Below, one piece after another: positions 1 through 64,000 of a stretch of DNA of 64,000 nt. Origin of the DNA: a phage. How positions within the stretch are numbered: position 1 is the stretch's first letter; each line of letters opens with the position of its first letter. Both the position numbers and the translations under genes were made by a program. The notes under the pieces are model-generated. The model searched no databases. It was not told where the DNA came from and worked only from the letters and a program-made list of their open reading frames with translations. The DNA lies in the sequence record PV730299.1; one strand, 5' to 3'.

Positions 1-266
1 TTCAAGCGCAGAATATTCTGCGCATTATCTGCGAGACTCTGGAGGTCGGTGGGACATTGAAGGTTCCTAAGATTCTAACGACTGAGATCATCGCTGACAA
101 ACTGACTGTCGCTCAGACGATCAATGGTAACATCATATATGCCGAAGGTGCTGGTCGCGCTTCTTCTCTGTCAGGTGCAACCCCTGCATCCCCTACGGGT
201 CCGGGTGAGATTGACATCAAGGCAGAATTAAAAGACAATGGTGGTAATTTCGGCACCAAAGAGTAA
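1..266 (+). CDS. 3' portion of a gene whose start lies upstream of the window (function unknown)
   Basis: Frame 3 is open from the window edge to TAA at 264-266; the track ORF 57-266 begins at an internal TTG; the gp25-like gene follows 73 nt later. Confidence 0.35.
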   Translation, partial: QAQNILRIICETLEVGGTLKVPKILTTEIIADKLTVAQTINGNIIYAEGAGRASSLSGATPASPTGPGEIDIKAELKDNGGNFGTKE

Positions 267-339
267 GTTGGTATAAGTTTAGTGGCAGAGGGACAGCACG
301 TCTCTCTGCTCCTTATAGGCATCCTGAGAGGATCGCGAA

Positions 340-720
340 ATGAAAGAGTATAAAGATGTCGATCTGAAGTTCGGCATGCATCCGGTGACCAAAGACGTCA
401 CTATGAAATCAGGTGTGTATGCTGTCTTACAATCCGTGCGGAATATCGTCATGTCTTCAGTCGGGGACTGGCCCACTTATCCTGGGATCGGCGCGGGGCT
501 TTATGGGCTGTTGGGTGAAAACACGACACCGACTATCCAGGTAGATGTGAAGAACAAAGTAGAGGACGCTATCGCCCTGTATGAACCCAGAGCAGAGGTA
601 GAAGAAGTCACGGTGAGTCTGTCAGAGGATTACCATTCTCTGGGCGTGACCATCACATTCTATGTGGTCAACAATCCAGATCCAATAACAGACACCGTGT
701 GGTTGAAAAGGACGAATTAG
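340..720 (+). CDS. 25: baseplate wedge protein, T4 gp25-like (GPW/gp25 family)
   Basis: 126 aa; C-terminal block ALYEPRAEVEEVTV...VVNNPDPI parallels T4 gp25 RNYEPRIDKLAVNV...IDNPDDI; ATG preceded by GAGAGGA. Confidence 0.75.
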   Translation: MKEYKDVDLKFGMHPVTKDVTMKSGVYAVLQSVRNIVMSSVGDWPTYPGIGAGLYGLLGENTTPTIQVDVKNKVEDAIALYEPRAEVEEVTVSLSEDYHSLGVTITFYVVNNPDPITDTVWLKRTN

Positions 721-1067
721 AATTTCGTCCTGAATGCCGGAGCCACGACTAACATGAAGTGGCTCAATAACCTGAACATCTCTTTACCGTTGAATTGGTA
801 GAGGATAATCATCGGCCTGACGTCAACCACTGATCCCTCCAGCTTCTTGTTCAACACAAATCTGGAACCCACACTGACCTGTCCGCGCTCTTCGTCTCCT
901 GGTTTGTCGTAGACCACGCAACTGGTGGCATAACCGATTTGAGATCCATCCTCAGACCGCAAGGGCAGCATATGCCCTTCAGACATCAGATGATGCAGGT
1001 TCTGGTATAAACCTTTGTCTGGTATGGGGACTGCCAGCTGCATTCTCAACTCTTTGTAATCTTGCAT
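717..1067 (-). CDS. hypothetical protein
   Basis: 116-aa ORF, GGAG about 8 nt upstream of ATG, start packed against the stop of the upstream gene. Confidence 0.45.
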   Translation of the reverse strand: MQDYKELRMQLAVPIPDKGLYQNLHHLMSEGHMLPLRSEDGSQIGYATSCVVYDKPGDEERGQVSVGSRFVLNKKLEGSVVDVRPMIILYQFNGKEMFRLLSHFMLVVAPAFRTKF

Positions 1068-1072
1068 GAGGA

Positions 1073-1534
1073 CTACTCCGCCAGGGTGATCACAACCATA
1101 TTTAAGACTGTGTCGATAGCTCGGCCTGTTTCCTCTTCATGGAGGGTTTCGGCTCGGAGGTGCACGTCGGTGATGAAATTGTCGATGTGCATTGAAGTCA
1201 GATACGGGCGGTGTTGACTGACCGGGCGGTTGACCAGAACATAATTGCGCAATGTGTTGAAGTCCTGATGAGAGCACCCCGTTGTATCGATACGAAGGAA
1301 GCGTTCGTTGTGACTTGTCTTCAACTCAGTCACCTTGCCAAGGTAGACCAGAGGTCCATTGCGACCGATACGGAACATGACATCAACAACAGACTTGAAG
1401 ATTTCGCGTTCAATCAGTGCGGTGGGTGACCAGCAGATCTCTTCTTTGTCGTCGGCGTACAGGGTGTCGATCACCAGAGGGAGTTGAATGTAACCGAAGT
1501 TGTGCAGTGGGTTGGTGAGTACTTTGTTTGTCAT
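1073..1534 (-). CDS. hypothetical protein
   Basis: 153-aa ORF; AGGAACTATATC-ATG initiation region shared with other early genes; sigma70-like promoter just upstream. Confidence 0.55.
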   Translation of the reverse strand: MTNKVLTNPLHNFGYIQLPLVIDTLYADDKEEICWSPTALIEREIFKSVVDVMFRIGRNGPLVYLGKVTELKTSHNERFLRIDTTGCSHQDFNTLRNYVLVNRPVSQHRPYLTSMHIDNFITDVHLRAETLHEEETGRAIDTVLNMVVITLAE

Positions 1535-1584
1535 GATATAGTTCCTGCTTTTAATTTGTGGCGAATGCCAATGAATTACTGGGA

Positions 1585-1613
1585 AGTATAAGCGCAGGGA
1601 TTATAGAAGTAAA
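1585..1613 (-). promoter_or_regulatory. sigma70-like early promoter (TTTACT-N17-TATACT) abutting a hairpin at about 1614-1630
   Basis: Minus-strand reading TTTACTTCTATAATCCCTGCGCTTATACT directly after the hairpin GCCCCTCAATGAGGGGC; same hexamers and spacing as at 14320-14348; the copies at 51183-51210 (N16), 7899-7928 and 29197-29225 (TATTAT -10) vary slightly. Confidence 0.5.
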
Positions 1614-1639
1614 GCCCCTCAATGAGGGGCTTCGGCTTG

Positions 1640-1864
1640 TCAGCGTTTAAGGCTGGCGGCGAGTCCATTAACGTCGGTCACGGTCTGGTCAGCGAGGACG
1701 ATTACAGGCATCGACACGCGCGGCTTACCCGTCAACTGCTGAAGTTCTTCCAGCCGGTAATCTTTGTCCAGCTTGAGGATCTTGTGTTCCAGCCCTTTCA
1801 TTTTGCACAGATTTTCGGCTGTTACACACTGAGCGCAACCTTGTTTGGAATAGATCGTAATCAT
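1640..1864 (-). CDS. nrdH: NrdH-like glutaredoxin (redoxin partner of ribonucleotide reductase)
   Basis: 74 aa with N-terminal CAQC redox motif (MITIYSKQGCAQC); directly downstream of nrdB. Confidence 0.75.
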   Translation of the reverse strand: MITIYSKQGCAQCVTAENLCKMKGLEHKILKLDKDYRLEELQQLTGKPRVSMPVIVLADQTVTDVNGLAASLKR

Positions 1865-1873
1865 TTCTCACCT

Positions 1874-2977
1874 TTAAGCGAATTTGAGGCCATCGGATAC
1901 CGAACCAGTCAGTACACCCATCAGATAATCAGGAGCTTCCGCTTCCTGCAACGCGTACTGCATTGCCTTATTATCTAGCCAGTCATTAATCCATGGGACT
2001 GGGTTCTCCTTGCGAGGTTCACCGGGATATGGATGCCCGATAGCGCCCATCCGGTGGGTTGCCAGCCAGTCTACCATCTGATGAAGGATCTTGGCGTTCA
2101 GCCCCAGGATGGAACCGTCTTTGAATAGGTAGTTCGCCCACTCCTTCTCCTGATGGACCACGTCCAAGAACATCTGGGTCATCTCACCACGCAGTTCCTC
2201 ACGGATGATTGCAAAGTCGGGGTCCATACCAGGCAGGCGGTTTAGCAGCGTCTGGGTCAGGATCAGGTGATCCTGCTCATCACGGGCGATCTGTCGAATG
2301 ATTTTGGCATTGCCTTCCATCTTCTTCTGAAACTGTGTGAATGCCCAAGAGCATGCAAAGGACACGTAGAAGCGGATGCCTTCCAGTGTGTTGGCAGCAA
2401 ACAGAGCACGCCAGAATGCGCGTTTGGCATTCATCAGATCTTCTCGGGTGAAGATGCGTCCGGCCATACGCATGCCACTGTACTGTACCATGTCATCGTA
2501 GTACACACTGATCTGGTGAGCACAGTCCACGATCTCCACAACATCCAGTACGTGGTCAAACACGATACCTGGATCGTTCACAGTATTGCGCAAAATGTGG
2601 GTGTACGATAAAGAGTGAATGGCTTCCTGGCGCGTCCATTCAAGGACAGCAAACTGCATTTCAGGGGTAGACGCCCATGGACCAAACGCCTCGAACGGAG
2701 CCGCACCCTGGATAGAGTCCAGCATGGTCTGGCGCTTCAGGTTGCTGAAGTAGACATGTTTCTCTGCTTCGTTCAGAGTAGCGAAGTCTGCCTTGTCCTT
2801 GGTGATGTCCACCTCTTCAGGACGCCAGAACTGACTGAGACCTTTCTCATACCACTTCTGTACGAATGGCCAGGCCACGACATCGTAACGCTGGATGCTC
2901 ACTGGGTCACCGAAGAACGGTAGACCAGTGTTGTCCGAGCTTGGGTCGAATACGGAGAATTGTTTCTGTTCGCTCAT
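1874..2977 (-). CDS. nrdB: ribonucleotide reductase class Ia beta subunit
   Basis: 367 aa; ferritin-like di-iron/tyrosyl radical protein with overall similarity to E. coli/T4 NrdB; uninterrupted (no intron). Confidence 0.95.
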   Translation of the reverse strand: MSEQKQFSVFDPSSDNTGLPFFGDPVSIQRYDVVAWPFVQKWYEKGLSQFWRPEEVDITKDKADFATLNEAEKHVYFSNLKRQTMLDSIQGAAPFEAFGPWASTPEMQFAVLEWTRQEAIHSLSYTHILRNTVNDPGIVFDHVLDVVEIVDCAHQISVYYDDMVQYSGMRMAGRIFTREDLMNAKRAFWRALFAANTLEGIRFYVSFACSWAFTQFQKKMEGNAKIIRQIARDEQDHLILTQTLLNRLPGMDPDFAIIREELRGEMTQMFLDVVHQEKEWANYLFKDGSILGLNAKILHQMVDWLATHRMGAIGHPYPGEPRKENPVPWINDWLDNKAMQYALQEAEAPDYLMGVLTGSVSDGLKFA

Positions 2978-3047
2978 GTTTCTTTCCTGATTAATAAGGG
3001 GTGATCTCTCACCCCTGATGATATAACGGTAGTAGGTTTAGACCAAT

Positions 3048-5330
3048 TTATACAACACAGCTATCGCACTGAGTTTCCTCGGCCTGCTTCAGCTCTTCGT
3101 CTTCCTTGGCGTCCTTGTTTGTGTTGTAATACAGAGTCTTGCCACCCCACATATAGAACGACAGGATATCCTGCATCATCTTGGCGCGAGGGATCTTGCT
3201 GTCAGGGTACTTCTCTGGGTCATACCACGTGTTGGTACTGATGGACTGGTCAACCCAGCGCTGGATGACAGCAGCGGTCTTCAGGTACTCAATACAGTCC
3301 AGATCCCACTTGAGGTCATACATCGGTCCAAGGGTCTCAACGTCCGGGACGACCTGCTTATAAGTGCCGTCCTTGCTACCCTTGATGCTCACCAAGCCCT
3401 TCGGTGGCTCAATGCCGTTCGTTGCGTTGAGGACCTGTGAGGAGCTTTCGGTAGGGGCTACTGCCAGCAGGGTGGCGTTGCGGATACCATAGGTCTTCAG
3501 ATTATCCTTCAACCCATCCCAATCCAGCCCGTATGCCATCCCTTCTGGCTTCTTGCCATTTGGTAGGATATCAAGTGGAAGCGGCTGAAGGTCGGCGGTG
3601 ACCTGCCCATTATTGTGGATGGTTCCGCGTTTACACGCCCCGAACTTCATAGCCAGACGGTTGGACGCCTTGACCAGATAGAAGTGCAGGTGTGCCATCC
3701 ACGCATCCAGCATTTCAAGACCAGCTGGTGAGCCATAGCCCGTGAAGTTCTTGGCCAGGAAGTGAGCCACGTTCACGATACCAACACCCAGAGGACGATA
3801 GTCTTCAACAGCCTTGCGAGCCTGAATCGCTGGATAGTCCTGATATTCCAACAGCATGTCCAGCGCAGACACCAACACGAACGCCACGTCTTCCATTTCG
3901 GTCGGGTCTTCGAATGCTGTCAGGTTGAAGGAAGCCAGGGTGCACAGAGCCACGCGCCCGTTTTCATCGTTGTACTGCTCAAACTCACGGGTCGGCAGGG
4001 CGATTTCTAAACAAAGATTTGAAGAATAAATCGTGTCTAGGTTGAATGGACTGTATTCATTCATGTGATCGACAAACGCGATGTAGATGCGGCCTGTGTC
4101 TGAACGCTGGTCTAACAGCATCTGGAACACCTCTTCTGCCTGCAACTTTTTAGCACGAACCAAACCAGCATCAGCGGCCTTGATCATGTTCTCATACAGA
4201 GTACGGAACTTGTCAACGTCAGCGAAGTATGCTTCATACATTTCGCGGTTGTCTTTCGGGTCGAACAGATACAGAGGCTGCTTGGCAACCAGGCGCTCAA
4301 ACATCACGCGGTTGATCTGAATGCCATAGTCGATACGGCGTTCGCGGTTTTCTTCAGTACCACGGTTGTTCTTCAGAACAACGACGTCATCGAACTGGTA
4401 ATGCCACAGAGGGATGTACGCTGTTGCTGCACCACCACGAATGCCGCCCTGAGAGCACGATTTGAGTGCCCCAGTGAGATACTTGATGAACGGGATCAGG
4501 CCTGTGTGAACCATCTCTCCGCCGCGAATAGGACTACCAATCCCACGGATTGCCCCGACGTCGAAGCCGATACCCGCACGTTTGGACACATAGTCAACGA
4601 TGGTCTTGGCTGTTGCGTTGATAGAGTTCAGGGTGTCATCAGTCTTGATTAACACGCAGGAACTAAACTGACGAGTAGGAGTACGAACACCTGCCATAAT
4701 CGGGGTGGGAAGACTGAACTTGCCTGTGCTGGCATATTCATAGAACTTTTTCACCATCTCCAGGCGGCTGTCTTTGTCCCAGTTAGAGAACAACGCCATG
4801 GCGATGCCCATGTACATGACCTGAGGGGTTTCGTAGAAGATCTTGCTGTCTTTCTTGGAACGGTCGCGCAACAGGTACTTCTCAGTCAGCTGACCCATGG
4901 CCGCCCACGTGAAGTTCTTATCGCGTTTGTGATTGATGACATCGTTCAGCTCGTTGAACTCTTCGGTCGTGTAGAGATCAAGGAACTCACGATCATACAC
5001 GCGCTGTTTGATGTTCTTGACGAAGATGTCCAGCAGGTGAGGCGGCTTGTACTGACCGTAGACAGCCTTGCGCAGATCATACGACTTCAGACGAGCAGCC
5101 ACATACTGGTAATTGGGTTTGTCTACAGAGATCAGTGAAGCCGCAGCCTGGATGAGGATATCCTGAATGCGATCTGTTCTCATGTTGTCGGTGAACTGAA
5201 TCTTCGATGCAGCGATCACCTCTGACATTGACACACCAGACAGGCCATCACAGGCGCGGTCTACGACTGCGTGTAGTTTCTCAATATCAAATGGGACAGA
5301 AGATCCGTCACGTTTTATAACGTTAATCAT
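3048..5330 (-). CDS. nrdA: ribonucleotide reductase class Ia alpha subunit
   Basis: 760 aa; N-terminal ATP-cone (MINVIKRDGSSVPFDIEKL), length matches NrdA (about 760 aa); SD GAGGAACACC-ATG; no intein. Confidence 0.95.
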   Translation of the reverse strand: MINVIKRDGSSVPFDIEKLHAVVDRACDGLSGVSMSEVIAASKIQFTDNMRTDRIQDILIQAAASLISVDKPNYQYVAARLKSYDLRKAVYGQYKPPHLLDIFVKNIKQRVYDREFLDLYTTEEFNELNDVINHKRDKNFTWAAMGQLTEKYLLRDRSKKDSKIFYETPQVMYMGIAMALFSNWDKDSRLEMVKKFYEYASTGKFSLPTPIMAGVRTPTRQFSSCVLIKTDDTLNSINATAKTIVDYVSKRAGIGFDVGAIRGIGSPIRGGEMVHTGLIPFIKYLTGALKSCSQGGIRGGAATAYIPLWHYQFDDVVVLKNNRGTEENRERRIDYGIQINRVMFERLVAKQPLYLFDPKDNREMYEAYFADVDKFRTLYENMIKAADAGLVRAKKLQAEEVFQMLLDQRSDTGRIYIAFVDHMNEYSPFNLDTIYSSNLCLEIALPTREFEQYNDENGRVALCTLASFNLTAFEDPTEMEDVAFVLVSALDMLLEYQDYPAIQARKAVEDYRPLGVGIVNVAHFLAKNFTGYGSPAGLEMLDAWMAHLHFYLVKASNRLAMKFGACKRGTIHNNGQVTADLQPLPLDILPNGKKPEGMAYGLDWDGLKDNLKTYGIRNATLLAVAPTESSSQVLNATNGIEPPKGLVSIKGSKDGTYKQVVPDVETLGPMYDLKWDLDCIEYLKTAAVIQRWVDQSISTNTWYDPEKYPDSKIPRAKMMQDILSFYMWGGKTLYYNTNKDAKEDEELKQAEETQCDSCVV

Positions 5331-5413
5331 GGTGTTCCTCGGGTTTGTTTACGCAGGTTTTATTATACGCCACCCTCGTAGATTGAAGGCGGCGGGGAGG
5401 GTTGGCGAGTTAC

Positions 5414-6256
5414 TTAAATGTCGTACAGATCGTTGACTTCCAGCATCAGGCGGGTGAAGTCGCCGCGCCCGTTGCGGTCAGACTTGTCGAACTCGATGAT
5501 ACTGAACGGCTGAACCCATTCAGGGTACTCATCACCGACGCCAACACCATCGATCTTCAGGGTTCCGGCCTCCAGCTTGGCGTTGAAGTCGCGGAAGGAA
5601 CTGACGTACTTTTCAAGGGCGCTGTCGCGCAGGCGCTTGTTGGACTGTTTGATGTCACCGTTGACAAAGATGTAAGTCGAGTCAGATGCGCGGGTCAGTA
5701 GGTTCTTCAGCTGCTCCATATCACATTCCTGCGCTTCTTCAATGATCAGGAAGGTGTCGTCAAAGGTCATCCCCTTGATGGTCTCCAGATCCTGGATCTC
5801 AATGATCCGCTTCTCCCACAGATAGTTGAAGAAACCGTCGCTACCTGTGTCAGTCTTCAGCACCTTCTTCAGCGTCTGAATCAGGGGCATCAGATATGGC
5901 ATCAGCTTTTCGTATGTGTCGCCAGGGCGGAAGCCTGCAGTCTGGCCTGTTGGCAGCGGAGAGCGCGTGATGACGATCTTACTGACCACTTTATCGATCA
6001 GGAGCTTGGCGGCGGCTGAGGCACCGCAGTACGATTTACCTGTACCGGCAGGACCGATTGCGATAGTGAGGTTTTCTTCAAGAGCAGATTGATATGCGAG
6101 GTTCTGATTCTCTGAGAGGCCATTGAACGGAGCGATTCTGAAGTCACCTTTAGAGAACTTCATCCAGTCATCTTCTTTCTGAATTGTCTCTTTCTTACGT
6201 GCTGACTTGGTCTTGCCCGCTGGCTTCTTACTTACAACTTTGGTGGCAGATTGCAT
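5414..6256 (-). CDS. phoH: PhoH-like ATPase
   Basis: 280 aa; Walker A GPAGTGKS and PhoH-family layout. Confidence 0.9.
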   Translation of the reverse strand: MQSATKVVSKKPAGKTKSARKKETIQKEDDWMKFSKGDFRIAPFNGLSENQNLAYQSALEENLTIAIGPAGTGKSYCGASAAAKLLIDKVVSKIVITRSPLPTGQTAGFRPGDTYEKLMPYLMPLIQTLKKVLKTDTGSDGFFNYLWEKRIIEIQDLETIKGMTFDDTFLIIEEAQECDMEQLKNLLTRASDSTYIFVNGDIKQSNKRLRDSALEKYVSSFRDFNAKLEAGTLKIDGVGVGDEYPEWVQPFSIIEFDKSDRNGRGDFTRLMLEVNDLYDI

Positions 6257-6325
6257 GGGAACCTTCCTATATCTCAGGGTGTCATCACCTCTAATTAAGG
6301 TGACAACCCCAGCATACCTGAGGAT

Positions 6326-6355
6326 TGGATAAAGAAAAGGCCGTTTCCGGCCTTT
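6326..6355 (-). terminator. rho-independent terminator downstream of the endolysin gene
   Basis: Hairpin AAAGGCCG-GAAA-CGGCCTTT followed on the transcript by TTCTTTATCC. Confidence 0.55.
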
Positions 6356-6358
6356 GAG

Positions 6359-7153
6359 TTAACTGAAACTCTTGTATGCTGCTGCGAGCTTCTTGTCGTA
6401 CTGGTTCTTGGCATACGCCGGACCATTATAGCGCCGTGCAAATTCAGACCAGTTCTTGTCCTTCAGAGCCTGCCAGAGCTTGGCGTCAGCCTTGATGAAC
6501 TTCACGAATGCCATCAAATGAGCACGTTCTCCTGTCAGGAAGTCGTTGAACATCTCCTTGGCGTTGGCATATCCACAGACCTGGCAGTTGAATCCCATGA
6601 TCTGGAAGAGACCGTAAGAGGCGCTCTCGTACGCACAATCCTCATCGATGTTGATGGCCGCATGAAGTCGATCCAACTCCGCGTCGCCTCCCGTGTACCC
6701 GCCTGCAGAAGGGTTGACCAACGTCGGGTACATATGTCCCATGGCATTCGCCCGAGCCTGTCCGAACTTCGCCATCAACTTCTTATACATGATGTGGCGC
6801 TCAAATAATGTCTTGATCTTACCTGACTTGGTGAAGCCCGTGCCGCGCGACTCAACCTGATTCACCGCCTTGACAGAGGCAAGGTCAACACCCAGATCGT
6901 TAGCAGCATCAATCAGGTCTGACTCAGTTAGATGATCCTGATGGGCGTCTCCAGCGTTGCGAATAGCATAGGAGGTCTTTGGACCCACGATACCATCAAT
7001 GACAAGCCCCGCACCCGCCTGAACAGTCTTGACGGCGTTCTCTGTTGCCTTGCCAAAGATACCATCAGCGACGAGGGTGAAGCCGATTTTGTTGAGGCTA
7101 TCCTGGAGTGCCTTCACTTCAGTGCCACGGTTGCCAAGTTTTAGAATGGCCAT
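6359..7153 (-). CDS. endolysin: two peptidoglycan-binding repeats plus a C-terminal muramidase-like domain
   Basis: N-terminal repeats GTEVKALQDSLNKIGF... and GIVGPKTSYAIRN typical of PG_binding_1; C-terminal domain resembles phage N-acetylmuramidases; start taken at the internal ATG (MAILK) with GGAGGT SD, the track start at 7171 lies inside the leader hairpin. Confidence 0.8.
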   Translation of the reverse strand: MAILKLGNRGTEVKALQDSLNKIGFTLVADGIFGKATENAVKTVQAGAGLVIDGIVGPKTSYAIRNAGDAHQDHLTESDLIDAANDLGVDLASVKAVNQVESRGTGFTKSGKIKTLFERHIMYKKLMAKFGQARANAMGHMYPTLVNPSAGGYTGGDAELDRLHAAINIDEDCAYESASYGLFQIMGFNCQVCGYANAKEMFNDFLTGERAHLMAFVKFIKADAKLWQALKDKNWSEFARRYNGPAYAKNQYDKKLAAAYKSFS

Positions 7154-7159
7154 AAGAAA

Positions 7160-7191
7160 ATACCTCCACAATGAATGTAGAGGTATTTAAA
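7160..7191 (-). promoter_or_regulatory. late-promoter-like TTTAAATA motif plus leader hairpin that includes the SD of the endolysin gene
   Basis: Minus-strand CTTTAAATACCTCTACATTCATTGTGGAGGTATTTTCTT-ATG; same architecture upstream of the gene starting at 49770. Confidence 0.45.
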
Positions 7192-7337
7192 GTGAAAGTG
7201 AACTACTCGAGGAGCTGGGGGAGACTTTGTTCTGAATGTGTCAGCAACCCAGAGAGCGCCTAAAGAGGATTGAATGACTGTGATCTCCTCCCAAGACCTG
7301 ATAGGGGGAGTTGCCTCCCCCATGTTACACGTCTGGA

Positions 7338-7826
7338 TTAGGCCAGTTTGCTCACCAGAGCTTCAACTGCGTCGGCGCTCAGTTTACCCATTTTGACGTA
7401 CTGAGCTTTTGCTTCACCACCAGCCGCTTTCACGATGTCTTCGTTTGCGTAGCCTTTCTTAGGGAAGACCATCACAGAGAAGGAACCGTTGTTCAGCGGG
7501 TTCAGCTGGATGCGACCTTTACCGACTACGATGGTGCCGTAAGTTTCGGTGTTTGCTTCGACAATGTGGATGTCGTGACCCAGGTTTTTCAGCATACCAA
7601 CTTTGTCGGCAGTCTTAGCAACCACAGCTTTGTCAACCACAACCTGCTCTACCAGGGTGAAGCCGTTTGTCGATTTCACTTTACCGTTCAGCAGGTTCAT
7701 GAAGGAAGTTTTACCACCAGTGAAGCCAGCTGCCTGAGCGATGCGGAACATTTCAACTTTAGCAACTTCGGTGTTCAGTTCGAAAGAGATGGTGCCGTTG
7801 GTGATCAGAGTTTTGGTAGTAGCCAT
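7338..7826 (-). CDS. hypothetical protein (likely abundant early protein)
   Basis: 162 aa Ala/Val/Lys-rich; strong SD GAGGAAT and a TTTACT-N17-TATTAT promoter upstream; start taken at MATTKTL. Confidence 0.6.
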   Translation of the reverse strand: MATTKTLITNGTISFELNTEVAKVEMFRIAQAAGFTGGKTSFMNLLNGKVKSTNGFTLVEQVVVDKAVVAKTADKVGMLKNLGHDIHIVEANTETYGTIVVGKGRIQLNPLNNGSFSVMVFPKKGYANEDIVKAAGGEAKAQYVKMGKLSADAVEALVSKLA

Positions 7827-7898
7827 GATGTAATTCCTCATAATGTAGTTGGTGCGTTTCACTTTTCATTCGGCGGTGTGTTGTCGCCCTATGTGAAC

Positions 7899-7928
7899 TA
7901 TAATAGTGCATCATTATTGAAGAGTAAA
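7899..7928 (-). promoter_or_regulatory. sigma70-like early promoter (TTTACT-N17-TATTAT)
   Basis: Minus-strand TTTACTCTTCAATAATGATGCACTATTAT about 70 nt upstream of the 7826 start. Confidence 0.5.
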
Positions 7929-7961
7929 GTCTTTTTCAATAATTTTTAAAAATTATTTTTG

Positions 7962-7994
7962 AAGTATTTTAAAAGGCCTCGTCGAATGAGGCCT
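7962..7994 (-). terminator. rho-independent terminator
   Basis: Hairpin AGGCCTC-N7-GAGGCCT followed by TTTAAAATACTT on the minus-strand transcript, after the stop of the 8023 gene. Confidence 0.6.
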
Positions 7995-8022
7995 GGAGGG
8001 AAGTGATGTGAATTAAAAAGTT

Positions 8023-8229
8023 TTAGTTCGGGCGAAATCTTACAAACTCGCGAGCCAATTCGGCCTGCTCATCACTGATGGGAACCCCATGGAAGTCCGC
8101 CTGACCATTCTTCCAGCCGTGGATGAAACTCGGAGATTCTTCCCCAGATAAGACATACCCCTCACGAGATTTCAAGTACCCCCGCACGATCTCTCCGTCG
8201 TCCAGTTTGTTCAGTTCTTCTAACGTCAT
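8023..8229 (-). CDS. hypothetical protein
   Basis: 68-aa ORF whose start overlaps the primase stop. Confidence 0.4.
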   Translation of the reverse strand: MTLEELNKLDDGEIVRGYLKSREGYVLSGEESPSFIHGWKNGQADFHGVPISDEQAELAREFVRFRPN

Positions 8230-9284
8230 CGCACTTTCCTCAGTTCAGCGAATTGTAATGATGCGGCCATACCTTGGTAAACGTTCTTGGCGATTAGCTT
8301 CAGGAGGTCTTGTATGGACATGTTGCCCTTTGATGGCATGACCATGTCGTTGATATCCTTCCAAGGAACGTCTGGTGGGAACAGTACAACTTTGACACCT
8401 TTATCTATCATCTTCTGAATACCGTCACACACCTGCGGGTTCCGGTACTGATTATCAGGGATATAAATGTCACCCTTCACGCTCAGTAGATCAGCATCGG
8501 CCGATGCAAGACAGTTGGGTAGGAACAGGCTGTCAATCGGACCTTCCACAACCAGCTTGGTTTTGTGAATGTTCACCCGGTCTTCACCATACACCTTAGT
8601 GTCTTCATCCTTGGGCTTGACTGTTGCGTAGCGCAGTGTCGCATTCTTGTCGAATGCACGCCCCTGAACGATCTTCATGCGACCATCCTGAGTCCAGAAC
8701 GGAATCACCAGCCGCTCGTCATCGGGGATCTTCAGCTGCTTCTCAGGGTTCGTTTCGAACTGGAGTAGATCCTGGCGGAAGTGCTGTGTGTAATACAGGA
8801 GGGACAAAGTGCTCTCCGGCAGTCCACGCCACTGTACGTACTGTCGAGCCTTATGGTCAGGCGGTAGCAGATCAAGCCGTAGCATATTGCCGAGGAGGCT
8901 CTCGTCGCGTTTCGCCGCCACCGAGCCAATACGGGCGGTCTGTGTCAGCTTTGGTAACGGCTTCAGGGAAGGAAGTGGTCTGCCCGACGTATCACCCAGC
9001 AGACGGAACTTCTCCATGTTGTATTCTGTTGAGAGGCGCTCATCGAACTTCTTCAACCAGAACTCAAATGACCAGCCATTCATCTGGTTGCAGTTGTGGC
9101 ACTTGAACCGGAAGCAGTCATGATCCCGATCATAGAAGAAGTATCCACGGCGCTTGTTAGCAGACTTCGTGGAGTCACCGCACAGAGGGCAACGGAAGTT
9201 CGCAACAGAACCCACGCGCTCCCACTTGAACTTGTCAAGGCGAGGTGACACGTTGTTGATAAATTGCTCGTCAAGAAATTTCAT
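8226..9284 (-). CDS. 61: DNA primase, T4 gp61-like (zinc-binding domain plus TOPRIM)
   Basis: Zinc motif FRCPLCGDS...CHNC and TOPRIM block VVEGPIDSLF, KDINDMV, YQGMAA match T4 gp61 (VLEGPIDSLF, KDVNDMI, AQGLMA); start taken at MKFLDEQ (track start 9362 is further upstream). Confidence 0.8.
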   Translation of the reverse strand: MKFLDEQFINNVSPRLDKFKWERVGSVANFRCPLCGDSTKSANKRRGYFFYDRDHDCFRFKCHNCNQMNGWSFEFWLKKFDERLSTEYNMEKFRLLGDTSGRPLPSLKPLPKLTQTARIGSVAAKRDESLLGNMLRLDLLPPDHKARQYVQWRGLPESTLSLLYYTQHFRQDLLQFETNPEKQLKIPDDERLVIPFWTQDGRMKIVQGRAFDKNATLRYATVKPKDEDTKVYGEDRVNIHKTKLVVEGPIDSLFLPNCLASADADLLSVKGDIYIPDNQYRNPQVCDGIQKMIDKGVKVVLFPPDVPWKDINDMVMPSKGNMSIQDLLKLIAKNVYQGMAASLQFAELRKVR

Positions 9285-9526
9285 TAGATCTTCTGCCTCT
9301 GGAACACTTCGGTCACAGTATAGTCTACACCACGACTTTGAGCTATACACAGTTGTTGCCAAGCCCTATACAAAATATTTGTTTACCAGCCGTGTAGTGT
9401 TCGAAGTGGGCGAAGCTGTCCAAGAGATTCATGTAGCTGCGCATGTGACGGGATAAAGATTTTGCTCATTGTCCTTTCCTTTCGGTGAATAATGAGCAAA
9501 ATTATATGCCTTTATTTCGTATTGAC

Positions 9527-9880
9527 TTACGACAGCTGCTTCAGTTTGTAGATCGTCTGATAGCACAGTGTCTTGATATCGTCAAGAGTGCTCTGAAGGT
9601 GGGAGTCACACTGCTTGTAGATGCCATCGACGTCTATCACCACACTGTTAATATAGGAGATAGGGTCTGGGTTGTACAATTTGATATTCTCGAATGATGG
9701 AACATACTGACCACCCGCACCGATGTATGCTTCGGTAAACGTGTCCAGCAAGTCCTCTAGATCCCCGTAGAACTCCCCGAGTGCCTTGTGCTTGGCATAG
9801 GACGTTGTAACGAAGTGTAAGGCATGAGAGTGGGCTATAGCAAGCAGTCCACGGTTGATGAAAATACTCGCATTGACCAT
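9527..9880 (-). CDS. hypothetical protein
   Basis: 117 aa from MVNASIF; the track start at 9940 reads through the upstream terminator hairpin; SD AAGGAAAC. Confidence 0.5.
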   Translation of the reverse strand: MVNASIFINRGLLAIAHSHALHFVTTSYAKHKALGEFYGDLEDLLDTFTEAYIGAGGQYVPSFENIKLYNPDPISYINSVVIDVDGIYKQCDSHLQSTLDDIKTLCYQTIYKLKQLS

Positions 9881-9892
9881 GATTTGTTTCCT

Positions 9893-9925
9893 TAGAAAAA
9901 GAAATCCCCCTGTATTTAGGGGGAT
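9893..9925 (-). terminator. rho-independent terminator
   Basis: Hairpin ATCCCCC-N8-GGGGGAT followed by TTCTTTTTC on the minus-strand transcript. Confidence 0.6.
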
Positions 9926-9974
9926 CCAGTTACAGACCAAGTTCTTTCGCCGTGGCGTCGTCTAGTGCAACCTT

Positions 9975-10544
9975 CTAGACAGGCTTAACACCGAGGAACT
10001 TGGCAATGTCAGCAGCCAGGTTTTTACCCTTGCTGATGTCGTGTTCTTTACCGCCGACAGTAACGATCACATACGGGTCATCTTCACCACCGAAGTTCAC
10101 GGTGATCGCCTTGCCGATGCCAGGGATGCCAGAGTATTCGAACTCAGTGCGACCACTCTTGCGAGACTTGCCAGCACCCAGTGCTTTACCGATCATCTTG
10201 TCCATGTTCGCCAGTTCCTGAGCATAGGATTCGGTCACTTGGCCTTTGTTGGCAGACTTGCCAAAGAAGAATTCGAAGCCGTCATGGACAGCAACGACTT
10301 CCTGACCTTGGGAGATACCGTGAGTCTGGTCTGGGGTCAGCTTCACCTTGATGGTGTTGCCGTTGGTTAACTCCAGGTTGTAGACATCCGCCTGATTGTC
10401 AGGGGTGATCTGGGTCACGGTAGCGCCGGAACACCACTGGGTGCCGTCAGCTTGCTTGGTGATGGATACGGTCTTACCTTGGACACCAGCGTGGGTCTGA
10501 GGTTTAGCGGCTTGTTCTTTAAAATATTCGATAAAAGGTTTCAT
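9975..10544 (-). CDS. hypothetical protein, probably late-expressed
   Basis: 189 aa; SD GAGGAGAGA; TATAAATA about 25 nt upstream of ATG. Confidence 0.55.
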   Translation of the reverse strand: MKPFIEYFKEQAAKPQTHAGVQGKTVSITKQADGTQWCSGATVTQITPDNQADVYNLELTNGNTIKVKLTPDQTHGISQGQEVVAVHDGFEFFFGKSANKGQVTESYAQELANMDKMIGKALGAGKSRKSGRTEFEYSGIPGIGKAITVNFGGEDDPYVIVTVGGKEHDISKGKNLAADIAKFLGVKPV

Positions 10545-10569
10545 TGGATCTCTCCTCGGGGATTTAAGT

Positions 10570-10577
10570 TATTTATA
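10570..10577 (-). promoter_or_regulatory. T4-type late promoter core TATAAATA
   Basis: Exact TATAAATA on the minus strand immediately after the terminator hairpin of the upstream gene. Confidence 0.45.
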
Positions 10578-10601
10578 AGCCCCCGAAGGGGCTTTCGATG
10601 A

Positions 10602-13562
10602 TCAGATCTTAATCTGCATGTTGCCACCCAGGGACTGCTCGTACTCGCTGTATGCGCCTTCCCCGTAGTCTCGTGCCCACTGGTCAGACTGCTGGGCACT
10701 ATCCAGAGTCATCAGGTTTGGTTCAGTCGGGTTGTAACCCTTGGACTTCGCATCCCGGTACAGAGTCTGCAGGTACTGGTTGGCGCGGTCAATCTGAGCT
10801 TTGAACTCGCGATATGCCCCTTCAGTTGTGTTGCGGCGGAAGGTGATATCCCAGTCCACGTTCAGAGTCTGACCATCACGGCTTGCATAGATCTGCCAAT
10901 CCAGGTCGCGACCTTTTGGTGCGTTGTCGCGGATGGAGTCGGCGTATGCCGCAAGGTCGTCCTTCGGATTGTGCGACGTGCTTTTCAGAAGTAGTGCATG
11001 ACCCATACCACCGTTTGACTGAAGAGACCATTTTCCTGTTTCTCTTCCCAGGCGTTCTATGTTGTTGAGTTGGTTTATCGACAATTCAGAAGAGTCAAAT
11101 AATACCACATCACGTTTTTTGGGGGTTCTCACATAAGGGGTGAGATCAATGTCGATCATCCGGTTTATAAATTCTACCACTTCAGCTTGTTTCTTTGGCA
11201 ATGTGGTATTGATATCCGGCGTGTTTGCTACTTTCTCCAGGCGTTTGTTTTCTGCGCTTATCATGGATAGCATAATTTGTGTAACTTTGCCGTCAGACAA
11301 GTTGTAATCATTCCAAATCACTTCACCTTTATCCGTGATGGTTATATCGTTCAAGAACACCTGGTTTGGGTTGTATGACTGACTTTTCAACTGTTGGAGG
11401 TTTCTGGAAAGATATTCCATTTTTGATGAAATCTCATCAATCACACTCTGGACCATATCTTTGTTTAAAGGAAGTTCATATGTCTTTGGATTGTTCAGGG
11501 TACGCCCTTTCTGAGAGACAATTGGGGTGAATGCAACTTTACCTTTGTCGTAGTAATAGGTCACGTTGGTTATCATAGAAGCACCGGCGTATTTTCCCGT
11601 TTCGGGGAAATTGACATCCCACCGAATGGACATACCGTTGACAGTCTCACCAAACACCATGGCGTTGCGTGGCATCTTCAGGGTTCCAGAGTTGACCAGA
11701 TCATCGCCTTGGGCATTCAGGTCGATAGAACCATAGATGGCCCCGGTAATACGATCTTTCAGCATCAGGGTCTTGTCGCCCTTCTCTGGGATGATTTCCA
11801 GCGGGTGCTTGCCACGCGGAGGCTCTTTGATGAGTTCCAGCAGAGCAGTGTTCCCAGGCTTCACACGATTCAGGACAGCGTCTGACACTGTCAGAGTCCA
11901 GTTTGCGGTTTCTACATAACCCCAGCCCCGAGAACGGCGAATGGCTTTGATAGGGTATGGAGCGCTTGTTGGCACTGCGCTAATTTCCCATTTCCCAGTG
12001 TACTGGGTCTTGGCAACCTCAAAGATGGACGCAATTACCGCATTGGCGACGTCACGGGCGCTGCCTTTGGCCACGTTCTCCTCTTCAGCAATTTCGCTGA
12101 AAACTGAGTATTGAATGAAACCAGCGAGGACGTTTGTGAAGTTGACAACGATAACCAACCCGCCTGCCGTCGTGTAACGACCAGCGCCCACACGACGGAT
12201 GTTCTCACCAGGAAGAATAGAAGTGTCCAGCCCAACGTTGGTATCAATGATACCCAGAACACGAGCGATGAAACCGCTGTCACGTAATTGATCAACACTG
12301 GTTGCACCCTCGGTCGAATCCGATGCGGATTTAGACACTTTGTTCAACTTGATAGAGACAAGGGTTTCCCCGTTGACACCGATGATATCCCATTCAGTAC
12401 CCTGCTCGTTCGAGATGCGGGCAATCTTGCGCTTTGAATTGATGGCACCTTCGTAACGCCCGTTTTTGACCACAACAGAGGCAGTGGCAGCATCAGTCGC
12501 ACTTGCTGCATTTGAAAAGTCTGGGTCGGAAATACTGATGTCGACGTCACCGTTTTGAGAACGCATGCGAACACCGTTTTTGAATCGTTCCACGTTTACT
12601 TCTCGAGCACCAAGTCGTTTGGCATCAATAACAGCAGTTCCAGAACCGATAATGTTGGCTGGGTTATTTCTGTCTGAACTGTTTTGAGAACCTTTCCAAA
12701 ATTTTGTGGACGCCGTGGTGAAATCATTCAGGATACTGATAGGGACTTGCGGTAATTTCAACTGACGAGCAATGAAATCAGCACTTTGCCCACGCACAGG
12801 TTTCTCATTCATGTATGCGCCAACATACACACCCGGCTCATTGTAGTGGGGAGCGATATTTGCCGTGTTCATGCGGCCTCTCTCCTTACCAGCCCATAAC
12901 AACATGGGCTGATCCCCGTTTGAAGTCAATTTCCATCCGTTGGAATTATCAGCAGAAGATGACACACCCACATCCGGAGTATTGTTCTGAACCGGAACGT
13001 CACCGACCTTGTCTGGATCATCCCAGGTGATACCCTGCATCTTCGGACCGTCGAATACCTGAGCCGGATCTTTACCCTTGCGGACCAGCCACACATAACC
13101 ACGGTCAGGGACAGGCGCGTAGGTCAGGTCCATGACATTCAGTTTCTGTTTCAGGCCGGACTGGCGGATGATCTTAGGAATCAGGGTCATACCGCGATCC
13201 AGCGCTTTCTTAGAGAAGTTGACAGCAAAGCCATCGATGGTCTTGCCCAGAGGAGTCGCCATGAATTGTTTGGTCGCTTCGATCATGGAAGCGATAACGC
13301 GCATTGGGTTCTTGAAGCGAGCGATGGCGTCAGGATAGACGGAGCCGCGCTTCTGGCCGATGAAAACCTGACGAACGCTCTTGCCCAGCCCCTGAGGGGT
13401 ATAGAACTGAATACGGTATTCCTTTTCATCTTCGTCGATGAAGGTGAAGAACACATCGCCTGCGTTCTTCTTACCCATGGTCAGCTCATACGGAGCGGAG
13501 TTGAACGCTTCGTCCAACTGATCTCTTTCCTGCATGAACTGGAGGAAACTTAGCTTTGACAT
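10602..13562 (-). CDS. large hypothetical protein (986 aa), possibly virion-associated
   Basis: Uninterrupted 986-aa ORF with strong SD AGGAGATATAAA-ATG; CTAATTAGAA motif upstream as for gp19 and portal; no family recognised by eye. Confidence 0.7.
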   Translation of the reverse strand: MSKLSFLQFMQERDQLDEAFNSAPYELTMGKKNAGDVFFTFIDEDEKEYRIQFYTPQGLGKSVRQVFIGQKRGSVYPDAIARFKNPMRVIASMIEATKQFMATPLGKTIDGFAVNFSKKALDRGMTLIPKIIRQSGLKQKLNVMDLTYAPVPDRGYVWLVRKGKDPAQVFDGPKMQGITWDDPDKVGDVPVQNNTPDVGVSSSADNSNGWKLTSNGDQPMLLWAGKERGRMNTANIAPHYNEPGVYVGAYMNEKPVRGQSADFIARQLKLPQVPISILNDFTTASTKFWKGSQNSSDRNNPANIIGSGTAVIDAKRLGAREVNVERFKNGVRMRSQNGDVDISISDPDFSNAASATDAATASVVVKNGRYEGAINSKRKIARISNEQGTEWDIIGVNGETLVSIKLNKVSKSASDSTEGATSVDQLRDSGFIARVLGIIDTNVGLDTSILPGENIRRVGAGRYTTAGGLVIVVNFTNVLAGFIQYSVFSEIAEEENVAKGSARDVANAVIASIFEVAKTQYTGKWEISAVPTSAPYPIKAIRRSRGWGYVETANWTLTVSDAVLNRVKPGNTALLELIKEPPRGKHPLEIIPEKGDKTLMLKDRITGAIYGSIDLNAQGDDLVNSGTLKMPRNAMVFGETVNGMSIRWDVNFPETGKYAGASMITNVTYYYDKGKVAFTPIVSQKGRTLNNPKTYELPLNKDMVQSVIDEISSKMEYLSRNLQQLKSQSYNPNQVFLNDITITDKGEVIWNDYNLSDGKVTQIMLSMISAENKRLEKVANTPDINTTLPKKQAEVVEFINRMIDIDLTPYVRTPKKRDVVLFDSSELSINQLNNIERLGRETGKWSLQSNGGMGHALLLKSTSHNPKDDLAAYADSIRDNAPKGRDLDWQIYASRDGQTLNVDWDITFRRNTTEGAYREFKAQIDRANQYLQTLYRDAKSKGYNPTEPNLMTLDSAQQSDQWARDYGEGAYSEYEQSLGGNMQIKI

Positions 13563-13637
13563 TTTATATCTCCTGACTGAATTAATGGCGGTTTCTTCTA
13601 ATTAGCGAAACCAAAAGGGAGCGTCAGCCCCCTTATC

Positions 13638-13973
13638 TTATTTTTGAACTTGGGCTACAGACATCGCCCAGAGCGGGAGGGTGTGGGGGTCCAGGGCTTC
13701 CAGTAGATATTCGACGCGCTCTGACATGATACCTTCAGGGAAGTTTACTTCTTCTGGTTCGTTGTTGGCCGTCCAACCCAAGGTCAGTCCTTCAGCGTGA
13801 TGGATGATATAAACGAAGTCGTCTGGTTCGTAGTCCTTTTCCATCAGGTCGAAGAACGCTTCCATCTCTTCGTCGGAGAAGTAGTAGATGCGAGGTACGG
13901 AGCCGTCAGCAAAGTGCTCAGCACCCTGGAAGGCAAACATGTCATCGGCGGTGAAGTTCTTGAGTTGTGTCAT
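13638..13973 (-). CDS. hypothetical small acidic protein
   Basis: 111 aa from MTQLKNF, D/E-rich; AGGAACTATATC-ATG initiation region. Confidence 0.55.
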   Translation of the reverse strand: MTQLKNFTADDMFAFQGAEHFADGSVPRIYYFSDEEMEAFFDLMEKDYEPDDFVYIIHHAEGLTLGWTANNEPEEVNFPEGIMSERVEYLLEALDPHTLPLWAMSVAQVQK

Positions 13974-13995
13974 GATATAGTTCCTTCGGTTCAAA

Positions 13996-14271
13996 TTAAC
14001 GGCGGAAAGGGCGGTTTGCGTTTTCGCGGTTAGACCAATTCTTTTCAGCCCGAGCGATAGCCGCTGGACTCCATTCGCGCTCCCACTCTTTGTCTACTTC
14101 AGCCTGGTTGGCAGGCTCTACCATTTCAACGCCAGGGAAGTCGCGTGACATGATTTCGCGCAGCTGGGCAGCTGGGGCGGTCTGGGCGTGGATCAATTCT
14201 TCGCCGTCGTAAACCTTGGCCATCAGGTATTTCTGACCGTGGCGGATATATGCGTCGAGAATAATTTTCAT
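13996..14271 (-). CDS. hypothetical protein
   Basis: 92 aa from MKIILDAY; SD AGGAAC; first gene after the promoter at 14320-14348. Confidence 0.55.
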   Translation of the reverse strand: MKIILDAYIRHGQKYLMAKVYDGEELIHAQTAPAAQLREIMSRDFPGVEMVEPANQAEVDKEWEREWSPAAIARAEKNWSNRENANRPFRR

Positions 14272-14319
14272 GGTGTAGTTCCTGCTTTTCAAGTTGGTGT
14301 TGTACTGCTTATGGAATGA

Positions 14320-14348
14320 AGTATAGGGAAGGATATTGAAGAAGTAAA
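14320..14348 (-). promoter_or_regulatory. sigma70-like early promoter (TTTACT-N17-TATACT) with conserved leader
   Basis: Minus-strand TTTACTTCTTCAATATCCTTCCCTATACTTCATTCCATAAGCAGTAC; the run TATACTTCATTCCATAAGCAGTAC is identical at 51160-51188. Confidence 0.55.
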
Positions 14349-14378
14349 GGGGCGAAAGCCCCTTTTATTGAATTATTT

Positions 14379-15017
14379 TTACGGCGTCGGATTCGCAACC
14401 GGAATGTGGGATCGAATACCTGCGATGATATCCTTCAGCTGTGGTTTCCAGCCATTTACCAAACGGGGGAGAGCGATAGCGCCAGGCTGGACCAAAATGA
14501 TGTCGCTGCCTGTGATATTGTGCTGAGGGAACTGGGCAAGGTACTGCTCCATGGTGACACCCTCATCAATCAGAACCGCACCGACGTCAGACGATGCGTA
14601 GGTTGCACCCAGACCGTCAACGCCCCACGCCAAAATACCCCAGTCAGGGATGTTGGCTTCAGATGTGATGGTGAATCCAAACACGGTGTTCAGTGAGGTA
14701 AAGGAATAGACATCGTGGGTGAGGTCATACACCAGATACCCCTTGGCCAGCATATCGGCAAAGATCGCGTCCGTATCGCCTGCAGCCGGAGTCGGTACAG
14801 TAAACAACAACTCGCCCTCAGGAGGGGCAGGATACGTACCGAGGGCATAGAGGCACCATGCGTCAATACACTTCTTGATAAATGCCTCCGGTGCGACATA
14901 ATCAGCAAGGCGAACCGTGCCTGAGTACTCGGATACGATGATGCCTTCCTTCGCACCCTGTAGAGCAATGAAGACCAAGATATGTTCATATCCGGCCTGA
15001 GATGGAGTGATGTTCAT
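14379..15017 (-). CDS. hypothetical protein
   Basis: 212 aa from MNITPSQ with SD GAGGA; the track start at 15113 overlaps the upstream gene. Confidence 0.55.
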   Translation of the reverse strand: MNITPSQAGYEHILVFIALQGAKEGIIVSEYSGTVRLADYVAPEAFIKKCIDAWCLYALGTYPAPPEGELLFTVPTPAAGDTDAIFADMLAKGYLVYDLTHDVYSFTSLNTVFGFTITSEANIPDWGILAWGVDGLGATYASSDVGAVLIDEGVTMEQYLAQFPQHNITGSDIILVQPGAIALPRLVNGWKPQLKDIIAGIRSHIPVANPTP

Positions 15018-15631
15018 TATCTTGTCCTCTTCAGTTTCTCTATCGTGTGCTTGTTCATGGCGATCACCCGAGGATCTACCTCGGAGATGGTCCGGCCTTT
15101 GAAGGACACACATTTCTGAAGATATTTAGCTTTCTTCACGACGTCAGCGGCATAAGCGTTCGATGCAGGATTACGGGCAAAGCCAGCATTGTAAGAGGAG
15201 AGGGATTTGCGGATATTCTGATTGTGATAGGTCAGCCAGAACTGCATCTCATCGAGGGCGGCTTGCGCGGCATATTCTTGGTCGGTCAGCAACTTTATGG
15301 CGACATTGGCATAGCACTTGCGATTCTTACAACCTTCGCGATCACCAACTGTCTTCACCTTGTTCTGAAAGGCTCCCATGTTGGCCGCCTTGAGGCCGTA
15401 TCGCATTGACACTACATCTTCACCAGCGCGGCTCTCTCGCCAAGATATGGCGGCCAGAGTGTAGCCAAGATCTTGTGTCTTGCCTACGTGATAGGCGGTT
15501 GCCATCGTATTAAGTTGTTGCTCGGAGAAATTATAATCACATTGGGTGGTACTTTGGGAAGCGTGCACATTCCCGCTGGCAATGGTAAAGGTCACGGACA
15601 AGGCCATGGCCTTCAACGTTGTCATCGTCAT
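15017..15631 (-). CDS. secreted lytic transglycosylase-like protein (SLT domain)
   Basis: N-terminal signal peptide MTMTTLKAMALSVTFTIASGNVHA; catalytic-region motifs ISWRESRAG and YNAG as in SLT/IagB-family transglycosylases. Confidence 0.6.
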   Translation of the reverse strand: MTMTTLKAMALSVTFTIASGNVHASQSTTQCDYNFSEQQLNTMATAYHVGKTQDLGYTLAAISWRESRAGEDVVSMRYGLKAANMGAFQNKVKTVGDREGCKNRKCYANVAIKLLTDQEYAAQAALDEMQFWLTYHNQNIRKSLSSYNAGFARNPASNAYAADVVKKAKYLQKCVSFKGRTISEVDPRVIAMNKHTIEKLKRTR

Positions 15632-15728
15632 GATGGCGTTCCTTATGTTTTGTCGACTTGCAGCTCGCTTGAGCCTCCTGACAGGGGTTAAAAGATAAAG
15701 GGCACGTGGTATTTAGTGCCCTTCAGCC

Positions 15729-16013
15729 TCATTCGTAGATGAGGTGGTAGGATTCCTCGATGCACTCCAGCCAGCCATAGACGAACTGTAGAGGGTCATC
15801 CCATGCCGTCTTGGTCGCGACGGTAAAGTTGCCGTCCAGGATCTGCATATCTTGGTACTTGTTGAAAGCGAGTACAGCATCAACCACAATCAGGCCGCCC
15901 TGCTCAAGATAACGATTCAGAGTGACGGTCACTTGGTAATGAGGATTCCTGCGATTCCATATCTCCACAGCAATGTCACAGGATTCCTGAATTTCATCTT
16001 TGTTTTCTGACAT
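15729..16013 (-). CDS. hypothetical protein
   Basis: 94-aa ORF in the operon-like run, terminator-like hairpin downstream. Confidence 0.5.
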   Translation of the reverse strand: MSENKDEIQESCDIAVEIWNRRNPHYQVTVTLNRYLEQGGLIVVDAVLAFNKYQDMQILDGNFTVATKTAWDDPLQFVYGWLECIEESYHLIYE

Positions 16014-16323
16014 ACGTTTGTCTCAGATGTTCAGTAAAGGATTTACCCAGCTTGCGGAATAGTTTAATACGACCAATGACTTTGACGTAAACATCTCCGT
16101 GGCAGGGGCGCGGCTTACACCAGCACCCCAATACCTTCCCGTCAAGATCAAGGAGTTCATCCTCAGTGATATCCCCTTCAATCAGGCGCACATACAGGTC
16201 GTCCTCAAACAGTTCGATACAGACGCCTCGTCCATGGTCTTTGACCTCAAACGGGTTCCCCCATTTACCAGGCCGACCAATGTAGACGTCATATGGCTCC
16301 TTCTTGAAGTGGACGACTTTCAT
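15994..16323 (-). CDS. DUF4326-like protein
   Basis: 109 aa with GRPGKWGNPF and LGCWCKPRPCHGDV motifs characteristic of DUF4326. Confidence 0.6.
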   Translation of the reverse strand: MKVVHFKKEPYDVYIGRPGKWGNPFEVKDHGRGVCIELFEDDLYVRLIEGDITEDELLDLDGKVLGCWCKPRPCHGDVYVKVIGRIKLFRKLGKSFTEHLRQTYVRKQR

Positions 16324-16484
16324 TTCAGGATTTGACCTGCAAGTAGATAACAGAACCAGACAGAGAACCCGAGATACCCCAGTGATTTCAGGTAGTTTTT
16401 CCTTTCGACTTCACGAGAAAACGCAACGATGTCAATGATGCATGCAAAGATCAGTATTGCGAGTTTAATTTGTTCGTAGTTCAT
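16320..16484 (-). CDS. small membrane protein (not in the ORF track, under 60 aa)
   Basis: 54 codons, MNYEQIKLAILIFACIIDIVAF...LGYLGFSVWFCYLLAG, two hydrophobic segments; SD AAGGATTGATC-ATG; stop overlaps the next start (ATGA). Confidence 0.4.
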   Translation of the reverse strand: MNYEQIKLAILIFACIIDIVAFSREVERKNYLKSLGYLGFSVWFCYLLAGQILK

Positions 16485-16486
16485 GA

Positions 16487-18832
16487 TCAATCCTTCTTGA
16501 TAACTTCAGTCAGGCCGTTTCGCAGACCGTAGCGAATGTTGTGTTGGAAGTATTCCTGGAACTCCTGCTCACGCTGACTGATGACAAACAGGTTGTTCCC
16601 ACCGAACTTATGCTTCAACATCTCAACAGATTCCTGCACCCCGCGCTCGCTCATGTTCTCAAGGATCTCGTCCAGCACGAACAGGTTACATTGTACAGAC
16701 GCCTTGAGGTTAGCCACATCGCGCAGGGCTAATGTCACAGCCAGGTTCAGACGACTGCGCTGGCCAGTAGACAGGGAGAAGATACTCTGTCCTTTGCGAC
16801 CTGCTGCGCTCATGGTGATCTCAAAGGTATCGTCAACAACGATGTCCAAGAACATGTTGAGGGCTTCAAGATACTCGTTGATCTTACTATTGAGGAATGG
16901 CAGATACAGAGCGATGATACGCGCCTTGGTCTGGTCATCTTTCAAGAAGAACAGCAGGTGCTGTAAGTCCTGGAGTTCCTGGTCGGCATCCTCGCGGCGC
17001 TGGTATAGATCCTCCAGTTCACCTTCCAACGCAGCGATAGAGTTCTCTAGGTCGGTGGTAGGTGTTGGCTGTACAGCCAGTTTACGCTCCAGATCGGCAA
17101 TAGACGCCACGAGAGGAGCACGACGGGCTTTCAGCTCGGCGATCTTATCATCGACGACTTTAATCCCGCTGACGGCATTCTCTCGCGTCTGTTGCAGCGA
17201 AGCGGTGATGTCTTCAAAACGAACGTTCAGTGCCTTACGGATGTCAAGGATCTTCTGTTGGCATTCACGGTTCAGTGAATTACATTCAATCGTGGCGGTA
17301 TCATGAAAACCTTGAATATCACGGCGCAGCTGCTTGATGTTGTCAACGATTTCGTCGGCCTGCTTGCGCATTGCATCCAGTTCAGCATCCAACACAGCAA
17401 TGTCAGCAACCAGCTTGTCGTCCTGAGCCTTGTGATCATCGATCAGGACATTGATATCGGCGGTAACTTTGTCCAGTTGATCTAACTTCGACTGTAGTTC
17501 CTGGATCTGAGGATTGTACTCACTCTCAATCCGCGCCTTGGTGTCATCAGACACCAGTTGGGTACATGTTGGGCAAGTCCCCATATCGTGGAAGCGCTTG
17601 ATGGCCGACTGATGCCCCTCCATTTCAGTCTGGAACTTGATGCGGAAGTTCTCACCCTGTTGGCGACGCTGGATAGCAGCGTTCAGGGCGTCCAGATTTG
17701 TGTTGCGCTCGGTGAGCAGGGTGTTCTTGCGTTCGGCCACTGTAAAGGCGCGGTCACGCAAGACCTGAAGATCATGCTCCGCAGTAGACACTTCGATGCG
17801 CTCATAATCGTCAGCCTTGTCCTGCGCGGCGTCCTTCACCGCCTGGATCTTGGTATCAAAGTCTTTCTTGACAGCCTCGATCTCTACCATGGATTCATCA
17901 TGCAGGCGGCTTTCCACCGTCTTCATTTCCTGGGTGGCTTCAAACTCCACAGCCGTGAGGCGGGTGCGCTCTTCGTTCTGGGAAGCGATGTCGATATCCA
18001 GGGAATTCAGGGCTTCCTGTTGCTGTACAAGGATATCGGCCGATTGCTGTCGGATCAGGGCGTTGGATTGCTCGATCTGCTGAAGCTGCGTCTTCTTGTT
18101 GGTGTGGTCAACAACCTTCAGTGCGCATTCGTTAGATATAGAGTCCAGAGTTGCATTTGTCCTTTTGATGGCGGCCTTGACATCTTCGTTCATCAGGCTG
18201 AAGAAGCCCAAGTCCCAGATAGTCTCCACCATGGCGCGGCGGTCGGCTGTGTACATCTCCGTGAACGGAATGAACTTCTCTTTGCCCAGCACCAGAGAGT
18301 TCTCAAACATCTTCTGGTCCACGCCGATGAGGTTCACGATGTACTTGTTCATGTCGGCTTTGGCTGCTTCGTTATCGATCTTCAACCACTTGCCGTCCAC
18401 CATCTGGTATACTTCAACAAAGTCAGGTTTAATGCCACGGCGAACCTTCCATTCGCTACCACGGCAGGCAAACTCCACCTCACCCACACATTCCTTGCGG
18501 CTCTGTGAGTTAACCAGGCCTGCCTTCTTCTCCTTCTTGCTGTATGTGTCGTTGTACAGTACGAAAAACAGCAGCCATACCAGCATCGTGGATTTACCCG
18601 CGCCGTTGTCATCAGACGTGACAAGGGTGGCCGGGTTGCGCTGATAATCAATCTCCATGAACTGATTGCCGATGGAGCGGAAGTTCTTGGCGCGGCCTTT
18701 ACGGAAGGTCAGTTTGTGTGTAACAACGTTACGCACTTCAAATGGGACTTCAACCTCGACCGGGGCGTCGGCTTCCTTCAAAAGATTACCAAATTTGGTC
18801 AAGATATCTGTGCTCTGAGTCATGTTATGCAT
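16487..18832 (-). CDS. 46: recombination endonuclease subunit, T4 gp46-like (Rad50/SbcC family)
   Basis: 781 aa; Walker A GAGKST, zinc hook CPTC, signature STGQRSRLNLA and Walker B LFVLDE, long coiled-coil region. Confidence 0.9.
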   Translation of the reverse strand: MHNMTQSTDILTKFGNLLKEADAPVEVEVPFEVRNVVTHKLTFRKGRAKNFRSIGNQFMEIDYQRNPATLVTSDDNGAGKSTMLVWLLFFVLYNDTYSKKEKKAGLVNSQSRKECVGEVEFACRGSEWKVRRGIKPDFVEVYQMVDGKWLKIDNEAAKADMNKYIVNLIGVDQKMFENSLVLGKEKFIPFTEMYTADRRAMVETIWDLGFFSLMNEDVKAAIKRTNATLDSISNECALKVVDHTNKKTQLQQIEQSNALIRQQSADILVQQQEALNSLDIDIASQNEERTRLTAVEFEATQEMKTVESRLHDESMVEIEAVKKDFDTKIQAVKDAAQDKADDYERIEVSTAEHDLQVLRDRAFTVAERKNTLLTERNTNLDALNAAIQRRQQGENFRIKFQTEMEGHQSAIKRFHDMGTCPTCTQLVSDDTKARIESEYNPQIQELQSKLDQLDKVTADINVLIDDHKAQDDKLVADIAVLDAELDAMRKQADEIVDNIKQLRRDIQGFHDTATIECNSLNRECQQKILDIRKALNVRFEDITASLQQTRENAVSGIKVVDDKIAELKARRAPLVASIADLERKLAVQPTPTTDLENSIAALEGELEDLYQRREDADQELQDLQHLLFFLKDDQTKARIIALYLPFLNSKINEYLEALNMFLDIVVDDTFEITMSAAGRKGQSIFSLSTGQRSRLNLAVTLALRDVANLKASVQCNLFVLDEILENMSERGVQESVEMLKHKFGGNNLFVISQREQEFQEYFQHNIRYGLRNGLTEVIKKD

Positions 18833-19940
18833 CCAGTTTGTTCAGGCGTTGTTGGGCAGCATTATAGAAGTGCTCTGCTAGTTTACAGACATTGTCGGGG
18901 CGCTGAATGTTGTTCCCTGCGCGGATATCCTTCTTCAGGACTTCCACCGCATCGGTCGCCACCATCTCTTCGGTGACCTCAACCTTCTCGGCAGCAACAG
19001 TAATCGTCCGGTCGATGAAGTTGTAGTCAATACACTTGCATCGCTTCATGGCATCACAGAACTTTTCATAATGCTTAGCATTGTCGCGGTTCTGTACAAT
19101 AACCTTAACGATTTGCCCTTCAATACCCAAGCCTGTGTTCAACCATTCCGGGTCGATCCAATTACCTTCTTCATCAGAGGACAACTTGGTGTAATCATAT
19201 TCCACATAGCGGAACAGCGTCTGGTGCTCGGCGTTCGGGATAAAGATCTCACCACCACGCATGTCGTCCACATAGAAGCCACGGTTAGTGCCGTCTTTGT
19301 AGTCTTCCCAGTTCAGGTGATACGGAGTCCCAATATATTGAATGTTACCTTCCATCGAACGGGTATGGAAATGCCCCGTGTCGACCCTGGTAAACTTGGA
19401 AAGCAGAGCAACGTCGATCTGACCGTGATCACAAGTAGAAGACTGGTACATTTTGAACCCCGCCAGCTCCAGATGCGCAAAACAGTACTCGGCGTCTGTA
19501 TCTTGTATCGCTTTAATAGACGCATCATAGTTCTCCTTGTTGATCCAAGGCAGCAGCAGAGTCTTGACACCCTCGATCATCACTTCGGTCGGTTCGCTGT
19601 AATAGCAGTACACATCCGGGTCGAGTTCGTTCAGGTAGGATGGCCAGTTGATGCGGTTGGACTCTTCCAGGGTGATATCATGGTTACCCACGATGCCATT
19701 CCACTTGATACCAGCCGCTTTCAACGCAGGGGTGAGTTCATCCTTCAGCCAGTCTTTGTCACGACCGTACATGAATTTGCGGACATCAAACGTATCACCG
19801 AACTGCCAGACCTCTTTGATATCAGAGTCGACAAGTTCAGGAATGAAATAATTGATGAGATAGTTCTTGATGAAGTCGCGAACGTATCGAGAACCATTAC
19901 GGCTCCCGATATGCAGATCGCCAATTTTAGCAATCGCCAT
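18825..19940 (-). CDS. 47: recombination nuclease subunit, T4 gp47-like (Mre11/SbcD family)
   Basis: 371 aa; phosphoesterase motifs IGDLHIG, GNHD; placed immediately upstream of the gp46 homologue as in T4. Confidence 0.9.
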   Translation of the reverse strand: MAIAKIGDLHIGSRNGSRYVRDFIKNYLINYFIPELVDSDIKEVWQFGDTFDVRKFMYGRDKDWLKDELTPALKAAGIKWNGIVGNHDITLEESNRINWPSYLNELDPDVYCYYSEPTEVMIEGVKTLLLPWINKENYDASIKAIQDTDAEYCFAHLELAGFKMYQSSTCDHGQIDVALLSKFTRVDTGHFHTRSMEGNIQYIGTPYHLNWEDYKDGTNRGFYVDDMRGGEIFIPNAEHQTLFRYVEYDYTKLSSDEEGNWIDPEWLNTGLGIEGQIVKVIVQNRDNAKHYEKFCDAMKRCKCIDYNFIDRTITVAAEKVEVTEEMVATDAVEVLKKDIRAGNNIQRPDNVCKLAEHFYNAAQQRLNKLDA

Positions 19941-20718
19941 TATTCTGTTTCTCCCGTTCTTCTAATCTTTGTTTGAGGGCTTCCCAATCTGGTTCCATCG
20001 CACAGATATTATCTTCCAGATTGAATTGGGTTTTGCCGAAGTCCTGATCTGAATTGTCTTCGGCCTGCGCTGTTACCGTATTCTTAGCCTGCGCCATGTA
20101 TTGAAGTATGCCTTTCGCAATCTTTTTATTCGATTCTGCGAGACGAGCTGCCTCCACCTTCTCTCGTTCCTTCTGCCTTTGAGCGTCCTTTTTGTTCTCA
20201 AAGTTGCCGATACGTTCACGGAAGTCCATGCCAATTCCTGTAGCATCAACAAAGATCTCTTGTTGGAAGTCGGGATCGTCTGCCAGGCCTGCGAACCCAC
20301 CCGCCTCTTCAAATGAGCGCAATTTGATGTACGTATGTTCTTCTTCGATATTCAGTTTACGAGCAAATGAGCGATCCGCACACATGGTCACCCAAGAAAA
20401 GAAGTTGATCTTCCCTTTCTTTCCAATATGGTCGACGTCAAAGGTGTGGAGGTAACGCAGGATGTTGACGATTGCTTCAGAGACCATGTCTTCACGGAAG
20501 GGATAATCGCGATAGTTGTAGCGGGTACTCATCTTGGTGATGATGCGCTGGACCTGCAGAGCAACATAGTTGGGGATCTTTGGAAGCCTGGTGCCCTCAG
20601 CAAGTGCTTTCTTGCGAGCAGGGATCCAATCACGAAGGATACTAATGACACGCTCGTTGTCTTCGTCCGTGAAATATTTGACGACATTCTCCCCTCTGTC
20701 CACGAAGTTCATTCCCAT
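19927..20718 (-). CDS. 55: late-transcription sigma factor, T4 gp55-like, with C-terminal extension
   Basis: 263 aa; position after gene 47 as in T4 and N-terminal two-thirds resemble gp55; about 80 extra C-terminal residues rich in Lys/Glu. Confidence 0.6.
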   Translation of the reverse strand: MGMNFVDRGENVVKYFTDEDNERVISILRDWIPARKKALAEGTRLPKIPNYVALQVQRIITKMSTRYNYRDYPFREDMVSEAIVNILRYLHTFDVDHIGKKGKINFFSWVTMCADRSFARKLNIEEEHTYIKLRSFEEAGGFAGLADDPDFQQEIFVDATGIGMDFRERIGNFENKKDAQRQKEREKVEAARLAESNKKIAKGILQYMAQAKNTVTAQAEDNSDQDFGKTQFNLEDNICAMEPDWEALKQRLEEREKQNNGDC

Positions 20719-20729
20719 TATGATAGCCC

Positions 20730-21257
20730 TCAGATACCGATAAATTCATCAAAAGATCCAACAACCTTCTTCACCGAGATATTGTCATTCTCAATCAGGA
20801 AGTTGCTGTCGTTTTTGGCTGCTGTAGCCCAGTCATCGGCAAGTTCGTTGCCTTCGTGTCCCGCATGACCCTTAACCCATTTTAGTTCAACATCACAAAT
20901 TGAACAAACGAGATCATAGATTCTGAACAGATCTTTGATGAGTTCAACGTTCTTTTCTGGGAACCCCTGATACTCCCACTTCGTTCGCCATTCGGTGACA
21001 CTCTTGATGGCATATTGGCTGTCAGACCAAATTGTTGCCTTTGGTATTCTGCGCTCACCCTTTCCTGAGAATGCCCACAGTAGCTTCAATGCGTTGGTCA
21101 CACCCAACAACTCGGCGATGTTGTTAGTGGACGGGGGAGGTAGATGACCGAAGAACACCTTCCATTGCATACCCGTTATTGGCCTGATGACAAATGCCCA
21201 GCCTGCGGCCTGGTTGGTCTTCGGGTTAGAACCCCCGTCAGAATAAATTTCTATCAT
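20730..21257 (-). CDS. rnhA: ribonuclease HI (RnhA-type)
   Basis: Motifs IYSDGGS, TNNIAEL, SDSQY, WVKGHAGHEGNELAD match the RNase H1 catalytic core; start taken at MIEIYSDGG. Confidence 0.8.
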   Translation of the reverse strand: MIEIYSDGGSNPKTNQAAGWAFVIRPITGMQWKVFFGHLPPPSTNNIAELLGVTNALKLLWAFSGKGERRIPKATIWSDSQYAIKSVTEWRTKWEYQGFPEKNVELIKDLFRIYDLVCSICDVELKWVKGHAGHEGNELADDWATAAKNDSNFLIENDNISVKKVVGSFDEFIGI

Positions 21258-21259
21258 GA

Positions 21260-21267
21260 TATAAATA
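21260..21267 (+). promoter_or_regulatory. T4-type late promoter core TATAAATA
   Basis: Exact TATAAATA on the plus strand about 36 nt upstream of the 21303 start codon. Confidence 0.5.
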
Positions 21268-21302
21268 TCCCAAACTGGTTTTATAGAAAGAGGAATGAAA
21301 CT

Positions 21303-22070
21303 ATGGCACCCCGCGCATATCGTTTCAGTCTCACCGCCCCGCAGATTGAGCAATTGCTCCTCTCTATCTATGATGCTATCAAGTCAGAAGATATCATCTA
21401 TGATTATGCTGCAGGTGGGACTGCTGGACAAGTCGCAGCAGCGTCTGCTGTCAAGAACATGTGGTTGAAGCTCAACGAGATGGTGACAGGCCAAGGTCTC
21501 AAAGATGCCATCAACGATGCAGAAGACAGCAACGTGTTCACCGACTATTATAAGTCTTTACTGGATCGCGAAGGCTGGAAATTTATTGGATCTCCAGCAG
21601 ATGAACTTCAGCGAGGCGACATCGATACTTCGAACTTCAAAGGTGGTGAGGTCATTCTACTTCAGAAGAACGCTTCGGGCAACCCAGAATTCCAATACTG
21701 GAAGCGAACCCCTGTTGCTGGGGGTGATCCTACCTTTGCATGGGCTTCGGTCTATGAAGGGAACTCCAATGATTCCAGCATAGAGATTCCCGTGGTTGGC
21801 ACCAGCGTACTCAAGGACATCCCCAAGGCACTCTTCCATATGATCGAGTTCAGAGTGCATGTGTACGATGAGACACTGGGTCATTGGCAAGACACCGACG
21901 GGAAGGTGGGGTATCGTGGCGAGGATCTGATCTACAGTGTATACAACCATATTCAGACCAAACCTCTCGCCACCATTGACTTCAGCCAAGATACGGACAA
22001 TATGACGGTTTCTGTGACGTCGTTGGAACCGAATGTCAAGTGCCATCTGTCCTTCGTTGCGGGTTACTAA
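21303..22070 (+). CDS. hypothetical late protein
   Basis: 255 aa from MAPRAYRF; SD AGAGGAATGAAACT-ATG; the track start at 21144 overlaps the antisense RNase H gene. Confidence 0.6.
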   Translation: MAPRAYRFSLTAPQIEQLLLSIYDAIKSEDIIYDYAAGGTAGQVAAASAVKNMWLKLNEMVTGQGLKDAINDAEDSNVFTDYYKSLLDREGWKFIGSPADELQRGDIDTSNFKGGEVILLQKNASGNPEFQYWKRTPVAGGDPTFAWASVYEGNSNDSSIEIPVVGTSVLKDIPKALFHMIEFRVHVYDETLGHWQDTDGKVGYRGEDLIYSVYNHIQTKPLATIDFSQDTDNMTVSVTSLEPNVKCHLSFVAGY

Positions 22071-23785
22071 ACCTCAAACACGGCATCAGTGAACCAAGCG
22101 GGGAAGAACTCTGGGTTGCGCATCATCAGTGATTCAAAAGAAGAATCAAGGATGTACGTCGCAGCCCAGTCATTCACGCCCCTGACCGAACGCCCACACA
22201 TCTGAACGATACGCAGTACCGCCATCCTGAAGTACGCCGATGGGTCCACACTGTTGACGTGGGCCACCAGAGGATCACCAAGGTAATCGTATGGCACCTT
22301 GATCAAGATCTGAAATCGACTATAATCGCCTTTGAAGTCATACCCCTCTTCCATGGCCGGACTGGCGATGACACAAGGCGTCTTCGTCCTGAACGCGTGT
22401 TCCATGATGTCCATCAGAGCCTTACGAGTACGAGGAACGTGAATCATATTCCGGTACTTACTGAACTTTTGTAGAGCCAGGGCGCGGTCATAACTGACTG
22501 TGTGAATGATGCCAGACTGCCCAGGGTGGAACGCGATAATTTCATCCACGTATTCAGCCAGCTTCTTCATCTCGTAGTCGCCCATGTTCGCTGTCATCTT
22601 CATGATGGGCATGTAGTTGACTTTCCGGTTCTCAATCGGGATAGGGTTGCCGATCTGTATCTTGTGGTACTCACCCTCGCGGATACCCAGTGACCGGGCG
22701 TACGAGTCAATCCCACAAATGGTAGCCGACATGTGAACGTGGTAGTCACCCTTGCGGAACAGGCCGAACTGGGATACATCAGAGGCGATGACAGGCTTGA
22801 ACTGAATCATGCCCTTGTCCTTCTCCTGTACGATGAAAGTGCTGGCGTTGGTCTGCCCCATGATACCACAGTAGTCGCTGAGGTTGTGAAGATTATCAAT
22901 AATATCAGACAGCTTCATCACCTGGGCTTCAGTCAGGCGCTCATCCTCTACCAGTTCCTCAAGAGTTTCCAACAGGGCTTCAACCTTGCCGTGTAGTTCA
23001 TCAAATATCGCATGCATCTCACCAGACAGGGAATACAGCTTGCCCAATTCATAGTTCTCTGTGCGGGTGATGATATCCTTGATGGTCTCCACGATAGGCA
23101 CTCCCTCGGGGATCGTAAGCAACCCTTCCACAGCCTTTATGTTGTATTCCATGATCGTGTGCTCTAGGAGCGTAGAGGGCATTTTATGACACTCGTCAAG
23201 GATCAGCATATCGGCACGGTTTTCCGGCTTCATACAAATCGTCGTACACATCTCCACCATCATGGCGGCGTTGGTGCAGCGCAGGGAGGAGACGTCGGTC
23301 CACTGTCTACGCGCCTGAACATATGGGCAACGATTCTTACTACAGTGGCCATCACGGCATGCCATACGACACTGAATGGCGTTGTAGTATAGGTCGGGAC
23401 TGATGTGGCAACGATAGTTCTTCTTGCCCTTCAGGATGTCTATCGCCACGGCTTTCTCTGCTGCATACTGATCCTGTAAACCTTTGGTCGGCGTCGTGAT
23501 AGACGTGCGGAACTGACCATACGGGTTGTGCTCAAGAACCAAATGGCGAAGCACGTTATGGATGGTAGTGCCGATGAGGGATTTACCTACACCAGTCGGA
23601 GCCTCGATGATCACGTGTTTGAATTTCTTATTCACAAGGGCATCAATGGCTTCAACGATGCATTCCATCTGGCCGGGGTTGGCGGTGTCATACGGGAAGA
23701 ACTCAGTGGCAAGAGACTTGATGCGGTCTATGCTGACTGGTCCGACGCCGTTAAGCGCCTTGGTATATTGGTTGAATGCTGTCAC
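22067..23785 (-). CDS. DinG/XPD-like ATP-dependent helicase with putative Fe-S cluster
   Basis: 572 aa; Walker A APTGVGKS, DEAH-type box LILDECH, cysteine cluster CHISPD...CRMACRDGHC...CPY; GTG start preceded by AGGAGG at ideal spacing. Confidence 0.75.
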   Translation of the reverse strand: MTAFNQYTKALNGVGPVSIDRIKSLATEFFPYDTANPGQMECIVEAIDALVNKKFKHVIIEAPTGVGKSLIGTTIHNVLRHLVLEHNPYGQFRTSITTPTKGLQDQYAAEKAVAIDILKGKKNYRCHISPDLYYNAIQCRMACRDGHCSKNRCPYVQARRQWTDVSSLRCTNAAMMVEMCTTICMKPENRADMLILDECHKMPSTLLEHTIMEYNIKAVEGLLTIPEGVPIVETIKDIITRTENYELGKLYSLSGEMHAIFDELHGKVEALLETLEELVEDERLTEAQVMKLSDIIDNLHNLSDYCGIMGQTNASTFIVQEKDKGMIQFKPVIASDVSQFGLFRKGDYHVHMSATICGIDSYARSLGIREGEYHKIQIGNPIPIENRKVNYMPIMKMTANMGDYEMKKLAEYVDEIIAFHPGQSGIIHTVSYDRALALQKFSKYRNMIHVPRTRKALMDIMEHAFRTKTPCVIASPAMEEGYDFKGDYSRFQILIKVPYDYLGDPLVAHVNSVDPSAYFRMAVLRIVQMCGRSVRGVNDWAATYILDSSFESLMMRNPEFFPAWFTDAVFEV

Positions 23786-23827
23786 TTTCTTCCTCCTATG
23801 GGATTCGCCTTTAGTTTACCCGATCCC

Positions 23828-23864
23828 CAAGAACGAAAAAGCCGGAGCATTGTACTCCGGCTTT
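23828..23864 (-). terminator. rho-independent terminator downstream of the HU-like gene
   Basis: 10-bp stem AAAGCCGGAG-N7-CTCCGGCTTT followed by TTTTCGTTCTT on the minus-strand transcript. Confidence 0.7.
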
Positions 23865-23913
23865 CTCTTTGCCATGCCCTGTAATGCAGAGCCTGGCCGC
23901 GCGTCAGATAGAA

Positions 23914-24192
23914 TTACTTGCCGTTGGCAGCGTTCTTCAGACCTTCGCCCACTTTGAATTTCACAACGTTTTTCGCCGCGATCTGAATGGTCTGGCCGTT
24001 CAGAGGGTTGCGACCTTCACGCGCTTCTTGGTGTTTCACTTCGAACGCACCGAAGCCGACCAGCTGTACAGATGCGCCTGCAGCAACTGCAGTTTTAACA
24101 CCGTCGATAAAGGATGCCACTACTTTCTCCGCTTCGCCTTTGGTGATATTCTGGGTCGAAGCAATGTGGGCAACAAATTCAGTACGATTCAT
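23914..24192 (-). CDS. HU/IHF-family DNA-binding protein
   Basis: 92 aa; GFGAFEV...REGRNPLNGQTIQIAAKNVVKFK matches the HU beta-arm signature. Confidence 0.85.
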   Translation of the reverse strand: MNRTEFVAHIASTQNITKGEAEKVVASFIDGVKTAVAAGASVQLVGFGAFEVKHQEAREGRNPLNGQTIQIAAKNVVKFKVGEGLKNAANGK

Positions 24193-24317
24193 CTGGATTT
24201 CTCCGTTGGGTTAATGTTTACTTTCATGTTCACTACAAGAGGACTACAGTTTAACTAACAAATTTTATTGAATAAAGCGGAATTAATAGCCTTTCACCAC
24301 GATTACAGTCTTTGTGC

Positions 24318-24758
24318 TCATATTTGCTCCGTTTGTTTCTCAACGCCCAGTGCGGCGGCATAGATACCACGAGCCATGCGATCATCACAAAATCCATGCG
24401 TAAATAATCCAGCAATGGCATCAAGGCGTTCCTGTGTTGGTGCGACAGGCACAGACACCGTTTGAACTTCAGTCTTTTCGGTGCCTTCCGGTTTCATCAA
24501 GACCTCCATTTCTTGACGGCTAACCATAATGGTTTCTACCTTATCTTCATCGATCAACATTTCGTTCAGAAGATCGTATCCCAACACTTGTGTATCGCCG
24601 ATATATGTCTTCGCGTTCAGTTCTGCTTCGATACTTAACACCCTCTGAGCTGTAAGGCCACCAGAGGAGAACGGTACTGGATAGAAGGCGGAACGAACTT
24701 GGGCACACCCATTTACGCTGTAACGAACCAGCAAGACATCACACCATACGCCAGCCAT
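24318..24758 (-). CDS. hypothetical protein
   Basis: 146 aa; SD GGAGGTG; start immediately after the stop of the upstream gene. Confidence 0.5.
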   Translation of the reverse strand: MAGVWCDVLLVRYSVNGCAQVRSAFYPVPFSSGGLTAQRVLSIEAELNAKTYIGDTQVLGYDLLNEMLIDEDKVETIMVSRQEMEVLMKPEGTEKTEVQTVSVPVAPTQERLDAIAGLFTHGFCDDRMARGIYAAALGVEKQTEQI

Positions 24759-24759
24759 A

Positions 24760-25422
24760 TTACACCTCCACCGCGTGAGACTTCAGGAGTTCATCAATCT
24801 CTTTCTGCCCCATGTATGAGAACGGGGTGCGCTGGTAGAACGCCCAGAGTACTAACTGGACAACAGCACGGGAACGGGTTTCGGCCGTCATTACCAGGCC
24901 ACTGAAATGAGGAGACTCAGCTGTCCATTGTATCTCTTCGCCCAGGTCTTGATTACAGGTCACCGAGATGCGGAACTTGTTGCACAGATTGTCGACTTCT
25001 TTGTATGCATCGGTAGACACACGAAGTTGTTCCGAATGTGCCCACGGAGTTGTGATGATTCTTTCACCCATCACTTTATCAGAGATAAACCAATCAATAC
25101 ATTCGGTAAACTCACTAAAATGGTCGATACGATAAATGCAGTCTCCCCCTTCCATAGAACGCATGGCATGATAGCGAGCGTCAATTTCGTTGTTGTGCAT
25201 AGCGTTGAAGTCGATGAACACGCGACGCGCCAACACAACATCTTCTGGTTGAAGTGCCAGGAAATCGTTCAGGCGGCTATAATGGAGGATATTGGAACCG
25301 TCGTGGCCACGTGTGAAATATGCGTAATAGCTACCGATACGGGCGTGGGCAATATAAGACAACGGGGCGAAGAATAATCCGTCAGGATCAGGACCGACGA
25401 TAATAGAATAAAGTTTTTCCAT
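24760..25422 (-). CDS. hypothetical protein
   Basis: 220 aa from MEKLYSII with the conserved CTATATC-ATG initiation context. Confidence 0.55.
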   Translation of the reverse strand: MEKLYSIIVGPDPDGLFFAPLSYIAHARIGSYYAYFTRGHDGSNILHYSRLNDFLALQPEDVVLARRVFIDFNAMHNNEIDARYHAMRSMEGGDCIYRIDHFSEFTECIDWFISDKVMGERIITTPWAHSEQLRVSTDAYKEVDNLCNKFRISVTCNQDLGEEIQWTAESPHFSGLVMTAETRSRAVVQLVLWAFYQRTPFSYMGQKEIDELLKSHAVEV

Positions 25423-25478
25423 GATATAGTCACTCAAATGAAAGGGCAGCTTTATGATAAGCCGCCCGAGGTTATTGA

Positions 25479-26414
25479 TTATTGGAAATCGCCAACATAC
25501 ATGTTCAGCTTGTCGTCCCAATTCAGAACGACACGGATCGTTCCGGTGTCTTCTGGGAAGGTCAGTTTGTCACACATGGCGCGATTAACATAAGTCCCGC
25601 TCTGGTTGACGTTGTAGTCCTTGCCTTGCATGATACCAAAACGCTTGAAGTCGCGAGTGACCATCATGTTCAGAGTTGTCCAAGGGATTGCATCGCGCAG
25701 GGCTTTGCACAGGACGATCTTGCCATCCGACCTGAACGACACAAACAGCTCGTTGGCGACACGGCGGCGAGTAGGCGGTTCAAGTTCACGCAGGGAAATA
25801 AATTCAGAGGGATCGTCCAATGCACCCAGGGCGACCATGTCTTCGCGAACTTTACTGACAACTTCAGTTACTGCTGAAACGACTTCAACAGCTGATTTTG
25901 AAGAATTTTTAAAGGGTTCTACAGTCTTGTCGGTCTTGACAATTGCGTGGCCATTCTCTGTTTTCACCAGACGTTGTGATTCCATAACCACACCCTTGCG
26001 CTTCTCCGCATATTGTTCAACAGACTTTTCGCTCACCGGAGGCAGTTTGGTGGCCGGGTTTGCATCTGGCTTCGCCTTTGGGGTACTCCGAGCCGCACGC
26101 AGCTTTTCCTGGGCTTCCAGAATGCGCTCTTGACGAGAAAGCGGAGCCTTTGGGGTGATCTTCGTACTGAAGTCAGAAACGCCGACCCAGTCACCCTGGT
26201 CATTACGCTTGGCCACCAGAGTCAGTTTGTGGATGATACCCTGAAGTTTGCTCTCACGTAAGTTGTCGGCATACCAGAACTTCGCGCCCATCTCGAACTT
26301 CTCGGCGAAGATCACGCGAGCGTCTTCGTGTACCAACATAACTTTGGCTGCGTTGGGGGCAAAAGCCTTATTCTTTTCGATAATCGCCGCAGCGATTGTT
26401 TTGGTCAGGAGCAT
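25479..26414 (-). CDS. hypothetical protein
   Basis: 311 aa; SD GAAGGAAT 8 nt upstream of ATG (the track start is a GTG one codon upstream). Confidence 0.55.
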   Translation of the reverse strand: MLLTKTIAAAIIEKNKAFAPNAAKVMLVHEDARVIFAEKFEMGAKFWYADNLRESKLQGIIHKLTLVAKRNDQGDWVGVSDFSTKITPKAPLSRQERILEAQEKLRAARSTPKAKPDANPATKLPPVSEKSVEQYAEKRKGVVMESQRLVKTENGHAIVKTDKTVEPFKNSSKSAVEVVSAVTEVVSKVREDMVALGALDDPSEFISLRELEPPTRRRVANELFVSFRSDGKIVLCKALRDAIPWTTLNMMVTRDFKRFGIMQGKDYNVNQSGTYVNRAMCDKLTFPEDTGTIRVVLNWDDKLNMYVGDFQ

Positions 26415-26453
26415 CACAGTGTATTCCTTCAGTTCACAATGTAGGGCTAAATT

Positions 26454-26780
26454 TTAACCCGAAACTTTATTTTGAAATCCGACAAAGTCCTGGGCAATCC
26501 CCCGACAATACATCAGGTCTTTCTTCGTTTGTGGACTGTTATCAGCCGCAGTCAGCATCATGGGAAGATCCAGCGCATTCTCTATCTGATCAACACTGAA
26601 CAGATCAAGGCGCTTCAGCTCCCCCTCGAAGTCGGACAGGAGGATAGATGTGTCTTTGTCATCTGGGTGGAACTGCTGATACGTCTCCATCCATGCCACA
26701 CATGTGTTCAGTTTGGACGGTGGCGCGGCGTTTACACACCCGGCTATCAGTACCAACAAGAGCAGGATTTTACATTTCAT
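26454..26780 (-). CDS. putative lipoprotein (lipobox LIAGC)
   Basis: 108 aa; N-terminus MKCKILLLLVLIAGC is a signal peptide with lipobox; strong SD GAAGGAGAA; start overlaps the stop of the upstream gene. Confidence 0.6.
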   Translation of the reverse strand: MKCKILLLLVLIAGCVNAAPPSKLNTCVAWMETYQQFHPDDKDTSILLSDFEGELKRLDLFSVDQIENALDLPMMLTAADNSPQTKKDLMYCRGIAQDFVGFQNKVSG

Positions 26781-27466
26781 CACTCGTTCTCCTTCATCAT
26801 ATTGTCGCAGTCAACACGAGTCTGCTGGAGTTCGCGCGACATGCGGGGATCATCAAGGTTCACGCTCAGATTCGTAGCCAGGTCTTTCAGACCGTTCTGA
26901 ACCCTGTCTTCAAAGTAATAATCGTTCTCAACCAGCCAGGCTCTGAGACCAAGAGCGCGGGTGCGCCATTCCTTCTTCAGGACGCGATCAGAGGTCTGTG
27001 TAGCGCTGTATTCGAATACTTTGATGCACTGGTTGCCATCGTTGATAAGGTTCAGGTGGCGGCGACCAACCTGCACACCCTTCTGTAATGCCGGAGAAGG
27101 GAGCGAACGGCACTGTCTTACGGTCATTCGGCCTTGGGTGCCCATACGCCCAGTCATGATCAAATCGCCAGCCTCCATGCCTCCACGGTTAAATTCGTCG
27201 TCATTGAGGTAGCCTTTGAGGTTATAGGCTCCCTGTTTGTAACGGTTGAACTCAATTCCGGCATTGACGACAGCAGTGGAGACGTTGCCTGTGTTCCAGA
27301 GTTCAGCGAAGTTCTCTATGGAACCAGACTTGTCGATGGCAACCGCCTGGGAGAACCCAGCGCAATAGGAAAGGTCGGACCACAGTTTATCACCTGTGGA
27401 GTTCAGCTTGGCAGCGGCGGGTAATGCCAGACCAACCAGCACAACCCCGAGGATTAAACGTTTCAT
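26780..27466 (-). CDS. secreted or membrane-anchored periplasmic protein
   Basis: 228 aa from MKRLILGVVLVGLALPAAA (hydrophobic N-terminus) with SD AAGGAGAA; immediately upstream of the lipoprotein gene. Confidence 0.55.
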   Translation of the reverse strand: MKRLILGVVLVGLALPAAAKLNSTGDKLWSDLSYCAGFSQAVAIDKSGSIENFAELWNTGNVSTAVVNAGIEFNRYKQGAYNLKGYLNDDEFNRGGMEAGDLIMTGRMGTQGRMTVRQCRSLPSPALQKGVQVGRRHLNLINDGNQCIKVFEYSATQTSDRVLKKEWRTRALGLRAWLVENDYYFEDRVQNGLKDLATNLSVNLDDPRMSRELQQTRVDCDNMMKENE

Positions 27467-27545
27467 GGCGATTCTCCTTATTTCATTGGATGAAATGATA
27501 GGCGGCTCACCATGATGAGTAAAGGGATTCAATAAACTATCGTAT

Positions 27546-27995
27546 TCAGAAACGGGTATCACTGACCGTTCTGTATCGCACACCCTGAAACTGTTTAGCG
27601 AGTTTAACAAATTCCATCGCTGGCAAATCAACTTTGTAGACCTTCATGCGCTGTTTGCCGTCCATGTTCAACGCAGCGACAAATCGGTGAGAACCGTCAA
27701 CAACGTAATTGTCAGAAGACACCCAAACTCGACCCATAGGTTTCTTATTTCTGATGTTCTTCATGATCTTCCAGACCTTCATCTTGTTGATTTCGTTCTG
27801 GGTAAGACGAAGCATTTTGATGGGCACTTGCACAGCATCTATGGACACGCCGTTGTCTTCAAGATATTTGTGAAAATCTTCTTGTTTGTCGGCATCGATT
27901 TGCGGCATAGAAGAACGAGAAAGCCCGAGGTTCCCAACAGGAATCCTCAGGCCGTTAATGATGTTCAACCAGTCAATAAAAGATGTAAGGAACAT
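27546..27995 (-). CDS. ParB-like nuclease domain protein
   Basis: 149 aa; motif YVVDGSHRFVAA matches the ParB/Srx DGxHR box. Confidence 0.55.
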   Translation of the reverse strand: MFLTSFIDWLNIINGLRIPVGNLGLSRSSMPQIDADKQEDFHKYLEDNGVSIDAVQVPIKMLRLTQNEINKMKVWKIMKNIRNKKPMGRVWVSSDNYVVDGSHRFVAALNMDGKQRMKVYKVDLPAMEFVKLAKQFQGVRYRTVSDTRF

Positions 27996-28027
27996 GACAC
28001 ACCTCGGGATATAGGGTTATCCCTTAG

Positions 28028-28186
28028 TTAGCGCATCCATCGATCCTTTCTCTCTTTCTCCTTGCGTTCGCGACGTTTCTGGTCGGATCGGAATAACCAA
28101 TAGAAGAAGTTCCCACCCAAGATGAAAACCACCGCGATTATTACTAGGACACCCTTCACAATTTCCCAAACCAATTCTTTATCCAA
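28028..28186 (-). CDS. small membrane protein (TTG start inferred)
   Basis: Hydrophobic segment VLVIIAVVFILGGNFFYWLF followed by a basic tail; SD GAGGTATAAT then TTG; the track ORF 28028-28219 starts at an upstream TTG overlapping the previous gene. Confidence 0.3.
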   Translation of the reverse strand: MDKELVWEIVKGVLVIIAVVFILGGNFFYWLFRSDQKRRERKEKERKDRWMR

Positions 28187-28187
28187 A

Positions 28188-28475
28188 TTATACCTCGTCT
28201 TCTTCAGGTCCACCGTCAATCAGGATACGAGCGGCGTCGAAAGTTTCCCCGCCCGTGTTCAGCAGCTTGGTCAGATCGTCAAGATATCGGACCGTGCCAA
28301 GATCAGACGACCGCGATATAAACTCCAGCATGCCATACAACGCTGTTTGGAATCGGCTGTTGTCGATATCGTTCTTTATTACCATCAGGCGCAAGATGTT
28401 CTCTGACTGAGTATGGCCAACACACGCCTTGTCTCTGATCATCTCCTTGATAGAACTTCTCTCTGATGGTGTCAT
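28188..28475 (-). CDS. hypothetical protein
   Basis: 95-aa ORF; ATGA start/stop overlap with the upstream gene. Confidence 0.4.
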   Translation of the reverse strand: MTPSERSSIKEMIRDKACVGHTQSENILRLMVIKNDIDNSRFQTALYGMLEFISRSSDLGTVRYLDDLTKLLNTGGETFDAARILIDGGPEEDEV

Positions 28476-28846
28476 AACGTACCCCCGACAGAGATCAAGA
28501 ACTCTTCTTGCATGGTCTTGACCGGGTGGTGGTTGCGGGTTTCGAACATGAAGCCCCAGCCACCGTCGGCGACGTTGCCAAAGGTCTTGACGCCAAAGGA
28601 CTTCGTCCCGTTGGAGCAGGAATAGATGTCCAGGACGTATGGGCTACCCTGATTGTCGATCCCACGATTCACGTCGTCTGATACGCAGCGCTCAATCATC
28701 TTCCCGTTCTTATACAGAACGAGGTCTTGGCCATACGCCTTGAAAGCATAAACACCGTTGGTAGACACTCCGGTGATGACAGGAGGGGCGGAAACAGCAG
28801 CAAAGGAAGCGCCCAGCAGGGCAACAGCGAGGATTAACTTTTTCAT
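28472..28846 (-). CDS. secreted protein of unknown function
   Basis: 124 aa from MKKLILAVALLGASFAAVSA (signal peptide); conserved CTATATC-ATG initiation context. Confidence 0.55.
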   Translation of the reverse strand: MKKLILAVALLGASFAAVSAPPVITGVSTNGVYAFKAYGQDLVLYKNGKMIERCVSDDVNRGIDNQGSPYVLDIYSCSNGTKSFGVKTFGNVADGGWGFMFETRNHHPVKTMQEEFLISVGGTL

Positions 28847-28905
28847 GATATAGTCTCTTGGTTTCAAATAGACGGGGTAATCATACCCCGCCCAAAGTTA
28901 TAGAA

Positions 28906-29145
28906 TTAACTGATGTGCTTCAGAAGAGCGAAGAGGATCACGGCCTTGGCCTTTACCTTTCCTACGATGCCTGTCTCGACATCAACTTCTTCAGCAACCC
29001 ACTCTTTGCCTTTCTTGCTGATGATAACGTCACGACGCTGTGCGTAGACTTCTTTGGTCGCATACACACGGCGGAACCCTTTAGCGCGGAGCAATCCCCA
29101 ATTGCGATCAATCTCTACTGAAGTTTCGACCATTTTGTTCTTCAT
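28906..29145 (-). CDS. hypothetical protein
   Basis: 79-aa ORF downstream of a TTTACT-N17-TATTAT promoter. Confidence 0.5.
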   Translation of the reverse strand: MKNKMVETSVEIDRNWGLLRAKGFRRVYATKEVYAQRRDVIISKKGKEWVAEEVDVETGIVGKVKAKAVILFALLKHIS

Positions 29146-29196
29146 GATATAATCTTACCTTTCAACCCGGTGAACCCATCGTTCGCCAGTTATTGA

Positions 29197-29225
29197 ATAA
29201 TAGGACATTCCTTAGAGGAAGTAAA
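29197..29225 (-). promoter_or_regulatory. sigma70-like early promoter (TTTACT-N17-TATTAT)
   Basis: Minus-strand TTTACTTCCTCTAAGGAATGTCCTATTAT upstream of the 29145 start. Confidence 0.5.
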
Positions 29226-29230
29226 CCCCT

Positions 29231-29262
29231 AAAAGTAAAAATCCCCAACAAAACGTTGGGGA
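29231..29262 (-). terminator. rho-independent terminator
   Basis: Hairpin TCCCCAAC-N5-GTTGGGGA followed by TTTTTACTTTT on the minus-strand transcript, just after the ACP-like gene stop. Confidence 0.65.
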
Positions 29263-29268
29263 CTTCTG

Positions 29269-29592
29269 TTATTTGCGCAGGGCAACCACGAGTTCAGCGA
29301 GTTCACCCATGGTCGGGTCATCGCCTTTACTACCCAGCCAACCGTCGTCGATTTCGACCTGAAACTCTTCTTCTAGTTCCATTACGATTTCGATGGCATC
29401 CAGTTCATCACCGCCGAGGTCTTTCTTGGTACGGAGGCCAGCCAGCTTGTCCAGGGCGTCCTCGTTCTGAGATGCCACGTCGTCCAGCAATTTACGCTTG
29501 TCATCGTCACGCCACAGATCCATATTCAGATTGTCAGTGGCGTACTGAGCCAGATGACGCATGACTTCAACATATGTTGGTTTACTGCTCAT
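29269..29592 (-). CDS. acyl-carrier-protein-like small acidic protein with Glu in place of the carrier serine
   Basis: 107 aa; KKDLGGDELDAIEIVMELEEEFQVEI parallels the ACP helix II region ([20 protein letters not shown]) but the phosphopantetheine-attachment Ser is Glu. Confidence 0.6.
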   Translation of the reverse strand: MSSKPTYVEVMRHLAQYATDNLNMDLWRDDDKRKLLDDVASQNEDALDKLAGLRTKKDLGGDELDAIEIVMELEEEFQVEIDDGWLGSKGDDPTMGELAELVVALRK

Positions 29593-29600
29593 GCTACTTC

Positions 29601-29627
29601 TCCCAAAGAAAGGCGGGTTGCCCCGCC
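29601..29627 (-). terminator. rho-independent terminator
   Basis: Hairpin GGCGGG-N4-CCCGCC followed by TTTCTTTGGG on the minus-strand transcript, after the VWA gene stop. Confidence 0.6.
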
Positions 29628-29634
29628 CGTTGGA

Positions 29635-31878
29635 TTAGATTTTGATTTCTTTCTCTGTCAGTTCGGCAGTGACCTTGTACTTCACGCCATCCACTTCAAC
29701 TTCCATGGTGGACTCTTCCAAGTCGAGGTCGGTGAACCAGCCATGGCCAGCAACGATACCATAAACCACTTTAGACAGCGTCTTGTTCAGGGCACGGACT
29801 TCGGTGATGGCCGCCTTGGCAGCAGCGTCGATCCAGTTTTCGATCAGATGTTTCTGTAAGGCTTCAGGCACGGCAGTGATCATAGGAGACTTCACGAATG
29901 CTTCGTACTCCTTCAGCGCATTGGCGATGAACAAGTCACCAGCATTGAGTTTCTTGTTCTCGGCAATCTTCTTCTGTACCGCTGCGATAGACGGTAGAGA
30001 AGAAGCGCCAGCGATCTTCACGTTCAGCTCACGGCTCATGTAGAAGTCGGTAGACTCTTTGGTCTCAGTCTTCGGTGAGAATCCGTAATCGCGGATGCCG
30101 TAGGAGGACAGGAACTCGGCCGCCTCAGCGCCGTACTGTACTGCCAGGCCTTTGGCGTTACCCTTACCAACCAGGGCGTCTCGATAGAACTTCAGCACCT
30201 TCTGCTTGCCTTTCAGGGCTTCCAGACGGACATTATCCGCAAAGAACTGAGCAGCACTGATGTTCTTGACCATGGCGCGGTTGACCAGTGGTACACTTTC
30301 CAGGTTCAGGACAAACACTTCTGGACCACCAAACACGTGGACACCCATTTCGATCAGCTTATGCACGACTTCGATATCAGCCTTGAACGGCAGAGTCTTC
30401 ACGTTAATGATACCGTCTTTGACGATCGTGTAGTTGCGCCACTGGAAAGTATCCAGTTCTTCAGGCAGGCCGAACTTCTTCTGTGCGAATTCAGGCACAG
30501 CCACAGTACCGTGTTGAATTGTACGCACACTGATGTTCGGGCGCTCGGAGTTATAGACCAAATCGCTGATTGGCACAACACCCAGGTCGTTGGTAGGTTC
30601 GAACGTCGGGTTCCACTCTTCGTGCTCTGCCAGCTTGAGAGCCAGGGCTTTACGCTCTTCTTTGGACTGAGCATTCGCGATCTGTTCTGCCAGCTTGTCT
30701 TCGGTGTCGTCGGTTTTCTGCACAGTACCGCGCCCGATACTCTTATAGGAGAACATCGGATGCTTGGTAGCAACAGGCACACCAGCTTCAGCCAGGTACG
30801 TCAGCACATCAACAACGGTGGTCGCGTCTTCGGCCGGAACCAGGTCATAGTCAATACCGTCAACGCCGCGCAGCTGGTCGTCAACAATCGCCTGAACCAG
30901 ATCGTTCTTGATGTTGGAGTAGTCCTGCTTGGTGAAGCAGTTGCTGTACTGTTTGATGAAGCGAACGTCACCCGTTTTCTTCAGTGCAGCCCACACCAGG
31001 TCCGCGTCCATGATGTGTACGCCGTAGAACGCCAGCACGTATGCCGCCTGGATATCCGTCAGACTATCCATCTGGTCGATCATGTTAGGGTTTACAACCC
31101 ACAGCTTGGTGACGCTCTCAGGGATGCTCACATAGCCGACCGGGTGAGAGTCATCGTCCTGCACCGCCAGTACTGTTGCCACACCGTTTTCGACGTAGAT
31201 GGCATGGGTGTAGATGACTGGGACATCAACTTTCACCTTCGGCACTGATGACTTCAGCACGTTTTCCAGTTCGGTCTGGTATTCGGTCTGACCTTCGGCA
31301 AACACATGAGTCGCGCCAGAGCGCTCGGACATCAGAGCCAGCAGTTCGCGGTTACAGTGCCAGCCGTATTCGATGAAAGTAATGTTATCGAACACAGAAG
31401 GCAAGGTTTCGGCGACGGCCAGGATTTCGTTTGAGCGCCAGCAGTTGTCATAACCATCGGTCATGAATGCCAGGTTGTTGACGTAACCAGGTTTCTTCAG
31501 GTCACGCGCAGTATCCATCGCCAGTTTCAACGGCTCAACGAAGCCAGTACATCCGGACGGTTGCAGGAAGCGATCGATCAGTTTGTTCAGCTCGCTCAGG
31601 TCAGACGCAGCACTAACCTGGCGGCCAGCGAACACAGTACCAAAGTCGCCTTTGGAGGAGAAATACAGAACGCTCACAGTGTCTTCCGGTTTCACCAGGG
31701 AAGGCAGGTTCTCCTTCAGATGCTTACGGACTTCAGGGAGCGCACGGTACATAGAGCCGGAAATGTCTACAACGATTACATGGTTGGACGGGGCAGCAGT
31801 CGCAACCGCATTCTTAAATTCTAATGATTCAATCATTGTTCTCTTCGCCTTGTGCGTAAGGGTTAAGTTCAGACTCAT
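29635..31878 (-). CDS. von Willebrand factor A (VWA) domain protein, function unknown
   Basis: 747 aa; N-terminal VWA with MIDAS motif VIVVDISGSM and downstream T/D residues; long C-terminal region without a recognised family; start could alternatively be the ATG 14 codons in (MIESLEF). Confidence 0.7.
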   Translation of the reverse strand: MSLNLTLTHKAKRTMIESLEFKNAVATAAPSNHVIVVDISGSMYRALPEVRKHLKENLPSLVKPEDTVSVLYFSSKGDFGTVFAGRQVSAASDLSELNKLIDRFLQPSGCTGFVEPLKLAMDTARDLKKPGYVNNLAFMTDGYDNCWRSNEILAVAETLPSVFDNITFIEYGWHCNRELLALMSERSGATHVFAEGQTEYQTELENVLKSSVPKVKVDVPVIYTHAIYVENGVATVLAVQDDDSHPVGYVSIPESVTKLWVVNPNMIDQMDSLTDIQAAYVLAFYGVHIMDADLVWAALKKTGDVRFIKQYSNCFTKQDYSNIKNDLVQAIVDDQLRGVDGIDYDLVPAEDATTVVDVLTYLAEAGVPVATKHPMFSYKSIGRGTVQKTDDTEDKLAEQIANAQSKEERKALALKLAEHEEWNPTFEPTNDLGVVPISDLVYNSERPNISVRTIQHGTVAVPEFAQKKFGLPEELDTFQWRNYTIVKDGIINVKTLPFKADIEVVHKLIEMGVHVFGGPEVFVLNLESVPLVNRAMVKNISAAQFFADNVRLEALKGKQKVLKFYRDALVGKGNAKGLAVQYGAEAAEFLSSYGIRDYGFSPKTETKESTDFYMSRELNVKIAGASSLPSIAAVQKKIAENKKLNAGDLFIANALKEYEAFVKSPMITAVPEALQKHLIENWIDAAAKAAITEVRALNKTLSKVVYGIVAGHGWFTDLDLEESTMEVEVDGVKYKVTAELTEKEIKI

Positions 31879-32044
31879 CAGCGGCTTCGATGCGCGTCTT
31901 TACAGAGTCCAGCATATTGTTGATAAATTCACGAGACTGCTCCAGCTGAGCCAAGAGCACATCCTTTGGAGCATAGTTCTGAATGCAAGCCGGAATACTT
32001 TCAGACGTCGCCTTCAGGTCGGTAAAACATTCTTTCAGTATCAT
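31829..32044 (-). CDS. hypothetical small protein
   Basis: 71-aa ORF between the NadV-like terminator and the VWA gene; weak SD. Confidence 0.3.
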   Translation of the reverse strand: MILKECFTDLKATSESIPACIQNYAPKDVLLAQLEQSREFINNMLDSVKTRIEAADESELNPYAQGEENND

Positions 32045-32110
32045 TTGATCTCACTTAACAGAGACGAAGCCCTGTTGGGATTTAATAGCGGTCTTCACAG
32101 ACATCAGGTT

Positions 32111-32138
32111 TCCCTCAAAACAGGGGAGTCTCCTCCCC
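32111..32138 (-). terminator. rho-independent terminator downstream of the NadV-like gene
   Basis: Hairpin GGGGAG-N4-CTCCCC followed by TGTTTTGAGGG on the minus-strand transcript. Confidence 0.6.
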
Positions 32139-32146
32139 TTCGGTTA

Positions 32147-33811
32147 TCAGATTTGTGAGGCCAGTTCTGTCACCAGAGGAGCGGCACGAACACGCGCATC
32201 TTCCAGTGTTTGAGTATTGAAGAACTCGCCATCACGATACACCAGCTGGTGCTGGTTGTCGGCGTCTTGCACCTGATCAAAGGTGATACCGTCAACCAAC
32301 ACTAGTTTACCCTGAGAGTCTTTAATGACTTTAAGGAAACCACGCGCAGACTTTTTAGTCCCGCCTTTATCGGTCTTCGGCTCTTTGAAGATCTCACGGA
32401 ATTCGCCGTTCACTTTACCAGCCGTGGCTTTCACCGCCGTGCCAGTACTGTCACGGGTGTTCATCTGGTAGGTGTAGGAACCGATACCGAACACCACGTT
32501 GATGGAAGCGAAGTTCCGGTCAGCCAGACGGCTAAAGATCTGGTCTTCACGCGACAGGGTGATAGAATCACCGTAGATCAGGCCGATGTGCTCATCCAAC
32601 AGGAAGTGCCCAGTTTCAGTCTGGGTGCCACCAAAGATCTCCCACAGGCGCTGGATAGAGCCGACCGCTTCTGAACGGCTGATGATATTACGGTCATCTG
32701 CCATCAGAGAGTTGATCGTGCCTTCGCCTGTAATCAGGTGGTAGGTGTTCGTCTCTTCGATGTGAATAACTTCTGTGTCGCTAGACACACCGCTAATGTT
32801 CAGCGTGGCACGGTCTTTGAACCCCTCGATGCGGTAGCCGCCAACAATGTGTACAGGGTCGCCCGAGTCGGGGCGGATCACGACTTTACCATTGCGCGCC
32901 ATGATAATGTCTTTCAGGCGAGGGAGATAGTCGTCGATGACCTGCCAGTAATCCCATGCATCAGACACGATGCTGACGGTGCCATCAGGATACACGTCCT
33001 GCACCAGGCGGCGGAAGGTTTCGAATTCGCCATCCTTCGTGCCCATACACATCACGGCGTGTTCGGTAGCCGCAACAGAACCAGCAACGACATAATCTTC
33101 GTCGATGTCTGCGCCATAATACTCTTCTACGAAGTCTAGGGCAGGGTTGGTATCGGTGCCTTTGAAGAACACCAGATGACCGGAACCGGAAGACGCCGCG
33201 TCATGCCACCCGCTCATACCACGGAAGGAGAAGTCGTGGCCTTGGTAGTCGATGAACCAATGGTCCGGCGACACGCCTGTAGCGAGGGCAGCTTTCACCA
33301 TCAGTGCCTTGTAATGCAGAGCTATGGTGGCGTTCGTCATCGGCTTCCATATCTCAGAGCTGAACACGGTCTCCAGATAGTTGGTCAGCCAGTAGAACTC
33401 CGGCAGGGTATTGAACATCACATACACCGGAACGCCATACGGGCACATGGTGCCTTCAGGCAGCGCACGGACTTCGATAGGAAGGTAGCCGAGGTCATGC
33501 AGGGCTTCAATATGCTCTGTGCCGACGCGGCCTGGACCCAGGACTTTGTTCATGCGACGGGCATACTTCTTCAGCACCTTGGCCTTCGGGCACTGGAAGA
33601 ATGCTTCGTCAAACAGTTCGTGGAACCAGGTCATGAAGCCCTGGATGCCCCAGACCACCACTCCGTTCTTCGGCAGGTGAGAGTTGAACAGTTTGTTAGA
33701 GCGCGGAGTTCCGTTGGAGAACACCAGCTCACTGCCTTCAGGGAACTGATAGATGTGCCCCGATTTGTAGAAGTCGATTGCATGGATTGGGTCTAAGTGG
33801 CGCATGCTCAT
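32147..33811 (-). CDS. nadV: nicotinamide phosphoribosyltransferase family protein (NadV/Nampt-like; candidate Namat of a NARP1 module)
   Basis: 554 aa with overall Nampt/NadV-like character; start overlaps the stop of the Prs-like gene (ATGA). Confidence 0.85.
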   Translation of the reverse strand: MSMRHLDPIHAIDFYKSGHIYQFPEGSELVFSNGTPRSNKLFNSHLPKNGVVVWGIQGFMTWFHELFDEAFFQCPKAKVLKKYARRMNKVLGPGRVGTEHIEALHDLGYLPIEVRALPEGTMCPYGVPVYVMFNTLPEFYWLTNYLETVFSSEIWKPMTNATIALHYKALMVKAALATGVSPDHWFIDYQGHDFSFRGMSGWHDAASSGSGHLVFFKGTDTNPALDFVEEYYGADIDEDYVVAGSVAATEHAVMCMGTKDGEFETFRRLVQDVYPDGTVSIVSDAWDYWQVIDDYLPRLKDIIMARNGKVVIRPDSGDPVHIVGGYRIEGFKDRATLNISGVSSDTEVIHIEETNTYHLITGEGTINSLMADDRNIISRSEAVGSIQRLWEIFGGTQTETGHFLLDEHIGLIYGDSITLSREDQIFSRLADRNFASINVVFGIGSYTYQMNTRDSTGTAVKATAGKVNGEFREIFKEPKTDKGGTKKSARGFLKVIKDSQGKLVLVDGITFDQVQDADNQHQLVYRDGEFFNTQTLEDARVRAAPLVTELASQI

Positions 33812-34662
33812 TTTACACGTCCTGTATTTTCAGTTTTGAAAGGAAGCCCGTCGGCGGTGATGTTCTCCCACCAGACAGTGTCGGCATACACAGCATCATA
33901 GATCCCGTCGAAAACAGAGAGACCTTTGCTGAAGATGCCATGGGTAACGAAGAGTGTCATGTGCTTAGGCTTGTGCTTCTGAAGCTCTTTGCCTAACTCA
34001 ACGAAAGTGCGCCCGCCGTCGCAGATATCATCAACCACAACCAGATAGCGGTCTTTGATCAGTTCAGGGTTCGTAATACTCACCCCAATGATCTCACCAG
34101 TCTTGGTGTCACGGTTCTTGTGACCGTAGACAATAGGAACACCGTCCAACGACAGGCTGAGGGCTTCGGTCTTCTTAGCCGCGCCGCCGTCAGGGGCCAC
34201 CAACACAGCGTTGTTCCCACGGATGAACCAACCCAGATACTGACGCACGATGTAATCTTGCGGGACAACATGGACGTTGTTGATCAGAGAAGACACAACA
34301 TGGCTGTGAGGATCTTTGATCGCCACGCGGTCAAAGTTCATGCTATTGATGAACTCAGCCGCCCACTTCACAGACAGAGGCTCACCGAAGTCACAATGGC
34401 GGTCCTGGCGAGCATACGGGAAATAAGGGATATACGCATGGAATGTCGTCAGACGGTCCACGTTACCCAGACCACGAACGGCGTTTACCAGAAGCGCCAG
34501 CTCAATGAAGTCAGCCGATGATTTGATGTGAGCATCAATCACCACGTTCTGAACGTGGCCGATAGGGATACCAGACTTTTGAATCTTGATATGTTCCTCA
34601 CCACCTGGGAAGGTGAAGTGTTTGTAGAACACATCTTGGTCGTTCAATTTCAAACGAAACAT
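33808..34662 (-). CDS. prs: ribose-phosphate pyrophosphokinase family protein (Prs-like; candidate Adps of a NARP1 module)
   Basis: 284 aa; IPYFPYARQDR and VVDDICDGGRT match the Prs motifs IPYFGYARQDR and LVDDMIDTGGT, but the protein is shorter and more divergent than housekeeping Prs. Confidence 0.85.
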   Translation of the reverse strand: MFRLKLNDQDVFYKHFTFPGGEEHIKIQKSGIPIGHVQNVVIDAHIKSSADFIELALLVNAVRGLGNVDRLTTFHAYIPYFPYARQDRHCDFGEPLSVKWAAEFINSMNFDRVAIKDPHSHVVSSLINNVHVVPQDYIVRQYLGWFIRGNNAVLVAPDGGAAKKTEALSLSLDGVPIVYGHKNRDTKTGEIIGVSITNPELIKDRYLVVVDDICDGGRTFVELGKELQKHKPKHMTLFVTHGIFSKGLSVFDGIYDAVYADTVWWENITADGLPFKTENTGRVK

Positions 34663-34770
34663 AATGCAGCCTCATGGTGTATTGTACAGCCGTATTATAC
34701 TGTGATGCACAAATTGAAACGTCCAGCATTTACGCTGGACGTTATTGATATTGAAAAGGTTTTGACAAAC

Positions 34771-35004
34771 TCAGGATTTGGAGGAAGCGCCCTTCCATGT
34801 CTGACGTTTGTAGTGGGAAGCCATGGCCATCGACCCGGCGTATTGTGTTTCACCCCTGACTACCACAGCCACAACCAGCTTATGTCGCAACAGGAAGTCC
34901 AGACCTGACTTAGACGGGATATCGCCAATGCTCAGTGGACCACGATTGTACAGGGCATACATGGTGTCAAGCGCCGCCCCGGTAAAGATAATCTCTTTAG
35001 ACAT
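34771..35004 (-). CDS. hypothetical protein
   Basis: 78 aa from MSKEIIF; the track ORF starts further upstream and overlaps the preceding gene. Confidence 0.4.
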   Translation of the reverse strand: MSKEIIFTGAALDTMYALYNRGPLSIGDIPSKSGLDFLLRHKLVVAVVVRGETQYAGSMAMASHYKRQTWKGASSKS

Positions 35005-35011
35005 GGCGGTC

Positions 35012-35317
35012 TCACTTAAACGAGTCAACGATGGATGTAAGAATTTCGGGGGTGGGTTTGGCGTCTTGTGGTTCACGGAAACCCACCTTTGCGATGCGAC
35101 CCAAGACATTGTACACTTCGCGCGGAAGGGTGTCTACGACCGTGTCCGACATGAACGCCACGTCTTCTTGGATGGCGTTGTATTCGGCCAGTTTAGCCAG
35201 TTCTGATTCTACCAGGGACTTCAGCTTTTGCAATGGGTCGTTGCAATAGTTGAGACGGTTGCAGTTGGTGAGCGCCTGGGTTAGATTCTCAAACGCTTCT
35301 TGTATTTCCTTTGACAT
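35012..35317 (-). CDS. hypothetical protein
   Basis: 102 aa from MSKEIQEAF with GAGG about 10 nt upstream. Confidence 0.45.
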   Translation of the reverse strand: MSKEIQEAFENLTQALTNCNRLNYCNDPLQKLKSLVESELAKLAEYNAIQEDVAFMSDTVVDTLPREVYNVLGRIAKVGFREPQDAKPTPEILTSIVDSFK

Positions 35318-35404
35318 TGATATGTGCCTCGTATTGTTGACAGACAACAACTACTTTACGGCACATGTCGATATCGAACAAGCCAATATGACACTCACGC
35401 TTCT

Positions 35405-35698
35405 TTATCCCCAGCTTATGCGCCAGCCAACTGTAAGCGTCGCTCCTGCTCCTCTCTCCGTTTTCCATAATGGGTCAAACGATCTATGGGCTTTTTGCTT
35501 CTCGGCACGGAGAGCGGCATTCGCCATCCTTCCCAGAGGCTGTCTGCCGTCGCCATGGGCATGGCAACCGACACGGGCATCACACGGGGTGCATATCCAG
35601 AACTTCAGATTGCGGAGGTCAGGGCGATGAGGGTAGAGAACATCACCACCGACGAATTCGGCTGGGAGGCCACAGTAATCACATATAACATGTTTCAT
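35405..35698 (-). CDS. putative zinc-ribbon protein
   Basis: 98 aa from MKHVICDYCG; cysteine pairs CDYCG and CTPCDARVGCH; the track start at 35725 lies inside the upstream terminator hairpin. Confidence 0.5.
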   Translation of the reverse strand: MKHVICDYCGLPAEFVGGDVLYPHRPDLRNLKFWICTPCDARVGCHAHGDGRQPLGRMANAALRAEKQKAHRSFDPLWKTERGAGATLTVGWRISWG

Positions 35699-35705
35699 AT
35701 TCTTT

Positions 35706-35736
35706 GTCCAAAAGAAACCCCGCACATGGCGGGGTT
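35706..35736 (-). terminator. rho-independent terminator
   Basis: Hairpin AACCCCGC-N5-GCGGGGTT followed by TCTTTTGG on the minus-strand transcript. Confidence 0.6.
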
Positions 35737-35758
35737 GCTCAGGCTGAGGTCAGACAGA

Positions 35759-36130
35759 TTATTTCAGGAGTGCTTCCAGTTCTTCAACAGATTTGCTTTC
35801 CAGCTCTTGCTGTTTCTTACGCTGGATCAGCTCCAGGATAATCTGGTTGTTCGCCTTACGCTCTGCCGCTTCTCTGCTGTCGTCACGTTCTTTCAGCTTA
35901 ACGCCGATGATGTGCTTGACAACGTCGAAGCGCAGCTGCAGTTCGGAGTCAACGTTGCTTTTGGTGCCAATGAAATCTTCTTCATCGGTTTCTGCTGCTT
36001 TCACCTGACGGCTCAGACCTTTCGCCATTTCGTTCAGGGCAGTCAGGCTCAGGTCCCAGACCTGCTCAACAGACAGCAGACCTTTGTTAGACTCGAAGCG
36101 CAGTTTCATACGGGTTGCTTTATCAAACAT
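35759..36130 (-). CDS. hypothetical protein (predicted coiled-coil)
   Basis: 123 aa; SD GAGGATAGTAAA-ATG. Confidence 0.55.
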   Translation of the reverse strand: MFDKATRMKLRFESNKGLLSVEQVWDLSLTALNEMAKGLSRQVKAAETDEEDFIGTKSNVDSELQLRFDVVKHIIGVKLKERDDSREAAERKANNQIILELIQRKKQQELESKSVEELEALLK

Positions 36131-36174
36131 TTTACTATCCTCAATGATGAATGGGTTACAATTTCAAATCAGGT

Positions 36175-38193
36175 TTAGAACACAACTTTCACAGTGCGGT
36201 TGAACGAACCGCTCACCTTCACGAACACGTGGTTACGTTGGGTGGTAGAGAAGCCCAGACCGGACAGCTGCTCAGTGCTTGGCTGTACTTTAATCTTACC
36301 ACCTAACATTTCAAAAACCTTGCGGTGTTTATCAAGTTCCGGCTTCAGATATTCGTTATAGAAACCACGGGTGCCGACAGGGTTAGCACAACCTTCCAGG
36401 ATGAAGAACACGTGCTTGTTGCCCGTCTGCTCGCCGTCCCAATGGTTTGGTGAGTTCAGAACCAGCTGTACCTTCTGGAAGACGGAGGTCTTGATGCCCC
36501 AGATTTCCTGAGAGCGAGCGTCGTCTTTCAGGGTAGAACTGATGTCAACCACCTGACCAGCGCGAACCTGAACCACAACAGCCAACGTGCGATCTTTGTT
36601 ACCCAAGCCAGGGTGTGAGAAGCGCTTAGTCTGACCTTTGTATTCAACTTCGATTTCGAAACCAACGTCACAGGTTTCACGCTTGTTGAAGTTGGTGACA
36701 TAGAACTCATAATTCCCGTCGCGCAGCTTGCTTTCATCGCTAAAGAAGATGTTCTCCACCGGACGGCGGTTTGGATCAATGCCGTCCATACCGTTCATGT
36801 CGATGTCCAGAGTTGCGCCAGTTGACGAACGACGGTTGCGAAAATATACGTGGTTGTGAAGAGGATCGTTCATGCTCAGATCCAGGTCGTCGTTGTTATG
36901 CCAAGCCAGTGACACACGGAGGAAACTGTCGACATTACCACCTGCGGTCTTCACGCGCTCTTTGATGGAGTCGGCCACTTCGCCATTGTACGACCAGCTG
37001 AAGCCGTTGTTCCACTTGAACAGGTTAGGAGCGCCTGCGGTGGCCGGAGCGATCAGGGACATCAGGTTGCCAATGTGAGAGTTTTCGACCAGCACTTCCA
37101 GGGAATGCGCCTTTGGCAACACGTTTGTCAGGAAGTCGTCGATCGTGATCTCTTCAACCTTGTCCAGGGACTTGGTCGGAGTCTTCACTTCAGACGCCAG
37201 CTGAGCAAACGGGTCCATCTTCTTCTGAGCTGCCAGATCGGCGAACAGAACGTTGTTGATGGTCAGATCGTCATACACGGCATAACGGCGACCCAGTGAA
37301 TCAGTCAGACCCAGCGCTTCGACTTCTTTCTGCGCGTTTTCAATCATCGACTTCGTGACCAGCGCGGTTGGGCGCTTGTAGTTCGTCGGAGCGACTTTGG
37401 CTTCAAAGGACTTCACGGCGGTTTCCAGATCCCGGCCTTCATTGAGGTCTACCAGCAGAGAGCCAATCACGGTATTACGAATGCCGTGAGGGGTATGACC
37501 GTTTGCACGGTAGCCAGTGCGCCAAGCCCACAGAGCGCGTTTCTCTTCTGCAGTTTGTTCGTACATGGTCTTGTTCACCACGAACGCCTGCACTGCCGCT
37601 TTGTGCTCTTCACCGCGATACAGAGAATTCTGGTCAATCAATTCCAGAACGATTTCAGCCGATTCCAGAGACAGTTCACGCAGGCCGCGCTCAAACACTT
37701 CAATCGCCTGGCGGATTTCACCCTTCTTAGAAGCGATGGTATCTGCCCGCAGAACATAGCTGCCCAGCAGGTCGGTGTGGAAGTGGTTGTAGGTGCGGAC
37801 AATACCATCTTTCATTTCGTGATTCGACTCAACACCAACTTTCTTGGTGTCGTTGAAGTACACGTCGACGATTGCGTGCTGCTTAACATACGCTGACAGC
37901 GCCGCAGCGACAACGTCGTATTCGTTACCCAGCTGAATGTTATCCCAGATAGAGATCACGTTCAGGTCGGCGTCGATGGTGACCACACCGCCGATGTTAC
38001 GGATGAATTGTTTACAGCAGGTGCAGTCGTGCTCGGTACGCTCACGGTAGAGCGGGTTGGTACCAGCAGGAAAAGAAGACAGATACAGATCCCACAGAGC
38101 ATCTTTATCGATGTTGGTCATGAACAGACCAGTTGCTGACATGGCTAGCACGTTGTTGTTAACAGCTACTGCGAAGGGCTTAAATTCTGACAT
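36175..38193 (-). CDS. large hypothetical protein (672 aa)
   Basis: Uninterrupted ORF with SD AGGAAGACTACACC-ATG; no polymerase, ligase or helicase motifs found by eye. Confidence 0.7.
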   Translation of the reverse strand: MSEFKPFAVAVNNNVLAMSATGLFMTNIDKDALWDLYLSSFPAGTNPLYRERTEHDCTCCKQFIRNIGGVVTIDADLNVISIWDNIQLGNEYDVVAAALSAYVKQHAIVDVYFNDTKKVGVESNHEMKDGIVRTYNHFHTDLLGSYVLRADTIASKKGEIRQAIEVFERGLRELSLESAEIVLELIDQNSLYRGEEHKAAVQAFVVNKTMYEQTAEEKRALWAWRTGYRANGHTPHGIRNTVIGSLLVDLNEGRDLETAVKSFEAKVAPTNYKRPTALVTKSMIENAQKEVEALGLTDSLGRRYAVYDDLTINNVLFADLAAQKKMDPFAQLASEVKTPTKSLDKVEEITIDDFLTNVLPKAHSLEVLVENSHIGNLMSLIAPATAGAPNLFKWNNGFSWSYNGEVADSIKERVKTAGGNVDSFLRVSLAWHNNDDLDLSMNDPLHNHVYFRNRRSSTGATLDIDMNGMDGIDPNRRPVENIFFSDESKLRDGNYEFYVTNFNKRETCDVGFEIEVEYKGQTKRFSHPGLGNKDRTLAVVVQVRAGQVVDISSTLKDDARSQEIWGIKTSVFQKVQLVLNSPNHWDGEQTGNKHVFFILEGCANPVGTRGFYNEYLKPELDKHRKVFEMLGGKIKVQPSTEQLSGLGFSTTQRNHVFVKVSGSFNRTVKVVF

Positions 38194-38533
38194 GGTGTAG
38201 TCTTCCTGTTTCAGTTCAAATGTGCGCCCCGTTTGCCAGGGCGCTTCGTTTAAGTGAGGTCAATAATACGTTGAAAAGAGTTATTGAAGAACGAAGTAAA
38301 GGGAATCTTTATTCAGACGATCTTACCGCCGTCACAAGGCCGAGTATCACCGGAGTTGTATGCCAACATCCCCTGCATCAACAAACGTCTTGGCCCAGAA
38401 ACTGATTTCTGTTTCCTCAACGTACTACAAAACCGAGTAGTGCCTGGGTAAGGAGTGTACACGAGACGTCCTTCCATACGGGCTTTCAGAAGAAACTCAT
38501 CAGTCGCTTTACGCAGTTTGAACAATTTCCAGC

Positions 38534-39463
38534 TCATTTCTCACCCTTGTATCTTTTTAACCATTTGACGCATTTTAATGGTTCCCACCCTTTATTGAAA
38601 CGTTCGATTATCCCACTGGTGGCATTAAACGCCTTCAGATCTTTTGTTCCGTACACATGCATGAGGGCTTCTGAACGTTTCATCGTTTTCAGGGCTTCAA
38701 GGAATTGATCAGCTTTCTCCCAATATACGTCATTGTCGGGGTTCCATTTACCCTTCTCCCAAGGCATCTTAGCCAACATGCCTTTCTGAGCGTTTTCTTT
38801 CTGTTTGGCGCGTTGCTCTGGTGTGAATGAGTTGGTTAAGTCCTTCCCATAATTGGGATTGAGTTCCCCCAGTTTAGCTTTCCTGGCACATTCAGAAAAT
38901 TGTTCTAAATCCATGTTGGCGCGGCGTTTCTCTAAAACCCGCCTTTTATATTCAGGATCAGAAGCCATCCTTTCATGGATTTTCATCAATCCTTTGGTAA
39001 TTTTCTTGACTTGCTCTGGGGTTCTCTTATACCCATATTGGGGATTATTCTTTCCTCTTCTCCCATACATTGGGTTGTCTTTACCCACAAACCGAGAAAC
39101 CCCTTTCCATTGTAAAGACAGTTGTTCGCTGAATTTAATTCTGAAACGTTCATACAAATGAGAATTAAACCGAATACCTGATTTATTTCTTCTTCCTCCC
39201 TTTCTCATAGCTACCACAGCATACACCATTCTCGTGTTTGGGAAAGCCAAGGCCAAGCATACATGGACAAGATAATGTTGTCTGCCTGTTAATCGAACCA
39301 AATTTATCTTATCTTTAGAATATTCAGGGAACATGCTCTTGGGAAGGATGTGGTGCAATTCAGTGTAGTCACCATCAGAATATTTGAAAGATTGAATCAT
39401 CCTCAAATACTTCTTGATAAAATGCGGTTTACCGCCTTTAGAAATCAATAATTCGTAAAACAT
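38534..39463 (-). CDS. HNH homing endonuclease with NUMOD3-like repeats (free-standing mobile gene)
   Basis: 309 aa; HNH core TELHHILPKS; repeated NPMYGRRGKNNPQYGYKRTPE / LNPNYGKDLT modules; gene and flanks are markedly AT-richer than neighbours. Confidence 0.8.
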   Translation of the reverse strand: MFYELLISKGGKPHFIKKYLRMIQSFKYSDGDYTELHHILPKSMFPEYSKDKINLVRLTGRQHYLVHVCLALAFPNTRMVYAVVAMRKGGRRNKSGIRFNSHLYERFRIKFSEQLSLQWKGVSRFVGKDNPMYGRRGKNNPQYGYKRTPEQVKKITKGLMKIHERMASDPEYKRRVLEKRRANMDLEQFSECARKAKLGELNPNYGKDLTNSFTPEQRAKQKENAQKGMLAKMPWEKGKWNPDNDVYWEKADQFLEALKTMKRSEALMHVYGTKDLKAFNATSGIIERFNKGWEPLKCVKWLKRYKGEK

Positions 39464-39522
39464 AACAGGAACTCCAAATGAAAGTTCCTGTTATAATATA
39501 CTTTCTTAATTCACAAAGTAAG

Positions 39523-40719
39523 TTACTTTTTAAATAAATTTAGTAGGTTTTTAGAACCAGATGTCGCCGCTTTGGGTTGTCCTTCCCCATTGTATCCAAC
39601 CTTCCCGCGCGGTTTTTTACCTTGCTGTATGGCCTCTACACAACGGGTATATTTCGACAATTCACAAAAGTGGTTTTCTAACTGTTGAACATTCATACAC
39701 TGATCCCAAGGCTCTTCCGCAGACCAGAATTGCTCACGAACATACCCATATTGGGAATACACCGCGTCCTGATTGTCCCGCAACCAGAAGATGCATTCTT
39801 CATGCGTCATGCCATCTTTGTCCTGGAACATCAGATCAATCCCTGCGCGACAGCCTGGTCCAGCAACCGTGAAGTGGTTCTCACTGAAAGGATATCCAGG
39901 AATGTAAGTGAAGTCTACCCAGATCTGATAGGCCAGGAATGGACCAAGCCCTTCGATGTCGTCATACATGCGCTGGTATACTTCCAAAGGAGTACCAAGG
40001 CGCAGCAGGTCATGGAAATAATTTGGATACTTGTTGACGAATGCCTTCAGGGAGCGGATGACACGCATTGGCATGTACGGTTCCCAACCTTCGATGGTGT
40101 AGAAGTCCGGCTCTGCTTCGGCTATCGCCTTGGCTTCTTTATAATCCATGTTCTGGGTTGAACCGTCTTTACAGATCAGATTCACCATCATCCCACCGAA
40201 GCACTGCTCCTTGTGGTTGACAACCATCTCAGGGAAAGCCAGGCATTGCTTCAGGCCGCCCGTGTTGAAGGCATTGGTGAATACCTTACCACCGTCGGCC
40301 TCGAACTTCTGAAGTCGTTCGCGGGTTGCATCGAGGTTGATCTCGGCGAATTCTTTGATCGTCATCGCGCCGCCGATAGCCTGGATTGGATCCCAGAGGT
40401 TGAACATGCGGAACAACACGCAGTTGAACATCTTGTCGGCCATACTCAGAGCATCGTTGTTGACGATGTTGTTGATCAGGTTGAGAGATTGCCTGTCGTG
40501 CTCTCTCCGGACATTACAGAACTTGACCTGCCGTAGTATGGGATTATCAGTCCAAGGAGCAGGAAGGCGCTGGACGTCCTTCTTGACGTGGATCTGATAA
40601 CGATCGCGCATCCATTCGTAAGACAGGCGGGTATGGGTCGGACTGAGAACCGGTTTGGCCGACTTTATCTTTTCTTCACGGACACCGCAGTACGGGACGT
40701 CCAGGGCTTTATCTTTCAT
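39523..40719 (-). CDS. hypothetical protein (398 aa)
   Basis: Uninterrupted ORF; SD AAGAGGATACC-ATG; no family recognised. Confidence 0.65.
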   Translation of the reverse strand: MKDKALDVPYCGVREEKIKSAKPVLSPTHTRLSYEWMRDRYQIHVKKDVQRLPAPWTDNPILRQVKFCNVRREHDRQSLNLINNIVNNDALSMADKMFNCVLFRMFNLWDPIQAIGGAMTIKEFAEINLDATRERLQKFEADGGKVFTNAFNTGGLKQCLAFPEMVVNHKEQCFGGMMVNLICKDGSTQNMDYKEAKAIAEAEPDFYTIEGWEPYMPMRVIRSLKAFVNKYPNYFHDLLRLGTPLEVYQRMYDDIEGLGPFLAYQIWVDFTYIPGYPFSENHFTVAGPGCRAGIDLMFQDKDGMTHEECIFWLRDNQDAVYSQYGYVREQFWSAEEPWDQCMNVQQLENHFCELSKYTRCVEAIQQGKKPRGKVGYNGEGQPKAATSGSKNLLNLFKK

Positions 40720-40730
40720 GGTATCCTCTT

Positions 40731-40765
40731 AGAATACGAAAACAGAGGCCATTATAGCCTCTGTT
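40731..40765 (-). terminator. rho-independent terminator
   Basis: Hairpin AACAGAGGC-N7-GCCTCTGTT followed by TTTCGTATTC on the minus-strand transcript. Confidence 0.6.
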
Positions 40766-40787
40766 GTTTAGTGAATAACCGTATATC

Positions 40788-41660
40788 TTAATCGATACGT
40801 GTCAGTTGGGTGATAGATGATTGCACTGGGCTGGCCACATAGATACGGACGTTGGCTTTCCATTCACCCCAGATCAACGGTAGAGTTGGGAAGTTGTCTT
40901 CATTGAAAACAAACACGGGAATGTAGCTCTCGACTGTTTCGCCAGAGAACGCCTGGAAGCCCATCTTGGTGTATCCCATGATCTCGTCAATAAAATCGAA
41001 CGGAGCGAAGGCAACACCAGCGTGTTCGTTAGAACCGAGCTGGCCTGGAATGGCCGTGCCCGTCAGAATGATTTCGGTGATCTGGCGCTTAGGCTCGGTG
41101 GTCAACATATCAGAGAAGTCAGGCTCTTTGAAGGTTGCCATGTTCTTCAGGAACTTGCCAGCCGGGTACTCTTTGCCGTCGACGGTGATGGTGTCTACCA
41201 CTTTGATGCACGCCTGAGGGAATTCCCCTTCGATGCGTAGACTTTCGCGTGGGAAGCCTTTGTTGTAGTAGTAATCCAGTGCAGGCACAACTTCACCTTC
41301 ATTACGGATGAACTTGCTCATGTTAGAGGCATACACGCGCTGTAGGCATTCGTCACCGTCGAAACCAGCAATATGAGCCACGCCGTCGTTGACTGTTGTG
41401 ATGTCACCCTGGGCATCCATGATCTGGCGCATAATGTCTTTGATGTCGACAACAACGGGTTCTTTCAGGACTCGAGGAGATGCGGCGAACTCAATTTTCA
41501 CCTCGTGGTCGAAATACGCCGCTTCTAGCAGTTCACGAGTTTCTTCCAGCACCAGTTTCGCCTGATTGCGGATCTTACCAAAGTCGGGCGATGTGACGTC
41601 GCCCTTTGCATTACCGAAAGCCAGATTCAGATTCACGTTCTTAGAAAATGTAGTTGTCAT
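40788..41660 (-). CDS. hypothetical protein (290 aa)
   Basis: Uninterrupted ORF between regA and the 398-aa gene; no family recognised. Confidence 0.65.
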   Translation of the reverse strand: MTTTFSKNVNLNLAFGNAKGDVTSPDFGKIRNQAKLVLEETRELLEAAYFDHEVKIEFAASPRVLKEPVVVDIKDIMRQIMDAQGDITTVNDGVAHIAGFDGDECLQRVYASNMSKFIRNEGEVVPALDYYYNKGFPRESLRIEGEFPQACIKVVDTITVDGKEYPAGKFLKNMATFKEPDFSDMLTTEPKRQITEIILTGTAIPGQLGSNEHAGVAFAPFDFIDEIMGYTKMGFQAFSGETVESYIPVFVFNEDNFPTLPLIWGEWKANVRIYVASPVQSSITQLTRID

Positions 41661-41676
41661 GATTTAGCGACTCCAG

Positions 41677-42141
41677 TTATTCGCTTTTTGCCTTTGTAGG
41701 CCGGATGATGTATTTTGGAACCAGTTTCCATTCAGGAACCTGATCGTGTTTAACCACTTTAATGCGAGACATATCGGCTGCTTCAGTGACCTGCTCAGGA
41801 TGAATGACCTTCACCATGTTCCACTGCTCCAGCAGCTTGATGATTCGGTTCATCCTCAGGACATCTTCGCGGTTAAATCCGTTGTAATGCCCGTCCAGCA
41901 TAAATAGATGCTTAAAGTGGACGATATAATACTTGCCACACTTATGAAGAATATGGCAAGTCTGATACAGAGTATTCGGCTCTTGGCGCGTGTTTACCCC
42001 AATTCGACTCAGTGTTTCCTTGATCCCCAGGAATATACCTGGCCGATCTTGGTTCAATTGAACTTCAACCATACAATCAACGATGCTGGCCTCATCGTTG
42101 ACTGCTGAAATATTCAATATGTCTAGCGTATTACGCGCCAT
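41677..42141 (-). CDS. regA: translational repressor RegA-like
   Basis: LYQTCHILHKCGKYYIVHFKHL and PEWKLVPKYIIRP parallel T4 RegA (LYQSCHILQKKGLYYIVHFKEM, HEWKLVPKYTIGN); the ORF carries about 23 extra N-terminal residues relative to T4, true start may be the internal ATG near 42072. Confidence 0.7.
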   Translation of the reverse strand: MARNTLDILNISAVNDEASIVDCMVEVQLNQDRPGIFLGIKETLSRIGVNTRQEPNTLYQTCHILHKCGKYYIVHFKHLFMLDGHYNGFNREDVLRMNRIIKLLEQWNMVKVIHPEQVTEAADMSRIKVVKHDQVPEWKLVPKYIIRPTKAKSE

Positions 42142-42170
42142 GACTCATTCCCCTTTTACAATAGTTTGAA

Positions 42171-42593
42171 CTATTTAGCCTTGCGCGGTTTCGCTTTGGC
42201 GTTCAGCTCAGTGCGTCTCATCTTCTCGCGTATCTCGGCCAGGACTTCCTTCGGCAAGAAACGGACGTACTCCGATGCCTTCTCCATGCTGATGTAGAAG
42301 TACTCTGAGAGTAACTTCACGTCAGGATCAATCGGACCTTTCTTAGACCATTTGTCGTAGCGTTTCCGAGCCGGAATGGTGTAAAAGGCATATGACCATT
42401 GCATCCATGGAGTGATAGCATGTAGCTTATTCATCTGTTGCGCAGCCACTAGAGTGTCTTTGCTCTGAGCTAAACCACGCCGCGTCATAAACGGGTCGAA
42501 TCCTTTCAACACTTCTGGGTCATCAGACCGCAAAAGGTTTTCTTTGCTGCTGTTCAGAGCAGCCAGGTAATCGAACAATCCAAGGGCGGCCAT
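42171..42593 (-). CDS. 62: clamp loader small subunit, T4 gp62-like
   Basis: IPARKRYDKWSK parallels T4 gp62 VPRGKRYGKWAK; located directly downstream of the gp44 homologue; start taken at MAALGLF. Confidence 0.6.
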   Translation of the reverse strand: MAALGLFDYLAALNSSKENLLRSDDPEVLKGFDPFMTRRGLAQSKDTLVAAQQMNKLHAITPWMQWSYAFYTIPARKRYDKWSKKGPIDPDVKLLSEYFYISMEKASEYVRFLPKEVLAEIREKMRRTELNAKAKPRKAK

Positions 42594-42597
42594 AATA

Positions 42598-43587
42598 TCA
42601 CTTCCACTTGATGTTGAGCATGACATTGGTCAGGAAAAACACAGCATGCAGCCAGACATCGCCGACTTGACGGTGTTCAATCTGAGACTGACCACATACA
42701 CACACCAGATCAGGAATAGACTCATTCTGGACCAACATTTGCTTCTCTTTATCCTGTGGTACACAGAACTGGAAGAAGCGGGAATAGAAGTCTTCAGTGA
42801 TATAGTTCTGGTTGTCGGTCACCCACTGCTTCATCCCAGCCCAGTCATTATCCTTCAACATATTCACCAACATGCCCATATCGGCCGATTTTAACACAGC
42901 CAGTGCACGTTCGTCGATCTTGCCGTAAGTGGTGACGTTATCCTGTAGAACACCCATGATGCGGCGGTTATCAGGGAAATGGCGCTTGACAATAGCAGCC
43001 AACACAGGAGGGTCATACTCAACACCTTCGCAGCGAAGGATTTCAGCACAGCGGCGCATGAACTGAAGTTTGACCTCATCAGCCTCGGTCTCATTCCAGA
43101 TAAAGTCGATTTCACGGCAACGAGAGCGCAGAGGTTCGTTCACACGTTGCTTGGCGTTGGTGGTCAAGATGAATGAACAGTTCTTGGAGACCTTCTCCAC
43201 AATACCCTTCAGCGACTCCTGTGCCGCCATAGACAGACGCTCTACTTCGTCGAGGATAACGACTTTGCGGCCACCGAATACGCTCACACCAGTAGAGTAC
43301 TGAATCACGCGGTCACGGATAACGTCGATGCTGTTGTCCAGGGATGCGTTGATCATCAGTGGTTGCTTACAACCGATTTCATTACACACGGCCAGGGCGG
43401 AGGTAGTCTTGCCAGTACCAGGCTGAGGAGAGTAGAACAGCATAGACGGGATGTTGCCGTTGCCGCTGGTGATGTAGCCATGGATTTTAGCGCGGACGTC
43501 TTGAGGGATGATAATCTCGTCCAGGTTGTCAGGGCGGTACTTGTTTTCCCATGCGTACTGGTCGGAAACGATAGTGATATTAGACAT
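42598..43587 (-). CDS. 44: clamp loader large subunit, T4 gp44-like (AAA+ RFC-like ATPase)
   Basis: 329 aa; WENKYRPDNLDEII, Walker A GTGKTT, Walker B ILDEVE, SRC-like SRCREI. Confidence 0.9.
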   Translation of the reverse strand: MSNITIVSDQYAWENKYRPDNLDEIIIPQDVRAKIHGYITSGNGNIPSMLFYSPQPGTGKTTSALAVCNEIGCKQPLMINASLDNSIDVIRDRVIQYSTGVSVFGGRKVVILDEVERLSMAAQESLKGIVEKVSKNCSFILTTNAKQRVNEPLRSRCREIDFIWNETEADEVKLQFMRRCAEILRCEGVEYDPPVLAAIVKRHFPDNRRIMGVLQDNVTTYGKIDERALAVLKSADMGMLVNMLKDNDWAGMKQWVTDNQNYITEDFYSRFFQFCVPQDKEKQMLVQNESIPDLVCVCGQSQIEHRQVGDVWLHAVFFLTNVMLNIKWK

Positions 43588-43669
43588 TTTCAGCCTCGTG
43601 TAGAAGAATCATTTCAAATAGGCGGGGAACGCCCCCGCCCACACATTATAGCATCAGGCTGGAGATTGA

Positions 43670-44338
43670 TTACTCAATCTGTGCGCCGACGAAGTAATTG
43701 ATCGTCGCGTCGGATGATTGGAAGTTCACCATCTGTAGATCAGCACAGGCACGCAGAGTGTAGTTGCCTTCGATCATTTTCAGGTTGGCAACATCCAGCG
43801 GCATTACGAAGTCCGGCAGCGCGGTTTCGCCCAGCTCAACAGTGTAGTTGTTGGAGTTGTCCAGGGTAGTGGTGGTTGCAACCAGGCGTGTTTTGCCACC
43901 CTGAGCAACCAGGCGCACAGTCTTGTGTCCGAGGGTAGAACAGGCGCGGGTCAGTTCTTTCATCTTCTCTGGAGTGATGATCGCTTCAAAGTCAACAGAC
44001 GGCAGTTCAATAGTATCAGCCGGGACAACCGTGAGTTCTTTAGCAGAACGCCAGAATTGCAGCTGAGAGCTTTCGCCTTTCAACAGGATGTAGTCCTGAT
44101 GGAATTCGGCTTTGGCACCTTTGAAGGAAGGTAGGCGCTGGATGGCCAGAAGTTTGGTCAGGTCCAGAATCGGGAACTCAAACGGGAAGTCTTCTTCGAT
44201 CTGCGCCACGGCGATCACAGTAGAAGAATCATTAATACTGCGCAGCATCTTACCCGGTGTCAGAACGATAGATGGGTTGATGGTCTCAAAGTTGGCCAGC
44301 AACTGAAGTGTACGTTCGGAGAGAGTGATCTCTTGCAT
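43670..44338 (-). CDS. 45: sliding clamp, T4 gp45-like
   Basis: 222 aa; N-terminal LQLLANFETIN resembles T4 gp45 LLKNFATIN; synteny 45-44-62-regA as in T4. Confidence 0.85.
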   Translation of the reverse strand: MQEITLSERTLQLLANFETINPSIVLTPGKMLRSINDSSTVIAVAQIEEDFPFEFPILDLTKLLAIQRLPSFKGAKAEFHQDYILLKGESSQLQFWRSAKELTVVPADTIELPSVDFEAIITPEKMKELTRACSTLGHKTVRLVAQGGKTRLVATTTTLDNSNNYTVELGETALPDFVMPLDVANLKMIEGNYTLRACADLQMVNFQSSDATINYFVGAQIE

Positions 44339-44470
44339 TTGTATGTATCCTCAAAATATAGTGGGGGTTCAAGTCATGTTTGACGCAATCTAGTATCGCT
44401 GTGTTTTGCTTATAGAACAAGTGGCAAATTGCGCTACGCGTTATTAATAAATGCCTTCGGCATTTATGGA

Positions 44471-44516
44471 CTTTATTAAAGATAATAACCTTTATTAAAG
44501 ATAATAATCTTTATTA
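44471..44516. repeat. tandem direct repeats (about 19-bp unit TTTATTAAAGATAATAAYC, 2.4 copies) in a 360-bp AT-rich divergent intergenic region
   Basis: Read directly: tttattaaagataataacc tttattaaagataataatc tttattaa; adjacent hairpin AAATGCC-TTCG-GGCATTT at about 44448-44464. Confidence 0.6.
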
Positions 44517-44699
44517 ATCCTATTCGCTTCGCTCATAAAACAAATACTCGTTGTTCGCTAACGCTCACAACTCGTATAATACCACGCCATTGTTCAACAA
44601 GAAAGCAGTTTTTATTCAACAGCAAAAATAATTTATTTGGTCTAAACATGCACGCGAAATAATATGTATGTCATGTTAACCAACACACGAGAGTAATAT

Positions 44700-45071
44700 A
44701 TGAAACAGTTCGTAGGATTATACGCAGTCGGGTGTAGTAAGCCAGACGCCAACCTCACCACAGGTCAATTTATCACAGGCACCCCAGTTTATCTGACACA
44801 GCTGGCGTCAGACAAGAACTTACCATCGGAGCCGCGATTTGTCCCTCTGGGTTTGATGACAGGCCTGAAAGTTGGTCTGTATGTCGGTGTGGTGACGTTT
44901 GAAAATGGCGTCGAAGCGAAAGTTCTGCCATTCAAATTGGGCAGCGAAGAAATGCTGAAGGATACGATCAGTGAACACCTGAACGCACAATGTCTGGCTT
45001 CTCTGGACAAATTGTTCGGTGTAGTAACTGATGAAGGCGAGGCCACCCCCGCCTATGTGAATCAAGATTAA
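44700..45071 (+). CDS. hypothetical protein
   Basis: 123-aa plus-strand ORF, SD GAGAG, divergent from gene 45 and convergent with uvsW. Confidence 0.55.
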   Translation: MKQFVGLYAVGCSKPDANLTTGQFITGTPVYLTQLASDKNLPSEPRFVPLGLMTGLKVGLYVGVVTFENGVEAKVLPFKLGSEEMLKDTISEHLNAQCLASLDKLFGVVTDEGEATPAYVNQD

Positions 45072-46576
45072 TCGTGATTACCCAGCGCCACCTTCATGAA
45101 TTCCACAGGGTGGCGCTCTGCTAGGTAAAACTTGTAACGCTCGTGAGAGTGCCTAAGAGCGTGGTTCGTGCTGGCGTTGTACGATGCATCATCCACTAAG
45201 TCCCATATCCACGCGACGTCCTTAGAGGAGTGCTGACGCATCAGACGACCCAATGTCTGTATGACGCGGATATATGACTTGCTCGGGTGTGCCAGTACAA
45301 GGTGGTGTAGCTTCTTGATCGACACTCCCTGCTGCATTGTCCCGTATGATGCCAACAGGGTGATGTCCTCTCCATCCTCCATCGCTTTCTGTATGCGGCG
45401 GCGGTCTTCGATCTTCACTTCCCCGTTGATGACAAACACGTTGGGCTTGACTGCGCTCAGCATATCATATACGACCATCATGTGACCATCAATACGCTCG
45501 AACATGATGGCCACGTTTCCTTTCAGATTCAGTGCCATCTTGGCGATCAGTTCGTTGCGGGACTGGTGTGTGATAAGGTATTCTATTTCCTTGGAATAAT
45601 CCCCGTCCAGACCAACAGCATCCGCCGGAGTGTGCTTCAGCTGAATCATCTTCACTTTGATGTCAGTGGCGTACCCGAGATTGATAAGATCGCGAGCCGT
45701 GATGATCTTATGGTACGCCCCGAAGTGAGCCACCACCTGAAGCCCGGCAACTTTGGTATTCGCCAGCGTACCTGTAACCCCCAGGCGCTGGTCGGCATAG
45801 ATGCAGTTGTTTAGGATGTAAGACAGTTTCTCAGACTTGGAGGTGTGCACTTCATCCACCACGATATCACCGAACTGGTGGAACCATTCCTTCGGCTGGT
45901 CTTGAATGCCTTGCCATGTACTGATGACGATTGGTTTGCTGATCTCCTTTGTCGCGCCCTCAAAAATCAGCTGGGTGTTAACAACGGGCTTCCAATCACT
46001 GCCATGCGCATACTCTTCGAAGTTGTCGTACAGCTGAGTGACTAGGTGGATTGACGGCACCACGATAAGCGTCTTCAGAGGACTTTCGAGAGCTTCTCTG
46101 CGCCGCCTGTAGTACCGCGCCATGACATACAGAATAAAGGACTTACCGGCACTCGTAGCCAGTTCACAGACGCATCTGGTTTGACGCATAGCCTTGGCGA
46201 TGGTGTCGTACTGGTAGTCACGAGTCTCGGCATCGATATATTCGTGATTTTCGGTGCGGATCTTTGGATGCAGACTGTCGATGAAGTCACGGATTTCTTC
46301 ATCTGGGATGTCCTGAATGTACTTCAGCGTCGGATCCAGTTCAATGGTGTATCCGTTGTTCTTACAGAACTTAAATACCTCAAACAGCAGACCGATATCG
46401 ATTAGACCAGATGACTTGGTAAATAGGCGGACAACCCCGTCCCATTTAGAGAAGGGGTTGGGAACGAAGTTCGGGTCTTCGAATTTGAAGTAGTCATTAA
46501 GTTCTTCCCTGATAGAAAGATCTGCGATGCAACGCATGCGGACTTCGTTAACCTTAACAATCTGAATGTCTGCCAT
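45068..46576 (-). CDS. uvsW: UvsW-like SF2 DNA helicase
   Basis: Walker A LATSAGKS, DEVH box, overall collinearity with T4 UvsW (NLPTSAGRS, NDECH, VVLAH); start taken at MADIQIV with SD GGGAGA. Confidence 0.85.
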   Translation of the reverse strand: MADIQIVKVNEVRMRCIADLSIREELNDYFKFEDPNFVPNPFSKWDGVVRLFTKSSGLIDIGLLFEVFKFCKNNGYTIELDPTLKYIQDIPDEEIRDFIDSLHPKIRTENHEYIDAETRDYQYDTIAKAMRQTRCVCELATSAGKSFILYVMARYYRRRREALESPLKTLIVVPSIHLVTQLYDNFEEYAHGSDWKPVVNTQLIFEGATKEISKPIVISTWQGIQDQPKEWFHQFGDIVVDEVHTSKSEKLSYILNNCIYADQRLGVTGTLANTKVAGLQVVAHFGAYHKIITARDLINLGYATDIKVKMIQLKHTPADAVGLDGDYSKEIEYLITHQSRNELIAKMALNLKGNVAIMFERIDGHMMVVYDMLSAVKPNVFVINGEVKIEDRRRIQKAMEDGEDITLLASYGTMQQGVSIKKLHHLVLAHPSKSYIRVIQTLGRLMRQHSSKDVAWIWDLVDDASYNASTNHALRHSHERYKFYLAERHPVEFMKVALGNHD

Positions 46577-46604
46577 ACAAAATCTCCCAAGGATTATGGG
46601 GTAT

Positions 46605-47351
46605 TTAGTGATCCGGCCAGACTCCGTTTTGTTCTTTATCCATGCGATGATACAGACGAACACGCTCAAACATCTTAGTCAGAATGTCATCACGGTTGAA
46701 CTCAATTACGGTTGGTAGAGGGGAAGACTCGTTGGCAATCACGTTGATGAGGCGGGTGATCTTGACGCCGAACATCTGCTGGAACATGACCGAATATAAG
46801 CACAGCTGGATACTGTAATCCTCGATCATGCCCCGCGTCTTCATGGTGTTCGATGTCTTGAAGTCGATGACAGCAGGTTTACCCTCATAAACCCCGATAA
46901 GGTCTACACGACCTGCAAGACCAAGCACCTCACTATATAATGGGATCTCCTGAGCATAGATCTTTGTCATCTTGTTCAGGTAAGGGAACAGCTGCTTGAA
47001 CATGAACATGTATTCACCAGCCGCTTCCAACACTTCTTTCATTGGGCGGTTCTTTAGATACAGTTCACACGCAAGGTGCAGCTTCTCCCCTCGGTCAGCA
47101 CAGCGCATGGTCTCAAGATCAGCGGCCTCTGCGCCCAGCTTCTTCCTCCAAGACTCAAGCCATTCATGATCTCCAGTGCGTCCCAGCATAGTCGTGACGG
47201 ATGTCAGTTTAACACCAGACGGTGAAACGTAATGACGACCATTCTCCGTCGTAACACACTCCAGTTCCTTATGAGGAAGTTCGTATTGCTGGAATGTGTA
47301 ATGACGGTTTTCGAAGTCATTCAGCTTGCGTAGATCCTGGAGAGATGCCAT
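46605..47351 (-). CDS. PD-(D/E)xK nuclease superfamily protein
   Basis: 248 aa; GRVDLIGVY...VIDFKTS resembles the D...(D/E)xK active-site arrangement of Cas4/lambda-exonuclease-type nucleases. Confidence 0.6.
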   Translation of the reverse strand: MASLQDLRKLNDFENRHYTFQQYELPHKELECVTTENGRHYVSPSGVKLTSVTTMLGRTGDHEWLESWRKKLGAEAADLETMRCADRGEKLHLACELYLKNRPMKEVLEAAGEYMFMFKQLFPYLNKMTKIYAQEIPLYSEVLGLAGRVDLIGVYEGKPAVIDFKTSNTMKTRGMIEDYSIQLCLYSVMFQQMFGVKITRLINVIANESSPLPTVIEFNRDDILTKMFERVRLYHRMDKEQNGVWPDH

Positions 47352-47366
47352 TATGTGTGATCCTCG

Positions 47367-47819
47367 TTATACACCATCAATATATTTTCTCCACTCAATA
47401 GCATTTTTCACTTCGTATCCCAGTTTGTTCAGGCGATCCAAACAAGTCTCTATGAACTTGACTTTTGCTTTTTGTTCTTGTAACAGAACAGACAACTCCA
47501 CATAGTCATCGTCTGCTTTGACCCATGTATCTAGGTCAGACTTCAGGGGGCGAACCTTCAGGGGGCGATCTGCGTAGATGTTAGGGGGTAACTCCCCTGC
47601 ATAGTAGCGGCGCAGATAGAGATCGATTTGGCGGAAGCGCCCGTTGAGAAATTCAAGATAACGTCCCTCGCGCAGATAATGCCGCTGTACAGCCATCCAA
47701 GAGCGCCCGATTTTCAGAGAGATCTGGTCAAGGTTCATGTCTTCTGGGTCCACTGTGATCAGCGGCTCCAGTTCGTTCATGATGTCCTCGGTAGCCATTG
47801 TCTGTAGTTGTTCTTTCAT
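47367..47819 (-). CDS. uvsY: recombination mediator UvsY-like
   Basis: 150 aa; LYLRRYYAGEL and C-terminal LDRLNKLGYEVKNAIEWRK parallel T4 UvsY (ARLDYYSGRGD, LDAIKSRGFAIKHIQDMRAF); position next to uvsW as in T4. Confidence 0.6.
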   Translation of the reverse strand: MKEQLQTMATEDIMNELEPLITVDPEDMNLDQISLKIGRSWMAVQRHYLREGRYLEFLNGRFRQIDLYLRRYYAGELPPNIYADRPLKVRPLKSDLDTWVKADDDYVELSVLLQEQKAKVKFIETCLDRLNKLGYEVKNAIEWRKYIDGV

Positions 47820-47861
47820 AAAATATCCCAGCTTGTCAATGTCATAGAATTATACCGCATT

Positions 47862-48362
47862 TCATGGATTAGAATCAATCGCCTTCCCACCAGATAGTGG
47901 AACCAGCTGTTGGAACTTGAAGGTCACTGTCGTCACCAGCTGAGGTACAGCCGCGTCTACGTCCACCAGTACGTTGTCCAAAGCAGTCGGGCGGGCTTCC
48001 TCCAGCACGAGAGTGAGGCCAATCGGTCGGTTGAGGTTATCCAGCAATTCAATGGTAATGTCCTTGCTGACAGGCAAATCCTTGCCGACGTTGCTGGTAA
48101 TCCATTGGTGGATCTGTAACCATGATTTCCAGTCCTCGTCTATAACGAAAGTAAATACGACGGGGTCATAGGTTAAACGCTCTGAAGGTATAGAAACCAG
48201 TACGTCACCAGGAGACGGGCCATCGATGCCTTCGGAGTACACCCCTGGTATACTGAAGTCGTGGATATTACGGGTTAGGAGTACAAGGTCTCCGATGGTC
48301 AGACGCCACTTATCGGACGCCGCGAAATTAGGGTTTTCGTTCTTAAATTGTACGTTGGACAT
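47862..48362 (-). CDS. putative tail/baseplate structural protein (tube-fold-like)
   Basis: C-terminal 166 aa from MSNVQFK look protein-like with SD AAAGGTG; the ORF stays open to 48665, so the true start may be further upstream. Confidence 0.45.
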   Translation of the reverse strand: MSNVQFKNENPNFAASDKWRLTIGDLVLLTRNIHDFSIPGVYSEGIDGPSPGDVLVSIPSERLTYDPVVFTFVIDEDWKSWLQIHQWITSNVGKDLPVSKDITIELLDNLNRPIGLTLVLEEARPTALDNVLVDVDAAVPQLVTTVTFKFQQLVPLSGGKAIDSNP

Positions 48363-48633
48363 AATAGCACCTTTACTGTGGAGATATGTTGTGACCCTGA
48401 TGCGCGGGATCAGTAGATTGTTGTTGGCATGCTCGATGCTCTTGTTTACGAGCTGTCGCATCTTTGTCACGCCAATAATTTCTGTTTCCGAACTCTGGAC
48501 CCCAGAAGTGCGCACCGTACCTGTGATGTTGTCGGCCAGTGTTCCCACTTGTAACAAGGGTATGCTGGACATCATCGTGCAAGAGTTCCAGCCCTTCCAG
48601 AAGCTCGTACCTTTAGGTTGCTTTGATGAGAAC

Positions 48634-49041
48634 ATGAGCACCCTCAAGCCATACTGGAAGACCACAATTCCTCTCCTGCGGCGTGGCGATGAAGGGAAGA
48701 TTCCATACCTTTCAGCCAGTATTTATTACTCTCAGAACAACAGCATCATTATCACTTTTAATCCATCATTCTATGCCAAGCTGAAGCAACGCATGGTTGG
48801 ACGACTGGGTACAACATCGGATATAATCGTGACGTTCAAGATCATGAATGACACAGATAAACCAGTACGAATCGCAACTCAGGGTGTGTTCGTTAACAAC
48901 GACGCGGTTGGAAATGGGATGAGCATCTTTGAAGTTAACCCAGGGGGAACAATCTTGATCAGACTGAGTAATGCGGGTGTGAACTCCCTGCTGTTGGATG
49001 GCATCGAACCATTGGGAGTTCTTCCGGCGCGGGAGCACTGA
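48634..49041 (+). CDS. hypothetical protein (plus strand, uncertain)
   Basis: 135-aa segment from MSTLKPYWK is the only ORF covering 48666-49041; weak SD; overlaps an antisense open frame upstream. Confidence 0.3.
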   Translation: MSTLKPYWKTTIPLLRRGDEGKIPYLSASIYYSQNNSIIITFNPSFYAKLKQRMVGRLGTTSDIIVTFKIMNDTDKPVRIATQGVFVNNDAVGNGMSIFEVNPGGTILIRLSNAGVNSLLLDGIEPLGVLPAREH

Positions 49042-49770
49042 TTACTTCAGCGCATTCTTCAGATTATCGGAACCGATGCTGTTGATGACACCTCCGGCGC
49101 AGATATCTTTCGCCCACTCTGAGATCACGTTGGCGAAAGAGAAGTTAAGACACTTACCAACCATGTCTTGGATATGGGCTAACTCTGCTGCAATACCGTT
49201 CGTGATGTCTTGAGCAATAGAGGCTACTGATGCGACAGCAGTGTCGATGGCTTGAGTAACTTCAGCAGCCAGTGCCCGAATAGCATCAAGACCAGCACTG
49301 ACACCCTGAGCTACCAACTCAGCCAGCTCATTCATCTTGTTTGTGATAGTTGTGAGAACACTTTGCATGGTGTTGATCCACTGTTTGCCGAGGTTCTGAA
49401 TAACCCCAAATGCATTATTGATCAGATCACAGTTGTTCGGTTCTCGACCTATAGACTTCAGGGCGGACTTATACGATACAGATGTACCGATGCGGGAATA
49501 TGCCTCGTTCACTGACTGGTCGCCATAGTTGTTCAAAGTAGTGATGCTGTTGTTGGCTGAGTTGAACATTGCTGTAGATTCGTTGAGTTTGGCTGTAGTC
49601 AACCCACCTGCCGTCAGCGCTTCCTGAATCTGCGCATTTCCGGTGTTAGCCAGTGACTCTGTAGTCGCCTTACCGCTGGTGATCAACCCCTGTGAGGCGC
49701 TGCTGAGGGACGGGAGAGGATTGGTAAAGGCGTTGCCCTGCGATAGGGCGTCATAGATCTGTGCGTTCAT
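49042..49770 (-). CDS. hypothetical late protein (Ala/Ser/Thr-rich)
   Basis: 243 aa from MNAQIYDAL; CTAAATA motif and leader hairpin upstream, same arrangement as the endolysin gene. Confidence 0.55.
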   Translation of the reverse strand: MNAQIYDALSQGNAFTNPLPSLSSASQGLITSGKATTESLANTGNAQIQEALTAGGLTTAKLNESTAMFNSANNSITTLNNYGDQSVNEAYSRIGTSVSYKSALKSIGREPNNCDLINNAFGVIQNLGKQWINTMQSVLTTITNKMNELAELVAQGVSAGLDAIRALAAEVTQAIDTAVASVASIAQDITNGIAAELAHIQDMVGKCLNFSFANVISEWAKDICAGGVINSIGSDNLKNALK

Positions 49771-49777
49771 AAGAAAA

Positions 49778-49805
49778 TACCCCCATGGATGATGGGGGTA
49801 TTTAG
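49778..49805 (-). promoter_or_regulatory. late-promoter-like CTAAATA motif plus leader hairpin including the SD
   Basis: Minus-strand CCTAAATACCCCCATCATCCATGGGGGTATTTTCTT-ATG. Confidence 0.45.
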
Positions 49806-49808
49806 GGA

Positions 49809-49979
49809 TCATGGTAGTTTGTAAACGAAGTTGGACCAGAACTTACGAACAAACTTCTTGACATAAACCATTCGGTTGGCGTATTCCCCATCCTTCAGGT
49901 CATTGTAGGTCTCGATCCCTACCGCGCCCAAGAAGTACGCCGTGAAGATATAGCAGAACAGATTGATGACGACAAACAT
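49809..49979 (-). CDS. small single-pass membrane protein (not in the ORF track)
   Basis: About 56 codons, MFVVINLFCYIFTAYFLGAVGIETYNDLKDGEY...; SD GGAGATACATC-ATG; ATAAATAA motif upstream. Confidence 0.4.
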   Translation of the reverse strand: MFVVINLFCYIFTAYFLGAVGIETYNDLKDGEYANRMVYVKKFVRKFWSNFVYKLP

Positions 49980-50020
49980 GATGTATCTCCGCTGTGTGTA
50001 CTCAAATTATTTATGATATG

Positions 50021-50443
50021 TTACAAAAGGCGCTTGGTCTTCGGCTTACCCATTAGAGTGATATCCACAGGGAGGCCAGCTTTCTTGCAACGGTTGATCA
50101 TGTCCAGGGTGCCAGTGGACGAACCATCCCACATCGCAATCGGATACACTTCCAGCTTGGTCTGCCTGACGAGATCCAATGCCTTGTCTAACATGTCCTG
50201 ATTACGTTTATTGCCCATCCCTTTCCCATACTTTTCATAATAGCTCGGAGGTATTGGCATAGGAGTGATATGAACATAATTGATTTCAGCCCAGTCACGG
50301 CAAATCTTGTCCACACCAGAGGCTTCACCCTCAATCAGTGTATAGACCTCACGAGGATCCAAGAGTTCGTCCAGCTTGGCGAATACCTTATCCCGCTCGG
50401 TGATTGAGCGGGAACCCGTAATGAGAACGATATACTTCTTCAT
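50021..50443 (-). CDS. SLOG-family (DUF2493/YspA-like) protein
   Basis: 140 aa from MKKYIVLITGSR; Rossmann-like GSR ... GEASGVD motifs typical of SLOG/LOG-like domains. Confidence 0.5.
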   Translation of the reverse strand: MKKYIVLITGSRSITERDKVFAKLDELLDPREVYTLIEGEASGVDKICRDWAEINYVHITPMPIPPSYYEKYGKGMGNKRNQDMLDKALDLVRQTKLEVYPIAMWDGSSTGTLDMINRCKKAGLPVDITLMGKPKTKRLL

Positions 50444-50447
50444 AGAA

Positions 50448-50792
50448 TCACAGCGCCCCAAGATTGCCGATTACGTACAGGGAGCACAGAGGAGTGCCTG
50501 ACGAACGAGGTTCGATCGTCATCCCGCTCAGGCGGATCAGTTCCAGTAAGCCGTCAGTGGTCTGATACGCGCGTGTCGAACCGTTCGGTCGATATAGCTC
50601 CAGCTCAGTTCGCCCTTCCTTTATTGCATTGCGAATGCGAGTGAACACGCTGTGGTCGCCGAACTTCTGTTTCAGAATATCCAGTTTGGTGGTCAGGCGG
50701 CGCGTTTTGCGTGGCTTGCGCTCACTCGGCTTTTCGAATTTGACGATGTGGGGGATCTCCACGGATTTGTTCAGTTTGGTGTCTGCTGCCAT
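50448..50792 (-). CDS. hypothetical protein
   Basis: 114-aa basic ORF in the same operon-like run. Confidence 0.45.
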   Translation of the reverse strand: MAADTKLNKSVEIPHIVKFEKPSERKPRKTRRLTTKLDILKQKFGDHSVFTRIRNAIKEGRTELELYRPNGSTRAYQTTDGLLELIRLSGMTIEPRSSGTPLCSLYVIGNLGAL

Positions 50793-50851
50793 GGTAAAGT
50801 CCTCTATTTGTAGGGGATAGGGTATGTGGTTAACATACCCTGTTCAAAGGT

Positions 50852-51133
50852 TTAGAACAAATGCTCACCTTCCACATGGTATGCTAACACGCCGTCAGAA
50901 CATTCAAAATACATGTTATCATATTCCCACAGAGCGGTGATTTCTTCACCCTGGCAAACCACCGAAAACTTCGGCTGGCTGGCCTTAACTGGAAATTTTT
51001 CAGGGGAAGAGATTGGGGTGAATTTGGCATTTCTGACGGCCATACCAACAAATTGCTGCAATGTTACTTTGTAACGAGAGTGGGTGATAGTGCCAGCATT
51101 CAGGGCTTCGATCAATTGCGCTTTAGTTGTCAT
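50852..51133 (-). CDS. hypothetical protein
   Basis: 93 aa; AGGAACTATATC-ATG initiation region and the conserved promoter/leader upstream. Confidence 0.5.
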   Translation of the reverse strand: MTTKAQLIEALNAGTITHSRYKVTLQQFVGMAVRNAKFTPISSPEKFPVKASQPKFSVVCQGEEITALWEYDNMYFECSDGVLAYHVEGEHLF

Positions 51134-51182
51134 GATATAGTTCCTTCATTTCAGAGTCAGTGTCGTACTGCTTATGGAATGA

Positions 51183-51210
51183 AGTATACGGGGTTTATTG
51201 AAGAAGTAAA
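51183..51210 (-). promoter_or_regulatory. sigma70-like early promoter (TTTACT-N16-TATACT) with conserved leader, second copy
   Basis: Minus-strand TTTACTTCTTCAATAAACCCCGTATACTTCATTCCATAAGCAGTAC; the -35 region sits in the loop of the hairpin ACGGGGTTTA...TAAACCCCGT. Confidence 0.55.
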
Positions 51211-51232
51211 CCCCGTTTATTGAAATGTTCTT

Positions 51233-53143
51233 TTAGTTCAAGACATATTTGATCAGTCCACAATTCCAAATCCTGACCAGCCCGGCTTCGGTTGCTAACT
51301 GATCTTCTGTCTTACCTTCTACGTCATAGCCCATCTGAGCAAAGTCTGCCTTTCTGAATCCAAACTTGTGCTCCCGCATGAGAGTCCCTGGTTTGTGATA
51401 TTTGTAATCCGGGTCTTGTATTTCTTCCTCGACGAACCCGTGAGAAAGATAAATGTTGGACAACCGACTAACAACACACCTATCGCCAAAGGAGAAAGTC
51501 TTCACGCCATCCCAGAGATGTTCCTTGTAGTACGCCAGCAGTTTAGAGAACGCCCCGTGAATGCCGTCGGAGGCAAACCTCGTAAGTTCCATACACTGTT
51601 CCCCCTTCACCACACGTTTGATAAAGGTCATAACAGCCCGAACCCGGTTGTCTCTCTTATCTCTGAGGAGAAGGTAATGCGTGGCTGAATGAATGGTGCC
51701 CTGTATGTGTTGAGAGGCCAGGAGTTCTAGAATGTCCGACTTCTTACCTTCCTCTACATAACACTGACGGGCGTACCCGGATGGCTTCTTGATCCCGAGT
51801 TTGGCAGCCAGCAACCCTTTCACGATCTCTGGGTTGTTATGCCACTCATCTTCCCAGATGTGTATCAGCTGAACGCCTTGTGCTTCACATGCCTCTGTCT
51901 TTTCGAGATGATAACGGCGATATTTGTGTATCTCACTATGCCAGTACAGGCCGTTAAATTCAATTGCCAGTTTGTGGTCTGGACAGTAGATGTCGATCTG
52001 GCGCCGAGTTCCACCGTCCTGGCAATTCATATTGTTTAGGAGGGTGAAGTCTGAGCACTTGTGCACAACACCCATTGAGGCGAGCCACTCGGATATTTCT
52101 ATTTCTGGTTTGGACTGGAATTTACGGAAAGAAATAATGTATTCCCAAACGGATTTGTTTTGCATAGCATACGGAACGCCATATAACTCAATATTTTTTA
52201 TCCTGGCATTTTCTAAGCAAACTTCTGTGTTTAGAGAGCATTTAACCCCGTAACGATCGAATACAGTTTTTCCTATCTTATCTCGAATTTCTTGTACTTG
52301 TCCCGTCCATTCCTTTCCGTATCTTTCTAAATTGGTCTTGATCAATTTGTTTAAGACTGCAGCATCACGCATAGGATGACCGCCCTCATACTCCCCGAAT
52401 GCCTTCTCTCGTGCCGCTTTACCTTCTGGGGTAGCATACCAAGACCGAGCACCGAGGGTTTCCCAGGCGCGCTGTTTGACCTCTTCCACCTGCATCGGAT
52501 GCTCAACTCCATACTTCTTCATCACGGAATCTTTGAACAGCTGTCGCCCATGTTCTGATTGCATAACATGTTCCGCACCGAAACGCCGAAGTAAGGTAGC
52601 TCTTGCCCTACCCTTTACAGATTCATTCTGGAATACGTTGGATACACCATATTTGTCAAGGATTGTCTTGTCCAAGACTTTACGGGCTTCACCACCCAAC
52701 TTCATTGATTGGGCATAGCATTCCTCCGAACAATATTTCCGGTAGGATGGGATAGACTTCTTAATCTCGACAGAAGTTCTAGCACCGCAGGTGATACAAG
52801 GTGTTGGTTTGACGTCGTGTAACCAGACCAATACACGGGCGTTCACGGATTCTTCAGAGTTGTGCTGGTTGGCATATTTGAGGGGGTCTACGCCAAGGTA
52901 AGATGACAACAGGGGTGAAGACAGTAGTTGGTAATTCAGGTTGCCATTCTTCATATAGAAATATTCACGGATGAAGTCTTTGTAGTCATCTTCAGTTTGA
53001 ATAAATTTGGCGTCCGACATTAACTCTGGGGAGAATTTGATACCAACTGTTTGGTAAAAGGTTCTGCAATCAACACTACAGTAGACGGCCTTTGACTGGG
53101 CATTGACGAATGAGGTTTTGCATGTCCGGCATATATGAATCAT
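51233..53143 (-). CDS. putative homing-endonuclease-like protein (zinc ribbons, tandem YG...PMQ repeats, C-terminal Vsr/DUF559-like nuclease domain)
   Basis: 636 aa; N-terminal CRTCKTSF...CSVDC and CITCGARTS...CSEEC; five repeats of the KYGV.HPMQ type; C-terminal QIDIYCPDHKLAIEFNGLYWHSE resembles the PD-(D/E)xK Vsr-like motif. Confidence 0.6.
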   Translation of the reverse strand: MIHICRTCKTSFVNAQSKAVYCSVDCRTFYQTVGIKFSPELMSDAKFIQTEDDYKDFIREYFYMKNGNLNYQLLSSPLLSSYLGVDPLKYANQHNSEESVNARVLVWLHDVKPTPCITCGARTSVEIKKSIPSYRKYCSEECYAQSMKLGGEARKVLDKTILDKYGVSNVFQNESVKGRARATLLRRFGAEHVMQSEHGRQLFKDSVMKKYGVEHPMQVEEVKQRAWETLGARSWYATPEGKAAREKAFGEYEGGHPMRDAAVLNKLIKTNLERYGKEWTGQVQEIRDKIGKTVFDRYGVKCSLNTEVCLENARIKNIELYGVPYAMQNKSVWEYIISFRKFQSKPEIEISEWLASMGVVHKCSDFTLLNNMNCQDGGTRRQIDIYCPDHKLAIEFNGLYWHSEIHKYRRYHLEKTEACEAQGVQLIHIWEDEWHNNPEIVKGLLAAKLGIKKPSGYARQCYVEEGKKSDILELLASQHIQGTIHSATHYLLLRDKRDNRVRAVMTFIKRVVKGEQCMELTRFASDGIHGAFSKLLAYYKEHLWDGVKTFSFGDRCVVSRLSNIYLSHGFVEEEIQDPDYKYHKPGTLMREHKFGFRKADFAQMGYDVEGKTEDQLATEAGLVRIWNCGLIKYVLN

Positions 53144-53247
53144 GATCTAATCCTACCTGTTATTATTTTAGAATTATATGCTGGTTTGTTTCAAAAGAAA
53201 ACCCCGCACGTTGGCGGGGTTTGTCAGGGTTAAGGACAACTGTTCGA

Positions 53248-54579
53248 TTAGAACAGGCCTTTGATCAGCCCTTTACGGAAATACACGTTGGTGTCCTTGG
53301 CGATACCATCCGCAGTCACATAGACCTGTGGATCCTGGTTCGCTGGGATCTGAACGAATGGGTTAGCACAAATCCCGTAGCGGGTCTTGAACGCCATACG
53401 TGGTGCGAAGGTGGTTTCACCCTGGGTGCGGTACATTTCCAGCGGCACGTATGGCGCGAAGAAGATACCAGCATCCAGCGCGGTTGCACCTTTGTATGCC
53501 AGGGTGATGTATTCTGCTACTGCATACGGGTCGATATAGACACGCATACCGTTAGACAGCACACCAGCGAAGGTCTGACCAGTCGGATCAATCGCCAGCT
53601 TGGTGTTTTCCTGCAGCGCCGGAGCATAATCCAGCATGCCGGACATCGCCAGAGCGGATGCTACGTTCGGAGAGCACAGAACACGGTTGCCTTTACCACG
53701 ACGGGTGTCAACACCGATGCCGTTCGCTTCAACTTCCAGCATGAAAGTCATGTACTTCCATTTTTCCAGCGCCCAACGACCGGAGATGTCAGTGGAGATA
53801 TCTACGATACCGTTGGTGCCGAATTTTTTGAAGCGTACTGCGCTGAAGTTCATGGTGCGGATAAACTCACGGTTCATCTCTGCCTGAATTTCAGTTACCA
53901 TCACGTCGGACAGGATGCTGTCAACGTCTTCGCCGTGGATCGCCATCATGTCCTGGCGCAGTTCGTGGCTGTAGTCAGCGTACAGGCCGCGAGACTTCGC
54001 AGTCACGGTTGCTTTCTGAACGGTGATACCAACACGTGCCCATGGGTTGGTGGTGGTGCCCAGCAGTTCAGCGTCGGCAGTTGACATACCTTTACCGATG
54101 GTGGTGGTAGCAGCGCCGGAACCTTCGATCTCAGTCTGGGAGAAGCCAGATGGGTCGCCAGCCTGTGCAGTGTCGTCACCGGAGTAACCGGAGTTGGCTT
54201 CGTTCATGAACAGCTCAGCGCGGGACTGGGCAGTGTTGGAGCCGTCTGCAACACCCTGGCGAGCACGCAGTGCGAAGATCTGACCGTCAGGACCAGACAG
54301 CGGCTGAACGCCGAAGAAGTCCATCGCGATGTTGACCGGAGCCAGGCGTTTGGCCATGTCGATCAGGACTGGCTGCCATTTGCCCACAGAGGCGTTCACG
54401 GAGCCAGGAGCGTCGGATTCGCCCAGGTTTTTGGCGTTCCACTCAGCCTGGTTTTGCAGCAGACGGACGGCAACGTTTTCGGCAGAAAGCGGCTGGATGC
54501 TTTCAGATTCTTTCTGAAGAACTGGCAGCCACTGCTCGCGCATTTGTTCAGTAACAAGTTTCTTAGCCATGATGGTCAT
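53248..54579 (-). CDS. 23: major capsid protein, T4 gp23-like
   Basis: 443 aa; blocks FALRA, NPW, KSRGLYADYS, EMNREF, FAGVL, RVYIDPYA, YKGATALDAGIFFAPYVPL, FKTRYGI, NPF, YFRKGL are collinear with T4 gp23. Confidence 0.95.
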   Translation of the reverse strand: MTIMAKKLVTEQMREQWLPVLQKESESIQPLSAENVAVRLLQNQAEWNAKNLGESDAPGSVNASVGKWQPVLIDMAKRLAPVNIAMDFFGVQPLSGPDGQIFALRARQGVADGSNTAQSRAELFMNEANSGYSGDDTAQAGDPSGFSQTEIEGSGAATTTIGKGMSTADAELLGTTTNPWARVGITVQKATVTAKSRGLYADYSHELRQDMMAIHGEDVDSILSDVMVTEIQAEMNREFIRTMNFSAVRFKKFGTNGIVDISTDISGRWALEKWKYMTFMLEVEANGIGVDTRRGKGNRVLCSPNVASALAMSGMLDYAPALQENTKLAIDPTGQTFAGVLSNGMRVYIDPYAVAEYITLAYKGATALDAGIFFAPYVPLEMYRTQGETTFAPRMAFKTRYGICANPFVQIPANQDPQVYVTADGIAKDTNVYFRKGLIKGLF

Positions 54580-54661
54580 TCCTTACATTGATATTCAGTT
54601 AAGTTGAAATTACTTAGTAGTTCAAAATCAAGCCCCCTTTCGAGGGCTGTGGCTGCTAAAA

Positions 54662-55513
54662 TTAGCCGTTGATACCGAAGCGACGATTATAGTCGGCCAA
54701 CTGACGCTTGATAGATTCTTTCAGCTCTTTGTCTGTTTCATCTTCATCGTCATCTTCATCGCCTTCTTTCTTAGGCTTTTTGCCTTCGGCTTTAACATCT
54801 TTGTTGTCGTCATCGCCGTCTTTACCGCCGACTTTGTCCTGGAAGTCATCGTCATCGTCATCGCCTTCTTTCTTCACGGACTTACCTTCTACCAGGTTGC
54901 GGAAGGTGTGTACGCGGGAAGCGAATTCGCTTTCGGTGGTGAACTGCACCGCTTCCAGCAGATTGACAACCGTTGCTTTCTTGGTGTCGACCATACCTTC
55001 ACAGATACGGGCGATCACAGAGTCACGCAGAGTCGCATTCGCGGCTTCTTTGATTTGACGGTTTTCGCTTTCGGCAATCGCAGCACGTCGTTCTGCTTCG
55101 GTCAGGCGGGCAGTCAGCGCAGCGATCTGGCCGTTTTCGTCGGTGGCAAAGTTAATACCAGCTTCTTTCAGAACACCAGTCAGGCCAGTCAGCAGATTTT
55201 CAGCCGCTTCACGTTTGATCTGAGCATCGATTGCAGGAGCGTTTGTGTTAGCCCACTCTTCTACAACAGCATTCAGGAAGCCATCGACTTTGGTCGCGAT
55301 TTCCATCAAGTGAGACTCTTTCAGCTGAGCAATCTCAGCCTGATGAGCTTCAACCAGACGCAGGCGCTCAATGTTGGCAGCGTTTTCGGTTTCTTGAATA
55401 GCGGTCAGGCGAGCGGCTTCTACTTTAGATTCCAGCAGACCAGACACTTTATCCAGGAAGTCGGTGCTGAGGCCGTTAACGCCCTCAAACAGTTTTTGCA
55501 ATTCAGGTTTCAT
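54662..55513 (-). CDS. 22: prohead core scaffold protein, T4 gp22-like
   Basis: 283 aa coiled-coil-like protein with acidic/lysine-rich C-terminal tail, located between the gp21 and gp23 homologues as in T4. Confidence 0.8.
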   Translation of the reverse strand: MKPELQKLFEGVNGLSTDFLDKVSGLLESKVEAARLTAIQETENAANIERLRLVEAHQAEIAQLKESHLMEIATKVDGFLNAVVEEWANTNAPAIDAQIKREAAENLLTGLTGVLKEAGINFATDENGQIAALTARLTEAERRAAIAESENRQIKEAANATLRDSVIARICEGMVDTKKATVVNLLEAVQFTTESEFASRVHTFRNLVEGKSVKKEGDDDDDDFQDKVGGKDGDDDNKDVKAEGKKPKKEGDEDDDEDETDKELKESIKRQLADYNRRFGING

Positions 55514-55558
55514 GATTGTTTCCTTCTGAACGATTTTCAGTATTTAGTGAGGCTGAAT

Positions 55559-56227
55559 TCAGCCCAGATGTTTCAATGCGATATCGAGGCGGCGCAGGAA
55601 GTCGTCTTCTAACTGAATATTGGTTTTCACCAATGAATCGACCACATGCCCCTTAATGTCCTTAGGAACCCAAATTCCTGAAGATTCATCAAGCTGCCAT
55701 TCCACAGATTCGCTCACAGCCTTTACATAACAAACTTGTCCAGAAGGACGGTCGACTGCATCAACAGCAGTGAGCATAAAGCCGGGTTGAACGTCATCAT
55801 AGCCGTTCACTGACTTGGTCTCACCAAGGCCACGTGTAGACACGGCCAGGTTGAAGTCTGCTTCAGCCAGAGCACGAATGATCTGACCTTTCGGTGTATT
55901 CAGGATCCGCGCTCGACCGATAGCGTTGGTGCCTTCCCAGCGCAAAGATTCGGTTTTGAGTGCAGCGTGTTCGATATCGGGGAAAGGATAATCCGGATGC
56001 TTGAGTTCACCGATTGCACGACGATCCTGGATATACTCTTTGTCGTATGCTTCGACAGCAGGGATACCCACCTTTTGGAGATCGTAGTTGCGACCATTAC
56101 GGTTCACCTGGTTACACATCACGAATGGACCTTCGATGTACATGGCTTTGCCGCCAGTGACCGTGGCCGCTTCACCAATCTGAAGTTCTTTCCCTATCGC
56201 AGTGATCTCACGCAACAGTTTCATCAT
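55559..56227 (-). CDS. 21: prohead core protein/protease, T4 gp21-like
   Basis: 222 aa; position and overall similarity to T4 gp21 prohead protease. Confidence 0.8.
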   Translation of the reverse strand: MMKLLREITAIGKELQIGEAATVTGGKAMYIEGPFVMCNQVNRNGRNYDLQKVGIPAVEAYDKEYIQDRRAIGELKHPDYPFPDIEHAALKTESLRWEGTNAIGRARILNTPKGQIIRALAEADFNLAVSTRGLGETKSVNGYDDVQPGFMLTAVDAVDRPSGQVCYVKAVSESVEWQLDESSGIWVPKDIKGHVVDSLVKTNIQLEDDFLRRLDIALKHLG

Positions 56228-56234
56228 TCGCTCC

Positions 56235-56540
56235 TTAACTCAGCCCCATCATACGACGGAACTTCATTGCTTTTTTCTTACGACGCTCGATTTTGCGCTG
56301 ATATCCCATACCCATGCGTTTCTTGGCTCGGATCGCCTTGCGGTTGCCCAGCTTGCGGGTACGGCGCTCACTGGCGACCATCACCTCACAACGGGAACCA
56401 TCCGCAGACAGTTTGAAACCAGGAGCACACTGCAGACGGCGACGGCGTTTGCCTTTTGCGTTCACCTTGTCAATGACTTTCTGCTCATCCATGCGGGAAG
56501 CCAGGAAATCAGCGAACGTTGCAACTTCTTCGATTTCCAT
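56235..56540 (-). CDS. 68: prohead core protein, gp68-like (by position)
   Basis: 101-aa highly basic ORF between the gp67-like and gp21-like genes; SD GAGGAATGTATC-ATG. Confidence 0.5.
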   Translation of the reverse strand: MEIEEVATFADFLASRMDEQKVIDKVNAKGKRRRRLQCAPGFKLSADGSRCEVMVASERRTRKLGNRKAIRAKKRMGMGYQRKIERRKKKAMKFRRMMGLS

Positions 56541-56552
56541 GATACATTCCTC

Positions 56553-56723
56553 TTACTGGTCGTCGCCGAAAGGACCCATGTCTTGGCTCAGGGAGTTCAA
56601 GACATATTCAGTACCCTGCTGGACCAGTTCTTGGGCGCGAGCGGATAGCTCCATTTCGCATTCAGCAGCAGCGGCATCAGTATCACCGGCGATGATTGCT
56701 TTTACCAGATCGATAGCGGCCAT
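56553..56723 (-). CDS. 67: prohead core protein, gp67-like (by position)
   Basis: Small acidic protein immediately after the portal gene; start taken at MAAIDLV with SD AGAGGA; the track start at 56774 overlaps the portal gene. Confidence 0.45.
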   Translation of the reverse strand: MAAIDLVKAIIAGDTDAAAAECEMELSARAQELVQQGTEYVLNSLSQDMGPFGDDQ

Positions 56724-56760
56724 GTTCATATCCTCTAAATGTTTTCTATACTTAGTCGAA

Positions 56761-58455
56761 TTATTCTTCACCACCAGGAGGGTTAGTCGCTGGGATGACG
56801 TTAGGTCTGAATTTCAGTGGACTGACTTCCCCGCTGCCGAAGCCGCCGGACTCATCTGCCTGCACTTCAGGGTATTTGCCTTCTTTCTTCTCTTTCGCGA
56901 TCTTCTCTTGCTGGTCTTTGATGTCTTCATCGGACATACGCAGCAAATTGCGTTGAGCAAAATCGATAGAGAAGAGAGTGCCGATATATGGTTCGATCTG
57001 ACCGAGAGCCGCCATACGCTGTGACAAGATTTCGTTCTCTTGTTGTTCACGGATGAAGCTGTCAGAAGTGAATTCGAACTTGACGAACGGCTTGATCTTC
57101 TCATTCCAGTCAGCCTGATCTGTAATGCCTTTCAATATCAGTTGACGGCGCAGAAGTTCCAGGAAGATACCAGAAGAATAACGACGGCGCAGGCTCGCAC
57201 AGAACTTGTTGAAGCGCAGTTCTTCCTGTGTGATTTCAGCAAGATTGGAACCACCGATGTTGATGGAACCTTCCTCTTGCAGGCGGCTCTTAGGGATCAT
57301 CAGAGCCTCATAGAGTTTCTCGCGGAAGTATACCACATGATCCATTTGACCCAGTTGATCGCCACCGCCTACGTTGGAGATCTCGGTTGCGTTCTGTCCT
57401 TCGCGACGTGGTAGCCAGTAGTCCTCAGCGATACCCATCAAATGAGTGTTACCAGCCACCTTACCAGTGGTGCGATCATACGCCAGACGGTTCTTGAATT
57501 TGCCCATCATGGCTTGCATGTATTCTTCGGCCGACTTCTTACCCAGCGTACCCACGTCGAGATAGAACGCTCGCTTCTCAGGAGCACGTGTTATCGCATA
57601 GATCACCGTTGCATCTTCAGTTGTAACAAGGTTGTTCAGGGGACGGATAGCTGGGTTCAGCAGGCTGGGTACAACCCCATTCGCCAGAGGCTCTTCACCA
57701 CTGTCCAGATACACTATGCTCTCATCATCAAACACCAGCTCTTGCTGTGACGGTTGGAAGTTCTGAGACGTACCGGACTGGCCAGTGAATTGGTTGCGGT
57801 TGTAGTTCGGGTTGTAGTAGTATTGAAGTTTTACGTCATTGATGACTTCGATACCGTCGCGCATCGCCTTTTGAACGATGTATACAGGACGGATACAGCG
57901 TGAGTCCATCATGATGAGTTTGGCGATACCCGCTTTCTTGTTCTTCGGGTCCACTACAACGTGGAATGCCTGACGGCCTTCAATATACCATTTGCGGATC
58001 TTCTGATACGCCGTGTTGTCAAAGTCAAGGAGATGCATGATCTCTTTGAATGCGTCAGTGATCTTCTCTTTGACTTCGTCTGTGATGCCATCTACCTTTT
58101 CCAGGTTGATGGTTACAGGAGTCTCTTCCTCTTCACAAGTGACGACGTCGTTGACAATGATATCCACAGCCTTACGAATCTCAGGCTGCTGAGCCATAGA
58201 CTGGTACTCTTCGACCAGCTGTTTGACGTTGAGCAACTCATTCTCAACACCAACGAAATTGAATGTGTTCGCGCCGCCCTGGAGGATGATGGAACCATCC
58301 TGAGAATCGTCCAGCGCAACAACAGTCGCTTTTGAAAGCAACTTCTCTTCTTGGTTCGTGACCATCTTGTCGGTATCAATCGGCGCTTCTACTTTGCCGC
58401 CTCTGCCGAACAAGCCGAAGAACCCATTTCCGAATGCACCATTACCGAATGCCAT
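56761..58455 (-). CDS. 20: portal vertex protein, T4 gp20-like
   Basis: 564 aa; size and order (18-19-20-67-68-21-22-23) as in T4. Confidence 0.9.
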   Translation of the reverse strand: MAFGNGAFGNGFFGLFGRGGKVEAPIDTDKMVTNQEEKLLSKATVVALDDSQDGSIILQGGANTFNFVGVENELLNVKQLVEEYQSMAQQPEIRKAVDIIVNDVVTCEEEETPVTINLEKVDGITDEVKEKITDAFKEIMHLLDFDNTAYQKIRKWYIEGRQAFHVVVDPKNKKAGIAKLIMMDSRCIRPVYIVQKAMRDGIEVINDVKLQYYYNPNYNRNQFTGQSGTSQNFQPSQQELVFDDESIVYLDSGEEPLANGVVPSLLNPAIRPLNNLVTTEDATVIYAITRAPEKRAFYLDVGTLGKKSAEEYMQAMMGKFKNRLAYDRTTGKVAGNTHLMGIAEDYWLPRREGQNATEISNVGGGDQLGQMDHVVYFREKLYEALMIPKSRLQEEGSINIGGSNLAEITQEELRFNKFCASLRRRYSSGIFLELLRRQLILKGITDQADWNEKIKPFVKFEFTSDSFIREQQENEILSQRMAALGQIEPYIGTLFSIDFAQRNLLRMSDEDIKDQQEKIAKEKKEGKYPEVQADESGGFGSGEVSPLKFRPNVIPATNPPGGEE

Positions 58456-58521
58456 GATTAAGTCCTCAACATTTTCTTGTAATTAGTGAGGGGGAATAAA
58501 GATCCCCCAGCACTGAGGACA

Positions 58522-59055
58522 TTAGAGAGACTTGTCTGAAATGGCCTGGAAGTAACGCAGGTCAACAGTGAACTGAGTATAAGAGTCCATTGCAGACATG
58601 TCCAGTTCCAGCTGACCGAGGTTCTGAGGCCAGGTGCCCTGAAGGGTCCAGGTCTTGGTGACGTTGTCGTTAGCATCCAGCAGTTCCATGATTACATCAC
58701 GGAAATAATCATCTGGGTTAGCAGACGCACGGTTGTTGTTGCTGCCGTTGATATACTGCTGCCAGACTTCGAATGCGTTGTACGGGGCGTTGTCCACGAC
58801 GTTGATGAACGTCACAGGCAGAGCCTCGAAGCGGCGGTCACCTGGGAATGGAAGTTCACGACCACCCCATGGGACGAGTATTTCCCCGAGCTGGCCTGTT
58901 GGGGTATTTGTGGTCACCGCCAACAGCGAAACATCACGGATAGTATCGCTTCCAGCCACGAAGGAAGGGAAGTTAACAGTCACACGCCAGCGGTGTTGGC
59001 GCTGAACGCCGCCCCCGCGTGACATAGCTGCTCTGAATTCATTAACTGTAGCCAT
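58522..59055 (-). CDS. 19: tail tube protein, T4 gp19-like
   Basis: 177 aa; C-terminal GQLELDMSAMDSYTQFTVDLRYF parallels T4 gp19 GELQLDWDSNNEIQTFEVTLALDYWE. Confidence 0.8.
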   Translation of the reverse strand: MATVNEFRAAMSRGGGVQRQHRWRVTVNFPSFVAGSDTIRDVSLLAVTTNTPTGQLGEILVPWGGRELPFPGDRRFEALPVTFINVVDNAPYNAFEVWQQYINGSNNNRASANPDDYFRDVIMELLDANDNVTKTWTLQGTWPQNLGQLELDMSAMDSYTQFTVDLRYFQAISDKSL

Positions 59056-59075
59056 TATAGATTCTCCAGAAAGAG

Positions 59076-59771
59076 TTACACAATTCTAATTAGCTGCCAA
59101 CCCGTCGTGTTCAAACGCTCTGCGGTCGCAGTTTTCCTATGATACACAGACGGTGGTGGAACTGGAATACCCTTGTCGATGTAATCATAGAGTGCTGAAT
59201 ATTTAAGTCCCAACCTCTCCACATATTCACGACAGTTCCCGTGGATTTCGTGTTCTTCGCCGGAAGGAGATACCAATTTGAATCGCTTGGCATTGGAGTT
59301 TTTGGATCCGATTCTGCTCTTTGCAAATACAGATAAACTCTTCGAGAACGAACGTTTGACTCCGGTCTTACAATGTATCAGTTCCCCTGTAGCCCACCTT
59401 GGGTCATCACAGCCAACAAGACCAATTCGCTCTCCTGTTGACGCATCAATAGCACCTGTCTTTCCATAGAATGTCGCACCGTCACCACCCCAAGTTTTGT
59501 TGTACCCTTTCAGGGACATGTGGGTGCCATGCTGCTTAATCAATATGATCTCTAATTCTTTCAAGTCTTTCAGGGACTTGGTCTGGGCTATCACCTGTAC
59601 AGAAAATAATTCTTCTCCATATTTGCGGATAGCCTGATGAACAAAGTAACCAGAGCCGTTTTGAGCGCTGTTACAATGTTCCCACCACCTATCGATGGGA
59701 TCACGCGTGGTGATCCCGATATAGGCTTTCTGATTGACTAGATTTGTAATTTTGTAAACACTTCCGATCAT
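59076..59771 (-). CDS. GIY-YIG homing endonuclease (free-standing, between sheath and tube genes)
   Basis: 231 aa; N-terminal VYKITN...KAYIGIT (GIY...YIG), conserved Arg and Glu/Asn of the catalytic domain, C-terminal basic DNA-binding region. Confidence 0.8.
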   Translation of the reverse strand: MIGSVYKITNLVNQKAYIGITTRDPIDRWWEHCNSAQNGSGYFVHQAIRKYGEELFSVQVIAQTKSLKDLKELEIILIKQHGTHMSLKGYNKTWGGDGATFYGKTGAIDASTGERIGLVGCDDPRWATGELIHCKTGVKRSFSKSLSVFAKSRIGSKNSNAKRFKLVSPSGEEHEIHGNCREYVERLGLKYSALYDYIDKGIPVPPPSVYHRKTATAERLNTTGWQLIRIV

Positions 59772-59855
59772 TTCGATGCTCTCTCAGTAAAATCGTTCCA
59801 TTTTAACCCGCGAGAGACCATTGAAATGCCCTCCGAAGAGGGCATGAGGGGTAAA

Positions 59856-61751
59856 TCAAGAAGCAGCGACGATACCACCGCCGGATTCGATCTCACTGAA
59901 TTCCATGTCTGGACGCACGGAAGCAAAATCTAAAAATATCCAATTAATACTGTACTCTGGTTTCAGCCAGATACCCGCGACCATCTGGTTCGCAGCGATG
60001 ATGTCGGCGGTGTTGTTGTCCTCGTCACACTTCACCATCCCGTCATAGATCGCGCCCATGTTGGCCAACTGGCGGATATATGGGCGGACAGCGTTGCTGA
60101 ACAACCCACGAGTGAATGCATCGTTGTTCTCACCAAGGTAGTATTTGGCGATGGCTGCGATGTTCTGCTCTGCCATAATGAACAGACCACGAACGTTGAT
60201 GCGGTCGAACGCAGATGGGCGGGTCAGGCCAGTCTTGTCGCCGTACAACACGATGCCTTCGTTGGAGAAGGTGACGATGCTGTTGATCTGGTTGCGATAC
60301 AACACAGCACGCTCATCAGAAGACGCAGACCACGCCATTCGATTATAGTTGTTGTATTTACCACGGTTGTGGAACGCTGGAGACTTGTAGATACCCGCGA
60401 TTTCAATGCTTCGCGCCCAAACACCTGCGGTGCCACCACAAGCCGGAATCCAACGCATTTTGTCGTTGTACTTGTCGTACACATACGCCCAGTTGTCATC
60501 CATGAAGAAGTAGGAGGAGTCGCGAACAAGGCTTTCACGCCAGGCCACAACATCATCCATCTCACGGCCACGGTTTCCGACGACCGTATCGCGAAGAGGA
60601 GACACGAAGGACACTGTGTCTTTACGCTCGGTGGACAGGTCGATCAGTGCCTGCTGCTCAATCAGTTCTTCACAGAAACCGAACACTGGCTTGGCATCAT
60701 ACGCTTCGGCGTTGTTCAGTGCCTGGATAGCCGCAACACGGTTCCCAGTGTAATCGTCTACACCACCTTCGAGTTCAATGACACCAGCAGCCAGGGTAGT
60801 GGCGAAGGTGTACACCCAATTTGAGGTGCCGTTGATCACGTCTTTGAAGTACGCATTGGATCCATCAGATTTCTTAGAACCCTGAGCGGTCTGCACCAGT
60901 TCATACTTCTCGATGATCGTACCGGAAGCACCAACAGTGGTGACGGCAGCGGTAGCAGTCAGACCATTCGCGTCTGGAACAATCGCAGTCGCAGCCTGAG
61001 GACCGATTGCTTTGTGAGTGACGGTGACGGTGTTGGACTTCACGACAACAGAAGAATACACGCTAGACAGAGACGTCAGCGCAGTTCCGATCTTTGTCGC
61101 CAGAGTCGCCGGGGTGTCAGCGTCAGTGTATGCCACGGCTTCCCCAGCAACAGAGATGGAACCAGCAGCGGTGGCAGTACCGGATACAGAGATACGATCA
61201 ACCTGACTAACAGCGCCAGAAGAGTCGGTAATGCGACCTACTTTGTCAACGATGGCGATATGGTACTCGCCATCCTGCGGAGCATATGCGAAGTTGTTAC
61301 GGAATTCCCAGGTCGGGAACAGCGCAGCGTCACAGATGTTCACAGCAATGTCGTTACCCAGAGAGCCAGCATAGCGGCCTGTCCAGGTAATAGACGCAGA
61401 TGGGGACGCAGTTTCGAAGTCTAGTTTGTTGCGGATAAGGATTGCAGTCTGACCTTTGGTTACAGCGTTGCGTGCCGCCGGACCGACCACACGGGTCACC
61501 CATGCAACAGAGCTGTAAGACAGGAAGTCAGCAATCACCAAGAAGTCGGTGGCAGTTGCATCGTTTGGCTTGAAGAATTTCTTCACCAGACCAGTTTCGC
61601 CACCAGTGACCAACACAGGGAGTTCTGCTTCACCCCATTGGAATTTGCCGACAGTCGCACCCTGAACAACAACGGATGGAGACGTCTGAAGCGTGGCATC
61701 ACGCTCAGTCCACTGTACGGACGGCGCAACGCTGAAGCTTTGAGTTGCCAT
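59856..61751 (-). CDS. 18: tail sheath protein, T4 gp18-like
   Basis: C-terminal blocks DKYNDKMRWIP, YGDKTGLTRPSAFDRINVRGLF, AFTRGLF are collinear with T4 gp18 (DKYNDVNRWVP, YGDKTATSVPSPFDRINVRRLF); start taken at MATQSF. Confidence 0.9.
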   Translation of the reverse strand: MATQSFSVAPSVQWTERDATLQTSPSVVVQGATVGKFQWGEAELPVLVTGGETGLVKKFFKPNDATATDFLVIADFLSYSSVAWVTRVVGPAARNAVTKGQTAILIRNKLDFETASPSASITWTGRYAGSLGNDIAVNICDAALFPTWEFRNNFAYAPQDGEYHIAIVDKVGRITDSSGAVSQVDRISVSGTATAAGSISVAGEAVAYTDADTPATLATKIGTALTSLSSVYSSVVVKSNTVTVTHKAIGPQAATAIVPDANGLTATAAVTTVGASGTIIEKYELVQTAQGSKKSDGSNAYFKDVINGTSNWVYTFATTLAAGVIELEGGVDDYTGNRVAAIQALNNAEAYDAKPVFGFCEELIEQQALIDLSTERKDTVSFVSPLRDTVVGNRGREMDDVVAWRESLVRDSSYFFMDDNWAYVYDKYNDKMRWIPACGGTAGVWARSIEIAGIYKSPAFHNRGKYNNYNRMAWSASSDERAVLYRNQINSIVTFSNEGIVLYGDKTGLTRPSAFDRINVRGLFIMAEQNIAAIAKYYLGENNDAFTRGLFSNAVRPYIRQLANMGAIYDGMVKCDEDNNTADIIAANQMVAGIWLKPEYSINWIFLDFASVRPDMEFSEIESGGGIVAAS

Positions 61752-61803
61752 AATCTTATTCCTTCTCTGTAGAGTTTCGCTCAATTTGAAAGATATTTAG
61801 TGA

Positions 61804-64000
61804 TCACCGTCTCAGCCATTCTTCCATAGACATACCAGAGCGTTCATCATAAACCTGAATTCCACCGAACCCTGGGATGTTCTCCACAGAGTGAGGATCT
61901 GGCGTCGACATCATACCCCCAAATGGTAGCATCTGAGATTCTTCCATCGCAGACAACCGTCCTCTCATGTCCACAGAGATATTTGAATTGGTGAGATCAC
62001 TAAACCATTCTTGTTTCACCGCCCATGCATACAACACGAGGGGCATTACACAGTCATCATGACAACCATCATCGGCTTCATACCTTGTTCCAGTCCATAC
62101 GAATGTACTGAGTTCATCTATCGTGTCCTGGTCATCTATCACCAGCATTTCACGTTCAATCAGGGCTTTCAGGTTGGCACAGCCGTTTGTGCGCACCTTC
62201 TTGTTGGTATTGATACCAGGCTCAGGGCGGCGACCACCGATTCTCTTGCCTGTACCCTTGGTATCTGTTGTAGTGAATATGATCTCGGGATATTCAATTT
62301 CCTGATATAGAATTGTGATTACCTGACCACCCACGTCGTTGTTGGTCTCGACTAGCATCGGGCACGTTCCATACTTCTCACCCATATCGGCGATTGTGTA
62401 CGCGTACATCATTGGAGGTATCGTGTTATTTCGATACTTGGCTGCGATCTTGTGAGGATAGTCTGTGATGTCGATAATGGTCAGCACAGAATAATCCCCT
62501 TCGACACCCTTGCCTGTATCTGCGATACCCATATAGATGCGTTTAGGATCGTAGTCGTGATAAATCTTGGTGAACTCGTTCGGCTCCTGATACAGCTTCG
62601 AGGTCATCTTGTCCAGACACTTGGCAGGTATCAGTGATCCCACAGAACCACGGAACTTAATGCCAAATTCTTGATCGAAACGTGCATCACCCAGCTTCGC
62701 CCTCTGTTTGGATTCCCAGTCTGGATCTTTGGTGTACGTTGGAACACGATACCATGGGACCTCTGTGAGTTTGAAGTCGTTGTATTGTGGATGTTCTGGG
62801 TTCGCCTTGGTGACGATGTCGTAGAACAACCCGCGCTGACCTTTCGGCGTACTGGTCAGAATACAACGTGAAGTCTCTGCAGATGCAATCGCCGGGAATG
62901 TAGACTCCCAGAATTCAAAGTCGTTTTCAATGAACGCCACTTCGTCCACATACAGGAGCGATACAGATCGACCACGGATGGAGTCGGAAGATGTCGCATA
63001 GGCGTAGATCTTTGATCCGTTTTCGAACTCGATCAGCGTGGAACCGAACTTCTCACAACCCTGTTGGAGGAAGAATGGCAAATCTTGATATGCTTTGCGA
63101 ATACGATCTAGGATTTCAATCGCCTGCTTCTCTTTGTTCGCCAGTACTGCGATCTCTTTGTCGGAGTGGAACATCGCATACCAGAGCAGGAACGCTGCCA
63201 CGACAGTCGTGTTGTGGCTGAGGAAGCCGTTGGTGTAGTAGCGCTGATCACTAGATTTCACCTGTAGGTCATACATGTGATGCGTCTCACCAGTCTGCCA
63301 AACCTCACGGATTTCTTCTGGACCTTCTGACGTCATGATGTATGACCCAGCATTCAGGTCTTTGGCAAATATCTCCTTCATTTCCGGAGTGAAGAACATA
63401 TGTTCATCGGCCACGTTAATTCGCCGCCCAGTAACAGTCACAATAACGAATTCCGCATATTTCTTCGTCTTATGCGCTGCGATAACCGGAACCCAGCCAC
63501 TATCGGATTGCACAAAGTAACGTTTGCCGAAGCGGCTGTCCACGAACTTGTCATGGTTGCCAATGGTATTCAGCGGCACAGCGTGGTTGACGTCCTCGAA
63601 GCGGCTGTGAAGCTCCCCTATGGTCAGGAGCAACTGCTCTTGGCTGAGAGTATCGTAAACTGTGACAAGCGTGTCACCTTTTACACATTTCCCAGACTGA
63701 CGAGCCTGGACGACCGCATTGAATCGATAGTCCTGGAAGTCATGGAACAACTGCTTCTGATAATCGTGCATGTCAAAGAGGATGAAGCCTTTATCGATGG
63801 TCGTGATCTTGTAGTAGTTGGCGGCGAAGTAATGGGCGTCCATCGCGCACTCGACGAACTCCGATTCCTGCTCATCTGTTAGCATCAACTCCACACGAGG
63901 AGCGCGCACAGACGGCTTGCGCATGAACGTTTGGTCCATACGCAGTCTGACGTCTTCTGTCTTAAACCCCGTCTTGAGCGGGGCGTATTCCACATCACGC
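61804..64000 (-). CDS. 17: terminase large subunit, T4 gp17-like, containing a mini-intein; 5' end runs off the window
   Basis: Nuclease/ATPase blocks collinear with T4 gp17 (KDKAVGILAHK, LIEKDKLIIHH, EEGYHDDLVMSLV vs EKEIAVLANK, LIEREMLVID, DDGCHDDCVMPLV); reading frame still open at the window edge (the track M at 63993 is a GTG). Confidence 0.9.
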   Translation of the reverse strand, partial: RDVEYAPLKTGFKTEDVRLRMDQTFMRKPSVRAPRVELMLTDEQESEFVECAMDAHYFAANYYKITTIDKGFILFDMHDYQKQLFHDFQDYRFNAVVQARQSGKCVKGDTLVTVYDTLSQEQLLLTIGELHSRFEDVNHAVPLNTIGNHDKFVDSRFGKRYFVQSDSGWVPVIAAHKTKKYAEFVIVTVTGRRINVADEHMFFTPEMKEIFAKDLNAGSYIMTSEGPEEIREVWQTGETHHMYDLQVKSSDQRYYTNGFLSHNTTVVAAFLLWYAMFHSDKEIAVLANKEKQAIEILDRIRKAYQDLPFFLQQGCEKFGSTLIEFENGSKIYAYATSSDSIRGRSVSLLYVDEVAFIENDFEFWESTFPAIASAETSRCILTSTPKGQRGLFYDIVTKANPEHPQYNDFKLTEVPWYRVPTYTKDPDWESKQRAKLGDARFDQEFGIKFRGSVGSLIPAKCLDKMTSKLYQEPNEFTKIYHDYDPKRIYMGIADTGKGVEGDYSVLTIIDITDYPHKIAAKYRNNTIPPMMYAYTIADMGEKYGTCPMLVETNNDVGGQVITILYQEIEYPEIIFTTTDTKGTGKRIGGRRPEPGINTNKKVRTNGCANLKALIEREMLVIDDQDTIDELSTFVWTGTRYEADDGCHDDCVMPLVLYAWAVKQEWFSDLTNSNISVDMRGRLSAMEESQMLPFGGMMSTPDPHSVENIPGFGGIQVYDERSGMSMEEWLRR
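63211..63687 (-). mobile_element. mini-intein (about 159 aa) inserted in the Walker A P-loop of the terminase large subunit
   Basis: Host sequence QARQSGK / TTVVAAF reconstitutes the P-loop GKT when the segment is removed; the insert begins with Cys (CVKGDTLV) and ends with His-Asn followed by Thr (GFLSHN/T), the class 1 intein boundaries. Confidence 0.75.

Follow-up and report, generated by a model that had tools for sequence, protein, structure and literature searches.

A 361-bp intergenic gap lies between the leftward gene gp45 and a rightward 123-aa ORF in phage record PV730299.1, of which a stretch of 64,000 nucleotides (the window) was analysed. The question is whether this gap is a replication origin or a region that controls transcription. 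The sequence-only reading had named it the longest non-coding stretch, and it indeed topped a crude ORF map of the window, in which the next apparent gap (326 bp) was an ORF-calling artefact. The tandem repeat, the hairpin and the TATAAT-like hexamers listed in that reading were all found at their places. We consider, with a probability of about 60%, that the gap is a compound transcription-control region (promoter and insulator) with a dispersed cassette similar to the promoter-early stem-loops (PeSLs) of T4-like phages, and that it is not an iteron origin. The anatomy of the gap, the polymorphism of its repeat, its conservation across genera, the covariation of two hairpins (HP1 and HP2), the dispersed cassette copies and the enrichment of a promoter box were observed, and an insulating role of the cassette is our conjecture.

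The source phage is an Agtrevirus-like member of Ackermannviridae, and the window was 98.8% identical to Escherichia phage LHE287. The gene to the left of the gap (gp45, 43670-44338, − strand) is annotated as the sliding clamp in close relatives and shares 82% amino-acid identity with Kuttervirus gp45; its match to Pfam gp45-slide_C was weak and under the curated cut-off. It heads a leftward block of clamp, clamp-loader (gp44, gp62) and regA genes. The gp45 translation-initiation region (44346-44363, − strand), consisting of the SD GAGGA and upstream CACTATATTTT, occurred once in the window and was nearly invariant between genera in the alignments; we infer that it could act as a regA operator or a late-promoter-like box. 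The sequence CACTATAT directly upstream of the gp45 SD was rejected as a late promoter because it leaves no room for a leader before the SD.

The 123-aa ORF (44700-45071, + strand) is the sole + strand gene for kilobases and converges on uvsW. It falls in phrog_4255, a PHROG without assigned function, gave an AlphaFold2 model with a pLDDT of 79.6, and had no Pfam, PDB-sequence or PDB-fold match. An SLDKLFG motif in the ORF is similar to T4 clamp-binding tails, and its product may conceivably bind gp45. Between subfamilies the ORF is ~40% identical and the DNA upstream of it ~80% identical. The uvsW terminator hairpin AGGCGGGGGUGGCCUCGCCUU (45035-45054, − strand), annotated as a terminator in phage Maynard, lies within the 3' end of the ORF, and the ORF C-terminus EGEATPAYVNQ is invariant because this terminator is embedded there. 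Short intergenic regions are generally conserved as much as, or more than, coding DNA across the family, and the high conservation of the gap is therefore the usual look of regulatory DNA. In the distant family members Vibrio K446 and Aeromonas phiA8-29, no recognisable homologue of the gap region was found.

The TATAAT-like hexamers comprised an exact TATAAT (44575-44580), GATAAT twice within the repeat and TAATAT (44660-44665). A promoter consensus scan of the gap gave one site, with 1.9 expected from shuffles, and a terminator scan gave one terminator-like site, with 0.8 expected. Since these scans did not rise above the shuffle level, the hexamers and the hairpin count only through their conservation in relatives. 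Comparison with relatives yielded a candidate promoter for each of the two genes, which supports the earlier suggestion of a dense regulatory hub in a divergent promoter region. P45, the candidate sigma70-type promoter of gp45 (44420-44392, − strand), has the −35 element TTGTTCTATA (44420-44411), a 17-nt spacer, the −10 hexamer GATACT (44397-44392) and a predicted start near 44385. Its hexamers and spacing (TTGTTC-17-GATACT) are identical in Aglimvirinae, Kuttervirus and Taipeivirus, and the spacer sequence varies. P123, the candidate sigma70-type promoter of the 123-aa ORF (44637-44665, + strand), has the −35 element TTGGTCTAAA (44637-44646), a 17-nt spacer and the −10 hexamer TAATAT (44660-44665); TTGGTC-N17-TA(A/T)TAT is shared by all four lineages, CRW-SP2 among them, and their spacers are unrelated in sequence. 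Both candidates thus show what is expected of sigma70-type promoters, conserved hexamers 16-18 bp apart with a drifting spacer. The −35 hexamers of both are weak (3/6 matches to TTGACA), and the consensus scan missed them.

P45 and P123 are exact members of the class TTG[GT]TCTA[AT]A (TTGKTCTAWA), an extended −35 box with six exact matches in the window against 0.3 in shuffles (~20-fold enriched). Four of the six are intergenic and carry a −10-like hexamer 17 nt downstream. A twin of P123, TTGGTCTAAACC-N-TATCAT, is located at 3046-3018 (− strand). These patterns suggest that P45 and P123 are two divergent promoters of one phage-specific class, each of which would fire. In ViI-like phages, which are without MotA and AsiA, promoters at divergence points have been predicted and not identified (PMC3184105). 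A MotA-type middle promoter, as in the in silico annotation of LIMEstone1, was rejected since the family has no MotA/AsiA (PMC3184105).

Upstream of P123 in the alignment lies a near-invariant, unstructured A/T-rich block, TTGTTCAACAAGAAAGCAG TTTTTATTCAACAG CAAAAATAATTTA (44586-44636, + strand), with a TTCAACA direct repeat 22 nt apart. No consensus RNA structure was found in the block on either strand, and its single-sequence fold was no better than that of shuffles (z +0.84). A promoter alone does not account for this near-invariance, and the block is likely a UP-element or a factor-binding region.

The hairpin noted in the gap is present at 44447-44467 (no strand) as ATAAATGCC-TTC-GGCATTTAT, with 9 bp including three G-C pairs, the loop TTC and a symmetric arrangement of A-tract, stem and T-tract. 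Its folding energy was −9.3 kcal/mol on the + strand and −9.7 kcal/mol on the − strand (z of roughly −2.1 and −2.4 relative to shuffles). Aglimvirinae and Kuttervirus retain the stem around a loop of TTC or TGAC, and in CRW-SP2 one arm carries an additional A and the other the matching T, a compensatory indel. Taipeivirus has an AT-only palindrome at this position, whose fold was not significant (z +0.44). The tail holds 5/8 T on the + strand and is poor on the − strand, about one such site being expected by chance; in every genus the + strand has the better T-rich tail. This hairpin is a candidate for a weak terminator-like element or an insulator between the promoter halves. The late-type core (A/C)TAAAT(A/G) is strongly enriched in intergenic DNA, and the hairpin arms carry ATAAATG on both strands. 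A T4-like late promoter in these arms was set aside as a weak possibility; both copies have a terminal G, and their distances to the genes, 123 and 247 nt, are well beyond the usual 10-30 nt.

The direct repeat described earlier was recovered by Tandem Repeats Finder at 44471-44517 (no strand; period 19, 96% matches, unit CTTTATTAAAGATAATAAC, 2.5 copies). The 19-bp unit had two matches in 64 kb, both in the gap, with 0.08 expected; a genome-wide operator was rejected, as no further copy was present in the window. The tandem repeat is clearly non-random, yet polymorphic. Among phages at least 94% identical in the gap, 1.4 copies were found in Ag3, LIMEstone1, AV101 and fGh-Ecl02, 2.4 in the window, LHE287 and CECAV_050, and 3.4 in A221. 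Kuttervirus and Taipeivirus have unrelated sequence at this position, and the repeat segment showed the lowest identity in the gap (29-53%, against 72-81% in the flanks). Judged from these sequences, the repeat is a copy-number-variable AT-rich spacer, a VNTR confined to one lineage, and the spacer may have been expanded in the lineage of the window by replication slippage of the 19-bp unit. Because the copy number is free to vary, the two halves of the region would work without fixed phasing. The repeat offers a ready strain-typing marker and no functional iteron array.

The sequence-only reading had argued from iteron-like repeats to a possible replication origin, and had stated that lack of conservation of the repeats in relatives would count against this. 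The repeats turned out to be the least conserved part of the gap, and the argument was wrong: iterons were rejected because the copy number is polymorphic (1.4/2.4/3.4) and the repeat is absent in other genera. A conserved array of several evenly spaced repeats, as expected of an iteron origin, was not found. An adjacent AT-rich unwinding element is present, in that 44473-44522 (86% AT, −48.9 kcal/mol) is the least stable 50 bp and ranks first in 64 kb, with two other 50-bp segments of the window about as unstable. The AT-richness of the spacer is kept among relatives and its sequence is not. No initiator-like protein was recognisable beside the repeat, where the 123-aa ORF matches only phrog_4255; a new initiator could lack such similarity. 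A promoter with an A+T-rich element at most ~100 bp downstream, the arrangement of T4 oriF and oriG, was not found in the gap; TCGGCA-18-GATAAT on the + strand, directed into the AT tract, is a chance-level consensus match only.

Between the spacer and the A/T-rich block are the two hairpins HP1 and HP2, both on the − strand. HP1 (44522-44536) has the form AU-GA-GC-[GAA]-GC-GA-AU with the tip GCGAAGC. In its 17-mer CTAYTCGCTTCGCTCRT the Y and R positions covaried (T-A in 17, C-G in 16, T.G in 3 and C.A in 0 flank clusters; Fisher p = 1.3e-7). The HP1 loops are GAA, GUA or GUCA, with G first and A last in all, and every lineage has GCGAAGC, GCGTAGC or GCGTCAGC as its − strand tip. HP2 (44544-44577), AUAC-GA-GUUGU-GA-GC-[GUUA]-GC-GA-ACAAC-GA-GUAU, contains two tandem G.A motifs; 97.7% of its alignment cells pair and five pairs are changed on both sides, a pairing level reached by 0/500 shuffles and compared with 20-58% in slid controls. 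Its RNA fold was −16.2 kcal/mol on the − strand against −8.2 on the + strand. A covariance model of HP2 gave exactly one match in the window plus the CBA120 orthologue, and no further copies were found in either sequence. The HP2 tip is GCGTTAGC in the window and GTGTTAAC or GCTTTGC elsewhere, so that two G-C pairs closing a G...A loop, as in a mini-hairpin, are present in HP1 in every lineage and in HP2 in the window. The tandem G.A pairs are invariant in the double hairpin, which together with the covariation points to selection on structure. The folding energy, U.G and not C.A at one pair, and the G...A loops all favour the − strand, which is probably the strand used in vivo.

On the + strand, HP2 overlaps the sole TATAAT (44575-80) and TTGTTC (44551-56). 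This pair is doubtful as a simple promoter, both hexamers being HP2 arms. TTGNTC and TATANT are separated by 18, 17 or 22 nt and the "spacer" sequence is invariant, unlike in a plain promoter, and a groundwater homologue has TATAAC in place of TATAAT. In consensus-fold tests of the gp45 leader, the ORF123 leader and the + strand right half, conserved RNA structure stayed at the shuffle level, and the sole standout was the HP2 stem (− strand z = −2.8). Against Rfam 15, the segment 44200-44800 had only chance-level matches (E 3.8-9.9) and the cassette copies had no match. About 30 unrelated groups of viral contigs contain the same hairpin type, in several cases with a T-rich tail; an uncultured ~150-kb phage group with this hairpin had no match among isolate phages.

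The HP1 core recurs as a cassette in three copies per Aglimvirinae genome, ~40 kb apart. In LIMEstone1 the copies lie at ~44.3, 86.6 and 127.2 kb. Each is followed, after ~100-180 nt, by a same-sense gene; the three genes are a gp5-like hub gene, gp45 and a gp6-like wedge gene. The copies share 20-25 bp of identity, and the HP1 core thus occurs, like a PeSL, as several intergenic copies per genome. In metagenome contig CYGL01000298.1 the uvsW side of the gap switches to an inverted gp5-like region exactly at the common 20-25-bp HP1 repeat, a junction that may be an assembly chimera; all isolate genomes have the standard arrangement and none has this inversion.

In the transcription-control reading that we prefer, P45 and P123 would stand back-to-back and fire outward, each using TTGKTCTAWA as an extended −35 box and, 17 nt further downstream, a −10-like hexamer. 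P45 would drive the clamp, clamp-loader and regA block, and P123 the 123-aa ORF. The module between them would have three parts: the hairpin at 44447-67, weakly terminator-like both ways; the AT-rich spacer with its variable number of 19-bp units; and HP1 and HP2, which may fold on the gp45-sense strand via tandem sheared G·A pairs and GNA/GNNA loops. Together these parts would form the cassette, the HP1 core of which is found again at two other genomic sites, each upstream of a baseplate gene. The cassette would separate leftward transcription units from what arrives from upstream, acting either as structure in read-through RNA or as extruded DNA, and as a short dispersed repeat it could also be a recombination substrate.

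Several other explanations were weighed against this one. A concealed small protein-coding gene has almost no chance of being the answer: a 35-aa ORF is annotated in the gap in phage Mutine (CPT_Mutine_088), but it covers the least conserved, indel-rich part including the repeat region, and it was rejected on the frame-breaking indels between genera in the alignments. An unlikely alternative is a structured gp45-sense RNA, non-coding or cis-acting, in which HP2 and HP1 (joined by two more hairpins in the other copies) would precede an AU-rich linker and then the hairpin at 44467-44447. Such an RNA could serve the downstream operon by stabilising the 5' end, by blocking processing or by an antitermination-type action. 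The fold is strand-asymmetric and has tandem G.A pairs, GNA/GNNA loops and compensatory changes, all of them classic signatures of the RNA type; two extra hairpins, themselves with compensatory substitutions, are present in cassette copies 2 and 3, the gene downstream of the cassette has the same sense as the folded strand in 3/3 copies, and the occurrence of this hairpin type in the unrelated viral contig groups, several with the T-rich tail, points the same way. However, single-stranded DNA fits the same features equally well, Rfam gave no match, and the U-tract of the 44447-67 hairpin is poor on the − strand. No − strand promoter was found to the right of HP2, and HP2/HP1 RNA would therefore require read-through of the uvsW terminator. 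We hold it similarly improbable that the cassette is a PeSL-like dispersed repeat with only local terminator or promoter activity, kept because it promotes recombination and modular shuffling. The three copies of 20-25-bp identity per genome and the metagenome junction exactly in the repeat agree with this, as do the PeSLs of T4-like phages, composite terminator/promoter motifs which mediate recombination (PMC2839356, PMC4122927). On the other side, copy 1 is orthologous and highly conserved over three genera and is placed between core genes, outside hyperplastic regions, selection on structure is indicated by the covariation and the invariant G.A pairs, and all isolate genomes keep the standard arrangement. 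This explanation overlaps with the preferred one, and the two are not mutually exclusive.

A replication origin of another kind is quite unlikely in our judgement. The AT tract would be the unwinding element, opened by negative supercoiling from divergent RNA polymerases or by an R-loop, the HP1 and HP2 hairpins would be exposed on the − strand as single-stranded initiation or primosome-loading signals, and the three cassette copies would be three origins. T4 relatives have several origins with no common sequence motif, often at transcriptional divergence points, and each consists of a promoter and an A+T-rich unwinding element of exchangeable sequence (PMC3016281). The gap fits this in its AT-richness, which is conserved while the sequence is not, in holding the least stable 50 bp of the window (44473-44522), in the ~40-kb distance of the cassette copies, and in the flanking replisome genes gp45/44/62, uvsW and uvsY. 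The HP1 and HP2 tips, GCGAAGC and GCGTTAGC, are mini-hairpin motifs that have been reported for the primase-dependent origins of G4, St-1 and alpha3, for RSF1010 ssiA and for the N4 hairpin promoters (PMC13037366). Against it stand the failure of the iteron argument, the direction of both promoter candidates, which face away from the AT tract while the unwinding element of T4 oriF/oriG is promoter-downstream, the two further 50-bp segments of about equal instability, and an HP2 tip that is not a mini-hairpin in Kuttervirus (GCUUUGC) or Ag3. In addition, no recognisable initiator-like protein is encoded nearby, and no GC-skew inflection was seen apart from the local strand switch. The case for an origin would rest on the AT tract and the adjacent conserved mini-hairpin motifs, features which the earlier reading had missed. 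It is very doubtful that T4-related phages without MotA have, in the HP1/HP2 cassette, a novel type of origin or priming signal. Divergent transcription or an R-loop would then melt a sequence-free, length-variable AT tract, the gp45-sense strand would fold into tandem-G.A mini-hairpins resistant to SSB/gp32, and these would recruit the primosome. If this were true, Aglimvirinae genomes would have three early origins, one at each of the copies spaced ~40 kb apart, and many unrelated phages would have used the same hairpin type convergently.

For Ackermannviridae, nothing usable on transcript starts or ends, transcriptomes or origins was found in the searched literature. Transcription control in this family is essentially unmapped, and the CBA120 paper could not identify early/middle and divergence-point signals (PMC3184105). 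The TTGKTCTAWA class and the late-type core (A/C)TAAATA are concrete candidates for such signals in therapy-relevant phages, whose hosts include E. coli, Salmonella, Klebsiella and Dickeya. The double hairpin would be relevant to phage engineering and genome reduction if it turned out to mark origins, sites of RNA processing or hotspots of recombination.

Compared with known systems, the gap is like T4 oriF and oriG in having promoters beside an easily melting AT-rich tract of unconserved sequence, and like T4 origins in lying near uvsW/uvsY and replisome genes at a local strand switch. It differs in that the AT tract is upstream of, and between, both promoter candidates and not downstream of one, and in that Ackermannviridae are without a MotA-type middle promoter (PMC3184105). 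The T4 iterons are likewise intergenic direct repeats in a T4-related phage, with a role unproven even in T4. They are reported to be conserved in syntenic regions of relatives, unlike the 19-bp repeat, which has 1.4-3.4 copies, is polymorphic in near-identical phages and is absent from sister genera. Mini-hairpins of the type GCGNAGC or GCGNNAGC occur in the complementary-strand origins of G4, St-1 and alpha3, at RSF1010 ssiA and in the promoters of the N4 virion RNA polymerase, and the HP2 tip of the window is the motif cited for St-1 and alpha3 (PMC13037366). The HP1 tip GCGAAGC and its variants obey the G...A loop rule. Here the mini-hairpins are inside longer tandem-G.A hairpins of a double-stranded DNA myovirus, and the HP2 tip is not kept as a mini-hairpin in other genera. 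We know of no primase or RNA polymerase of Ackermannviridae that reads such hairpins.

The gene 45 promoter region of T4 has middle and late promoters and a regA-controlled initiation region. It shares with the present locus the block 45-44-62-regA and a highly conserved initiation region; here the region is divergent with a small opposite-strand ORF and uses the TTGKTCTAWA-box class, with no MotA box. The PeSLs differ from the cassette, which has only ~3 copies beside core genes (gp45, gp5-like, gp6-like) and not in hyperplastic regions, and whose conserved core is a G.A-containing hairpin and not an early promoter. The likeness is one of architecture, that of a short stem-loop/promoter-region cassette at several intergenic sites of a large T4-related myovirus genome, found also at a rearrangement junction (PMC2839356, PMC4122927).

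The region 43600-45200 shares 98.8% identity with Escherichia phage LHE287 and 91-98% with Agtrevirus and Limestonevirus phages, so by sequence comparison the window is an Aglimvirinae (Ackermannviridae) genome. The 361-bp gap at 44339-44699 is the longest non-coding stretch in the window, as the sequence-only reading had noted, and it separates the gp45 sliding-clamp gene (43670-44338, minus strand), with the clamp-loader genes and regA leftwards of it, from a 123-aa ORF (ORF123; 44700-45071, plus strand; phrog_4255) that converges on uvsW. Since nearly all genes for tens of kilobases lie on the minus strand, ORF123 is an isolated insert on the opposite strand. The description that suits the gap best is of two divergent promoters enclosing a hairpin, a spacer made of a VNTR, and a dispersed, structured cassette of G·A hairpins; this cassette is the part that deserves follow-up.

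The entire gap could be aligned across three genera (Kuttervirus 78-80% identical, Taipeivirus about 70%), whereas the ORF123 protein showed about 40% identity. By segment, identity with Kuttervirus CBA120 was 76% in gp45, 81% in 44339-44446, 52% in the hairpin and repeat, 81% in 44521-44650 and 46% in ORF123. Across the whole window, many short intergenic regions were 90-100% identical to CBA120 (92-100% in, for example, 27632-27686, 54580-54661, 55514-55558, 58456-58521 and 40720-40787) against 65-85% for coding DNA; judged by these alignments, strong intergenic conservation is therefore a trait of Ackermannviridae and not peculiar to the gap, and the slowest-evolving DNA in this family appears to be regulatory. 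In Salmonella phages Se-H and Se-I (Kuttervirus SeJ; comparison sequence L007), the right half of the gap and ORF123 were Aglimvirinae-like, with 84% DNA and 84% protein identity (about 79% and 40% in other Kutterviruses), which suggests a recombinant boundary within or close to the gap.

The uvsW terminator hairpin (45035-45054, minus strand) lies inside the 3' end of the convergent ORF123 and is conserved between subfamilies. Read on the opposite strand, this hairpin yields the invariant ORF123 C-terminus EGEATPAYVNQ, and it imposes that peptide on an otherwise fast-evolving protein. ORF123 had no Pfam match, and its AlphaFold2 model (pLDDT 79.6; a small beta-sheet plus a helix) found no match in the PDB. 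Residues about 100-107 follow (S/T/A)-(L/I/M)-(D/G)-x-(L/I/V)-F-G, in which F and G do not vary, and a disordered acidic tail comes directly after; the motif SLDKLFG presumably resembles the clamp-binding tails of T4 proteins, which we take as a lead only. ORF123 adjoins the clamp gene and is named 'clamp loader subunit' in some records. In the CBA120 RefSeq record (NC_016570.1 90508-91217; L026 and L051 among the fetched sequences) the homologue is unannotated, leaving an apparent 710-bp gap, and tblastn placed it at 90847-91206.

The earlier suggestion of a regulatory hub is supported by two divergent promoter candidates with conserved hexamers, fixed spacing and drifting spacers, the classic comparative promoter signature. 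The candidate for gp45 (P45, minus strand) consists of TTGTTC at 44420-44415 and GATACT at 44397-44392, separated by 17 nt and kept in Aglimvirinae, Kuttervirus and Taipeivirus; that for ORF123 (P123, plus strand) consists of TTGGTC at 44637-44642 and TAATAT or TATTAT at 44660-44665, also 17 nt apart, and is kept in all four lineages, with the hexamers retained even in the divergent CRW-SP2. Both have the extended -35 box TTG[GT]TCTA[AT]A, which had six exact copies in the window where shuffles gave 0.3. Of these, four (3046, 44420, 44637 and 50860) are intergenic and followed at 17 nt by a -10-like hexamer, giving the class members 3018-3046 (minus), 44392-44420 (minus), 44637-44665 (plus) and 50832-50860 (minus), and the copies that were comparable were fully conserved in CBA120. 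One TATAAT and several near-matches were found, in line with the TATAAT-like hexamers previously reported for the gap; consensus scans of the gap yielded matches not above shuffles, so the hexamers and the hairpin gain weight from conservation only. The ViI-like phages are without MotA, AsiA, Alt and ModA, and their divergence points must hold still-unidentified promoters (CBA120 paper, PMC3184105), a statement that P45 and P123 fit. A literature search returned no TSS data for Ackermannviridae phages, so P45 and P123 stand as putative promoters whose firing is inferred.

A late-promoter-like motif, C(A/C)CTAAATAC, was seen 24-45 nt upstream of start codons, including those of uvsW and head/tail genes (46601-46612, 55540-55551, 58479-58490, 61793-61804, 9912-9923 and 49798-49809, all minus strand), and 9 of the 21 matches to the core (A/C)TAAAT(A/G) fell in non-coding DNA, which makes up 6.6% of the window. 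The late promoter of ViI-like phages was unidentified as of 2011 (PMC3184105). A strong sigma70-like early promoter motif, TTTACTTCTTCAATA...TATACTTC(ATTCCATAAGCAGTAC), was repeated upstream of several small genes (51134-51232, 14293-14378 and 1535-1639, all minus strand), at some sites inside a GC hairpin.

The tandem repeat was confirmed (19 bp, 2.5 copies, 44471-44517), and the argument that it marks an iteron origin fails. Among phages at least 94% identical in the region, 1.4 units were counted in Ag3, LIMEstone1, AV101 and fGh-Ecl02, 2.4 in the window, LHE287 and CECAV_050, and 3.4 in A221, with identical flanks in every phage compared; in Kuttervirus and Taipeivirus the position is occupied by AT-rich but unrelated sequence. 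An iteron array was rejected on this VNTR copy number and the lack of conservation in sister genera, and by these comparisons the repeat is a VNTR; the unit was found nowhere else in the window. AT-richness alone is kept across genera, and no 50-bp stretch of the 64 kb is less stable than 44473-44522, with two other sites narrowly behind. Because 19-bp steps are tolerated, the two halves of the gap probably need no fixed helical phasing.

The small hairpin described before was recovered at 44447-44467 (9 pairs including 3 G-C, about -9.5 kcal/mol, z about -2.2). Aglimvirinae and Kuttervirus share the identical stem and have TTC or TGAC as the loop; CRW-SP2 carries one extra A in the left arm and one extra T in the right arm, and Taipeivirus has at this position an AT-only palindrome whose fold was not significant. 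The hairpin is symmetric (A-tract, stem, T-tract) with the better T-rich tail on the plus strand, and is a candidate weak terminator or insulator. ATAAATG in its arms nearly matches the late-type core, but its distance from the genes is atypical.

The only TATAAT in the gap and the TTGTTC upstream of it form the arms of a conserved hairpin, HP2. A plain promoter is doubtful for this pair: the spacing is 18, 17 or 22 nt between lineages, the 'spacer' is invariant, and the homologue on a groundwater contig has TATAAC. On the minus strand HP2 (44577-44544) reads AUAC-GA-GUUGU-GA-GC-[GUUA]-GC-GA-ACAAC-GA-GUAU and its neighbour HP1 (44536-44522) reads AU-GA-GC-[GAA]-GC-GA-AU. In an alignment of HP2 that combined the gap copy of six lineages, the groundwater contig and one paralogous copy, 97.7% of cells were paired and five pairs were altered on both sides; 0 of 500 shuffles reached this, and slid registers gave 20-58%. 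For HP1, IMG/VR was searched for CTAYTCGCTTCGCTCRT, and the Y/R combinations in 36 independent flank contexts were T-A 17, C-G 16, T·G 3 and C·A 0 (Fisher p = 1.3e-7). Four observations favour the minus strand as the one that folds: its RNA energy is -16.2 kcal/mol versus -8.2 on the plus strand; its invariant internal loops are made of tandem G·A, where the plus strand has U·C/C·U; in most lineages one HP2 pair is U·G on it and C·A on the plus strand; and its loops are always G...A (GAA, GUA, GUCA, GUUA). An Rfam search returned nothing resembling the element.

The groundwater contig (ERZ1292623...93010; L052 1490-1586) is unrelated and GC-rich, with tRNA-Val and tRNA-Glu genes, and its two-hairpin element reads TTCGCTTACGCTCATAA ... 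ATACTCGTTG ... TCGCTTCGCTC ... CAACTCGTATAA, with its two parts separated by the insertion of a variable hairpin; it matched the HP2 covariance model at 37.9 bits (E = 7e-9). The same hairpin was seen in an uncultured large-phage group (IMG/VR contigs from a single sample, 77-156 kb in size; L063, L060, L070, L083, L103, L129) that had no match among isolate phages. There the hairpin has a longer stem, GTAAACTAC-TC-GC-TTC-GC-TC-GTAGTTTAC, and looks like a plus-strand terminator, since a T-rich tract and strong consensus promoters come after it.

The HP1 core, with about 20-25 bp identity, was present in three copies per Aglimvirinae genome (LIMEstone1 about 44.3, 86.6 and 127.2 kb). Copy 2 occupies a gap of 375 bp, with a gp5-like hub gene (OB and CHAP domains) downstream of it (L056 5321-5695; PC3 84020-84394), and copy 3 a divergent gap that precedes a gp6-like wedge gene (L062 about 2045-2330; LIMEstone1 about 127.2 kb). 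All three have the same layout of gene start, about 100-180 nt with the promoter region, small GC hairpin, AT-rich tract, HP1 and more hairpins. HP2 is present in copy 3 with a different outer stem (UUU/AAA). After HP1, copies 2 and 3 carry two extra hairpins with compensatory substitutions (GCCY-loop-RGGC; ATGCC/GGCAT versus CAGCC/GGCTG around the loop ATGGA), joined by a conserved CCAUUCC linker, and these are candidates for a structured RNA in front of the two baseplate genes, gp5-like and gp6-like.

Origins in T4 share no motif and tend to lie at strand switches, oriF and oriG combine a promoter with an exchangeable AT-rich unwinding element, and the oriE iterons have no proven role (PMC3016281). 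The hairpin tips GCGAAGC and GCGTTAGC are 'mini-hairpin' motifs, which a review reports in the primase-dependent origins of G4, St-1 and alpha3, in RSF1010 ssiA and in the N4 hairpin promoters (PMC13037366). We consider it unlikely that the gap is a replication origin. An AT-rich tract that is conserved as such with its sequence free, adjoining mini-hairpins, neighbouring replisome genes and three dispersed cassette copies would fit one; against it, both promoter candidates are directed away from that tract, an initiator could not be recognised nearby, and the HP2 tip is no mini-hairpin in other genera. The genome-reduced Kuttervirus mutant selz (122 kb) retains the entire gp45-gap-ORF123-uvsW block (PMC9825161), which is compatible with, and does not prove, an importance of the block.

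One metagenome contig, CYGL01000298.1 (L054), runs from uvsW through ORF123 to HP2/HP1 and then into the inverted gp5-like region; the switch, at about 1560-1575 (compare window 44510-44536), falls exactly at the shared 20-25-bp repeat ATCCTATTCGCTTCGCTCAT. Either about 46 kb has been inverted between two oppositely oriented cassette copies, or the contig is an assembly chimera; normal gene order was seen in a sister contig of that data set, and all isolates had the standard order. In its position at a possible rearrangement junction, the cassette is similar to the PeSL cassettes of T4-like phages (PMC2839356, PMC4122927).

Follow-up and report, generated by a model that had tools for sequence, protein, structure and literature searches.

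A GIY-YIG homing endonuclease gene that stands free between tail sheath and tube genes in an Agtrevirus-like phage and probably spreads by intronless homing

Introduction

In phage T4 nothing lies between genes 18 and 19. What, then, is the gene that stands between the tail sheath and tail tube genes in the phage DNA of sequence record PV730299.1, and how does it persist there? An initial annotation described it as a 231-aa GIY-YIG endonuclease gene with its own SD sequence, preceded by a hairpin, and took it to be a Seg-like mobile gene inserted into a conserved structural operon. We have analysed the 64,000-nucleotide stretch that contains it (the "window") together with the corresponding region of related phages. 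Our preferred reading, to which we give a probability of about 80% on the basis of sequence comparison, is that it is an intact free-standing GIY-YIG homing endonuclease gene, with the sheath gene's terminal hairpin on one side and the tube gene's promoter and ribosome binding site on the other, and that it is spreading by intronless homing. The open reading frame, the fold and catalytic residues of its product, a presence/absence polymorphism, a signal of lateral exchange, purifying selection and a local spike of diversity were all observed at this locus.

Results

The phage and the genes at the locus

The last 25 kb of the window are 97-98% identical to Escherichia phages A221, PC3, AV101 and RPN242; for Shigella phage Ag3 and Salmonella phage SKML-39 the figure is about 90%. 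On sequence grounds the source phage is Vi1-like and a member of the Ackermannviridae, subfamily Aglimvirinae, and is Agtrevirus-like. One public record carries a label that looks inconsistent: Enterobacter phage fGh-Ecl02 (ON212266; our locus L032) is listed as Cvivirinae/Kuttervirus, yet its region is 96-100% identical to the Aglimvirinae-like window. The three genes at the locus are:

59856..61751, minus strand: tail sheath gene (true ATG at 61751, 631 aa; PHROG 23, E 1e-112; Pfam sheath domains)
59076..59771, minus strand: free-standing GIY-YIG homing endonuclease ORF (ATG at 59771, TAA at 59078..59076, 231 aa)
58522..59055, minus strand: tail tube gene (PHROG 45, E 4e-57; Pfam T4 gp19)

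The large terminase subunit gene lies upstream of the sheath gene and the portal gene downstream of the tube gene, and this terminase-sheath-tube-portal region is a T4-like late structural block. Both the sheath and the tube ORFs are intact and collinear with those of phages whose junction is empty (below). The endonuclease gene is a stand-alone ORF in the intergenic gap (sheath stop at 59856 to tube ATG at 59055) and is outside any intron or intein; its reading frame is closed by a TGA 15 nt ahead of its ATG, the tube ATG is 20 nt past its stop codon, and its GC content is 45%, lower than the 53% of the genes on either side.

The large terminase gene (61804..>63993, minus strand) has an insert of its own, a 159-aa mini-intein at 63211..63687 that splits the Walker A motif (borders ...ARQSGK / CVKGDT...FLSHN / TTVVAAF), for which the Pfam Intein_splicing model gives 29.8 bits, under its cut-off. 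The terminase of a distant relative (L042) is 580 aa long, about 150 aa short of the 736-aa terminases of close relatives, which judged by length only would fit absence of the intein.

The endonuclease protein

The 231-aa protein matches Pfam GIY-YIG (PF01541) over aa 3-88 (E 3.4e-8, 34.1 bits against a curated cut-off of 22.6 bits) and PHROG 314 "homing endonuclease" (E 1.5e-38); length, coordinates, domain and strand context agree with what the initial annotation had said of the gene and its place between sheath and tube. Three parts can be distinguished:

59478..59771, minus strand: N-terminal GIY-YIG catalytic domain, aa 1-98 (Y6, Y17-I-G, R28, H32, E74, N91)
59292..59477, minus strand: variable linker, aa 99-160 (indels, pLDDT 51-68 in several blocks, nearly unalignable between some alleles)
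59079..59291, minus strand: C-terminal putative DNA-binding module, aa 161-231 (beta-hairpin, HTH-like LGLKYSALYDYIDKG, terminal R-x-NTTGW)

The GIY motif reads S-V-Y6 and the YIG motif Y17-I-G19, and the catalytic residues can be equated with those of the solved I-TevI domain as follows (I-TevI second): Y6=Y6, Y17-I-G=Y17-V-G, R28=R27, H32=H31, E74=E75 and N91=N90. Across 22 aligned orthologs of 45-99% identity none of the six catalytic positions varies. The same alignment was used for an AlphaFold2 model, which has a mean pLDDT of 79, with 85-92 in the N- and C-terminal thirds; it displays the alpha/beta GIY-YIG fold at the N-terminus and, at the C-terminus, a beta-hairpin followed by a helix-turn-helix-like element and the conserved R-x-NTTGW ending. 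The modelled layout thus appears to be nuclease, variable linker and putative DNA-binding module, as in I-TevI and the Seg enzymes. No Pfam family, NUMOD included, matches the C-terminal half, and in the ortholog alignment this half has no conserved four-cysteine motif or Zn finger, its two cysteines being non-conserved. A PDB profile search for a match to the I-TevI DNA-binding domain recovered the catalytic domain alone; weak matches to the SafA pilus in the same search were judged spurious.

The protein belongs to the GIY-YIG superfamily and is structurally closest to I-TevI. The Pfam SegE_GIY-YIG model (PF19835) gives it 18 bits, below the 25-bit cut-off, in an alignment of only 20 residues, and membership of the T4 Seg family is not demonstrable by sequence; "Seg-like" should be understood as describing a mode of working and not descent. 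In that sense the initial annotation's Seg-like mobile gene holds up, since what would be expected of one at the sequence level was found, while kinship with the T4 Seg family was not. We found no paralog of the endonuclease elsewhere in the window; a 33-aa match at 5375-5473, inside a neighbouring 280-aa ORF, was judged spurious.

Occupancy of the sheath-tube junction among relatives

Is the gene a fixed part of this structural block? We measured the sheath-to-tube gap in 34 loci drawn from GenBank, IMG/VR and this window, and found that it spans 63 to 2725 nt. The junction is empty, with a gap of 63-78 nt, in Ag3, P46FS4, EspM4VN and L022, and in MK-13, like Ag3 a Shigella boydii phage, the sheath and tube genes are contiguous; the gap is 800 nt in the window versus 78 nt in the empty alleles of P46FS4 and Ag3. 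The comparison with relatives without the insertion, which the initial annotation had suggested as a check, thus turned up empty-site alleles (Ag3, P46FS4, MK-13 and EspM4VN) and not the uniform presence that would have spoken against it. An ortholog fills the gap in ChubbyThor, RPN242, CECAV_050, AV101, fGh-Ecl02, SKML-39, "barely" and others, so that presence and absence are polymorphic at one site among close relatives, with empty alleles known from within the genus. By tblastn, a copy of at least 60% identity is found in 49 of the 268 matching phage records; an exact 18-mer search of IMG/VR gave no alleles beyond the loci already in the set.

Other nearest relatives carry unrelated cargo at this junction: two small ORFs in LHE287 and ZQ1, and an opposite-strand endonuclease of about 600 aa with DUF7487/DUF559 domains in ZQ1 and PC3. 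In Kuttervirus and Taipeivirus genomes a truncated 151-aa GIY-YIG paralog adjoins the tube gene, with or without the ortholog, and some of these phages have opposite-strand 264-290-aa GIY-YIG proteins or a chimeric 235-aa GIY-YIG protein.

Over our loci L001-L043 the junction (window 59056..59855) is a cargo hotspot with at least seven states: (1) empty; (2) the 225-245-aa GIY-YIG gene; (3) the truncated 151-aa GIY-YIG gene; (4) the chimeric 235-aa GIY-YIG gene (L006); (5) an opposite-strand 264-290-aa GIY-YIG gene with NUMOD3; (6) the opposite-strand DUF7487/DUF559 endonuclease gene of about 600 aa with 100- and 125-aa ORFs; and (7) a 3-kb block of small ORFs (L042). The R-x-NTTGW C-terminus is common to several of the junction nucleases.

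Anatomy of the junction

Where exactly does the additional DNA begin and end? A five-way alignment of the window, two empty alleles (P46FS4 and Ag3) and two filled alleles gave the following picture:

59828..59843, minus strand: UUCG-loop hairpin GCCCUC-UUCG-GAGGGC, 12 nt past the sheath stop (6 bp, extendable to 8 bp, 59826..59845)
59094..59818, minus strand: segment of about 722-725 nt missing from empty alleles (left border ...GGGCAUUUCA(A/U)UG, right border CUAAUUAG...)
59087..59093, minus strand: CTAATTA, putative late promoter of the tube gene, one mismatch to CTAAATA, inside the last endonuclease codons

The left-hand block that the window and the empty alleles have in common begins at the sheath stop, takes in the hairpin and extends to AUUUCA(A/U)UG (to about 59819). 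On the right, common sequence restarts at CUAAUUAGAAUUGUGUAA (from 59093), which is the endonuclease's last six codons plus stop, and empty alleles therefore keep the last 18-24 nt or so of the endonuclease ORF. Because this stretch is retained, some empty alleles could, judging from the alignment, be deletion products and not naive targets.

The hairpin has no U-tract and was not scored as a terminator. It is invariant in 11 filled alleles and is also found in the empty P46FS4 and Ag3; because empty alleles carry it, it belongs to the 3' end of the sheath gene and lies outside the insert. The hairpin that the initial annotation placed ahead of the gene is thus real, but goes with the sheath gene.

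Two alternative hairpins follow the sheath gene in this group of phages (for example in L005, L006, L008, L010 and L028): GCCCUC-UUCG-GAGGGC without a U-tract, and CCCCGC-UUCG-GCGGGG followed by a U-run, a canonical terminator. The former goes with this endonuclease, with some empty alleles and with a few loci that have other cargo (L002, L003, L029 and L019), the latter with other cargo types.

At the right-hand border CTAATTAGAATTGTGTAA is common to the window and the empty alleles, and relatives (L007 and EspM4VN) have the canonical CTAAATAG at this place. All eight copies of CTAAATA in the window are on the minus (late-gene) strand (9919, 15129, 15716, 42178, 46608, 49805, 55547 and 61800), where 3.5 copies would be expected over both strands, and six of the eight are 24-45 nt upstream of an SD and ATG, including those ahead of the sheath and scaffold genes; the CTAATTA variant occurs at 59093 and 58486 (minus strand). 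CTAAATA is probably the late-promoter core of this phage. On that assumption the endonuclease gene is squeezed in precisely where one late transcription unit ends and before the promoter of the following one, with the end of the ORF lying within the tube promoter.

Such a position raises the question of whether the protein might have a different primary role. It could bind the junction or promoter and so repress or modulate the tube gene, much as I-TevI represses its own expression, or it could be a non-specific nuclease directed at the DNA of the host or of competitors. That the ORF terminates within the putative tube promoter would suit a regulator, as would the fact that the C-terminal putative DNA-binding module is the most conserved part of the protein among near relatives. 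However, the sheath and tube genes are the same in phages with empty or other-cargo junctions, which argues that the endonuclease gene is dispensable, and beyond its position no data suggest regulation. We regard a different primary role as very improbable.

Lateral exchange and selection

Has the gene shared the history of the genome that carries it? Nucleotide identities to the window are very different in different parts of the locus. In the near-isogenic phages RPN242, CECAV_050, AV101 and fGh-Ecl02 the flanks are 98-99% identical to the window, the N-domain 81-87%, the linker 78% or unalignable, and the C-terminal third 97-99.5%. The corresponding values for the Kuttervirus "barely", which belongs to another subfamily, are 74-82% for the flanks, 87% for the N-domain, 91.6% for the linker and 92.5% for the C-terminal third. 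Synonymous divergence from these near-isogenic phages follows the same pattern, with dS values of 0.56-1.9 for the N-domain and 0.02-0.1 for the C-domain. Because the identities of gene and flanks are discordant, the history of the gene is unlike that of the backbone, with a breakpoint inside the ORF. This discordance is what lateral spread would be expected to leave, and the window allele, as far as these identities tell, is a mosaic whose linker is nearest to the Kuttervirus copy and whose C-terminal third is nearest to the Agtrevirus-like neighbours.

The dN/dS ratio, taken from pairwise comparisons with unsaturated dS only, is about 0.1; the nuclease domain gives 0.03-0.12, and neither the C-terminal domain nor the remainder exceeds 0.3; since these ratios are low, the protein is maintained by purifying selection. 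They bear on whether the gene could be a decaying or inactive homing endonuclease relic that no longer cuts and has not yet been deleted. Two observations would suit a relic: many Kuttervirus and Taipeivirus genomes have, at this junction, the truncated 151-aa paralogs, which are without the DNA-binding region, and the SD sequence of the window gene is weak and predicted to be paired (below). Against this, the window ORF is full length, its six catalytic positions are invariant in the 22 orthologs, and the low dN/dS values extend over both its nuclease and its C-terminal domain. We therefore think it highly unlikely that the window gene is a relic.

A further alternative is that this is a long-resident, essentially vertically inherited nuclease gene, occasionally deleted, which owes its persistence not to homing but to some advantage for the phage, such as the exclusion of co-infecting relatives or another late function. 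Orthologs of 45-59% identity sit directly after the sheath gene in distant relatives, and such deep orthologs at one site are compatible with a conserved target and also with long vertical residence. In L040 and L041 the start of the ortholog overlaps the sheath stop, which suggests translational coupling, and a vertically inherited gene would also accord with the strong purifying selection, with the last 18-24 nt of the ORF held by empty alleles, and with the 35-aa C-terminal remnant retained beside the tube gene of Dickeya phage LIMEstone1. On the other side, similarity of the gene and similarity of the backbone are uncorrelated, the Kuttervirus copy being closer than copies in genomes that are 98-99% identical; a recombination breakpoint lies inside the ORF, and a diversity spike is found only beside the site (below). 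The promoter-like tube motif, moreover, explains the 3' sequence common to the empty alleles. We consider this alternative unlikely, if the least so of the three, and it differs from homing mainly in emphasis, since marker exclusion and homing are one biochemical act.

A diversity spike at the 3' end of the sheath gene

Homing would be expected to leave traces in the DNA next to the insertion site as well as in the gene, and one stretch of the sheath gene stands out in this respect:

59856..60005, minus strand: last 150 nt of the sheath gene, polymorphism hot zone, candidate co-conversion and target region

Among 10 near-isogenic phages nucleotide diversity is 0.10-0.20 in these 150 nt versus at most 0.025 further upstream, a 10-20-fold rise, and the tube gene is at baseline (apparent diversity on the right side beyond +550 was ignored as an artefact of ungapped comparison across an indel). 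The changes are nearly all synonymous and leave the protein sequence almost unchanged. The pair ChubbyThor (filled) versus P46FS4 (empty) illustrates this at the level of individual positions: their flanks are about 99% identical, and of the 17 mismatches in 1800 nt of left flank, 7 cluster within the final 46 nt of the sheath gene (-46 to -4). A spike of this kind is the trace that would be expected of repeated double-strand-break repair with co-conversion from diverged donors, and would point to cutting on the sheath side.

The sheath 3' ends of filled and empty alleles were also compared to find the target. No fixed nucleotide difference separates the two classes in this region, and sheath 3'-end haplotypes are not strictly linked to cargo type. 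With no such substitution to mark the target, these 150 nt are a candidate region for it, and the mechanism that would protect a carrier is a guess.

Expression of the endonuclease gene

How might such a gene be expressed from within a late structural block? Between the sheath stop and the endonuclease ATG there is no CTAAATA, no TATAAATA and no sigma-70-like site, and with no promoter-like site ahead of the ATG, the mRNA most likely arises by read-through from the sheath gene. Three kinds of promoter were considered and set aside. Of the T4-type late promoter, TATAAATA, the window has just two copies, neither of them close to the gene, so that the motif is essentially absent; a scan for sigma-70 promoters gave no more matches than in shuffled sequences and none upstream of the endonuclease; and the TTAAAAT and TACAATA of relatives, considered as an internal promoter in the loop, match CTAAATA poorly.

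As an SD sequence the gene has only GAGAGAG (59785..59779), a weak one, spaced 7 nt from the ATG, and it is predicted to take part in a helix:

59770..59827, minus strand: predicted long-range RNA helix, AUUUC.AUG.UCUCUC (59827..59812) with GAGAGA.CAU.GAAAU (59785..59770)

In both the minimum-free-energy fold and the alignment fold this helix would take up both the SD-like GAGAGAG and the first two nucleotides (AU) of the start codon. The gene's "own SD" of the initial annotation is accordingly present, and what needs qualifying is its strength and its accessibility. RNAalifold retained 12 consensus pairs in all 11 alleles examined, and three Kuttervirus alleles keep the helix pairs although their loop is deleted to 5 nt. 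No covariation was seen in the 11 alleles, the sole change being C-G to U-G; conservation of the helix could merely reflect conservation of the sequence, and the alignment neither proves nor disproves it. Hairpins that sequester the ribosome binding site have been documented for I-TevI, I-TevII, I-TevIII, segB and mobE (PMC2988022), and the helix predicted here resembles this regulation of T4 endonuclease genes (PMC2988022).

Discussion

A proposed mechanism

The observations above are most simply assembled as intronless homing. The gene would probably be transcribed by read-through of the sheath late transcript past the hairpin that has no U-tract, as no promoter of its own can be recognised, and translation would probably be low with the weak SD and the AUG paired in the predicted helix. 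When a carrier and a relative with no copy of the gene infect one cell, the C-terminal module would recognise the relative's unbroken sheath-tube junction and bring the nuclease domain tethered to it close enough to cleave the DNA, most likely on the sheath side. Repair of the break by recombination would then insert the gene, along with some neighbouring sheath 3' sequence; intronless homing with co-conversion has been described for the T4 Seg enzymes (PMC2988022). Our best guess is that a carrier would escape cleavage because in its own genome the junction sequence is split by the insertion.

Could the junction as a whole be an arena of cassette exchange, in which competing endonuclease genes have a common C-terminal DNA-binding module (with the R-x-NTTGW ending) and swap nuclease and linker modules, and even orientation? 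We offer this as a tentative idea that we doubt more than we believe. If it were true, one cassette would replace another through cleavage within roughly the final 150 nt of the sheath gene, with synonymous diversification of an essential structural gene and breakpoints inside the endonuclease ORF as consequences.

Meaning and comparison with known systems

The finding is real and its interpretation is supported, yet it is ordinary and already known. As a discovery the gene has little weight: selfish genes of this sort are well understood, and the phage family was already recognised as rich in them. The LIMEstone1 paper describes 14 homing endonucleases in an Ackermannviridae genome, one of them beside the tail tube gene (PMC3296691). 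A 99%-identical protein is present in NCBI, and orthologs of 77-93% identity at this junction are annotated "homing endonuclease", and also "GIY-YIG endonuclease", in RefSeq and GenBank. A literature search of limited coverage found no experimental work and no cleavage or homing assay for the protein or its orthologs. The value of the result is in annotation, where the gene should be seen as dispensable cargo and not as a tail component, and in the material that it identifies. Ag3 and P46FS4 (empty) versus ChubbyThor and AV101 (filled) are natural near-isogenic pairs for the study of intronless homing outside T4, and the multi-occupant junction with its sheath 3' spike would make a compact case study of endonuclease genes shaping an essential structural gene.

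The closest counterparts are the Ackermannviridae orthologs at the same junction: "barely" YP_009888547 ("homing endonuclease"), ChubbyThor gp196, RPN242 gp149, CECAV_050 gene 144, and those of SKML-39 and phiMAM1. They share with the window gene its strand and position, a length of 225-245 aa, 63-93% amino acid identity, the upstream hairpin and the context of the ATG. A different occupant of the same junction in the same phage family is F-LimVIII of Dickeya phage LIMEstone1, a mobile endonuclease gene upstream of the tail tube gene, within the structural module (PMC3296691). Unlike the window gene, it encodes a "Hef-like" DUF7487/DUF559 protein of about 600 aa on the opposite strand and is not GIY-YIG; of the window endonuclease family LIMEstone1 keeps just the 35-aa remnant.

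Compared with I-TevI of the T4 td intron, the window gene is not inside an intron, the C-terminal half of its product is without a Zn finger and a Pfam NUMOD match, and no late promoter is visible inside its hairpin. The T4 genes SegA-SegG are like it in being free-standing and intergenic and in encoding an N-terminal GIY-YIG domain and a C-terminal DNA-binding region (PMC2988022; putative here), and also in their presence/absence polymorphism in relatives (PMC2988022). Flanking co-conversion is described for them as well (PMC2988022), and the sheath 3' spike is a possible, indirect sign of it here. They differ from it in that the window protein, judged by the Pfam SegE model, has no detectable specific sequence kinship with them.

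Follow-up and report, generated by a model that had tools for sequence, protein, structure and literature searches.

A predicted class 1 mini-intein in the P-loop of an Ackermannviridae large terminase subunit, and exchange of its alleles between genera

The large terminase subunit (TerL) of the phage analysed here, a member of the Ackermannviridae, very probably harbours a functional class 1 mini-intein, whose splicing would restore the GKT P-loop and would be needed for packaging. The analysis bears on a stretch of 64,000 nucleotides of phage DNA (PV730299.1), called hereafter the window. This intein has been known in related phages since 2013, so that the observation, already made in a preliminary description of the window, is correct but not new. 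The new element is that intein alleles have been exchanged between genera of the family.

Insertion in the Walker A motif of TerL

The terL gene lies on the minus strand and extends past the right edge of the window, with its ATG and about five codons (MAYQK) outside. This follows from its homologues, which start with MAYQKRD and measure 736 aa, and it places the true start about 14 nt past the window end. The full precursor has 736 aa (84.5 kDa). Its parts are:

61804..64000, minus strand: TerL precursor gene, T4 gp17-type (Pfam Terminase_6N and Terminase_6C, T4 gp17 structures, 736-aa homologues)
63688..64000, minus strand: N-extein, ending in ARQSGK, the first half of Walker A (aligned with SRQLGK166 of T4 gp17 and CRQSGK of D507)
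63211..63687, minus strand: predicted class 1 mini-intein, 159 aa, 18.3 kDa (CVKGDTLV...YYTNGFLSHN; profiles, fold, residues)
61804..63210, minus strand: C-extein, with the remainder of the ATPase domain, the RNaseH-like nuclease domain and the stop codon (Pfam, T4 gp17 match)

The gene had been taken for a gp17 homologue, and the T4 gp17 structures 3ezk and 3cpe indeed match it with an E-value of about 1e-64 (phmmer), in agreement with the two Pfam domains. This match is made of two blocks that meet at SRQLGK|TTVVAIFL, so that the remaining 159 aa are cleanly inserted in Walker A, after its Lys and before its Thr (ARQSGK|TTVVAAF). Similarly, the intein-free TerL of Vibrio phage D507 (580 aa) is contiguous across the junction (CRQSGKTTVVAAFLLWYAL, no gap), and identity to the intein-free Vibrio-phage orthologue is 68% across the junction region. 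Both alignments bear out the earlier claim that the extra segment sits between GK and T. Its limits (63211-63687) are exact, with the Cys codon at 63685-63687 and the Asn codon at 63211-63213 on the minus strand. An excess of about 160 residues had been announced; the insert itself has 159 aa, and the excess over the intein-free orthologue is 156 aa. The insert corresponds to residues 103-261 of the listed open reading frame (61804..63993), and to residues 110-268 of the full protein.

The probability that this region reflects an assembly or annotation artefact, or that the real gene is an antisense reading frame, is practically nil. A 160-aa open reading frame does exist on the opposite strand (63400..63882, plus strand), but the period-3 substitutions between relatives fit the minus-strand frame, and it was rejected on that account. 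As to an artefact, over 250 phage genomes, each sequenced independently, contain the 477-nt insert without damage.

Splice residues, fold and class of the insert

The positions expected to take part in splicing, together with one loop, are the following:

63685..63687, minus strand: Cys1 codon TGT, block A nucleophile (present in 14/14 family members)
63550..63600, minus strand: intein loop, about residues 30-46, the sole low-confidence region of the model (pLDDT <50 at residues 34-40)
63400..63402, minus strand: block B His96 codon, motif ADEH (invariant in two intein alignments)
63268..63270, minus strand: block F Asp140 codon, in MYDLQV (invariant in two intein alignments)
63211..63216, minus strand: block G His158-Asn159 codons, C-terminal splice junction (His 63214-63216, Asn 63211-63213)
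63208..63210, minus strand: Thr+1 codon, C-extein nucleophile and Thr of the Walker A GKT (T4 gp17 and D507 alignments)

A Cys start, a His-Asn end and a Thr next to it had been proposed, and they are read directly from these codons; the Lys codon (63688-63690, minus strand) directly precedes Cys1. Cys1, His96, Asp140, His158-Asn159 and Thr+1 are unchanged in 14 phages of 5 genera, and in each of these the intein is exactly 159 aa long, without stop codons. Across 48 distant relatives, H96, D140 and H158 never vary, and at least 90% keep N159. Cys1 is also found in the inteins of phages VAP7 and CPt10. Block B (TxxH) has Ala where Thr is usual (ADEH, ADDH or ADKH), a feature shared with the intein VidaL. 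Thr at position +1 is a rarer and weaker nucleophile than Cys or Ser. The insert is not a conserved native domain devoid of splicing motifs, since intein-free orthologues exist and the splice residues are invariant between alleles that share no more than 65-77% of their nucleotides.

Profile searches with the insert alone gave 35.9 bits (E 8.4e-9) for Pfam Intein_splicing (PF14890, cut-off 35.8) and 25.1 bits for TIGR01445 (cut-off 24.5). The C-terminal model TIGR01443 gave 14.1 bits, under its cut-off of 15.6, and the full-length protein scored 29.8 bits with PF14890, under the gathering score of 35.8. With the insert alone, two of the three scores are just above their cut-offs and one is not, and the assignment draws on fold, insertion geometry and residue conservation in addition to these borderline thresholds. 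A word-index homologue search returned 3 matches with the single insert sequence and 52 with a 6-sequence profile; among 1.8 billion representative proteins, 728 relatives of the insert were detected at E<=1e-3.

An AF2 model of the insert has the HINT fold (pLDDT 91.5, pTM 0.84). The best 50 Foldseek matches in the PDB were all HINT-fold splicing domains, nearly all of them inteins, with a probability of 1.00 each, and the first was VidaL (6VGV, E 1.6e-9, TM 0.76/0.83). Taken with the Pfam E-value and the 728 relatives, this puts the resemblance to inteins far above chance. The whole chain is within this fold except for a 7-residue loop. The surrounding segment (about residues 30-46) is where VAP7 inserts 19 aa and where metagenomic relatives are naturally split. 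The insert had been judged too short for a homing endonuclease, rightly so: its 159 aa are accounted for by the HINT fold, and no LAGLIDADG, HNH or GIY-YIG profile matched in the Pfam search. A hidden endonuclease domain was therefore rejected on both the Pfam search and the model.

Judged from its sequence and modelled fold, the insert is assigned to class 1, as a mini-intein without endonuclease at the classic P-loop site. A class 3 intein, which would have the WCT triad (Trp in block B, Cys in block F, Thr in block G) and make no use of a nucleophile at position 1, was discarded: Cys1 is in place, block F has Asp140, and the intein contains no further Cys. A naturally split intein was also discarded: the reading frame is single and uninterrupted in the window and in 14 relatives, and splits were seen only in metagenomic relatives. 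Bacterial intein-like (BIL) domains usually belong to variable parts of non-conserved proteins, and as a rule no +1 nucleophile follows them. Here the host site is an invariant catalytic motif, Thr+1 is conserved, and BIL2 structures rank only 33rd or lower in the Foldseek search, so this possibility was rejected as well.

It is very improbable that the insert is a HINT domain without splicing activity, be it a degenerate or domesticated intein or something BIL-like, with TerL active while carrying it or after cleavage only. Such a loss would fit with the borderline profile scores, the Ala of block B and the fixation of an endonuclease-less element across a whole phage family, as might happen with a domesticated domain; no splicing experiment on any Ackermannviridae TerL was found in the literature searched. 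However, the splice residues, +1 nucleophile included, are strictly kept across alleles that are 23-33% divergent in protein, and the insert parts K from T in GKT, which must adjoin in the P-loop and are contiguous in intein-free orthologues. The nearest structural relatives are, moreover, inteins with solved structures, and the BIL-like variant is at odds with the location and +1 residue of the insert.

Relatives of the intein and exchange of its alleles

TerL inteins of Vi01-like phages were reported in the genome papers of phages Marshall (2013, PMC3853055) and Mooltan (2019, PMC6486243). Those of Marshall, Maynard and Mooltan are orthologous to the window intein: 159 aa, the same Lys|Thr Walker A site and splice residues, and no endonuclease. 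The RefSeq "intein" entry of Salmonella phages Marshall and Maynard (YP_008772116.1) shares 77% protein identity with it. These two phages carry an ECML-4-type allele, whereas the window has a CBA120-type allele with an Agtrevirus-type C-terminus. Further away, Vibrio phage VAP7 (Vapseptimavirus, Ackermannviridae) has an intein at the same site and with the same splice residues, but longer (179 aa, 31% identity), its 19-aa insertion being in the loop after the first helix. The intein of Campylobacter phages CP220 and CPt10, annotated with PROSITE intein signatures, belongs to the same sequence family (33-34% identity) and is also a mini-intein in the P-loop of a gp17-type TerL; it differs in its insertion point, which comes three residues sooner within Walker A (PRQ|SSKST), and in having Ser+1.

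Among inteins of solved structure, the Cat consensus intein (6DSL) is the closest by sequence (E 0.005) and VidaL by fold. AceL-TerL, GOS-TerL, Cat and VidaL share with the window intein the block F/G pattern YDL...YYTNG(I/F)xSHN and an Ala or Ser in place of the block B Thr. In contrast, they are split, with an N-piece of 25-37 aa and a C-piece of 104-115 aa acting in trans, and the published AceL, GOS and Cat inteins use Cys+1, whereas the window intein is contiguous and predicted to act in cis, with Thr+1. Metagenomic relatives (about 40% identity) occupy the identical K|T/S site of TerL.

Lys|Thr is the classic P-loop intein site (Kelley et al. 2016, mBio, PMC5050341). The mycobacteriophage intein TerL1-a has the identical insertion point in Walker A, after the invariant Lys and before the nucleophilic Thr, and there too splicing is argued to be needed for the active site, but its host protein is of the Terminase_1 family, versus Terminase_6/gp17-type in the window, and no close sequence relationship was detected between TerL1-a and the window intein. 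Kelley et al. showed that five other TerL inteins, TerL1-a not among them, splice in a reporter, and argued that TerL pentamers cannot form while the intein stays. The TerL1-b and TerL1-c inteins carry active endonucleases (PMC5050341).

Of 254 related phage records, 251 contain the intein, and about 61 related Vibrio phage records lack it. It is vertically fixed in terL of the enterobacterial Ackermannviridae. Between allele groups (14 phages, 5 genera), alleles share 64-83% of their nucleotides, and they evolve under purifying selection (pN about 0.15, pS 0.48-0.77, dN/dS about 0.06-0.22). A foreign composition of the insert was discarded, the GC content of the intein being that of the genome (49.7%).

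Alignment of the window with terL of other genera revealed a mosaic:

63287..63759, minus strand: Kuttervirus (CBA120-like) recombinant patch in an Agtrevirus-like gene (mismatch contrast with the flanks)

The patch covers about 24 codons of the N-extein and intein residues 1 to about 133. Most of the intein and about 70 nt of its upstream flank are 97% identical to Kuttervirus CBA120, versus 81-82% in the flanks, with 17 mismatches over 473 nt in the patch compared to 173 over 927 nt outside (Fisher p 2e-17). The exteins are Agtrevirus-like, with 94% identity to MK-13 in the ATPase part, and the CBA120-type allele is joined to the C-terminal 26 residues of an Agtrevirus-type intein. Kuttervirus itself carries two intein alleles that are mutually only 71% identical. 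Therefore, alleles without endonuclease have been exchanged between genera. The CBA120-type allele replaced the resident one in the Agtrevirus-like clade of the window and in part of Kuttervirus, co-converting about 70 nt of the 5' flank. Such patches (at least about 94% identity to CBA120) are not confined to the intein, four being found within the 64-kb window, so that the CBA120 comparison does not prove the intein to be a recombination hot spot.

One may speculate that the swaps are a case of collaborative homing in trans, with breaks made by neighbouring free-standing homing endonucleases, but this seems unlikely. A GIY-YIG homing endonuclease gene is located between gp18 and gp19 in the window, and NUMOD3/F-LimIX-type endonuclease genes lie between terS and terL in relatives. 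Among the relatives compared, no link was apparent between an upstream endonuclease gene and the intein allele: the allele found in LIMEstone1 and SKML-39, which have the gene, is also that of MK-13, SW16-7 and EspM4VN, which do not, and neither the window clade nor CBA120 has one upstream of terL.

Predicted splicing pathway and its consequences

TerL would be made as a precursor of 84.5 kDa, with the 18.3-kDa HINT domain interrupting its ATP-binding loop. Cys1, helped by block B His96, would perform the N-S acyl shift at the Lys-Cys bond, and the hydroxyl of Thr+1 would then attack the thioester to give a branched ester. Cyclisation of Asn159, helped by His158 and Asp140, would release the intein, and an O-N shift would re-form the Lys-Thr peptide bond, yielding a TerL of 66.3 kDa in which the GKT P-loop is whole. 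As the P-loop is interrupted by the insert, we infer that packaging needs splicing. Persistence of an intein without endonuclease may be explained by its place in an essential motif, from which nothing short of a precise deletion could remove it, while selection would keep it competent for splicing. Alleles would pass from one phage to another during co-infection through homologous recombination, the crossovers falling in the conserved flanks.

There is a small chance that the intein splices but is kept as a conditional switch (redox, temperature or timing), gating terminase activity and the start of packaging. In favour of this, it sits in the catalytic P-loop, and TerL could do harm if its nuclease or ATPase were active too early; the intein is also fixed throughout the family, under purifying selection, and regulatory roles for P-loop inteins are discussed by Kelley et al. 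(PMC5050341). However, a purely selfish element lodged at an essential site should be under purifying selection just as much, and the related Vibrio phages mentioned above do without the intein. An intra-intein disulfide trap is ruled out, as Cys1 is the sole cysteine of the intein.

If the intein is spliced as we propose, packaging would depend on protein splicing in a therapeutically used family (Kuttervirus, Agtrevirus, Limestonevirus, Taipeivirus). The exchange of alleles is a modest but concrete case of intein mobility without a resident endonuclease, and the window intein is an unsplit cousin of the atypically split TerL inteins that serve in protein engineering. The terL product is best annotated as an intein-bearing precursor, following the RefSeq treatment of Marshall and Maynard; the majority of the 250+ related records, closest relatives included, are labelled only "terminase large subunit" or "hypothetical protein". 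TerL sequences inflated by the intein distort terminase-based phylogenies and predictions of packaging type.

As a separate observation, contig L019 contains in-frame stops under translation table 11, a sign that a stop codon may be recoded there.

The insert in the Walker A motif of TerL

The large terminase gene, of the T4 gp17 type, occupies the right end of the window:

61804..63993, minus strand: terL ORF as listed, with no in-frame stop up to the window edge
63211..63687, minus strand: the 159-residue insert

The listed GTG start at 63993 is internal. Because TerL homologues (736 aa) begin MAYQKRD... at a start seven codons upstream, five past the window edge, sequence comparison places the true ATG some 14 nt beyond the right edge, where terL overlaps the end of terS, and the ORF exits the window at 63994..64000. 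Pfam assigned Terminase_6N and Terminase_6C to the ORF. Sequences of the T4 gp17 crystal structures matched it at E ~1e-64 in two blocks, the first aligning ...ARQSGK with ...SRQLGK of T4 and the second TTVVAAFLL with TTVVAIFL. Residues 103-261 of the ORF, unmatched by T4 gp17, are 159 residues encoded by exactly 63211..63687, and direct reading of the codons gave Cys first, His-Asn last and Thr next. The preliminary description, which had put an extra segment starting with Cys and ending with His-Asn before Thr between GK and T of Walker A, was therefore exact in both coordinates and junctions.

It had also proposed comparison with intein-free homologues and with intein profiles. A 580-aa TerL without insert is encoded by Vibrio phage D507 and by about 60 sister records with genomes of 157 kb; it reads CRQSGKTTVVAAFLLWYAL uninterrupted and shows 68% identity over the junction region. 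In these genomes, as in the window, a tail-sheath gene follows terL. Run against only the insert, the profiles gave a mixed answer: Intein_splicing of Pfam (35.9 bits, cut-off 35.8, E 8.4e-9) and TIGR01445, the intein N-terminal region (25.1 bits, cut-off 24.5), were borderline, just over their cut-offs, while TIGR01443, the C-terminal region, stayed below (14.1 bits, cut-off 15.6). Since these scores were borderline, independent evidence was sought. An AlphaFold2 model built from a 48-sequence alignment had a pLDDT of 91.5 and a pTM of 0.84, with only a 7-residue loop (34-40) uncertain. Its best 50 PDB matches by Foldseek were all HINT-fold splicing domains, nearly all of them inteins, headed by VidaL (E 1.6e-9, TM 0.76/0.83) and followed by Mxe GyrA, CDC21, Npu and Ssp DnaB, and gp41-1.

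Class of the intein and predicted splicing

Residues were compared in 14 phages of the family Ackermannviridae, which represent five genera (Kuttervirus, Agtrevirus, Limestonevirus, Taipeivirus, Miltonvirus). In all 14 the insert is exactly 159 aa without stop codons and retains Cys1, block B His96 (AD[EDK]H), block F Asp140 ([YF]DLQ), His158-Asn159 and Thr+1; H96, D140 and H158 are invariant in 48 relatives of roughly 25-45% identity. No endonuclease domain was detectable by profile search of the insert or in the AlphaFold2 model, in agreement with the earlier remark that the segment is too short to carry one. A class 3 intein was ruled out, because Cys1 is present, there is no WCT triad and the cysteine is single. 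The element is thus a genuine class 1 mini-intein, inserted at the classic Lys-Thr site of Walker A, with splicing predicted. Between divergent alleles, its pN is ~0.15, its pS 0.48-0.77 and its dN/dS ~0.06-0.22, versus a dN/dS of 0.01-0.03 for the adjacent ATPase domain; these rates indicate purifying selection on the intein, weaker than on that domain.

Earlier work has already described the intein in this phage family. The genome announcement of Salmonella phage Marshall (2013, PMC3853055) described the large terminase subunit as intein-interrupted, unlike that of T4, and the Mooltan announcement (2019, PMC6486243) likewise. Kelley et al. 2016 (PMC5050341) call an insertion that separates the invariant Lys from the nucleophilic Thr the "classic" P-loop intein insertion, and showed splicing of other TerL inteins in a reporter; Novikova et al. 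2016 count Terminase_6 as a common intein host. RefSeq has a 159-aa entry, YP_008772116.1, under the name "intein"; it is 77% identical to the window intein. Of 254 related records in the phage collection, 251 span 80% or more of terL, insert included, and 310 records were retrieved when the intein protein was the sole query. Among the 310 are more distant versions: that of Vibrio phage VAP7 occupies the same site but has 179 aa and 31% identity, and that of Campylobacter phages CP220 and CPt10 lies three residues earlier in Walker A.

By established intein chemistry, an 84.5-kDa TerL precursor whose P-loop the HINT domain interrupts would form a thioester at Cys1 with the help of His96, followed by transesterification by Thr+1, cyclisation of Asn159 assisted by His158 and Asp140, and an O-N shift, yielding a 66.3-kDa TerL containing ...ARQSGKTTVVAAF... 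and a free 18.3-kDa intein (computed masses). ATP-Mg binding needs the K and T of GKT to be contiguous. In addition, Kelley et al. 2016 (PMC5050341), who placed TerL intein sites on a pentamer, judged assembly unlikely while the intein is present. For both reasons DNA packaging should require splicing. No splicing experiment on this phage family was found in the searched literature.

Exchange of intein alleles between genera

The sole non-trivial addition to this known intein is an allele exchange between genera. At the nucleotide level the ATPase part is 94% identical to the Agtreviruses MK-13, SW16-7 and SNUABM02, 92% to LIMEstone1 and 82% to Kutterviruses; judged by sequence, the exteins are Agtrevirus-like. 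In intein segment 63287-63687 the identity is 97% with Kuttervirus CBA120 but drops to 74-76% with those Agtreviruses, and the final 25 intein codons are Agtrevirus-type. Over the 72 nt just upstream of the intein, identity is 93% with each of the three sampled Kutterviruses and 83-86% with Agtreviruses, pointing to a Kuttervirus-like donor and to a 5' flank converted together with the intein. Mismatches to CBA120 number 17/473 in the patch 63287-63759 versus 173/927 in the flanks (Fisher p 2e-17), and synonymous divergence is 0.28 in the intein versus ~1.7 in the flanks. The two Kutterviruses CBA120 and ECML-4 share their N-extein completely (100% identity) and are 90% identical in the ATPase part, but their inteins reach only 71%. 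An allele of the CBA120/window type (at least 95% aa identity) occurs in roughly 94 records, and the identity band of 60-80% holds 183. Such exchanges are rare, yet not limited to the intein, as identity to CBA120 (median 77%) reaches about 94% or more in only four patches of the 64-kb window.

A second CBA120-like patch lies in gp18 (60201..60586, ~93-97% versus ~78% in the flanks; 87-90% to MK-13) and suggests another inter-genus recombination tract, close to a GIY-YIG gene. The only other stretches at least 94% identical to CBA120 are 7601..8001 and 27401..28051, which may reflect either strong conservation or transfer. The intein of Salmonella phage ISTP3 (L012:2501-2977) is 93% identical in nucleotides to the ECML-4 allele and nearer than ECML-4 to the CBA120/window allele (77% versus 71%). 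Its protein is 80.5% identical to that of the window, and it is a possible mosaic of two alleles.

Homing-endonuclease genes were found nearby:

59076..59771, minus strand: GIY-YIG (Seg-type) homing-endonuclease gene, 231 aa (Pfam PF01541, E 3e-8)
L004:2809-3693: F-LimIX of LIMEstone1, between terS and terL
L013:1-375 (SKML-39): homing-endonuclease gene of F-LimIX or NUMOD3 type, between terS and terL
L016:1-384 (pSal-SNUABM-02): NUMOD3 homing-endonuclease gene, between terS and terL

The GIY-YIG gene is free-standing and flanked by the genes for tail sheath (gp18) and tail tube (gp19). This slot is polymorphic, with nothing in MK-13, a 72% similar gene in ECML-4, a different, SegD-like gene in CBA120, and unrelated sequence in LHE287 (99% identical in terL). 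The three terS-terL genes lie directly upstream of an intein-bearing terL; none occurs there in the window clade, CBA120, ECML-4 or MK-13. Free-standing homing endonucleases could stimulate such conversions; among the genomes compared, no association between endonuclease-gene presence and intein allele was found.

Split relatives and other ATPase hosts

An exhaustive phmmer search gave 728 relatives of the window intein, most aligning only to residues ~46-160, with the match beginning in the target's first 20 residues. An alignment and one genomic context, in the 219-kb metagenomic phage contig L019, show that they come from fractured terL genes, as the C-pieces of atypically split inteins. 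In L019:3530-7510, terL is spread over three genes by two such inteins:

gene 1: ends ...SGRxQGK, then C + 32 aa and a stop
gene 2: 115-aa C-intein ending SHN before S, then middle extein, then N-piece of the second split intein
downstream of gene 2: NUMOD-like endonuclease gene, then gene 3

The first split intein occupies the same P-loop site, between K and S/T, and the NUMOD-like gene lies between pieces. In-frame stops in the called genes under table 11 suggest a reassigned stop codon in L019. On the same two grounds, the window intein is a contiguous cousin, at ~40% identity, of split inteins of the AceL/GOS/Cat-TerL and VidaL type, which are also its best PDB matches. The natural split point matches the loop of the window intein at residues ~30-46, the sole low-confidence region of the model and the place of the 19-aa insertion of VAP7; this loop is plausibly the scar of a former endonuclease insertion.

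The full-length relatives (P0073, P0173, P0095, P0167, P0153) include inteins in DnaB-like helicases, AAA ATPases and a gp44-type clamp loader, where they would occupy the P-loop, and the subfamily appears to hop between ATPases. P0153, a TerL, carries a window-type intein together with a second intein containing LAGLIDADG.
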